Shown here piece by piece: positions 1 through 64,000 of a stretch of 64,000 nucleotides of DNA. Origin of the DNA: Magallana gigas. Its lineage: Eukaryota. The notes under the pieces are model-generated. The model ran no database searches. It was not told where the DNA came from and worked only from the letters and a program-made list of their open reading frames with translations. The stretch lies in contig NC_088858.1 in assembly GCF_963853765.1 (NCBI RefSeq), positions 52,142,001-52,206,000 of the forward strand, read 5' to 3'. Numbering within the stretch: position 1 is the first letter of the stretch; each line of letters starts with the position of its first letter. Made by a program: the position numbers and the translations under genes.

Positions 1-1464
1 AAGTACCGGTATAATATATTTATAATGCTAGTATTAGTACTAGAAATTAATTTACACCATTATGATACCATTCCATTAAATACAATTACAGATAAAGGAA
101 AACGACCTGTTTCTCCGTAAACCATATAGTTTGGAGTACTACTTTTTAAACATAAAATGTGCTTTAAAAACTTTAGGTGAACTCGTTCAATACTAGAGTA
201 TTAGAGCATTAGAGTATTTCCACTTGATGTGTCTAAGTGGGATAATTTTTGTGCCATTTTTTAAAAATAATGATCATTTGAATGTCCGCGAGTCTTCGTC
301 CGTATTATAAATTGAATTGCTTGGTTTTTAGGAATTTTAGGCCAAAAAATGTTAAAAAGGGTTCCGAGTGCAGGTGAACATGCCAGGAAGTAGTTTTATT
401 TCATTGATGATTTAAAGGTATTTCGTTTTGCTGCAACTGTTACATCATAGATGATTTATGAAGCAATCTTGCCGATTTTATGGTGAAAACAATGGAACAG
501 CAGGAAAAGTAATCACCTTGTGGAAGCAGGATCCCTCGGGAGTGTTCGACAAACACTGATATTAACTGGTCGGCATTACAAATTGTTTTGGGTGGTAATT
601 TAATTGAATTTCTCGAGCACATGGCCAATATAAGGAACAATTCACTGATACTTTATGTTGACTTTTGACTTAAATGGTGTGTGTATGATTGAGGATTTAT
701 TGTTTCTAAACAGAATTTAATTATCGACGTTCGACAGGAATAGATACCATTAAACAACCAAAGACATACAAAGAAGAAAGGGAAAAGGGGAGAAATTTAT
801 AAAAACAAGAAATGAACAATTTCAGAGACTTTAAACGTGGATGACAAGACAGAATGAGAAGAAAGACATGTTCCCTTTACTGGAACGCTGCTTGTGTCAT
901 AGACATTTAAAGCTTCTTCCCCATTCAAAAGCAGGTTACGGTGAGATGTCATTTGAAGGCGTGCTTCGATCATTCGTCATTTGAGGTTTCTCACTTTGAA
1001 AACTGGTATTGATAGATGTAATTTGATGACGCTTAACGCTTTGGGGGTCATTATAACTAAACATTACCTTTACTTACAGATCTGACATTTTGTGATTTAT
1101 ATCCGATTCCGAACCTGTTATCCTAAAAACATCTTTACTTTTGATTTGACTCATAAATTGAGTTTCACATCCGCGTATTTTAATCATCCCACAAATCAAT
1201 TAAAAATTAGTTATTCCCTGTTTAAAATTAGAAGAAAACATACGTACATTCATAATAATAAAATGACACTCAGTAAATCATACAGGATGAAAAACCAAAT
1301 TTTGATAAATGCAATGCATAACTTTAATATTCATCAGTATTTACAAAGTCAATGTACATTCATTATTGCCACATTATTTATTGCAATAAATATATTCCAT
1401 TAATTGGTAAATCATTAGTATTGCCCCCGATATCGCATTAAGTCCCACATCCCGACACCTTCCT

Positions 1465-1555
1465 CTGTATATATAAGTTACACACACCTCCCTCTATATA
1501 TACATAAGTTACACACATCTCCCTCTATATATTCATAAGTTACACACACCTCCTC
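1465..1555. repeat. 31-bp tandem repeat, about 3 copies (ataagttacacacacctccctctatatat)
   Basis: ataagtt recurs at 1473, 1504 and 1535, just beyond the stop codon of the 404-aa ORF. Confidence 0.8.
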
Positions 1556-1583
1556 GGATAGAATAAAGTCACGTGTCAGTAAA

Positions 1584-2798
1584 TCACGTGTTTATGAGTT
1601 TGGTTCTCGTGTCCTGGCGCCTGAACATTTGGAATAGTTTCATCTGGTCTTTAGCCAGTGTGTTGACGCCGGATAGATCCAGCATCTCGTCAGGGATCCT
1701 CAGGTATCGACACTTGTTCAAGTCCTTCCACAGCTCCCAGATCTTGGCCTTGTATTCCTCCTCACTCTTGAATGTCTTTTCCAGGGTGAGTCTGTTAGGT
1801 AAAAGTCTGTATTTCATTCCTTTGTTTACACTTCCGGTCGTACTCGCGGCGTCATCCGCTTCCTCTTCGGTGGGGGGAGGAAGTTTGACGATTGGAGGAG
1901 GATTTGTCCAATCAGGAACGGGGTTTTCCTTAAAGTAATCATCCAGCTTCTTCATGAAGTCTTTTTTCCTCTCCTCTAGTTCATTGAATCTTTCTTGTTC
2001 CTCCATAATCATTTCCTGCCGTCGCTCCTCCATTAGGTCTTCTCCTAGATTGCTATCTATGTCGTCTGTTAGACCGGAAGTCCGCTCCTGTGTGCGAGAT
2101 GTCTGAGGGAACTCTTTTTCAACGGCAGTGTGAGATGAGTAAGGGGAGTGAGTGGCATTTGGATTTATTCGCGGAGTATGCGGGTGCTGCCCTAACACTA
2201 ACTGTGAAGTGGCCGGACGGGTCGCTTTCGGAAGTTTATTATTAGTTGAACTTTCCACAAAAGCACTTAGAGGTCGAATGGTGGTCGTCCCAATGTCAGT
2301 AGAATTCCTCCTCTTGGCGGTATTTGGTTCGGGCGCATCAATGAAGGCCCCGGTCACAGAGTTACTGCGTCTGAGGTTTGTGATAGCAGTAAATGGTCTG
2401 TTGATGGTCTCGTCGCTGCCTTTGTGAGAGGACAGAGTGAGGGAAGTATTGGCCCTGGTGGGTCCCTGAATTTTGAGTCTTTTCGCGGCACCGGCGATTT
2501 TTATTGCACTACCGAGATTCACCGTATTCAGAGGTTTGATCTTGCCTTCCGCCTCCAGTTGCTTCATTTCATTTATCTCCTCCACAGATAAGTAGGAGCG
2601 GATTCTAGAAACTTTGTCCTTGAGACGTTTGTAGTTGACTTTGACGATTCTGTGGTCGAGCTGTAGAAGCTTCAAGGAGTACGAACGCTCCAGGTTTAAC
2701 GTCTGCATGCTCTTCTCCAGACAGCGGTCCTCTTTCATGTTGTACGTCACCGCCGCCATCTCCTTGTCACGCCTCATCTTCCGCGTTCCTCCCGGCAT
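1584..2798 (-). CDS. Uncharacterised 404-aa protein with N-terminal coiled coil, long low-complexity middle, second coiled coil and C-terminal CRYLR motif; weak resemblance to CCDC190-type proteins
   Basis: Uninterrupted ATG-to-stop ORF, GC-richer than its flanks. A pyrimidine-tract/AG acceptor (ctcttttctag) lies 28 nt upstream of the ATG (exon start 2826), implying an upstream non-coding exon. The family resemblance is recalled, not searched. Confidence 0.85.
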   Translation of the reverse strand: MPGGTRKMRRDKEMAAVTYNMKEDRCLEKSMQTLNLERSYSLKLLQLDHRIVKVNYKRLKDKVSRIRSYLSVEEINEMKQLEAEGKIKPLNTVNLGSAIKIAGAAKRLKIQGPTRANTSLTLSSHKGSDETINRPFTAITNLRRSNSVTGAFIDAPEPNTAKRRNSTDIGTTTIRPLSAFVESSTNNKLPKATRPATSQLVLGQHPHTPRINPNATHSPYSSHTAVEKEFPQTSRTQERTSGLTDDIDSNLGEDLMEERRQEMIMEEQERFNELEERKKDFMKKLDDYFKENPVPDWTNPPPIVKLPPPTEEEADDAASTTGSVNKGMKYRLLPNRLTLEKTFKSEEEYKAKIWELWKDLNKCRYLRIPDEMLDLSGVNTLAKDQMKLFQMFRRQDTRTKLINT

Positions 2799-5700
2799 GC
2801 TTTACAATGAAATTGAGCTTCCGGTTCTAGAAAAGAGCAGGAAAAAAATACTAGAATACAATAAAGTGGATGAAGTTAAATATATTTCTAATATTGAATA
2901 TAAACCAACAACTTGAGACGAAATTATTGTTCTTTCATGGAAGAAACTCAACAAACATTTAAATTTGTTTTTTCTCTTCCTCTTTCTCTCTCTTTATCAA
3001 TGTTTTGCAATAAAATGGTCTTGAGGGTGTGAATTGATTATTAATCTGAGAAGTTAACCAGCAAACTTCTCAAGACATTCATAAAACCTGTCCAGGTATT
3101 GCAGTCAATAGCCCAATAACAAATCAGAGATGGATCTAGAACCCGGCTCTTAACACTGAACGCGTCCAGCCAGCCTTCGATTGTGCTCTGTTTGGTCCCA
3201 GAAATAACGCTTTTAGAAATCAATTAAAACACCGTTAATGAACAGCTTTAGATGAGAAAAAAAACTTTGTCGGTTGTGGGTGGATGTTTTCGGAGGAAAT
3301 ATTTTTTTTTTCGAGCTGTAAGCTGAAGAGCATTTATGTAAATGTATCGAAGAACAAAGATAAGAGCAATTTTAAAACTTTGAGATCGATGTAAGGTCCT
3401 ATCGATATGACCGTCTACAGAAATATATTGACTTGTACTTTTAATTCTTGTAGAATTCGATTTTTAAACCATTGGAAATTAGAAACTCAGCAATGATTCC
3501 CTGCATTATAGATGTCATTTCATCTTAAGTAAATATTGGGGACTTGATGCCACACAGAACACAGTATCCTACATATACTTCGTCATTCACATCGGCGACC
3601 AAATGGTCTCCCCCGATTTGGTTGTGAAACTGAATAGAAACACGAGAAGGAAAGAAATCTGCGAAACTCAAAAAAATTATAAGACACTCAGGTTAGACAT
3701 GCAGTTCTTAAGTTTGGAGACGAATTTCTCGATTCAAAAATTTGTTATCATACATTAACAAGGACGTGTACATCTAATAATAGGTAAGGGAAAATTTCAG
3801 TTTTACTTAATGTTAAAATAAACCACAAGACTAAAGTACCTAAGGACTTCAAGCATTTCACATAAAACACGTTATTACCAAATTGATCGCGTGAAATCAA
3901 GATAATATTATGATTGGGTGAATTTCATTAAATAGTTGTTTAATTACTCATAGTCAGGAAATAGCATTGCTTGAAGTCCCAATTAATTAGTTTTTCACTT
4001 AATGAAAAATAAAGTTTTGGTTAAAACTTACCGATTTTTAATTGTAAATGTATAATTTCAAGCATGAAATTGGACAACATAAAGGTTCCATCACAAGTGA
4101 CGACTGAATAGTGTGAGCAAAGTCAGTATAGAGGACACCCAGAGAACGCCTCTCTGCGGTCCCTACTAATCCCACACCTTGGAACAATTCACCCCATTAA
4201 CGGCTCCCGAAGAATTGGTCAATATGACTCAATTAACGAGCGATTGCCTTTATATTGAAATTGCATTTCCTCAGTACAAATCCCTTTAATGGAAAACCAG
4301 GATTTAAAGATTTCGCTTTTTTTTGTCCCTCTACTTCACGGTCTGGTGTAGTCGATGCTTCACGCCGCTCCCACCCCAGAACTCGGCGATTACAAAACGT
4401 GTTTCTGGCTCACTGAAGATGAAGTCAGTGCAACAAAAGAAGTGATATTTTACAGCTTTTAGAACACCAGAATGTAAATTAGGACTTTTAGAAATTAAAT
4501 AAAATGTTTAAATCACACCAGGGTTTGACGTAGACCTGGCTCGTATCGACCAATGAGCGCACTGGATGATGGAGAAAGTCGACCGCTAGATCGAACTGAT
4601 ACGACGGCGACCGATTTACGGCCAGTCTTTAGATTGCTGGTCTCAACATTTTGATTTAATCCTCCCCTTTATTGATTTCGCGATAAAAAAAATCAATTGT
4701 AATTTAGTGAAACCTGATATTGAATTCTTTTTTCTTTTTTTCTTTTTTTTTGAGGTAACACGACCAGGTGACATATACTAAATTGTAAAGCTAATAATAA
4801 GATATTTGTTTCTGGGGTTGGGCAGGGCGCGATTCTGCACCTGATTAAATCCGCGTTTCTGATTCAAGCAGATTAAGGGATTACCCGTCACCTGCACTAT
4901 GTCAATGATAGAGTCCCGGCTTGTTTGAAGATTTCATGACTTAAAAGACATTTCTACACATTCCCAATGCACTCGGCGCAGAAGAGTCCTCAAATAGACC
5001 TCTCGGAATTCAGAACCCAGGGATACGACATGCATATGTACCCAGTAATACGTAAGAAAGCAAACAACGGCGCCTGATCAAGAGGGCCCACCAGAATGGA
5101 AGGCAATCACAGTTCTTTTTACAGCAAACAACGATATTTCGTTTTGTCTCTAGCTATATTTGACTAATGTTTGCCTAAAAATATAATTAACCCGTAAACT
5201 TATCTAGTGTGCGGGTGCCATAACAAACTCTTTAACGCGATCAAACAAGATAACTTGGTTAAAAAAAGAAAGACAAACAAACTGTCTAAGCAATATAGAA
5301 GAAATGCGAAAACTATTTAAAGTTTAATTCACTTAAAAATTTAAAAAAAAAAATACAACTGAATCCACCACCCACACCCCCCCCCAAAAAAAAAACCTCG
5401 TCCAACCCTTACCTTAATTTGATGATACTAACGCTGTCATGTCCGAGTTACGCGTGAAATGAATCAGTTAATCCATAGAGCAGATAAACTTCCACAGAGG
5501 CAGGATCGAAAACCTTGTCTCAAAATTTCGCTGCATTAATATTATGTAGTAGTGAAGCTATCAAATTTCTCATTTGCACATTTAAACCTTCGAAATCAAA
5601 ATTTTAAATTTAGAGACAGTTGTGACAAACAAGTGTAGGGTCGTAGATTGGAGAGTTATTCTATTTACAGTGGAGCTGTCACTTAGCTAGAATTATTCCT

Positions 5701-6761
5701 GCGATTAGACCCCGAACAATACCTCACCGTGGTAACCCGATCTCCTACAAAAACAATACCCCCACACAACGGCCCGCTCAAGGATCAATGGTTTAAAAGT
5801 GACATAGAATTTTCTGAGATTATTTAACGGAAATTAAATCAGTCTGAAAAATCAATTTGGAGTTTATTATTTTTGTTGTCACGATTAAAACATGTACCTT
5901 TTCCCCTCCACGCCAAAAATACTAAACACAAAACACCCGCTGTGTTCATAAATAGAAGCAATCAAATGACAGGGGATTGCATTCTATTTCCGTTTTGTTG
6001 TTTCGCATTTTTAATAAAGGTATGTTCGAAGTTTATTTGCTATTCAGAAGAGTTGAAAACGTTATTTGTTTTTGGAAAAACCCTTTTCAAATTCGATACA
6101 CTAATAAACATTTTTTCTAAAACTAACAGCTTCAGAGAACAAAAGCGACAATGGACCGATCTTTATGTTATTCGTAATCGAGATTTTCTCGAGAGCTAAA
6201 AAGGTTAAATAGAGCTCCCTTTTATTTTTAGAACGTGCTTTGTTATCCATAAAAGTAAACCTTTTTAAAAATGTTCAAGAGAGAAAGTGGCAATGGAAAC
6301 TCATCATCAGGTTTATTTACTTTCAAAACAATGAGAACGTAGTATAGTCCACTTAAAGTACTCCAACCCTTTATTTACAGGCAATATATATATATCAGGA
6401 ACGGGTCTATGGCCGAGCATAGAAGTCACATGTGCCAACTTGGCCTTTGTTAGTATCGGAATCGAGTCGTAGAAACTCATTGTTCCCGGATACTATCTTA
6501 TATGCAGTGTCTCCATTTATGGGCCACTTGTCGAGATAAAAAAGTAAAGAGAGGCAATTAGTTCCAGGGAATGGAACACTTATTGTAGATGTGTATGGCG
6601 CTAAGTTTCTGGGACTCTTCCAGGTACGGAATATCAATAAATACTGTCCAGGAATTCCCGGTTACTTCACAGTGATAACCCGCCGTGGAAATTATAGTGT
6701 TGGTAAATTAAATGTGCCCTGTACGACATCTCAATGTGAAACAGTGTTTTAGACAATATAG

Positions 6762-6896
6762 AAATACTATCTTTTGTGATTCATGCGGGTATGAAGGTAT
6801 GCGACATTGCAGAAAAAATACACATCCCGCGTAATGTTATTTTTTCTGCAATGACAGTTACCTTCATAAACCGCAGGAATCATCAAAGAAAATATT
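6762..6896. repeat. About 130-bp imperfect palindrome (foldback/MITE-like)
   Basis: gattcatgcgggtatgaaggta..cattgcagaaaaaata pairs with tatttttctgcaatg..taccttcataaaccgcaggaatc around a short loop. Confidence 0.75.
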
Positions 6897-9440
6897 TTAT
6901 TGTTTATATTTATACATCTTTTAGAAAATTGACAAATTTATCATAAAAAGTAAATAAATCATGGTTAATGTACATCAGTACGTTATTTAGAAGAAATAGC
7001 AAATTTTTCATATTGAGTTTGACAACAACATGATTATTTCGTGCAGTCCGTGATTTTTCTAAGGTTGTTGAAGGTTGGAACTGAATTGTGTAGATTTGAG
7101 CCCTGTCAGTTTCAATAGAACTATAAATCTTTTCAGTGGATGTAAATATATATAATTAAAGTCCATCTTTGGCAACGTTTCATTGGTATTTATAGCTCTT
7201 CATACTCACAATGTTTGTGTTGGGTCTCAACAATTACACCAAATTATAATTTTCTATTTAGAGGGATGTGAATTATCGGCCTAAATTATTCCAAAAAGGT
7301 CCATGCAAAAACCTCTTGTATGTTCGGATGATTAAATTACTTTAATTGGAGACTGTACACATAGCATTACAATTTGTGCTCAAATCATGAAATTGAAAAC
7401 CAAATATCAATGACTGGAAAAAGGTCACTATATTTAATTACACAGGTAAATCATTTTTCCTAACCACAATTAGTGATGCTGAAAAAAAAATGAATTATTG
7501 TCCACAAGATTTTTAAAATAAAATAACATACTCTACTTAAAATCTATGAATTTTCTGCTGAATGTCAAAACCAATCAAACAATATTTAGAGTCACTTACC
7601 AACTGAAAGCTTCAATACACAATTAATTTTCATTTAGGACAATGAGAACTTTTATTTATATGTGTCAAACTTTAAGAATGACGTCATTTACAAGTTGGTC
7701 TCTGATTGGACATCGCGGGTCATCTTCTTACAATAGCGGGTCGTCTGCTGAAAGCCTATAACTGATATATTGACCTCTCTCCCAGCCCGCTTCAATTCAG
7801 ATTTGACGTTAGTTGACACTCTCACGTAAAACCCAATCCGATTGAAACAATATTATTCCTACTTTCAAAACAAATACTCGATTCAATTCACTCGTAAATG
7901 TAACGACAACATTCGAATACGCCGTAAAGGTGCGCTGCCTGTTTTTCTGGAGGACTTTGTGTGTTTTTAGTATTTTGCTGTGGAGTAGTATAAATGTTTT
8001 CACCCATTGTAAATCAGACTAAAGGAGCCCCCACACGCAAACAACGGTAGATATGCTACTTCAGTTATTGATATGTTGGAAGGTCATTTGATTGTTCTGT
8101 CAAAAAGTGGGCTTCTTTTCTCACCGTTGATCTATATGCCAATGTCACAACTCCCAGTATGATATAAGCGGCCATATATCAGGGGTTAACTTTTGGTATC
8201 TTGCAAATGAATAGGTTTTCTGATTTACTGCAGATCCTACAGGCCTTGGATGTCGGCTTTACTCCTTAGTTCGATAACAATATCAGATGGCTTTTTAAGT
8301 GTTCAAAGCCTCCTTACACACAAATGAAAATAGATATATGTACATGTATTTTAATAAGCGTCATTAAATGATACGCACTTTGCCTTGCAATGATCGGTAA
8401 AGCCATTTATTTGCAATTTAAAACGTGATATGTCATTAATGAAGCTATTTAATATGTTGTTCAAAAGCCATTTTAAAATTGATGAAATGTTGTTCTGATG
8501 TGAAGATATCGCAGTGTATATCTGCTTCACCAAGGTTAAGAATCAGGGTTTGTTCTTGTAGATACATGTTTAATGTCTATGTAACAAGCGTAACTAATAA
8601 ACATGTACAGAAACCAGTTTAAAAGTCTACTGAAGCTTGATGCTGTTTTTACAAAAACCATGTAGTCCCAAACCATCAAGCATGATGTTTGTTTTTTAAA
8701 GTTTATTAAAAAGCGAAAAGTTGCGCAATTAACCTAAACAAATACTTAGTTACGGGAAAGGTTTACTCTCGCCAGTGACACTATAAGGTTAGATAAGGTG
8801 CAATTTTATTTATGAGTTATTTCAGAAGACACACTCGTGTAACAAACATTATATTCATGTACTGGGAATTTTTCAAATGCTACATTTCAATTTATGTTCA
8901 AATCGCAGTGTGTCCTCCAAATGGGAAGTAAAAAAAAACCGTAAAACGTGTACTCTGATATTGCTTAGAAAGACAGCTTTTTAGGAATCGATATAAAAAT
9001 TTGTCTCTAACGACTCTAAGATTATTGGGATACCCCCTGAATCTCCGGCAAATCCCTAAGAAATACGAAATATTGACGTTGCTTAGTCCTGTGGGATATC
9101 TTTTGAAGCTCGACACTGATATTTATACGTGTATGACACCATTTATCGATTCTTACGATACCAATGCATCAATTAATCACATGTGTTTGTTGATAAGTGT
9201 GAATGTCATAAGAATCAAAGATAAATCGTAATAGTTTACAAGTTTTAAATCAGGACGAACACCCCGGTGCTGTACGGCAAAAAGCGTCCCACGGACACAA
9301 GTTCTCAACTCAAAGTAAAGGTACCAATAAACCACCAGAGTGTTACCTTCAAATCCCACAGAAACTAGCTCCCAACTTAAAGTTAAGGTACCAATAGACA
9401 ACCAGAGAATTATATTCATATCTCACGGACACAAGATCTC

Positions 9441-10607
9441 AACTCAAATATACATGTAGGTAACTATGATACACTCAAATGTAGATAATTATGATGCACT
9501 CAAATGTAGGTAACTATAATACACTCAAATGTAGGTAACTATGATACACTCAAATATAGGTAACTATGATACACTCAAATGTAGGTAACTATAATACACT
9601 CAAATGTAGGTAACTATGATACACTCAAATATAGGTAACTATGATACACTCAAATGTAGGTAACTATGATACACTCAAATATAGGTAACTATGATACACT
9701 CAAATGTAGGTAACTATGATACACTCAAATGTAGGTAACTATAATACACTCAAATGTAGGTAACTATGATACACTCAAATGTAGGTAACTATGATACACT
9801 CAAATATAGGTAACTATGATACACTCAAATGTAGGTAACTATAATACACTCAAATGTAGGTAACTATGATACACTCAAATAAAGGTAACTATGATACACT
9901 CAAATATAGGTAACTATGATACACTCAAATATATAAACGAAGGTAACAATGATACACACAGATGTGGGTAACTATGATACACTCAAATGTAGGTAATTAT
10001 GATACACTCAAATGTAGGTAACTATGATACACTCAAATGTAGATAATTATGATACACTCAAATGTAGGTAACTATGATACACTCAAATGTAGATAATTAT
10101 GATACACTCAAATGTAGGTAACTATGATACACTCAAATGTAGGTAACTATGATACACTCAGATATATACATGTAGGTAATTATGATACACTCAAATGTAG
10201 GTAACTATGATACACTCAAATGTAGGCAACTATGATATACTCAAATATATACATGTAGGTAATTATGATACACTCAAATGTATATAGGTAATTATGATAC
10301 ACTCAAATGTAGGCAACTATGATATACTCAAATATATACATGTGGGTAATTATGATACACTCAAATGTAGGTAATTATGATACACTCAAATGTAGGCAAC
10401 TATGATACACTCAAATATATACATGTAGGTAATTATGATACAGTCAAATGTAGGCAACTATGATACACTCAAATGTAGGTAACTATGACATACTTAAATG
10501 TATACATGTAGGTAATTATGATACACTCAAATGTAGGTAACTATGACATACTCAAATGTATACATGTAGGTAATTATGATTCACTCAAATGTAGGTAACT
10601 ATGATAC
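9441..10607. repeat. 25-bp minisatellite, about 45 copies (ctcaaatgtaggtaactatgataca)
   Basis: Period 25 (ctcaaat at 9524, 9549, 9574 and onward). The right half is more degenerate and carries tacatgta insertions. Confidence 0.97.
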
Positions 10608-11237
10608 ATCACCAGGATATATTACATCCAACTTTTTGGGCCCTCAAAATAGGGGAACAATAAACTGTCATTGTACTTTAAGTATTACATTCAACTAGTT
10701 GTCACAATCCACATTATAGGAAAACAAATCACACACACGAGGGTTTTATCTTCTTCATCATCACAGGTGCTTTCAACTCAAACAATTTATTTCGAGGTAT
10801 ATAACTTAACTCCCACGGACACTTAATAAATGATTTTAACTCATTCTTTACAGATAAAAACCCAATGGTCTTTTATTCAAATTTAACGAACACTTATGAT
10901 TCCATCAACATGTACTAACATACATCTAGGTAAACAGTTTTCGACCAGGGTATCTCATTTCAAATTCCGCGTACACTAACGCTCGTAGCTTACTCACACT
11001 AGAGAGTATAGTAAAACCTTTGGTGAATTACGTTAAACTTTCACGGAAACCTAACGCTCTGTCAACGAAAACCATAAACCACCACAATATCACATTGAAC
11101 TCTCAGTGTGAAGATCAAAGCGTCTGACATTAGATAAAAAAATAAAGGGACAAGGAACCAACTTCACGTATACAGATAGAACGAAAGCAACAAAAAACGA
11201 ATGTAATAGCAGCATAAATAATAAGAAACAACTCATT

Positions 11238-11875
11238 AGACTGTTGTAGACAACTACTAGACCATTAGGTAACGTACACAACAGACTGTTGTAGACAACT
11301 ACTAGACCTTTAGGTAACGTACACAACAGACGGTTGTAGACAACTATATGACCATAAGGTAGCGTACACAGCAGACTGTTGTAGACAACTACTAGACCAT
11401 AAGGTAACGTACACAACCGACTGTTGTAGACAACTACTAGATCATAAAGTAACGTACACAAGAGACGGTTGTAGACAACTATTAAGCTATAAGGTAACGT
11501 ACACAACCGACTGTTGTAGACAACTACTAGATCATAAAGTAACGTACACAAGAGACGGTTGTAGACAACTATTAAGCCATAAGGTAGCGTACACAGCAGA
11601 CTGTTGTAGACAACTACAAACCATAAAGTAATATAACGTACACAACAGACTGTTGTAGACAACTACTAGACCATTAGGTTACGTACATAAAAGACTGTTG
11701 TAGACATCTACTAAACCATAAGGTGACGTACAAAACAGAATGTTGTAGACAACTACTAGACCATAAGGTAACATACACAACAGATTGTTGTAGACAACTA
11801 CTAGACTATTAGGTAACGTACACAACAGACTGTTTTAGACAACTTATAGACCATAAGGTAACATACACAACAGAT
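11238..11875. repeat. 45-bp minisatellite, about 14 copies (agactgttgtagacaactactagaccataaggtaacgtacacaac)
   Basis: Period 45 (agactgttg at 11238 and 11283). It explains the repetitive 190-aa ORF 11090..11662. Confidence 0.95.
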
Positions 11876-14364
11876 GTCGACAACAATTGGTGAACCCTGT
11901 GCAAAATGAAATCAACAAGGGAAAATGAAGTAACCAATATTTCTGTGGATACTTCACAAATAACAATAGACAGGCATATAACAGGTTCGAGAAAGAACAA
12001 GTGGACAGATGGACAACAAAGACTTCATGTTGGAAGCTGATGCACGAACGTTAAATATAATATGTTTCTAAGTGTAACCAGACTCCCTTAGCCAGTATAT
12101 CCAGACTAGAAACCGTTCATTTTGTCTTATTCTAGCCATCATGGCGTATTTAGTTCGGCTGAGGACTGTACGTAATGTGCTGTCACGAGAATCAACATCA
12201 ATTAACAAGCCTCTCCAAAGAACTACATGGTAAGACATGTCGTCACATTTACATGTAGGTTAATATTGAAAACCAACTTATGCGTTTTCTTTGATATTGT
12301 TTTAAATTGTAATATAAGAGAAGAAAAACGACTCTAGTTTACCTGACAATTTGTTTTGGTCAGTCCGTAAATCCTACATCTTTTGCCGTTAATTCCCGGG
12401 ACGACAGATAGATCTCCGGACTAATTGAGTGTTGTGGCTACCGTATTGTGAGCCGACCGGCGAAAGATCCCCTCTATTCCTCCATATCCCTGTTGACACA
12501 AAAGCTTACTGGGTTTTACACCTTGACAAATAGCACTGGGTAGCCGACCCACCCGCAGGTATTACGTGAAACCAGGTAACGGGCCCTCTTGTTTTAAAAC
12601 GAGACACTTGACCGTGAGGACGCATATATTTGGAGATAAACTCAAATATCAAAAATAAAAAATTGTATTCATATGTGTATCTCTTTCTTTGTGTCGAAGA
12701 AACGATAAACGGTGCCGGTGTCACTCACTAGTCTCGGTATATTGAAAAGTTTTTAATGTTTCCACTTCTCGCGCGGTCTTGAACAATTTGGAAGCAATTA
12801 TGTTTCCTGGCAACAAGAAGACATCAAATTCTTCCCGGCATGGGACACAAGAGCAGAGATTCTTACTAATATGGTGTACCCCCTCTAAAGTTAAACATAG
12901 CCCTATTTATTGTGTGTACAGAAGATCAATATCTCGATAAGAAAAAAATTAATCTTAAACAATCCCTCTGTGATTGAAACTCGGTCGATTTATGGTTTTC
13001 CTTCTCAAGTTCCGTGTTTTTAATCAGAGGTTTAAAATTCAAACTCCAATTATCTATGCGCGTTTAAATTGCAACAACTGAAGAGCGGCTAGAGATAGTG
13101 TAATTATTTTTTAAAGGTAAAAAGTGGCAAGTTTCAGAAGGAAGGCGAGATATACTAGTGTGCCGGACCCCCTCCCGTGTTAATTCACCGTCACGAACGG
13201 ACCTGCAGTAAGCTCAAACAAAAACACCACGACCTCGGCGCTTATTTCTGACAATTTCACTTTATGACATGAGATGGATTTTAAATAATAGTCAAAGGAT
13301 TGTTCCCAACATCGGAACAAATAGCGGGATATTTATAGACGCGGATTAGTTTTTTTCCAGATATTACGGAATACCATTTATTGCATAATTTTCTAAAACA
13401 ATTTGTACACGTGACATACTTCTATTATTTTGTAAAGATGGAATACAAACGGAACGTATTTCTATATTTTTTTAATATCTAAATTAATTTTGTCTAATGT
13501 GAAAAAATATCACTTTCCTCAAATAGTAAAACATTGCACCAGTACTCAATTAAACTCGGATTTTAACACAGTTTCATTGGTTGTTTCATTAGTTTATTCA
13601 TCTAAAGCAAATCAGGGGGAATTGGTCACCATTTATCTTTGTCCCGTTAAAATTTTGCTATAAAACATATTTCATCATGTACATAACTGGTCAATAGACA
13701 CCAATGGAGAGTTAATACATAACTATTAACTATATCACCCATTGATGACATTTGCATGAATATACATGTACTTCAGTCCAATATCAATATAATGTCAGTC
13801 TAATTAAAATTCTTTATTTAAAGGCTTTTATTATTGAACAGGACCTGTTAAATATACCAAAACTTGACCTTTCATTTTACGGTACACCCAAAGAGAGATA
13901 ACTCAAAAATGTACAAAATAAAAAGTCCTTCCAGATTTATTTCATTCTTTATTTTCCCGTTATATTGCACATTAACAAGCACACGTAACAACATTGACCA
14001 AGTCGTGTAAATCTTGAACTGAGCTACTCTCTCACACCTGTCAGTGTGGAGTAGGAGCATTCAGTGTTGAATATTCTCTGGCACCATGGTCTGGCTCTCA
14101 CCTAAAGGTCTATAACTCTGGCACTACCTTGTAATTTACACAGCATTTGTCTTTCAGCCAATCTTGTATTTAGCACAACCTTGTCTTACACACAGCAATT
14201 CGAAATCCATCGCATTTCAGTCAGTTGGGAATTGAGCTCAAAATGTGTGGCACCTGCACATTCCAGGATCTGTACACATCATTGTATTTCTGTTGAGACC
14301 TCAGAATAAATGAGGAGGGTGAAGCTGTATAACACTAGACCCTGCTTCAGGTGCCGCTCCCCGG

Positions 14365-17300
14365 TCACTGCCGACAGCCATCGTGTAGAGGCTGGGAGGA
14401 GCGAGTGTCCCTCCAAATAGGGGGTAGGAATCCCTGCAGGTACTTGCCACACTTAGAACAAGGGGCAGAGAACAGAGTCTTGTAATTGTTTAACCAAATC
14501 TGAAAAAGAAGAAGAACCAATGAGGAACAATCTTAATTCATTGCTTTATATCATTCAACATATCAATGAATGTATGTTGAACCCCGATATCTTGAATATA
14601 TATAGAATACAATGGATTTGTCGAAGTGATTTGTAAATCCCAACCACTTATTTTTAAAGTATTGTACCCTCGATATATCGATTACTGGGATATATATTGA
14701 GATTACAAAGTTTGACTGTATTTATGTTTTCCACAATGAAAACGTAACAAAGGAAAGTCAATGACATAATTACCAGATACCAGATAACAATGTAAGAAAG
14801 TGCACAAATTGTAAGAAAGCCCATAAATTATCATGATCTCAAAATAATTCAAGGGCCATAACTTTGCTAAAAGTAGACCACTACAGAACCTTAATATTGA
14901 TCTGTAAATCATCTATAAAGCCACAACACAGAAGATAAGCTCCAAGTCTGATACTGATTTAATTATTTAATTATTTGTAAAACAGTAAAGTTTCTTAAAT
15001 TTCTAAGTCTAATACCTATATTTTGCTGACAGGCAGAGCTTGAAACAATTGATCACTAAATGATTGATTTAAACTAGACCTTTGAGTAGAACATCTGCCA
15101 TTTAGGACAATCTTTATTCAAATTTTTTTTAAACATTTTTCAATACTGGTTGATACAGATTGTGAAAATTCTCTATTTCAAAGTTGAAAACCTAAGTGTC
15201 GATCCAGTTGAATATAAGTTTTTTACCCTTAAAAGATCTGCTTAGTCTAATACTTATTCAAATTCTATACCTGTGCTGAAAGTCATCAATACAAAGCTAC
15301 ATACCAAGAATCAGCTCAATGTAGACAGTTAGGGAGGTGGAAAGGGGTAACACTTCATTCCCAGCCATTTCATGGTAGGGCATAGACTACATAACCCCAG
15401 CAAATTACACTATATTCCCATAGAACACATAACCCCAGCATTTACTGAGATAAGTGAGCAAGTAAACATCCAACTGTAAACTTACCAGGAAGGATTTTAG
15501 ACTAGCATCAGGTAGCTGAGGATGGTAGAAATGGATGGTGCCGGCAGTAACTAAATCTGTCACCTGGTGATAAAAAAATTACACTTTATGTTTTAGCTGA
15601 AATGAAACGTTGATATAAACAATTGTATAGTAGAATATGTGTGTACTTACCTTATTGAATACTTGGTATTTGGACTTGGACCAAATGTCTGGCTGTAAAA
15701 TAAAATCAGTACATTGTACAAACTACATCTCAAATGTCTGGTTGCAGAGGTTGAAAGAGATCAGTACATCAGTATTAAAATACACTTCACATTTAGTATC
15801 GGTAAAGAATTTAAATCAATGTAAACATTAAAGATAAGGCAGTTAGGCCTGGAATGCAAAGAATACTTTTCTGTATACCGTATATCAAGTTTTTTCCACG
15901 TCATGTTTTTTCCGCGATTCAGAACCTAGAACAGTAAGTATATAAAATTTACGCGAATCGATTTTCACAATTTCAAAGTCATACTGAAAATATAATTCAA
16001 GATTGTTTAACCCTGTGAAGTAAGAGGGTAAAAGTATCTCAATTGCAGCTCATTATAATAAAAAATTCGGACAAACCATTCACACGATTTTCTTAATGTT
16101 AAATAATTACCAATAATTATTTTCAGAGACGCAAACAGTCATAGATAAATAGATCATGTACCGTTACATATACAAGTAGCTCAGGTATAATTAGACATCG
16201 GTTTACGCAAGAAAAGCGACCGTTTTAATTAGCTTGTCAATGGATTATTAAATAAACTATGAGGCTTACATACCTATTATCTTGCGCTTGCTTCCGATCC
16301 CGCAATTTCTACTCTAAACTTACTGAACACAGTTCATTGTACTTTCACATACCTGTTTACTTCATAAGGAAAGAGAGAACTATATTGTAAAGTACTGTTA
16401 AATTGTATGCTATGGCAATGTATGTAATGTATACGCCAATAAACTACAACTACTATATTATAAGAACAACACTTTGTATCAAATTTACGTTGATATATTT
16501 TCCGCGATTCGGAAATTGTCGCGAACAAAGCGGAAATTGTATACGCGGAAAAAACCTGATATATGGTAATTAAATATTTTTTAAAATACTGGTCATCAGC
16601 AACTCCCCCTCCAGCATTTTCAAATCTTCTGATTTCCAGTAACTGTTATTGCATTATTTAAAGCAGTTTTATTAACTGCCCAGTAATTTGTGAATGGCCT
16701 GATAAGAACTAACTAGCTAGCCAATCTGGCAAAACATTTATTGCACACTTACATAACTAGTAATTAATTTACAGTATTTTAGACACCAAAAATAGGCAAA
16801 CTACACTAATTTATGATCAGAGGTAAAGAGTTACACACCCGCCCATCATCTGTCAGGAAGTCCTCGCTGTAGGCTTTGATTGACACATACTCTATCAGCA
16901 GTCCCCGCAACACAATCACCGCCTTCAGGGTCTTAGCCAAGGTTATCTACAAAAAATTCATACACACATACACTCAATTACCGGTAATGAAAGGGAAGTG
17001 ACCAACAAATCAAGTTGATTCCATTGTTTGACTTTTTAAAGTAGCTACTGCTAGGTGATAATGTGTATGTGACTCACCTACACATTATATAGTTTACTGT
17101 ATCCAAAGGGTTTACCAGAATGGGTAGAAAATGTACCACTGAGCCTGAATTGATCCCATATATTTGGTAACTTAACCATTGTGTTCCCATACTTTCCTCA
17201 GACAGTATTTCAGCTACCTTACTTTGGTCTTAAGTTCTTCTGTAAAACACAGCCCAGGACTGTTCACACACACATTCTGTGTAGCTTACCTGTAGAACTG

Positions 17301-19479
17301 TGCTGTTTCCCATCGGCCTTATAAGTGACACCGACATGTCTGCATAGGCTCTATCTACTGACGCTACCAGCTGTTGGATGTTTCTACAACAAAGTAACAC
17401 AATTAAATATAAACTTCTGAATCTACCAGTGTAGTGGATAAATCAATAATTATGTATTCAATTAAAGCTAAAACCCTGGAAACATTCAGATGGCATTTGT
17501 GACAAGCTTGACTAAGATGTACTTATGTTGAGGACCCGGTATGTTCGAGTTTGGTTATCAATAAGTGGAGACATGGAGCAATTACCAGTATTGGTACCTG
17601 ACATTAGTATCCGTTACTCACATGTTTTCTGGTATTCTGTGGATGGTTGGTTCCGGCCGCCTCAGGCGTTTAGCCTGTCCTGCGGGGCCCTGGTTGGTCC
17701 TCTTTAGCTGATTGGTGCCTAAAAACTGGGCTGTGTAATCACCAAGCTTATGTACCTAATATAGAGGAAATAGATAAACCAATGGTTAGGGTCAATTAAC
17801 AACAAGTGAAAAGCTGTCAATGTGACAGCAAACCGGGTTTTCTTTTATGTAAACTGTATCCATAATCCATGTCAACCCTTATCCAGTGAAATGGAGTACC
17901 CTACATGTATATGCAACATTTTGCCAAAAAATGACTAAGTTCAAAAGCTAGTAATTTTTTCATAAATTATCGGAAATCAAAATCCTAGCAACTTGCACAC
18001 CTCTGATATATGTACAATTGATCTGCAAATGAACAACTTCCTATCTTGAGAACTGTAGGAGGAGTTATCCGTACAATGAGGGTATCCTATATGCAATATT
18101 TTGCCAAAAAATGACCAAGTTCAAAAGCTGGTATTTTTTCGATAAATTATCGGAAATCAAAATCCTAGCAATATGCACACCTCTGATATATGTACAATTG
18201 ATCTGCAAAAGAACAACTTCCTATCTTGAAAACTGTAGGAGGAGTTATCCGTACAATGAGGGTACCCTATATGCAATATTTTGCCAAAAAATTACTAAGT
18301 TCAAAAGCTGGTATTTTTTCGATAAATTATCGGAAATCAAAATCCTAGCAATATGAACACCTCTGATATATGTACAATTGATCTGCAAAAGAACAACTTC
18401 CTATCTTGAAAACTGTAGGAGGAGTTATCCGTACAATGAGGGTACCCTTTTGGCAGCCGCCCGCCCATCAGCCCGCCCGCCATTTTCACCATTTTAATAA
18501 CCGGATTTTTCCGTTGGAAAATCGGTTAAAAATGCTAAATCTTGTTTTTTATGACATCTAAGTGAATACAGGCTAGTGTTCATCAATGACTGTAAATATT
18601 TTTCTTCAGACAGCCTGACTCCAAAGAGATTGATATGCTCTATAATTCAGAAATAGTTCTGTGAAAATACTCAAATCACTCTAAATTACAATTTATCTTG
18701 CAGTATAAAAAACATATATTTTAGATGGAAAGCAAATGTGCATTTTATTGCTTCTGTTGAATAATGCTTTTTTGACAGGAACACATATATTAACTTTTGA
18801 ACTATGATTATAATTCTCCTCTTTGCTCCTTCCTCAATTGCTATATGCAACAAAAAGAATCACCTTGTTGGTCCATTTATGGGTGTGGTGTAGCTGGGTT
18901 GTGATTCCTGATTTGTCTGTGGCTGGGTCGAGTCCTAGAAGCCCCACGCTATTCAGTAGGAGGGGAGGAATGTTTGTCGTGCTGTGAATGTTGGGGGCCA
19001 GTTTTTCTAAATCTCTGCAATAGAAATTATAATATACGGTAATGCATGTATAATATAGGAGGCCTATTCATAATCTTCCTTTCCAATCAGAGGCCCTTGA
19101 AGGCAGATATATAAATCAGGCTACACGGATTTTCAAAGTTGTTTGCGGTTTTCAACCTTCGCTGAAAGATAAGGCAAGCCTTTCCAATAAACTTAACAAT
19201 AAATTGTTTAATGTCTAAATATGATTTGAATCATATTTATTCCATAAGTTGAAAGATTGTCGAGAAAATTCGAAATATGAACACAAACCCTAAATTGTCA
19301 TTTACGGCCGTGAGAGACTTCTGTAACTTGTTAAGGAGAGCTTTTTCATCTCCCTTTGGTGCCTGAAAACCATCTGAAAGATCTGTGAACACTTTTGTAA
19401 CACTGGCTCGAAGTTTTTGCGTTAATTTTATCGCCTGAGTTAGCTTTTCGATTTGCGTGTCTAGTCTGTTATCCGCCAT
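14365..19479 (-). CDS. MED27: Mediator of RNA polymerase II transcription subunit 27 (310 aa, 8 coding exons)
   Basis: Exons 19479-19289, 19014-18864, 17755-17622, 17383-17290, 16946-16839, 15692-15651, 15563-15486, 14499-14365; all GT-AG and phase-compatible, total 933 nt. Peptides such as GLLGLDPATDK, HKWTNK, TLAKTLKAVIVLRGLLIE, PDIWSKSKYQVFNK and FSAPCSKCGKYLQGFLPPIWRD...LHDGCRQ match recalled metazoan MED27. Confidence 0.97.
15878..16566. mobile_element. Non-autonomous TA-flanked DNA transposon (Tc1/mariner-type MITE) in MED27 intron 5
   Basis: TA|CCGTATATCAAGTTTTTTCC ... GGAAAAAACCTGATATATGG|TA; about 20-bp imperfect TIRs with TA duplication. Confidence 0.85.
17798..18532. mobile_element. 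Helentron-associated (HINE-like) non-autonomous element with three 180-bp internal tandem repeats, in MED27 intron 2
   Basis: 180-bp period (17931, 18111, 18291), a (CCCG)-type microsatellite near 18457-18481, and a terminal hairpin aaccggatttttcc-gtt-ggaaaatcggtt (18499-18527) followed by an A tract, with a related aaccgggtttt motif near the other end. This layout is typical of bivalve HINE/pearl-like elements. Confidence 0.8.
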
Positions 19480-19596
19480 TTTAATGGTTATTCGGATTGC
19501 ATCTTGGATTTCCTTTCATTTCAAATAAAAGCATAGTGTTCCGAAGCGTATAAACAAAAATTTTCCCGGAAGAATAGTTTTACCAGTCAAGTAAGT
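19473..19596. promoter_or_regulatory. Compact bidirectional promoter MED27/GEN1
   Basis: YY1-type CCGCCATTTT overlaps the MED27 ATG (19473-19482); ETS-type CCGGAAG at 19566-19572; a + strand GTAAGT donor at 19591 pairs with an acceptor at 20210, giving a GEN1 non-coding first exon. Confidence 0.6.
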
Positions 19597-20236
19597 AAGA
19601 TGGTTTTTAATATGAAATGATACGATGATATCATATGATAGTTAATATGATATATAGACAATGTGGATGGAAGATAAAGCGATCATCAGTCTAGTTAACT
19701 GGTTAACTGTGATCATGGTGATTAGGTTTGTACATGTCACTGACCATCCCTCTTGCAAATAATCAAGTTACAGCAAGACTGCTTGTTTTGATGTGTATGC
19801 AAGTCTTTGATTGTATATATCAAATATACAAATACACTATACGTATATCTAATCGAGGGAGATGTTCACATACTAATGTGTTCATATGCTACATATGTAT
19901 TTACCAGCTGTATACAATTCTACAGATCTTGAATTTTTTTTTTTACAGAATTGTTAACTGCTTGATCTCCTATATCTATATATAGTGACCATAATGGTAG
20001 TTGCACTTACATATCAGATTTGATATTGGGATCGAGGTACATGTAAGTATCACCTCCTTTTTGAAACATACCCCTCTACACTGTACTAAAACATGTACTA
20101 AAACATAAAGTTATTCATCCTAGCAGACTGTAACACCAGTTCATTTGTACCTTAAGTAACATTAGTTTTGATTTTGTGTGTTGTATGCAGTAAATTGTCT
20201 TTTATTCCAGTTCGGTTTTTGGATAAACTGTGTTCA

Positions 20237-23200
20237 ATGGGGGTGAAGGATCTGTGGAAAGTCTTGTCCCCTGTTGCCAAGAAGTCAGTACCTGTCAAAT
20301 CCCTGGCTGGTAAAACTCTGGCAGTGGATCTAAGTGGATGGATTGTTGAGTTCAGAACAAACCAGAATGAACCCCGTCTGTATCTCAAGTTAGTTATATA
20401 AATCAAGCCACAATAATTCTTTCTTGTATCTGAAATAAGGTATAGCAAAAAACAAAATATGCAGCAGCGATTATCAACAATGCTTATTAGTTGGGCTATT
20501 GTGCATTTGAGATTATTCTGAGTTCTAACTCAGTGATTATTAAGGTGAATAAATTTTTTTAAAGGTCACCATCTTGTGACATAGTATATAAAAAGTATAA
20601 GGCTGGATGTAGTGTCAGTTAATGAAGGACTTGTTCTTTTTGTCAAGAACTCTGTATCAAAGAGCCAGTCGTCTGATGAAGCAGGGAGTCCGATTAGTAA
20701 TGGTGGCTGATGGGATAGCTCCAGAGTGTAAGCGTGATGCGATGGCACTGCGCAGTAAAGAAGGAGGCGTGACCAACAGTGTCGATAGACCGTGGTTCAA
20801 ATCTATTGTGGAAAAGGTATCTTTGTCCCCCAACTTTTGGAGACTGACTCAATATTGAATGTTAAAAAGTTATCAACTGAAATTTTCTTTTCAAAGTCTT
20901 CTGCTCTGAGAAAATTGACATGTACATAGATATTGGACATTCAGCTTACGAAGGTGTGGTCATAACATAAGGCCAAATTAAATCATGTGTTTCCTATTAC
21001 CAACTGAAAATATACAGCTAGTGTCTGTAGATATCTTGTTGTTTTCGGCATATACCTGGTATATAAAAAAAAACATGCTTCCTCAGTACTTAATATATAA
21101 TGTATATATACAGTATTTAATCAGATTAATTGTTATAAATTTGCAGTGTTTTGAAGTGTTGAAATGTCTTGGATTGCCTTGTATCAAGGCACCAGGAGAA
21201 GCAGAGGCGTATTGTGCTTGGCTAGACGAAAATGGGGTAAGTAATCAGACATGTAAGACTTCCATATGGACATTTGATGGAATGCATTAACCCCATGGAG
21301 ATTTTCAGCCATATCAAAAACAAATGTCTTTTTAGTTGCATAATATAACAAAACATGCAGCAAAAATGCAAAAAATGTTAAAGCAATATATATGTATATC
21401 AGACTTTATAGAAATGTTTGGACTGTAAATAACAAGCTAGTTTTGTTTTATAATGTACTTGCTTGGTAATTTGATTGAGTTATTATTAACAGGTTTAATT
21501 TTTTTTCTGTTTTCTGATTGTACAGTTAGTGGATGGGGTCCTGACCTCGGACTCGGATGCTTTGTTGTATGGAGCTAGAACAGTCTATAGGAATCTAGAA
21601 GCACAGAACAAGGCAAGGTCTACTTAGAGCTCCATTGTACTAGTATTCATGACACAACTACTGCAAAATTCACTTATTTTTACTTAAAGAAAACTTAGTC
21701 CTTATCCAGATACATACAGTAAAGACTATTGAAATAATTACTGAATATGTTTTAGGAGTAACACTTGAAGGAGAAGAGAACATGGCTAAATCCTGAAATG
21801 AATTTTCATTTTTTTAAAATTCAGTTTGACTATGCTGTTGATCTTTATGAGATGTCGGTCATAGAAGAACGATTGGGGATGACAAGGGAGACATTAGTTG
21901 CTATGGCGATGCTAGTTGGCTGTGATTATGACGAAGGAATAAGGGACATTGGGATTGAAAAAGCACAGGAGCTCTTTAGAGAACTAAGAAGTAATCACAA
22001 GGACCCATTCACAAGGTAAGGAAAAATTGTGGAAAGTTATTACTTCACTGATCCCCATAACACAGGTCTTCAGAGAGTGCAGAGTTTTAATATTTCTGTT
22101 TCATTGTATAGAAAATCCTTTCTATGACTAGCCATGATGTACCACTATCAGGGGGAAACTGTTATAGTACATGTATGTCCCAAGTTATTGCTTCCATCAC
22201 ATTTTTTTGTTTTTTATACAAATACACATATCTAGGAAAAAAATACAGTTGAAAATGATAAAAGGGAAAATATCCAAGATATCTTCTTTAAAACATTATC
22301 AATTTTTAAATCATAAAAGTTCACAGCAACGAAAACAAATTTCTTACAGAGATCTATAATGGAAATTGTTTACATCTTTTCACCATTCTGAACTCACTCG
22401 GAATACCTCGCACAATGTTTCAACATTATCATGCGGGCTTTTTCATGGCTGCATGATGCAATGCAAAATCTCTGTAGACTTTCTATTTTGGATTGTGTAT
22501 TGAAACCTAAACAGTAGAGGGGGTATTTCAAAAGAATTAATCTGGACATTTTTTATATTAGTGGATATCAACTAATGTAATTGATGAGCATATGAGATTC
22601 TTTTTAAAGATGGTTTTAATAATCTTTTGTAGAATAATGAGTTGGAGAGAAAATCAGGAGTTAAAGAAACTCACAAATTCTGAGGAAAAAAAGGTGGCAC
22701 ATTGCAAACTTTGCCAACACAAAGGTTAGAGTTATTTTTGTGGTCAGGCTGAAATATATAAATATCTATGATGAGGAGTATCTTTCCTTAATTTATATGA
22801 TTTATGTGTGTTATTCTTGGTTGTCTTAATCAACTGTTTATCATTAGGTATATTTAACATTTAGTTCTAGCAGAAAAAAGAACAGTTACATTGTAAATGT
22901 ATTTTTTTTGGTAGGAACTAAAACTCTTCATGATAAAGAGGGTTGTCATGATTGCAGTTCCGTTAAATCATGTGATCAAAGTTCAAAGGTCACATGTACC
23001 TGTGGCAGTGTTCATCACCAGAAGGAGAAACATACTCTAGAGCTGAGATATTATGAGAAAGCATTGCGAAACTCAGCATTCCCAAATAAAATGGTATGAT
23101 AATTATGATGAATAAAAAAAATATATGAACCCAGTACATGACGTTGTATTCATTTCTCCCATTTAATAGTAACTGAGTGAACATTTGATTGTTCCTACAG

Positions 23201-26200
23201 TTCCTATGTCTGTAACCATTGGATTACATTACCCAGTTAGAGAAGTCAAACTGCTGTTAACTGATCCATGACTAAAATATTATTTAACTTGTTTCATTTT
23301 ATTTACATGAAACCATTGTTGCCCTACACCATTTTAACTACATATATTTACATTTTCCAGTGTCTTTGCCTGTGATAACTCTATGTATCAATTTTGTACT
23401 ATATAACTCATAACTTCAAATGACATATATTTGGAGCGCCAGCGGGATTTGCTTATTTATATTTTAATATGTACCTGTAATCGTACAGTCAACGGCTTAA
23501 AATTATTTGAATATAAGTAATAAGGAATCATTCTTTGAATATTATTAGGTGATAATTTCGGTCAGAGCATGATCAAATCTATCATAAAGCCCTAATTTCA
23601 TGTAATTCTAACCTATACTATGCTGTTTTTCAGTTGGTAGATGAGTACCTTCATGCTAATGATGATTTAGTACAACCCAACCTGAATTGGAAGCCCATCA
23701 ACATTACTAGTTTAAAAAAACTTCTATCAGCTTCCTTTGAGAAATTGAAGATGGCAGAACTTGTAGTTCAGCTTCAAATGTCTGGCCAGTCCTTCCATCT
23801 GAGTAAGGACACAACCCTCAATCCAATCAAGTAAGTCCTTCCTCCTGTGTAAGGACACAACCCTCAATCCAATCAAGTAAGTCCTTTGTCTTGTGTACAT
23901 AAAAAATATGTATTATGGACCAGACAAAGATTCAAACTCTACAAAAATGTGGAGCACATGGCTCAGTGGTCGTAGGCATTAGACCAGTAACCAAAAGGTT
24001 GCTGGTTGGAGCCCCTGCTGTAGTTACTAGTTGATGTGTTCTTAGACGAGACACTTCACCTACATTGTCTAAGGTCATCTAGCTGCATTGGGTACTGGCT
24101 TATGCTAACGGTTTATCAGCAATATACAAGTGTCCCATCCAGCCATAATTCAGGGGGAGCCAATGACTCTCATCTACGGAAATTGGATAATAAGCACTGG
24201 GCCTATGTCACTCAGCCTTCTCGCTAAAAATATTTATCAGAACTCTTTTAATTACAAATTATATGTACTCTGGAACTTTTATTTTAATTAATTTCCAATG
24301 ATAGAACACACTATTCATTTGCCTATTGTTTATATTTTTTTTATTTAGAATGAATGACAATAATGGATTTTATTCCATATCTTGCTTACAATGAGCTAAA
24401 GAAAGCATACAGTATTTTAATGTATCTGCAATATCCTATGACAACTTAAGAATATACCCCTGGGTAATTGCACGTGAACACAAAAGTAAGAGTGTACTCA
24501 CATTACAACAGCATGTTTCCTTATTTGTAGAATACTAAAGGAGTGTAAAGAGAATTTTGTGAAATGTTTTCAAGTCCAGTGGTCCAAGTTAGGTGAGTGT
24601 ACATGTTTATATTAGTCATAGAGAGTGACTAGGTAAAAGTTGAAATAATTATTTGTATATTCTGCATGGCTTCTTAATGCAAAAATGACAAATAAATGGG
24701 TTTTCAAACTAAATGCTTATTTATTACTTGGTAACATCACAATGATGATATAAATCATATGCCCTGAAACAGCCTTTGGCATTCCTGGGGTATTCTGGTA
24801 TATTGTTGTCAAAGCAAAGTAACATACTTATTTGTAATACATGCACTTCTATGAATTAAATATCCTCTAATCTCATCTTTTATCAACTTTCTGGTTTTAT
24901 ATGAATAGTGACACAAAATTAGGTCTGATAACTCCTTCAGCAAAGAACAAGAAGAACTGCAAACAAGACGAGACTGATATGGTACAATAAAAAACATGCA
25001 TAAATCAGCTATAACTAAGAACAAACAAATGAGTTTACTCAGCTATATCAAAGAACAAACATACAAATTACTTAGCTATAACAAAGAACAAACATACAAG
25101 TTTACTTAGCTATAACAAAGAACAAACATCAAGTTTACCTAGCTATAACAAAGAACAAACATACAAGTTTACTCAGCTATAACAAAGAACAAACATATAA
25201 GTTTACTTAGCTATAACAAAGAACAAACATCAAGTTTACCTAGCTATAACAAAGAACAAACATACGAGTTTACTTAGCCATAACAAAGACAAACAAATGA
25301 GTTTACTCAGCTATAACAAAGAACAAACATACAAATTACTTAGCTATAACAAAGAACAAACATACAAGTTTACTTAGCTATAACAAAGAACAAACATTAA
25401 GTTTACCTACCGGTAGCTAAAACAAATAACAAACATACAAGTTTACTCAGTTTACTCAGCTATGACAAAGAACAAACATACAAGTTTACTCAGCTATGAC
25501 AAAGAACAAACATACAAGTTTGCCTAGCTATAACAAAGAACAAACATACAAGTTTACTCAGCTATAACAAAGAACAAACATACAAGTTTACTCAGCTATA
25601 ACAAAGAACAAACATACAAGTTTACTCAGCTATAACAAAGAACAAACATACCAGTTTACTCAGTTGACTCAGCTATAACAAAATACAAACATACAAGTTT
25701 ACTCAGCTATGACAAAGAACAAACATACAAGTTAACTGTCAATATATTATGCATACACGGAAGTATGAATAGCTAAACAAATGATTTTTCTGGCAGCCTC
25801 AGACCGTACAACACAAGATAGCTGCTATACAGTGACAGTGGAACAGGCGGCGTTCTCCAGACTGTACGGTGAGAAAACACAGGAGTACCGGGCGGAAGTA
25901 GAGCTGGCCAGGAAGAAAAAGGAGCACCAGAAAGAAACCAAGAAAGGTACATAAACATCAGATATATCAAAGAAAGAATGACTGAACCACTCTAATATTG
26001 ATGGCAGTGGTGCCTAAACTGTAAACTGACTTTTATTTGCAATGACTTTATTTTGCGATCTACTCTGGATAAACTGGTTTGCGATGAATATTTTTCCCGA
26101 TCAAGCCATATCCAGACCCATGCTGTTATTACAACTAACCATACTACAACAACTTGTTTGCAGTGAGATATATTCACATAATATTGTGAACCTTGCGAAA

Positions 26201-28838
26201 GTTTCTCGCAAACGAATGAAAGTTGGTTTACAGTATATTTAGTATTGAGAAAAAAAAAATGAGTAAGAATTCCAGATATAAACTTAATAGTATTACATGT
26301 ACAGTACACCAGTTCATGTATAAATATCAATCAATTCAAAGTTAGATCAGCTGTGAGATGCAATTACTGGTAGTAAATACAAAAATTTCAGTGATTTGGT
26401 TGTAGATATCAACCCATCTTGTTCTTATTATCGAGCCTTTAAAGCTGACATGAATTAATAAAAGCATTTGGTCGCCATATTAGTTTCGAACGCTCCTCTA
26501 CTGCCACTGGGGTATATATATACCGGTTGAGAAAGTTACGGTCGGTTGCTTTCCGATTGAGGCATTCACGTTGCACGGACTTCTAAATGCATGAACTACA
26601 CACTGTACATGTAGTAAAATGTAGTAATAAAGAATAAAGAAAACAACAATCAATGAAATACAAGATATATTTATTCTTTGAAAGGATGTCCAAGGTATCT
26701 GTATTATTTTGCACAGACAGTGCTGCCTTACTTCGCATGCACATCAAACACGTGTGTCGTTCATACAGAGTGCATAACGTCTACATCTTCTTGAAAACCC
26801 TGGCGACACTACATCAAACACAGTAGCTAAATGATAGTAAATCCAAGAAAGTAACAACGTTTCTATCCGTTCCTACAAAAACTCCCGGTTAATAAAATCC
26901 ATGCGATAATTGACATAAGACATTGCTCAATCTGCCACAGTGTGTGGTTTGCGCATGTGCGATGTTATAACATACACAGGAAAACGGTCTACGGGGAATT
27001 TCTGAAGTATCTGTGCCTGGATTTCAGTCTGTCTTGTTTCGTCGTTTATTGGATATATCTTCTTCTTCTTCTTCTTCCAGTAATGTGCCTGGCACCAAGG
27101 TTGGGCATTATCGCACATGATTAAAAGGTTAAAATCATGCTGAGGAAGGCCTCGTTAAAATCTGGTTAAAATCTTCAATTATTACAATGGGTAGGATCTG
27201 GGGCTGATTCGGGCTTTGAAGACCTCGAGTGAATCAGCTGTCACTATGGCTGGTGAAAGTGAGTTCCAGATTACTACTCCGGCTGGAAAGAAGGAGTCCT
27301 GATAACATTTTAAGTGGCAAAATGGTTGTAGGAACCTCATAGAATGTCCTCTAGTATTACAGCTGTTTACAGGATGTAAATGACTAGATGGTATGTCGAT
27401 GTATCCATTCACAATCCTGTACATCATGGTGGCTCGTGATGTTATCCGCCTGGACTGTAGGGTATCAAGATGGAGATGATTGACCATGGATGTTACGCTG
27501 CTCTCCCTGCTATAGTCGCCCATGATGTATCGTGCAGCTCTTCGTTGTACCGCCTCTATCTTATTGATGTGGGTCTTGTTGGTATGATCCCATACTGTAG
27601 AGGCATATTCCACCTGAGGTCTCACTAGGGTCTTATAGCTGGTTGCCTTGATGGACCGTGGGCAACCAGATAGGTTACGACTCAGGAAAGCAGTGGTGTT
27701 GTTGGCTTTCCTGGTTATGTTGTTAATATGTGGTCCCCAGTTGAGCTTGTTGTCGATGGTAACACCCAGGTACTTTGCTTTGGTGGTGAACTGCAAAGTT
27801 TGGCCATGGATGGAATAATTGGCCTCGATTATACGCCTTTTGTTGGTGATGCGTATTACTTCACATTTCTCTGTGTTGAAGCTCATCAGCCACTCAGACT
27901 CCCATACTTGTAGTTGGTTTAAGTCTTCTTGAAGAGTGATTGTGTCCTCCTCATTAACTATCCTGCGGTACAGCAAGCAGTCATCAGCAAAGAGCCTTGC
28001 TGTTGATTTGACTCGGGATGGTAGGTCATTGATGTATACCAGGAACAGTAGTGGACCAAGCACTGTGCCCTGGGGTACTCCAGATGTTACAGGAGCAGCT
28101 GATGACATCTCTCCATCAACAACCACTTGTTGGCTTCTGTCAGATAAGAAGCTACTGATCCACTCCAGGGTCTGTCCTCTCACACCATAGTGCTCATATC
28201 TTGCCAGTGAAGTGGTTGTCATATTATTTTTGTTCAAAACGCGTTTTTACAAGTCTTTTCGTCCAAGGTAACGTGTTCGGGTGTATGAAATTCCTGAATG
28301 CTGTGAAGCATGACGAGGGCTCTCGGCCTTATATAGGGGGTGTGTAGCGATGAGCAAAACAATAGAAATCGACAACTAATATGGCGGTAGTCGGAGATAA
28401 AAGGGAAGTAATGCGTATTTATGAATTCATGTCAGCTTTAACAAACTATCAAAATATGACCTACAGGTACTTGAAAATGTAAATCAGTATCCTGTTATTT
28501 ATTCATCACCCAATCTTAATCTCAAAATAAGTGGGGATAGGATTCAGACAACCTGCTTTCTCCAAATTTTATAAATCAGCTATATTTGGTGTACACTTAA
28601 AGCTCTCCCCAATGGAAACTGACTCCCTGGAAACAGTGACATTAATCTTCTCCTGCTATCTAAAATTTAATAAAATTCTCTTTTATATTCAGGTACAAAA
28701 AGAAAGAATGAATCTCTGCTGACCGATTTCTTCAAGGTAAAGAAAAGACCATCAACACCCGAGTCAGATAATGGTGAAGGCAACCAATGGAATTCTGGAT
28801 ACAGGAGTAAAGACTCGCCAAAAAGTGAGGAAGACTGA
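20237..28838 (+). CDS. GEN1: Flap endonuclease GEN homolog 1 (XPG/Rad2 family Holliday-junction resolvase), 504 aa, 11 coding exons
   Basis: Exons 20237-20388, 20648-20816, 21147-21236, 21526-21612, 21825-22015, 22633-22724, 22915-23093, 23634-23830, 24531-24592, 25797-25946, 28693-28838; phase-compatible, total 1515 nt. Motifs MGVKDLW, KTLAVDLSGW, ADG, PGEAEAYCAWL, DGVLTSDSDALLYGARTVYRN and LVGCDY, a Cys-rich insert (HCKLCQH..GCHDC..CTC) and a chromodomain-like CFQVQW identify GEN1. The last exon is less certain than the rest. Confidence 0.92.
23950..24240 (+). mobile_element. tRNA-derived SINE relic in GEN1 intron 8
   Basis: A-box-like TGGCTCAGTGG (23959-23969), B-box-like GGTTGGAGCCC (about 24004-24014), then gtgttcttagacgagacacttcacc, which resembles the conserved central SINE motif GTGTCCTTGAGCAAGACACTT. 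Confidence 0.65.
25006..25733. repeat. 34-bp minisatellite, about 21 copies (agtttactcagctataacaaagaacaaacataca), in GEN1 intron 9
   Basis: Period 34 (agctataac at 25141 and 25175). Confidence 0.96.
26443..28437. mobile_element. Kolobok-type non-autonomous DNA transposon (about 850 bp without the nested LINE) in GEN1 intron 10
   Basis: TTAA|AGCTGACATGAATT.ATAAA ... TTTAT.AATTCATGTCAGCT|TTAA: TTAA duplication, AG..CT termini and a subterminal inverted CGCCATATTAGTT. TTAA target plus RR..YY termini is the Kolobok signature. Confidence 0.85.
27062..28195 (-). mobile_element. 5'-truncated non-LTR retrotransposon (CR1/L2-group LINE): RT C-terminal half, 3' UTR and (GAA)n tail
   Basis: ORF 27182..28237 contains SGVPQGTVLGPLLFLVYINDL, RLFADDCLLYR and KYLGVTID..LNW. 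A (GAA)n tail ends at about 27062-27077, and a 7-bp target-site duplication ATATCTT lies at 27055-27061 and 28196-28202. Confidence 0.95.
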
Positions 28839-29169
28839 TAGAAATCATGTGAATGATTACTCCAGTGTGATGTTCATGATCAGAATGCCTTCAAACATTG
28901 ACAAAATTAGACACTGTACAGCAAGTCCTTCTTTATGTGGATCTTTTGGAATGTCAGTGTACTGGGATGATGTTCAATGACTAGAGTTTTTGATGAGCTG
29001 GACTCGACTTTGCCAATTGCAAAAGCTAATTTAATCAAATGAATACAAGTTTGTAAGAGCAGGAAGCTGTCTCAGGCAACATGCAGAACTCTGTCCTAGG
29101 CTACTTGTAAGTTTGAGAGATTGGAAAATGAAAAATTGAATGTTTGTTGTTTATAGGTATACATGTATA

Positions 29170-29582
29170 TGTGATAGTGGGTTGTCCCAAGAATTAAACA
29201 AGTCCACTTAAGGGTTCTTCGATCATTTATTCGGATACATGGATAGGATTAAAGGATTTAAACCATGATCAAAAAGGCTGCACTGTCTGCTGTCTGTTAA
29301 CTCAAGGTGTTGAATGGCTCCGGAGTCTGGAATCTGGAACAGGTCAGGATTCAAGAGTCACAAAACACGAGTCCAGTGTTCAATCTGTATAGACCTCGGC
29401 TTTCCACCATAAGAATCTGTAGACATCAGTCAGCTTCATGTGTGGTCCCCATCTCCTTGGTATCCGAATGCAACGTGGGCGCCAAATGTGATAGTGGGTT
29501 GTCCCAAGAATTAAACAAGTCCACTTGAGGGTTCTTCGATCATTTATTCGGATACATGGATAGGATTAAAGGATTTAAACCC
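29170..29582 (-). mobile_element. Miniature LTR-like element (TRIM-like): two 96-bp direct repeats around a 221-bp core, with a tRNA-Lys-like primer binding site
   Basis: Repeats at about 29170-29265 and 29487-29582 are nearly identical. On the - strand they end in ..ATCACA, and the first is followed after 2 nt by TGGCGCCCACGT. No clean polypurine tract or target-site duplication is visible. Confidence 0.6.
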
Positions 29583-30597
29583 TGTAATATAATTCATACT
29601 AGATATCAGCATAAAAAGGATCAATATTTTCAATAAGTTTCAGCATAAAAATATACAATCATATTCAAATATATTCATGAAATACATTAATGCTCAGAGT
29701 TCACTAATCAAACTATTTGTAAAGAAGGATAACTCTGATTAAAATGCATCATAAATTCAGTGTCAAGAAGAGTTACTGCCCTTGAACACAATTTACAAAA
29801 ATATAGAAATATGCTCTACATCTTTATCAATATCAATATTTAATTAAATAAAAACATATACTTTCAATGTAACTCCTTTGTAGATTACATTTTATCAAGA
29901 TGCATAAAATAAATATAAAAATATAACTTTGCAACGATCACCTGTTTATGGAACAATTAAGGTTTCATGCACAATCCTGCAGATTACTCTGACAATGGTA
30001 CTCTTTAACTACAAGTATTAAATATGGTAACAATAACTAACCTTTCACATATATTAGAAATGAGATACTATAGGTTAGATATCAAAACTATGAATTACTG
30101 GGATAATTTATAAAATACATTCTTTCATAAATAAGGTATTATAACCTCAAAAAGTAGAATTAGCCAAATGTACCAATTAACAGAAAATATCATTATTATC
30201 TATTAAATTATTTATTAAAGTTCAAGAATACCAAAAAATAGAACACTTACTATAAATGACTGCTTCAAATATGTTGATGAAATAAATAAATAAGTTAAAT
30301 CGTCTCTTAAAGAAATTAGGTCTTACTGATAAGAATCCTAGCCTTGGTCTGTCACAAAGGCTACTCAGTTAAAGCGGGAAAAAATCATAAAAACATACTA
30401 TTGGCTAAGTAAACCACCTGATCCTGTCCACATGTATGTAAGTGACCATACAGGTGAAATGACTTAGGGCTATAAAATATTAGAAACCACTAGAAAAGGT
30501 AATTAAGTAATGATTACTTGACAGATGCATAAAAGACAGGGAGTTATAGGGATAGTAGTCTGTTTCTAAATATGTACATGTAAAATATGGAATATAG

Positions 30598-30622
30598 GAT
30601 GATGATGATGATGATGATGATG
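30598..30622. repeat. (GAT)n microsatellite
   Basis: About 8 consecutive GAT units. Confidence 0.9.
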
Positions 30623-32351
30623 AAATATGAATAATATGCATGAATGTAATTATCATAAAATGCACCCTATTACATATACATATAAAAATAAATAAACTAA
30701 ACCAAAATGCCTACCGGTAGTCATCGTGGTATTTTCCATCCACAGACTGTGTTGTTTATCCGTGTACTTTGTGTAGACTGTGATGTATACTTTAGGGCCA
30801 TGCACACAAAATGACAGTAAATTCATACTAAATCCACAAATGGATTGGAGAGGAGCAGATCCTAAAGAAGCGCAAATCAACAAAAGCACAAAACCCACAT
30901 CATTAATGATCTTTGTCCTTAATGATCAACATCCCAGGTTCTTTTCCCTTGCAGGAACTAACCAGTCAGTTTCAGGGATTGGCTTAGCACCAAAAGTTTA
31001 TAAAGCTTCTCCTATCCTCAGCCTTAAAATATTCTTTTATAATAAAAAATGTTATTCATCCTTAAAACTTTTTAAATGAAATAAAATAAAAGATACTTTT
31101 GGTGGTATCCATGCATTTTACGAAGTTATTGCAATTTCGGCCACGATAAATATAATGAACATTTGGGTTGAGTATTGTTTAAAGTGAAGAGTTTGCACAA
31201 GGTTTTGTTCAAGAAAAAATGAAATAGAGTAATTATAAAATGTATTTATTTAAAACTTGTTCATATACAATATGAACTAATTTGTACTACAAAGTGAACA
31301 AAATATACAATAATTTATTCAAATGCCACATACACAACAAAATAGCATTTCTTTAAGTACTGATAATAAAGCAAGACAAAAAGCCAGAATGGTACAAAGC
31401 GATGCCTGAATTCCATAACCAGATGTTTTGTATCTGTGTTGAAGACAGGGCTTAAATCCTTAATATAGTTGGACTGGGACTCGATGAATGTTGAGGTAAA
31501 GGCTGTCGCCACTTCCTTCCTCAAACAAGACCGACTGTGGACCTCGACTATTGATCTATGCTGCTCATTATCGGATATTACAGAATCCAAGTAAATTTAA
31601 CAACATACTTTTTTTCACATAGTCATTTCTCCCAAAAAAGTGAATTACCTCGTACAATATCATACAGAAATGCATATAACATGAAAAAAATTCTGAATCG
31701 TTGGTAAAATTGTAAAAATCCCCATCAAAATATTGTTGATATTTTTTTTTTAATGATTTACCGGTACCTGTCAGTAAACAACACAGGCTTGCAGCAAGTG
31801 TTTTAGGTAAATTGGAAGGGTTTTTTTTCATAATATTTTCTTAATTCTCTGCCTTATGTCTACTGAAGATCACAAAAAAATTGATCATTCAACCTGGTTT
31901 GATACCAGATGTTTTGAATGATTACCTATTGTGGGATTTAATATTCCAGCCATTTCCAGAAGATTTTGCACTAATAAAGATCAAAATAATAGAGAAATAC
32001 TGCTAATGTTTGTTGTGTTCAGCTGTTATTCAATCTGACACTGTCTAGTGTACAATAATACATCAATAAAATAGGGTTTAGAAACCTGCTTATTGTACCT
32101 AAAGACTAGGTTCACAGGGACATCATGTAATGTCATACACAGAATAAAACAAATACACATTTACACAAAAAAATACTCAAAATATATTGCACCAAACACT
32201 GGAGAATAAAAATCTTAGGACAATATCTTGATTTACAAAAAATATGGCAATAGCTAAGCTTTGTGTTTTGCCTCCTCTACAGTTTGGTGTCACTCAGTCT
32301 CACATGGCTCCACGCATCAACAAGAACTTCTCCATCATCCACAGCTGTTCT

Positions 32352-35300
32352 TTATCCAGACACAAGTGTGTAGATCATACTGTAAATAGACACAATAGTG
32401 TAGATAGACGAAAGTATGTAGATCATACTGTAAATAGACACAATAGTGTAGATAGACACAAGTGTGTAGATCATACTGTAAATAGACACAATAGTGTAGA
32501 TAGACGAAAGTATGTAGATCATACTGAAAATAGACGAAACAGTGTAGATAGACGAAAGTATGTAGATCATACTGAAAATAGACGCAACAGTGTAGATACA
32601 CACAAGTGTGTAGATCATACTGTAAATAGACACAATAGTGTAGATTATATCGAAAATAGATGCGACAGTGTAGATAGACGAAAGTATGTAGATCATACTG
32701 AAAATAGACACAACAGTGTAGATAGACACAAGTGTGTAGATCATACTGAAAATAGACACATGAACGGTGTAAGAAGACACAAGTGTTTAGATCATACTGA
32801 AAATAGACACAATAAAATAGATCATATCGAAAATAGACGAAGTAGTGTAGAGAGACACACGGGTGTAAATCAACTAAAAATAGACACACAGTGTAGATAG
32901 ATGCAAGTTTACAAGTTTACATAAGTATGCATTATAGGACTACTGTGGAATCATTTAAATTCAAGGGGGCCAATTTTCTTGGATTGTGGGGTATTTGCTT
33001 ATTCGTGGGGACGTAAATTCGTGGACGAGTTGGTTTTCAGTTTCAGTAGGAAAGATATTTCTTTCTAAATTTGTTTTCCTCAAAGATGTAAATTCGTGGG
33101 GGAGAGCTACCAACGAATACCACGAAAATTGAGCCACCATGAATTCTAATGATTCCACAGTATATCATTGTGGTTCAACATATTACGTTTATTAGAGTTT
33201 TAATTTTCAAGAATTAAGAACCTTGGCTGCGTTTTACAAAAGAACTTACGACTTACGACCAAATTAATGAATGTTTATTAATCACAAACTAATCTATATT
33301 TTATTGTAATAGTTGTAAAATATAATTATGGAAATCAAAATAGGTGTAAATAAATGGTTTGATATAAATTTTGTTCCACAAAGACCGTTCCATGAGACTG
33401 ACAATATTTACGACTTTGTTGTAAGTTCTTTGTAAAACGCAGTACTGCTTCTTTTAATTAACCTTCAAATTTCTAGCAATCTAAAACTCATTTCACCCTC
33501 TTAACATTTCAAATTAACACTGAAAAACTGTTCTTACCAGTATAAGTAGTAGAAAAATGAGATAAGATAGAAAGCCAGCTTGATCCATCCCTCCTTCTGT
33601 GCTCGATTAAGTTCGTCAGCGTTCATTATCGTGGTGGGGTCATACAGCCCCGGCCCACTCATGACCGGGCGATTTATGTACCTACAAAAGTTACAAATTC
33701 AACATTAAAATTGGGCCCCTTTCCCAAACATACATGTATGTATCTACACATACTTTTCCCAGAATTCTACAATGTTTTATGTCCAGGCATGCAAATACTG
33801 ATGATAGGTTCAATATAATTTAACTTTTATCATCTAGAACATATTAACATTCCTAAATTTTAAGTTATTAACTAATTACATGCATAATGAGTACAAGTAA
33901 AACAGTGGCAACAAAGACAATTAGAAGGTACAGTACAGAGTCAACAGAATGCATGTGACTCTTTTATCTTAGAACGACTTTTTTGATGCATACAAAAGTT
34001 TGCACTTGTCCCAATGCAAAGCAGTTTGGGTAAAACGTGGTAACGTACCTTCGTATATGGTAAATAATGAGAGGGATATTGAGGAGCACTGTGAACCACT
34101 CCATGGCCGTGATGAAGAGGAATGTAAACAGAATGTGGATGAAGTATTCCGGCAGAACCAGCTGTCAAATGGACACAAAAACACATCAATCACACAGGAC
34201 TTTCTAATATTCATTTGGCATGCATCAATACATGTACCGTACATGTATTATCATGAAAATCTGCATTTAATGCAATTCCCGTAATTCATTTTAAAAACTT
34301 ATATAGCAAAATATAGAGAAGTTGAGGTAATAAATTAACAGGTTCATATTATACATGTTATTGTACACGTGTATTTGTAATATAAAAATAAACCTGAATT
34401 ACTAAAATCAAAGTTTTTTCAAACAGATTGAATTAGATGTAACTTTCCTAGCTTTTTTCAATGTAAATATATATATAGTTAAGTGCAAGAACAACTAAGC
34501 AGAATATTCCTCATTAATTTATTGACATTATCATAAATTCTTGGCTTGAAATTGTTCCTGAAAATGACTTAGTCTGAGGGGCGTTGAGCAGTTAAAAATC
34601 TCTGGCCCATACCACTAACAGATAAGATCAATAACCTGTTTTGAGCCATGCAACCATCAAAAAGGGCTCAAAAGAATCATTATGATTACTGCTATATTTA
34701 GAAGGTTTGGATTATAGTTGTGTGTTATAACACACTTTAAATAAAAAAAAAAAGGAAAAATAACACCCTAAAACAACTTACTGGATTGAGGCTTCCACAT
34801 TGGTCTATTGGATTCTTGTAGTCTGTTTTGAGTTCATCGAAAGCTATTATCTATAAGAGAGAACAAAAAACATCAGTTTGAGTTCTACTTTACATTTATA
34901 TTCATTCAAAAGTATGCTTTATGTATTTTTTTTATTGAAAATATAAATGAGTGTTTCAGTTATTTCTTACAACTAAAGGACTCTTGGTATATGGGCCATA
35001 AAATCAATACTGTAGTTTTACTTTAAGCATACACATGTAGGTTTACTTTGCACAGGTATGCATACGAAGACTCAAGATTATTAATGGGTTTCAACTCCCT
35101 CTATTCTATAAGTCCTCAATTTAGAATACAGGGCTGTTGATAATGTTCAAAATAATTCCAGAGGCAAGTAAAGCAAAGGGATCAGTAGTACCATCGAATT
35201 TTTGAATTTCAAAGTAGAGCTACAGATATATAGAAATACATCATAAACATGATAAAGTTAACGTTTCCCATCATTTTAACATTTTTGCATATTATTTCAC

Positions 35301-48300: not shown

Positions 48301-50384
48301 AGATTTTGAATTGCTATTGTCTGGAATTTGCAAGAAATCCCAATTACCCCCATCTTCTTACCATTTTTTAAATTTGAAATAATGATTTTTTCATTATAGT
48401 CACAGGTGCTGTAGTTATTTGTGTCTTTTTTTCTGTTTTAAACATTTCTAATAATCTAGTACATGTATACTGGTTATGCAATATTTACTTTCGAAGCATC
48501 TGTATTATTCTATATCATTCCATCCTGCAGTTTAATTACACAAATACGGTAGGCTTAATCTTGACTATTTAAAAAACAAAATGATGTACAAATTTATTTT
48601 ACAGTAAAACATACTTATAGCAAACATGCTTATAATGAAAATATATATACACTTATCGCAAATTCAAGAGAATATTACAAATTATGCTTATATGGAGCAA
48701 ATTGTCATTCCTTGGTAGTTCATTATATTTTAGCCTGCATGATTTACTGTATGCAATCATGCATGGTGAAACAATAAAGTTAAGGATTGCAGATAATAGA
48801 ATTGTGAAATTGAAAATTGATTTATTTGAATTCATATCACAATTTTGATATAAATAAAAATGTTTAAATAAATATGTTTATAAAATAGATAAATAATTAT
48901 GTTTGTATGCAGTTGTACAAAAAAATATGCTGCTTGCATTATTTATAAACAAATCTTAGTGAAAAAGAAGTCTTACATTAAAAAAAGTTAATGAAGTCTT
49001 GCAAGGTTGGAATTAGGTAAATAAAATAGTATAGGATTCAACAGATTTTTTGTTTTTTTCCTGATTGCAATATTAAGTCTGACACTTAGATTGTTAGAGC
49101 AATTATCATTGACCATGTTGACTGAGGTTCTATAATCAAGTTAGTATCATTCAAACTTTATACTTATTCATTCTTGAAACACCATTGTCTGCAAGATAGA
49201 AACAAGAGTATATACTGGTAAGTAAACGCTCAGACAGTGAGGTTACAGACACATGTTGCTGATTCAATCACTGACACGGATTTGGGCCAGCTGTGTCTCC
49301 ACAAGGGTGTGAATGTCCCATGTGCTCCCAGATTTCAAAAAGAAACTTGTGACAGGTCCTAATCATTTTATTGATATGAATGTCTACCCAGCACTTTCTA
49401 AACCAAGGACACTGTATGAAGTGTTATTTATGTTTTAAGGGGCTAGCTGTCTCATGCACAATTCAAATATTCAGTCATGCACACATTGATGACATTGCCA
49501 AAGCATATTTATTTAAAATCACAAATAAATATAACTGTTTATTTGTCTGCATTTGCCAGTCTCAAATGCTACCTTTAATATACAAACATTAAGATGTTCA
49601 CTTTTTGATAAAACCTGAAAAGTGAAATCTTTTAGTTCTGTTTATGTGATCTTGTTGGAAGCGAAGACATAAAATTAACAGTTGGTGATAGGAATTAGTA
49701 CTTTAATGGTCACATCAAATGGAATCGTCATTGATGTTAAGAAATTTCATGACAGACACAGAATATTGATATTGTCTCTGCAGTAAGAGTACATTAAATC
49801 TATATGACAGATAAGTTTATGGCCTCTCTCACAGATTGTCAGTGGAGACTGGGCGAGTTATTGCTCTGTGACACGGTGGTGCAGAAGTCGGTCGGCCCAC
49901 ACACTGCACCCACCTTCCCTCCCACCTCATCAATAGAGGATCCCCAGGGATATATTCCAGGTATAATTGAAGTACCAGTCTTTGTGCTTCAAGAACAATG
50001 CTGGATGCTAGGTTTATTTGCACTCATGAATAGGTGCTGCTATATTGGGGCTATACTGAGCGGTGTTGTCTATATTTGATGGCCCATGGGGTCCCAGATC
50101 AGGATCATTGTTGTCTCACCTACCATCACACAATCTCCGAGTACAACTTTAGAAAGATTTCACTGTCGTTGATCTGATCTGCCCTTGTTTTTGTCAAAAT
50201 TATCCCTAATACTTTAAGTTTATTTATTGCATTTAACTGGCCTGTTTTGTTACAGAATTCTGAGTCATCATTAATCAGAAATACTTGATTGGATAAGTGG
50301 TAATTTTTTAAACAATAATATTATGTATATAAACTTTAGGTTTCAGGGCAATTGGCACTCCACCTTATACCTAAGTTAGCCCAT

Positions 50385-50575
50385 GGTAGTGTACTTTGGT
50401 ATCGTGAACATCAGTATCTCAGTGAACATCAGTATCTCAGTTTGCCATGTTTATGATAAAGTGGTTTGGAAGTCTCAACCACTTTATGAGTCTTTTACCG
50501 CTATGTCTCGAATCCTTGGATAACTGAAGTGAATTCCAGTTCCCATGTAGGTTCAAATATCAAGATTTGACTGTA
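50385..50575. mobile_element. Degenerate MITE related to the 39613/53230 family
   Basis: Ends ...tcaagatttgactg|TA, with internal ctcgaatcc and gaacatcagtatctc similarity; the left end is decayed. Confidence 0.5.
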
Positions 50576-52326
50576 TACTGATATGCCTGTATTGTGTTTT
50601 ACATTTAAGTTTTTGGGAACTATTTGGTAATACCATGTTGAATTAATATATAAGAGGTTCTGTGATCATAAGCAATATTCCTGATAATAGGAAATCATGT
50701 TTTAAAATTTTCTAGAGGAATGTGCCCAAGTTATGATTTCCCTGAGAACATCAGCATCAGTAGCCATGGCCTGTGAATTAATGGAGCTTACGTTGTTGTT
50801 AAGTCCTTACCAGGGGCTCCATCATCCATGTAGTCTTGTCTGCCTTTAGCCCTGATCCTTTGAAGACCTTGCCTTGTCAGGGAGAGATGGTGACACTACC
50901 AGTGCTTATCCGGATTAAAGCCTGATTAACGCTGATGGTTTTGGCTGAAAGTCATGATTAATAATCACTTCTGACAAGGTTCTGCTGAAAGCCTTTCATC
51001 AAAATCCAAAAATACTGACAGTTTTCTTGATCTATTATAATCATTCCCAGCAATACCAGCTCTATCGACTAATGGTGGTGATTAGGATCTTGACAAGACT
51101 GTCAAATGACAGTGATGAAGTCCGAACCTTGTTAAGCTTTGTTTTTTTTTTTTCATTTTTCCTGTTTAATTTTGAGGACTTATTGGAAGGTGCTTGTAAT
51201 GTAATGAGAGGATTGTTGGTCTTTAATTCAGGTAATTTTAGGTCATGGCTTGTTGGACTGATGTTAGAGTAGATGTCTTGACAGCTTTTATCTGAGAGGT
51301 AGATTAAAAGGACATGAGGATATAATTGCACCTGCAGTAATGAGATATAGGGCCGGGACAGATGTTATAGGACCATACTTATTGATCAGACTGGGCTCTG
51401 ATGCATTATAATGTTTATATGTTTCCGTTTTTTTGCACAATGAATGACTTGGTGAGGTAATCATTAATTGAGTGTTTCTGTTACAGCCCCCCCCCCCCCC
51501 CCATCCCCTGGGATCGGCCGTGTATGCTGATGTTGCACAGTGACGGATCACCTGAACCTAAGTGACAATCCAAACTAATATAGCACACATTTTTCATGGA
51601 TTAGCCGTGATTCACTTCCTGTGCCCACTAGCGATTTTCAGGTAATTATAGATTTCAATTCAGATGTAATGGATCAGACAAGCAGTGTATAAAATGATAG
51701 AATCACGAAACATCCTTGATAAAAATCAGATACCGTTCCTTTCTAAACCCCTTCAATATAACAACCACAACGAGGTTAGAAGAGGTCAAGCTGAGTGGTA
51801 AGGAATGCATCCCATTCAATGTCTATATAATCTGATCCGTTTCTTGGATGGAATTTCATTTTCTTCAGATGCATTATGAAGTGCAGATTTTTCATTAATA
51901 AAATGACAAGTAGCAACTTATTAGTGAAACATGATTTATTTTTGACCAAGTTTCTCCGAAACACCTGCGTGTAATGAAGAAAAAATAACACTGGATTTGA
52001 TGGGAAAATGAAATTATTCCAATAGTTCTGTTGTTAGCTATCAAATCTGTACAATGTCCAAGATGTTTTTGTTTGACTGTTATAAGGTTATGCTTCATAT
52101 AAATTAAACAAAAATCATTATTGTTCAATAATTTTAAAACATATTTGAGTACATTTTTTTTGTTTGTTTTCTATTAGAAAAAGGTGTGACTCATCATGCA
52201 TCCTTATAGAATGCTTAGAAAAATATGTACCAGTTCAACAATGGTTGGTTATCTACAGGACTCGGCAGCCCTCAGTCGGATGACACCTGAAGGCACTTAC
52301 TGACCAGCTGCCTAGCCAGGATCAAC

Positions 52327-55300
52327 ATGAGGTAAAGCTTCTGGGTGAACTTGACCTTTTAAATTTATACGAGAGTTTATGCAAAAGTGATTTCACGAGA
52401 GTTTATGCAAAAGTGATTTCACGGATGGATGAATTTATGGAAGTTCAGGGCAAAACAACTGAATATTTTTTGCTCTTTTTCAGATCCGATCTGCTATATT
52501 AACAAAAAATTTTCACTTTATGAAATATCAAACTTATCATAAACAAGCCGTGAAAGTAATCACTGAACACTGGGGACATTATGTGGATTACTGACAGTAA
52601 TTGTCTCGCTCTACTCATTTTTCTTCTAATTGCTTTTAAGTAATGCATACGACCTTCCATAAAATATTGTTTACTTATACCTATAAGGAAATTTTCACTA
52701 CACTCTTTTTCAATATTAGTTTGTTGTATAAGTTATATTAGTGTCTTAACCAATGATTTCAATAATATTTGAATAAAATTGAATGAAATTAATTTAAAAC
52801 TGAATGTCATTGAAACATCTTTTTTTCAGTCTTTTATGATATTTGATAGAAATGTCAAGGTCAGTTGTGTACATGTTGACTATTGTAGTACAAAGAACTT
52901 TTTAAAAATATATCATCAAGTAAAACATGTATTATCGATAATTCTCTATAAATTAAATTTTTCTTCAAAGATGCATTACAACCAAATGTATACCAACTTA
53001 ATTATTCTCATGAGAGGAATTAATAGGTGATGACTACAAATATTTTCCTGTCAAAATTATACACCTGTTTGAACTAATGTTTAGAAACAAAGTCCATGAT
53101 ACATTAACTGTTATGAATTCAGTCTGAATTGTGAAAATTTGTTAGACAATTCACTGTATCATAAGTAAATTATGAAATAAAGTAGTAACTAGCAAGTGAA
53201 GTCAGATGGTTGTCTCATATGTCATATACCACTGTCAAACTTCGTTAACTCAAACTAGATGGGACTGTTTAATAACTTCGATATATCCGAGTATTCGAGA
53301 TATCTAGGGTAAAGTACATTGTACATAAAAAATAAGTGCTTGGGACTTAAAAATCACTTCGACATAACCATTATATTCGAGATATCAGTGTTCAAGATAT
53401 CAAAGTTCAACTGTATGTGATAATTTTGTCTCTTTGGTCAACATGATATATGCAGATTGCTTTGACCATGATGACTTGTTTTTATTTAGTGGGTATTGTT
53501 AGAATACAGTGCAGCCTTCATGTACCAAAGCACTGGTCAATATTGTAGCCTTATGATTTTTGACTGAAAGTGAAATCAGCTTGTTTTACTTGAAAATGCA
53601 CTGAAACCAATGAGGCAGAGGTCATTGACTCTATCTGAGGTACTACAGCTAAATATAGAGATTCTGAGTTGATCATCCTCAATTGTAGAGCGCATGCATT
53701 GCTTTACTGTAACTTTTGTCTATATATAGAAAGATAGTCGCCTGTGCTTGGCTTAGTGAGTGAGATTTAGAGAAATGTTTTTTCTTTACTTGAATTTTGA
53801 GGAGCTTTTATGAAATGTCTTTCAAGAGAAAGCTGCTGACTAAGCAAAAAAAACAGTATAAAGAGTGAAACATATACATGTATTAAATATGTATATTTGA
53901 ATTGAATTCACTGCATACTTGCTGAATTTTACTTTTCTTGCTAAATTAACAATCTACAGGCATGCACGTTTTTAGAAAGAAAAAAAAGCGTTTTCTGCTG
54001 TCATTTCTTGAAATGTCCATGATTCTGGTTTTAACTGGTTATTTAGTGGAGCAGCTAGGGGCCAGTCATTAAGCATGATGATTGACAGGGAGACTCCGTG
54101 TAGGTTTCCCTGCACCAACCATTAGAAGCAGCCCCCTGGGAGTTCCAGCAATTACGCTGTTGCAAATTGATTCTAAATATACTCTTATTTTAATATTCAT
54201 CTGAGCTTGGAGACATTTTCACCAATAATTGTGGGAGCATGTCACAGTTTTGTAAATTAAAATTTTAAGGAGTAGACTTCCGTATCATCTGATGCATTAA
54301 AAGGTGCATACTTTAGTGGTAAACTAATGGGAGAGAAAACTGTATTGTTCCACCCCTTATTATTTATAGATACCTGAGTCAGAGGCGAAAAAAAAGGATG
54401 AAAGGTTTTTTTTTACTTTCGTTGGATATAATATTTTTTTCTTGTAAGATAAGATTTTTACAAGATTTCGCGTAGTGTTAACTGAGTGAAGATGTCTGTG
54501 TAATTTTGCAGTCGGCAGTCGATGTGAACTGAATCTTTTATCCTATTAAAAGCACATTTTGTTGCTATTGTTGTAGCACTAACAGGGAATCCCTTTGATT
54601 TATTTTACACACCTTATGAGCAGGTTGAAACAGTTACCAAAATAATTCCCCTACTGTGGAGAGTTAACGAGTAATCCTGACTTTTAACTCTGACTTTTGG
54701 GTTCTATGTTGAGGAGAGGCTTGCAGTTTTAAGGAATTAGCGGGGCAGCTTCTCCTCCGATTCCTGTGGAGACGGAATTAGCCCTAACTACCAGCAATTA
54801 CCTGTTACCACCTTCTGTATGGAAATGAGGAGATTTAGATCAGATCATCCTGTTGAACTAGCAAAGGGGGTTTGATTTTGTGCTTCCCCATGACTTTTTA
54901 TGAAGCTGTAGCCCTGTCCTGACAAATTATGGTGGGTGATTCCCGACTCCCTGATGTGTAATATGTGTGCAAGTTATGCATAAATTATTGCTAAAGTGAT
55001 TAACAATGGGAAAGATCCACTGATGGCTTGCTCCTCCATTGATGGCTTAATGCTCCTCATTAATTTGGATAGTTCTATGATTTGATTGGACACCTGATGA
55101 AACCCACATGTTCTTAAGACGGAGAATTTCATCCTGCAATGTTTTTATTTTGAAAAAATGCACACAAAGGTGGAAACCTTTTTGTATTAAGTGTTTATAG
55201 CTGGAGAATACTGGAGGCTTTTGTGGTTATTTGGAAGGATATGTTAAACGTTAACCATCAAGTAGTCCTAGCTTCCTGTCCACGCCACGAGAGTCGCTAA

Positions 55301-58300
55301 TGTGCGGAACAGTACGTACATTTGAATATTAAGCCGACAGTGAAGGACCTTTCCCTCAACTTATTCTAATGCTCTTGGTGACATGTCTTTGTGAATTTTA
55401 CTCTATGGATTTCAATATTAAGCTGACAGTGAAGGACCTTTTCCTAGGGTTATAATTCTAATGCTCTTGGTGACATGTTTCTGTGAATTTTATTCTGTGG
55501 ACTTCTACATCAGAATGTCAAGGTAAGAGATCCATTGACTTGCCTGGAATCTGGTGTTTTGAGGATTAGCTCACTGTGTGTGGTTTATTTTCTGAAATAA
55601 ATACCGTTAAATAAGATTTAATTATCAATGATATCCTAAAAATTATTCAATTAGTTAGGCTAGAATGTAATTTGAAAAAAATAAATTACTGGGTCAAATC
55701 CATTTAACATTTGATAAGACAGCATTATTCATACATAAATTTGTGACCATGCAATGCTACTCTGCTCTGGTATTAATCAACAAGGCATGTGTTGTGCATG
55801 ACATGTACTGACATTTTTTTTAGCTCAGATTTGAACTTGATATATAATTATGAAAAGGAATTAAATTTTTATATATTTTAAGTAATTGATATTTTACATG
55901 CTATATATAAGACATTAAATATTATTTGTGAACATATCCATGGAGGGCTGCATGTAATTATGTTGACCAGGATAATATGATTTTTGGGGGAAAATATTGA
56001 TTATTTATGTTTTTGACTATTTAAGTGATAACCTTTTAAAATTAGGACAAATTATGAGTGATTTAGTGGATTTTATTTTGTTTGATATTTTATTCATTAA
56101 TCAGTAGAAATTGTTCCGTCAGGTACTATGATGTATGAAAGTTATAAAATTGATAATTTATTTACAGTTTAAAGTATTGGAAATGATGAAATATGTCACA
56201 GTTAGCATAACAAGAGTTGAATCAGTAATTCAATATACATTTTGGGTATATAAGTATGAAGGAAACATAATTTTGTACTAGAGATAAAAGGTAACTAAAT
56301 GGTGTTTTCATTAATCAAAAAGGTTAAGATAGCAGGATCCATAAATTTGATACTGTTTGATGGACAATGGGGGAGAGATTTAAATTGAGACATGTCAACT
56401 ATTATAAGAATTAAAAACCAGACAGAGTCATCATCTTATGAAAATTAAAACATACAATTAAGGTACTTCACTACATCAAGAATTGTACTTTTCAAATACA
56501 GTGTCACAAAATGACATTTTAAATGTTTTGTTAAATTGTTTCTATCAAATAATTGATTTTGTTGAATATCATCATAGCTGGTTAAAGTATCGGGCTTGTG
56601 AACTGCAAAAGATGAGTTCAAATCCGCCTTGGGTTTACAATTAATTTAATTTTGACTTATATACTTATTTTGCATCAAACTCGATACTAGTTGAGGATTG
56701 ACTTACAGAGACTGAGTCTGTTGGACATATTATTTGAGGGTGTTCAGTGACAATGGATATAAATGATTAACTTGATTGTAAATATTGAGTTCTTATGTAA
56801 AGTGATACCTTGGAGGATACAGGTAAGGCCCATTAAAATGAAATGAAAATGAACATTATATCAACTGTCATTTGATGGTATCAACTATCAAGTTAAAAGA
56901 TGCTAATGTAAAATAATTTCTTACCTTGGTAGCTTTTGTATTGAAGTGATTGACATCTTGACTCTGGACTACAGTTGAGCTTTCACCTGACTTCCCTTTG
57001 TTGTATATATATCTCATATTAACTTTAAGTGAACAAAATCTACTTGATTTGTGATCTGAATGTTTTAATTTTGCCATCATTAAATATATATAGATTAATT
57101 TGTCTCTTTTGACTTTAACTGGAATCATTTGGTTTCAGAGAGTGCCAGGATTTTTGAAATACAATTGATGCATTTTAAGGTATTTTTATCCTTCCCCCAA
57201 ATGTCTACAATGTACCGGTACCCTTAAATACGTGAACTACCTTAAAATGAGGAGAAAGAATTTATGTTAGCTACATAACCCTTTTCATGGTTATGCATGT
57301 ACGTGAATGTCTTAATGAACAGTACATTTGTATAGATCAAATTATGTTATAGGAATCCATTCTGAATATTTTAATTGGACTTTATATTTTTGAATATATT
57401 TATAATGCTAAAATCTTAGAATTTTTATTTCACTCAACATCTTGATCAATACTTACAATGTAAATGTATACTTTGAGTTCAATTAAGTGTAAATTAAAAA
57501 AAAAAGTAGAAAATAAAACACGAAAAAAAATCTTAAAATTGACTGAAAAGCTATAACTATGCCAATGGTAGTGAATTTTTCATCTGTACTTGTTTATGTG
57601 CCATTGGAGTTTGATCCTCCCCATGTGTGAGCGCTTTACGTGATGTGAGTGAATCACAGGTCAGGGGTCAAACAACAGACACTGCTCCAACCCCCTTAAT
57701 GTTTGTAAAAAAAAATAATAGCTCGGCAGCAGTCATCCTAAAATAGACACTACTCAGGCTAAATATAGATTGGATGAGAGGATCAGAGTGTGGATTGAAT
57801 GGATTGACTGTTGGTGGGGGCCGTGAGAGATGACATCAGAGAAAGCTGGTGGCCAGATTGATCCCAGCCACCAGTCAATAAATCCACGATCACAGACTTT
57901 AATAACGATACAGCTGCTTCTCTGTGATTCAGAGGGGGGAGTTATGGATATAATACAGCATGCATGCATACATGTATGTAAACATGAAATCATTCAGAAT
58001 ATGGAACAATTACTTGTATAAGGCTAACTTAATTCCTCATTTAGTATAATTGTATTTGATGGTAAAAGAAAGAGTTTTTGCTGATAACTCATCATTGATA
58101 TCATGATTAAAAATTCAATGTGCACTGATTTAAAATTTTCAAGATTTTGAAAATTTATTCAACTTATACTGTGATATGCCACAAAAATGTGTTTTTGATA
58201 TCATTAAGTCTGACATCACTGTGTGTTTGTGATATCACCATGTGTCTTTGTATATCAGTAGGAGTGATATCACCATGCTGATCGATATCTTCATATAATG

Positions 58301-61300
58301 TATAATGTATATTTGATATCTTGACTAAGTGAAAGTGATACAACTAGAGTATATGTGATATTTCTGTCAGATACCAATTAGCATGATATCATTATGTGTA
58401 CATGATATCACATGTATTTGATATCTAGAGTGTCTAGACTAAGTGTGATGAGCCTTGGTATATGTGATATGACCACATGCATTTGATATCACTATATGTA
58501 CACATACATTACCACTACCATTTTACCACTGCATTGTCGTCCACAGATATGCCCGGCTGATAGCACACTATCCCTATGTGATCGTCGTCAGCATCCTGTG
58601 CCTAGCCGTCCTGTGTCTGGTGTTGTGTCTGACTGTGGTGGAACTTCCAAACTTCCAGGATCCCAAAGCAGTAAGAGCTCAGTGATCTTAGAATGTATAT
58701 TTATTTTAGGCCATCCTTAAAAAAATGTTTGTTTTGAATTGCTGCCTGGAGGTTTTTTAGACCCAGGAGGGAGGAAGGGATTTTTTTTTTATTTTTCAAG
58801 CTTGAAATTTCACTACTGGTGTCATTTCAAACTGGTAAAAAATAAAAATCTCCATATTAAATAAGTTCTTTATCATTTGCTTATAAAATTTTATCAGCGG
58901 GGGTATTTTAATGAGGCGGGAGGCAATTCCAACCAAACAATAATTTTATTTTGGCTTTATCTTCCCTTTTTTCATTTCTTTAACTAAAAGCTACACCATC
59001 TTGTGATGAGTGACCATTTGACTAGTCAGGTTTGGGCCAAGATCATAAGGACAGGCATCAATGCATTACTGGATTATAATTTTGAAATTGTCTTCTTACT
59101 AAAGTTTTCGGATGATTATCCTGGCAAAAGTTAACAAAATCAGTGACAAAGATTTGATTAACCTTTATACATAACTTCTTAAAATGAATCTTTTCTCTAT
59201 GCTCAACACTCTAAAATAGCTAAATAAAGCCAGAAAGTTGACTTGCCCCCCCCCCAAAAAAAAAAGTGTATACTGTGTATAACTCACCCAAAGCAGTTAA
59301 ATTTATTCATAAGTCAGGTATGAAATGAAAGAGCAAGTTCCTAAACAAATGTTAAAATTTTTCAAAATTTCAGAACGATGCCATTTGTGTTTCAAAGAAT
59401 TGTATTAGTTTTTATTTTCATCTGTTATTTTGTTATATATTCATACTAAACAAGTTTTACCTCATGTTCTAGTTAAGTTCATTATCTAGTTAATAATACC
59501 GGAGTCTTTTTGATGGCTAAACCGTTATGATGTCATAATTGATTTGTTAATTTTTTTCTCTGTACTTTATGATATTTAAGGAATTATGTAGAAAATGAAA
59601 CAGTTTCTATACATTCTATATTAAATCATGAGAAAAGTAATTCTGGTACCTATATTCAATTTGACATCATTTTAAAGAGGAGGTCAAGAGCTTGTTTGAT
59701 GTTGTTTTAGAAGAGACTGTATGCATTCTAGATTTATTTGATTAGTCTTAAATGGACAAAACACTGAGATTTGTTACTTACCGGTATTTCCTTCATATTA
59801 TATATATTGACTGTTAAAAACATGATTTTTAATTGTGTTCACCAAATATTTTAATCCAGATACGCCCTATCAAACAAAGCTATTGTTATGAAACATCATA
59901 GAAAGAATCTATGTTCTGAATTTCATAAACCTGTAGGCACCTTTCATTTACTAGATCTTGACCTTAAGTGTATAAACTTGTTACCTTAGGGATTTGAACC
60001 CAGAGGAACTGAAATAGCAAACAAAATCATTGCTTATAACAACTTGGTGCAGAACCTTGATGGGAAGCTCTCCCTCAGTCCAGCGGGTCAGAAGTGGGGC
60101 TTCGAGGGGGAGGCCATCCAATACAGCACAGAAAACCAGACCCAGGTACCACAATTAGGGGAACAATCGATGGGACAGCCGGTCAAGCGTTCTATTGATG
60201 AAAGCAGTTCTCCTCACTTCCAAGATTCTTTTTTTTGTGAAATTCCAGGTAAATGATAACTGGTTTATTTTTTTTTAAGGAAGTTTATGAGAGCAATTGG
60301 TTTAATATTTCAAATGTTCATATTATTATTAGTCAAAACAATTATCATTATCTTTTTAAACTGAAAATCTTAAAAAACAATTTTATATTTTTGATTTTTC
60401 AGGAAGCTACTTTCCACTCTTTGCAAGGATTGTCTTTACCAGTGCTGATGGCAGCAATCTGTTTACGGCTTCCAAACTCCAACAGATGTGCCGTATTGAG
60501 GACAACCATATTCGATCGCATTCCACATTCTCCAGTAATTGTCAGACTAAAAAGAGCAATCAGTGTTGCCTAAGCTGGTCTCTAGGCAACTATGTTACTC
60601 TGCTGTCTGGAAAGAGCAACTGTTCCTCCATTACTGAGGAGGATGTCAAAGCAGTGCAGGAGTTGCTGACAACTTGTGCTGGACATTACTACAACATGAC
60701 ATTAAGTCAATGTCACACAAGCCGATCTCGCCATTATTGCTCAGGTGTTCCCGAAAAGTGTGTGAAATTCCAGTCAGTGTACAACATTCTTCACCACATA
60801 GCGGATGTGAACTTTGTACACCCAAACAAGGATGGCCAAGAGCCATTTCTGACATATGCTGTGACATTTCTCCCTGTGGTGGGTGGCGTGGACTCTGTAG
60901 AACTTTTTGAACACATCGAATCGTGGCCTAGAGATTTTGGTAGCGATGTCCGCGTTTTTGGTGCTAATTTTGGAATCAAGGATACATTATTCAACCAGCA
61001 ATTAATTGCAGATAGTATATGGCTACTGATATCTGGGGTTCTAATATTTTTGGTTGTATGGGTATATAGTTTGTCAATTTTTGTTACAATAATGACGTTT
61101 TTTATGATGTTTTGGTCGCTAGTAATGGCGTATTTTTTATACACGATGGTGTTTGCCATACCCTTCTTTCCATATATGAATCTCGTTGCCATTATCATAA
61201 TTCTTGCACTTGGTGCAGATGACGTATTTATATATTGTAAGGTCTGGCAAATGGCCAAATCTGAACGAAATAATGGGACTCTCGAAAAAATAGTGTTGGA

Positions 61301-63368
61301 CACACTTCGTAATGGGAGTGTATCCATGTTTGTGACAAGTCTAACTACTGCTGCCGCTCTCTACAGCAATGCTTTTAGTTCCATCACTTCCATCCGATGT
61401 TTCAGTATCTACGCAGGAACTGCTGTTTTGTGTAACTTTTTTCTTGTTGTTACGTGGATGCCGGCATCCATTGTTATTTATGAAAAATGGTGCAACTGTG
61501 AAAAACTTTACGACCCCGAACTTTCTCAAAGGAAAAACGTGTGCTATTATGTGTGTAAAATGCCACAGCAAACATATCACAAGGTGTCCGACTGGTGCAG
61601 GGTCCTCTTTGATAAACTTCTTCCGTTTGTTATCGTCCGTGCTCGTTACCTATGGTTAGTACTATTCGGTGTTCTAGGAATTCTAGGAATTGTTGTTATA
61701 TTTTTCTATCCAAAACTAAGACTTCCATCATCAGAGAAATTCCAAGTGTTTTCATCAGACCATCTGATGGAAAAATACGACTTTGGTCTCAGCAATCACT
61801 TTTGGTTTGAAAGACACCAACGAAATCAAGAGATAATGCCCCTGCGGTTCGTGTGGGGAATCCAAGCGGCCGACACTGGGTCCAGTCTGGACCCCAGTGA
61901 TAAGGGAGACATTGTTATGGACGAAAGTTTTGACCCCACTACTCCCGAAGCTCAAGTATGGATGCTCAATTTCTGTCGGGATTTGCGCTTAACCCGTTTT
62001 TACAAACACATTGGTGGCATCGAACAGACGAACTGCTTCCATGAATTCTTTAGCATGTTCATGCAACAGCCATGTTCCAACGAGTTCGGTATTCGTAGAC
62101 CATGTTGTAATTACAGTACGAGCGTGATTAAGTCAGAGGACATGACGCAGTGCGCCGCTGTGTACATTCCATCCCTGATCAACTCGGGGACCGTCGTCTA
62201 CAACTCCTACTCGCCGGGTCCCAGGTTTATAGAGGGAAGATTCAGTGCCTTGATCGTGGAATTCTACAGCAACTTTCACTTTACAACATCTTTCCAGGAA
62301 ATGTCCAATTTTTACGCTCAAGTCGAACAATTTCTAAGCGAGAAACTAAAGTCTGCTCCCTCTGAAATTCGAAATGGATGGTTTGTCAGCGAATTAGAAT
62401 TTTACAGTCTTCAGAAGAGCCTCGGCGAGGAGACCCCCATAGCTTTGGGGATCTCGCTTATCATCGTGATTGTCGTCACCTTTCTGACGACCCTAAACGT
62501 CTTAATCAGTATATTCGCCATTGTGAGCATTGCTTTCGTTATGTTCGTCACCATCGCCGCTCTGACTCTGTTGGGATGGGAACTCAACATCCTGGAGTCT
62601 GTCGTGATAACAGTAGCAGTGGGGCTTTCTATAGATTTTACTTTACACGTTGGGGTCTCATTCAGAAACTCCCCTGATCTCAGTAACGAAATGCGCGTGG
62701 TCTCTACCACCAGCACCCTGGGTGGGGTTATTACAATGGCAGCTACAACAACATTCCTAGCGGGCGCACTCATGATGCCGTCGACCGTGTTGGCTTACCA
62801 GAAGTTCGGAACTTTCTTGATGATTGTGATTTCCACCAGTTTTGTGTATGCTTTATTCTTTTTCCAGTCTCTGCTGTGTGTGATGGGACCTAATGGCGGA
62901 TTTGGACAGTTCCACTGGCCCTGTCCTTCTATCAACATCTGCTCGCAGTCTGAGAAGAAGCACGTTGATAAGACGGTGTATCTGACCACCGAGTCCACTT
63001 CGAGTTATTACCCAGCGTCAAGTAGCTTCAGCGAGCCGTCTCAAGACATGGAAATCCCTTCGAACACTCCAAAGCCGTCCCTTTTTCAGCACCGGAGATC
63101 TCGCTCCCGAGGGCATTACATACAAGCGCGCACTCGTAGTGACAGTCCGGAGTCCGACCACACCGGGCGGAGAGAAGGACAAGTCAAGTTTTCAGAAGGC
63201 AACACAGTCACAAAAACTGTAGCTGAAGTTAAGGATGACACAGAAACCTCGCGGACAGATGATTCTGTGTTTGAGGAACCAAAGACTCCAGATTCGGGCA
63301 TTTGCGATACAAAAGGTTCTATGAAAATGATCCCGATCGAAATTCATTTTAAAGAAAGTTTAACTTAG
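52327..63368 (+). CDS. DISP1: Protein dispatched homolog (RND/sterol-sensing-domain Hedgehog release factor), about 1117 aa
   Basis: Exons 52327-52331 (ATG AG, inferred), 58547-58670, 59990-60248, 60403-63368; phase-compatible, total 3354 nt. Motifs YARLIAHYP, LPNFQDPKAGFEPRGT, DSFFCEIP, CCLSWSLGNY, SSD TM4 LGADDVF and TM10 GLSIDF identify dispatched. The start-codon exon is the least certain part. Confidence 0.94.
53230..53413. mobile_element. TA-flanked Tc1/pogo-type MITE (copy 2)
   Basis: ctgtcaaacttcgttaactcaaactagatgggactg ... caaagttcaactg|TA; aligns end to end with 39613-39787. Confidence 0.85.
55325..55505. repeat. Two-copy tandem duplication of about 89 bp
   Basis: aatattaag(c/t)gacagtgaaggacctt...attctaatgctcttggtgacatgt starts at 55325 and 55414. 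Confidence 0.9.
56574..56636 (+). mobile_element. tRNA-derived SINE head or tRNA-like relic
   Basis: tagctggttaaag (A-box-like) and gagttcaaatcc (B-box-like) at tRNA spacing, without a full cloverleaf. Confidence 0.45.
58175..58495. repeat. Degenerate low-complexity repeat of tgatatcac/catgt motifs just upstream of a dispatched coding exon
   Basis: gatatc recurs roughly 10 times at irregular spacing. Confidence 0.6.
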
Positions 63369-64000
63369 CACATGTCAGAAGCGCATGGTCGAGAAACTAA
63401 GTTTTCAGACGATAGAATTTTAAACCTCTTGTTGAATTGTGATATTTTGTTGGTTTTGACGACAACTACATTCCTTTTTTACACTTGATTAGTATCTAAA
63501 ATTTTATGTTTTCTTTGACAATGCATTTATACCCAGAAAAATACCAATAACTCATCTTTTCCGAAGAGTTAAATGTTAGAATATATCTTAGAATTATAGT
63601 TTTTTACGTATAGTTTAGAGGAGTTTATAGATTGTTGTAGACATATTTTGTTTTTTGAAATACTCTATAGGTTAAAGTGGCAAAGTGTTTGTACCATTGG
63701 ATCTGTATGAAAATCGCAGTGTTTGTAAGATTTTTATACAATTTAATCCTCGGTTTATATGTTTTAGAAAGAACCACGAGTATTAGAAGGTAGTTGACCT
63801 CAAGTTAAGACTCTTTGTTATTTATAAGTTCTATAATTGTCACAGAAATATGGAAGTAATTTTTATATATGATATTTTAGTTAAATGTCAGTCGAGTAGA
63901 GACATAGTATATCGTTGACCCCATGTAAACGGAAATGTTTAAGGTACTTCACTACACCTAGACTTGTACTTTTTAAGACACTACGTCACAAGATGGAGAT

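Follow-up and report, generated by a model that had tools for sequence, protein, structure and literature searches.

The cornichon-1 gene of the oyster Crassostrea (Magallana) gigas lies on the minus strand of the window considered here, that is, the whole 64-kb stretch of DNA that was analysed, and its 28-nt terminal coding exon adjoins a tandem array of copies of its own splice acceptor, all of them in one reading frame. This arrangement raises the question of whether the penultimate exon can be joined to several of these acceptors, giving a ladder of cornichons with different C-termini, as an earlier note on this DNA had suggested, or whether a single acceptor is picked among near-identical decoys, a choice that, according to the same note, would itself need explaining. 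The evidence gathered below makes it very probable that the array is a lineage-specific, length-polymorphic intronic minisatellite of silent decoys in oyster cornichon-1, and that no isoform ladder is produced.

The cornichon gene and its repeated acceptor

The features of the locus are collected in Table 1. The spliced protein of 144 aa (P0209) carries the Pfam Cornichon domain PF03311, which exons 2–4 match at 32.5–49.8 bits (cut-off 29.2), and is identical to the RefSeq ‘protein cornichon homolog 1’ of Crassostrea (Magallana) gigas and C. angulata; the RefSeq models XP_011434816/7 likewise give 144 aa. Residues 2–143 of the 144 align with solved human CNIH1 (chain 9ovv_E, E = 5.9e-70), and CNIH2/3 and Erv14 also match. 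The length of 144 aa is common to molluscs and human CNIH1, with an alignment that reaches the last residue but one, and the molluscan orthologues, of this same length, end in ...YYLY(S/C)MIY(T/V)LVS(G/S/N). Judged by its sequence, the host gene is a clear orthologue of CNIH1, with a predicted role as cargo receptor in ER export. Since this C-terminus is conserved in molluscs, the 28-nt terminal coding exon should be ancestral, and the acceptor at 32379 is the one that yields the conserved protein.

Downstream of the coding sequence, the 3′ UTR opens with the purine-rich stretch GGATAAAGAACAG...GGATGATGGAGAAG, and AATAAA signals are present near 31319–31314 and 31250–31245 (minus strand). The high-copy sequence found in intron 4 consists of two MITE-like insertions that are separate from the array.

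Table 1. Features of the cornichon-1 locus, in positions of the window.
Feature	Coordinates	Strand	Basis and remarks
Exon 1, coding part	35621..35701	-	ATG at 35701; translation, RNA joint 34850 to 35621
Exon 2	34782..34850	-	Translation; joints 34161 to 34782 and 34850 to 35621
Exon 3, LVLPEYF...IYHIR + AG	34049..34161	-	Translation; joint 33677 to 34045 fits equally as 33681 to 34049
Exon 4, G + ...FFYYLY + TG, donor TG/gtaaga	33538..33681	-	Sequence, PF03311 at 49.8 bits, joints on both sides
Intron 4, 1158 nt, with the whole decoy array and two MITE insertions	32380..33537	-	Joint 32379/33538, GT..AG
48-bp minisatellite, inside intron 4	32380..32895	-	Sequence, Tandem Repeats Finder, script
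MITE-like insertion in intron 4, outside the array	32941..33163	.	Many genome-wide copies, inverted termini, loose read ends at the borders
Second MITE-like insertion in intron 4, outside the array	33225..33435	.	Many copies at 89–95% identity, inverted termini
Terminal exon, coding part, T ATG ATC TAC ACA CTT GTG TCT GGA TAA	32352..32379	-	Script, RNA joint
3′ UTR, about 1.06–1.14 kb	31211..32351	-	Stranded depth; contigs reaching 31484, 31353 and 31211

Nine acceptors of the form CAG followed by TATGATCTA were found in a single reading frame of the minus strand, both by reading the sequence and by script, where 0.03 would be expected by chance. They have ttt(t/a)cag before the boundary and TATGATC after it, and start exons at 32379, 32427, 32475, 32523, 32571, 32619, 32697, 32745 and 32796 (script, minus strand); a tenth copy, at 32873, has decayed to tttttag followed by TTGATTT on the same strand. 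Seven full units, from 32427 to 32745, carry intact decoy acceptors, the one at 32697 belonging to a 78-bp unit, and the two upstream copies, 32796 and 32873, are decayed. Tandem Repeats Finder describes the array with a period of 48 bp, 5.9 copies, 91% matches and a score of 459, and with sub-periods of 18, 30 and 78; the head-to-tail units extend over about 520 bp and fall inside the range of minisatellites (10–100 bp). All nine occurrences of the 12-mer YAGTATGATCTA in the 64-kb window lie in the array (9/9), against 0.03 expected from shuffles, and a search for the 48-bp unit elsewhere in the 564-Mb genome found none. A dispersed satellite or a transposon as the source of the unit was rejected, the unit being confined to one locus in the genome.

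The copies are also very much alike. In fact, unit 32523 is the same as unit 32427, the first 22 bases after 32475 are those after 32379, and the decoy at 32475, when read directly, is identical to the real acceptor at 32379 from –51 to +22 (73 nt). Moreover, AG is absent inside each unit, so that the branch point of each acceptor should fall within its own unit.

Joined to the TG at the end of exon 4, the acceptor at 32379 gives C-MIYTLVSG-stop, those from 32427 to 32745 would give stop-free tails of 16 to 122 additional residues, all ending at the same TAA (32354–32352), and 32796 and 32873 would give C-M-I-stop and C-stop, respectively. The stop-free frame is no sign of coding, because the sub-periods of 18, 30, 48 and 78 are all multiples of 3; in fact, two more frames of the array lack stops, one of them likewise on the minus strand (184 aa) and the other on the plus strand (218 aa). 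Neither the conservation nor the frame-specific constraint that would mark a coding tandem repeat was found: stops are missing from three of the six frames, four relatives lack the array, and the upstream copies contain stops. As for the earlier note, its nine same-frame acceptors, with their coordinates and predicted tails, were reproduced exactly by the reading of the minus strand and by script; its identification of the gene as a cornichon agrees with a PF03311 match above the cut-off and with the end-to-end alignment with human CNIH1, and its assignment of the 144-aa protein to 32379 is upheld by the molluscan orthologues, whose conserved final eight residues are those specified by the terminal exon.

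Acceptor use in RNA and the choice of the last copy

RNA was mapped on positions 30600–35900 as the raw reads of two poly(A) runs (X21 and X22) and as the contigs of two RNA runs (X5 and X37, the latter of which carries another species label). The sole joint that enters the array region is 32379/33538, a GT..AG joint on the minus strand that skips 1158 nt and is supported by 10 reads from 9 starts in X22, by a contig of depth 164 in X5 and by one of depth 43.6 in X37; X21 is too 3′-biased to cover exon 4. Furthermore, 50 contigs encode the exact 144-aa protein, the nine mRNA contigs examined, which come from nine other runs, all have the canonical junction (9/9), and all six transcript-derived ORFs of the 90% cluster end in CMIYTLVSG. 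No decoy junction was seen in those nine mRNA contigs, in the two raw runs or in the two contig runs.

The depth of coverage is in line with these junctions. On the gene strand, the three array bins have depths of 0.2/0/0 in X21 and 0.59/0/0 in X22, versus 7–32 on the 3′ UTR, and the value of 0.59, which amounts to about 104 read-bases, is due to the ten exon bases 32370–32379, covered at a depth of about 10. Gene-strand poly(A) reads on the array were found in neither X21 nor X22, and extended exon sequence was not found in poly(A) RNA, the depth being 0 beyond the real exon. Array contigs do occur in the RNA libraries, and they are faint (about 3 versus 164 in X5, and 5.2 versus 43.6 in X37, with an intron-1 contig at 2.5); those of low depth cover parts of the array at 97–98% identity, and the X5 contig at 32769–32976 continues into unique intron. 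As expected, they look like pre-mRNA or DNA carry-over, to which the presence of 22–37% of the array words in RNA runs is also ascribed.

At the protein level, a query with the 142-aa repeat-frame ORF gave no hit among proteins of 78–248 aa, and in a collection of 5.8 billion clusters no protein of 79–252 aa with the tail was found besides K1QF47, a model that lacks a transcript contig. In the JGI metagenomes the decoy-junction pattern gave 0 matches, and so did the canonical-junction control, the collection being one without oyster cornichon mRNA.

Alternative 3′ splicing, in the sense of at least two acceptors joined to exon 4 in mature RNA, was thus not found, at a detection limit of a few percent to about 15%. 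Several features of the data set this limit: a joint needed at least 3 reads to be listed, and rare variants are lost from contigs; reads resembling human DNA were filtered out, which may have thinned the junction reads from the highly conserved exon 4; in each raw run, two or three reads match two positions and might in principle derive from the array; and the RNA samples represent few tissues and conditions. Estimates based on depth put possible decoy use in the raw runs at no more than about 10–15% for any single near decoy and about 5% for the far ones, and in X5 at about 2%. Within this limited sensitivity, the ladder of C-terminal isoforms generated by acceptor choice is not borne out, since only the 33538-to-32379 junction is seen, which is the very outcome that the earlier note had named as speaking against its proposal; its fallback, in which one acceptor is picked among near-identical decoys and this has to be explained, survives.

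In the reading that we favour, each unit brings along a 3′ splice site that looks complete, yet exon 4 is joined only to the last copy, the one that stands before the original GGATAA stop and the 3′ UTR; the remaining eight or nine acceptor copies leave with intron 4, and the protein made is the ordinary 144-aa cornichon. Given the identity of decoy 32475 with the real site from –51 to +22, the choice must depend on sequence beyond +22. From +23 the real site is followed by the purine-rich GGATAAAGAACAGCTGTGGATGATGGAGAAG and then by the rest of the 1.1-kb terminal exon, and each decoy is followed by another pyrimidine-rich, intron-like unit. The purine-rich, enhancer-like stretch that begins at +23 (GGATAAAGAACAG...GGATGATGGAGAAG) would define the terminal exon, and such an enhancer-driven definition is the most likely explanation of the choice of the last copy. 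When equal 3′ sites compete, the upstream one is generally preferred, and less so under exon definition, according to published surveys (PMC9225289); an exclusively downstream choice is thus not the default outcome and constitutes a small, real puzzle.

Other ways of keeping the decoys out of sight were considered and rejected. A masking of the decoys by RNA structure was rejected because a 601-nt fold has z = –0.8 versus shuffles, with no structure beyond that of shuffled sequence, and recursive splicing or re-splicing via the decoys because the junction CTG/TATGAT, as read from the sequence, regenerates no GT donor. Transcripts whose stop codon lies in the last exon escape classical NMD. Concealment of isoforms by NMD was rejected as well, since every product would stop in the last exon, and the fact that decoy products are immune to NMD and yet absent points to splice-site choice.

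The absence of decoy junctions from the raw reads, from the contigs of the two RNA runs and from the nine further mRNA contigs, together with the zero gene-strand poly(A) depth on the array, makes it unlikely that the decoys are used at a low level, or in a tissue-, stress- or allele-specific manner, to give functional cornichons with 16 to 122 additional hydrophobic residues or with truncated ends. Such use would be compatible with the detection limit given above, with products that would escape classical NMD and with decoys that are intrinsically equal to the real site, one of them throughout the –51 to +22 interval. The 2012 model K1QF47 does predict a tail of +32 aa, yet it is a computed model without a transcript contig; likewise, two further frames are just as free of stops, the upstream copies show decay, cornichon keeps a constant length of 144 aa between molluscs and humans, and a conserved function is excluded, since four other oyster species lack the array and the number of its copies varies. 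More specifically, we regard it as distinctly improbable that a particular tissue, stress or array allele activates the decoys and that the repeat number sets a heritable ladder of C-termini. Were this the case, the addition of half or whole membrane spans, or the truncation of the last helix, would alter the ER export of cornichon cargo, and the array would be a VNTR that acts directly via splice-acceptor choice. Under the favoured reading of silent decoys no ladder is made, and the array is of no importance for protein diversity.

Variation, age and origin of the array

The number and the order of the units differ between haplotypes. In the independent chromosome assembly of C. angulata, the array has six good acceptors versus nine in the window, and five full units (270 bp) versus seven (366 bp); the unit order, for C. 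angulata as read by eye, is A, A, B+30, A, B, terminal in that species and A, B+30, A, B, B, A, B, terminal in the window. A third unit composition is given by the UniProt entry K1QF47, the gene model from the 2012 oyster genome, with a two-unit tail whose unit sequences are not those of the last two units of the window (IYTIVSIY) and are similar to the units of C. angulata. The comparison of these sequences supports the proposal, also made in the earlier note, that the array is a real VNTR, with three differing haplotypes (window, C. angulata and K1QF47).

No tandem repeat is present at the terminal acceptor in C. virginica, Saccostrea cucullata, S. echinata and Ostrea edulis, each of which has a single acceptor and an ordinary intron. 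This absence in four other oysters, together with the differences between haplotypes, indicates that the expansion took place in the gigas/angulata lineage and that its turnover continues. Directly next to the first, most upstream decayed copy lies sequence that can be aligned with the intron end of C. virginica, and the last copy runs on into the original stop and UTR.

The same comparison bears on a further possibility, namely that the array is retained for an effect in cis on RNA processing without being used as exon, for example as a U2AF or PTB-like sink or loading platform that tunes the removal of the last intron or 3′-end formation. The dense polypyrimidine tracts and AGs immediately upstream of the real acceptor, and the presence of the array in both C. 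gigas and C. angulata, would fit such a role, but copy number and unit order vary between haplotypes, the relatives without the array make the same protein, the array RNA lacks structure above that of shuffles, as reported above, and neutral minisatellite turnover accounts for everything seen, so that we consider this very improbable. An assembly artefact, in the form of an over-expanded or mis-joined repeat, which the earlier note had kept in view, has next to no probability left: tandem repeats are error-prone in assembly, and no more than about 0.6 of the sampled words are present in the best DNA runs (0.59–0.61 in 14 DNA-type runs, the runs listed coming from 12 studies), but array words occur in many independent runs, the DNA runs among them representing at least ten studies (the unit number of the window being as assembled), a similar array stands in the independent C. 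angulata assembly, repeat units are present in the 2012 gene model, and the low-depth contigs of the RNA libraries mentioned above cover parts of the array.

The sequences also suggest how the silent, turning-over array may have started. At the intron/exon boundary of C. virginica, gttgttgtctaattttag on the intron side is followed by TATGATCTACACTCTTGTGTCTGGATAG on the exon side, and the polypyrimidine tract and the exon end each contain the motif TTGTGTCT or a near copy of it. The array may have begun when two such copies of TTGTGTCT, by slippage or unequal exchange, led to the duplication of a 30-bp piece that comprises the tract, the AG and 14 bases from the start of the exon; the addition of an 18-bp sub-repeat, ATCTACACnnTTGTGTCT, would have completed the 48-bp unit. 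Both lengths, 18 and 30, are among the sub-periods reported by Tandem Repeats Finder.

Comparison with known systems

A search of the literature on oyster cornichon repeats or on minisatellite acceptor arrays found nothing specific. The nearest known kinds are intronic minisatellites or VNTRs and the experimental competition of duplicated splice sites. The intronic minisatellites or VNTRs, of which a genome-wide catalogue exists for the human genome (PMC8096271), have units of tens of bp with internal sub-repeats, a number and order that vary between haplotypes, a lineage-specific distribution and no RNA or protein product of their own, and in all of this the oyster array resembles them. The difference is that the oyster unit spans a working intron/exon boundary, so that a tract, an AG and 22 nt of true exon are carried by every copy, in frame.

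Repeated AGs in the same frame at the start of an exon, derived from local duplication, are also the hallmark of the NAGNAG or ‘wobble’ tandem acceptors (PMC2668829). In these, however, the sites lie 3–9 nt from each other, the second catalytic step decides between them and both are in use, whereas the oyster acceptors are 48 nt apart, have a tract and a branch region each, and only one of them is used. The locus falls outside the class of alternative 3′ splice sites, as the use of a second acceptor was looked for and not found.

Classical minigenes with duplicated splice sites reportedly go back to Reed and Maniatis in 1986. In the competition between equal 3′ splice sites (Carranza, Shenasa & Hertel 2022, PMC9225289), identical sites compete and the outcome is decided by the flanking exon and by intron or exon definition, as may be the case in the oyster gene. 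The latter differs in being a natural, eight-fold case at a terminal exon in which the most downstream site is used exclusively, contrary to the preference for upstream 3′ sites described there. The significance of the array is that of a natural experiment in splice-site choice, in which a copy that is perfect from –51 to +22, a span made up of the AG-free stretch where its branch point should be found, the tract, the AG and 22 bases of exon, is passed over eight times in favour of the last one.

The entry K1QF47_MAGGI (176 aa) derives from the same gene, and its last 32 extra residues correspond to two repeat units; unlike RefSeq and the transcript contigs, which give 144 aa, this computed model took a decoy acceptor, and it is an annotation trap, being a public entry that has a repeat tail without RNA support. 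Finally, when compared with the cornichon/Erv14 cargo receptors (CNIH1, PF03311), the oyster protein has the conserved MIY(T/V)LVS C-terminus and shows no difference of its own, and only the intron before the last exon is unusual.

Public models and the tiny terminal exon

Two public models of this cornichon gene in UniProt appear to be wrong. K1QF47_MAGGI (protein record P0214), of 176 aa, uses a decoy acceptor two units upstream, and A0A8W8HMS5_MAGGI (P0018), of 75 aa, lacks exon 2 and closes with residues foreign to cornichon. The tiny terminal coding exon of cornichon can evidently be overlooked easily by annotation pipelines: in the chiton Liolophura sinensis, the 136-aa model (P0024) stops at ...YYLYR and is without the final eight residues.

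Reads over the array and the 3' UTR

At the upstream end of the array (32724-32900), about three to four reads of the raw poly(A) run X21 lie in the orientation opposite to that of the gene, and in the other such run, X22, the same interval holds none; the X21 reads possibly stem from antisense RNA, from carried-over DNA or from repeat reads placed wrongly. In the 3' UTR, poly(A) read depth falls about four-fold at 31308-31484, upstream of the AATAAA signals, and the contigs assembled from RNA runs run on past this drop to 31211. Either alternative polyadenylation or a local polymorphism reducing read placement may account for the fall.

Two MITE-like insertions within intron 4

Intron 4 also carries two MITE-like insertions, for which a first look across the genome gave about 3000 candidates, at 86-95% identity. 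Both strands of the two insertions have very high depth in the RNA libraries, with loose ends at the insertion borders.

MITE-like insertions in intron 4 (window coordinates)
Feature	Position	Location	Length	Inverted termini
Insertion 1	32941-33163	intron 4	~223 bp	~42 bp
Insertion 2	33225-33435	intron 4	~211 bp	~28 bp

A paralogue and the codon at the last exon junction

A cornichon-family paralogue, in which three exons match PF03311, is located at C6:7694359-7695611 of genome G000 (loci L005, L007 and L009), on the same chromosome-scale contig as the cornichon-1 gene. In cornichon-1, the last intron splits the junction codon TG/T (33538-33539 and 32379). C. gigas, C. angulata and C. virginica have Cys here; Ostrea, Saccostrea and the remaining sampled molluscs have Ser at the same position.
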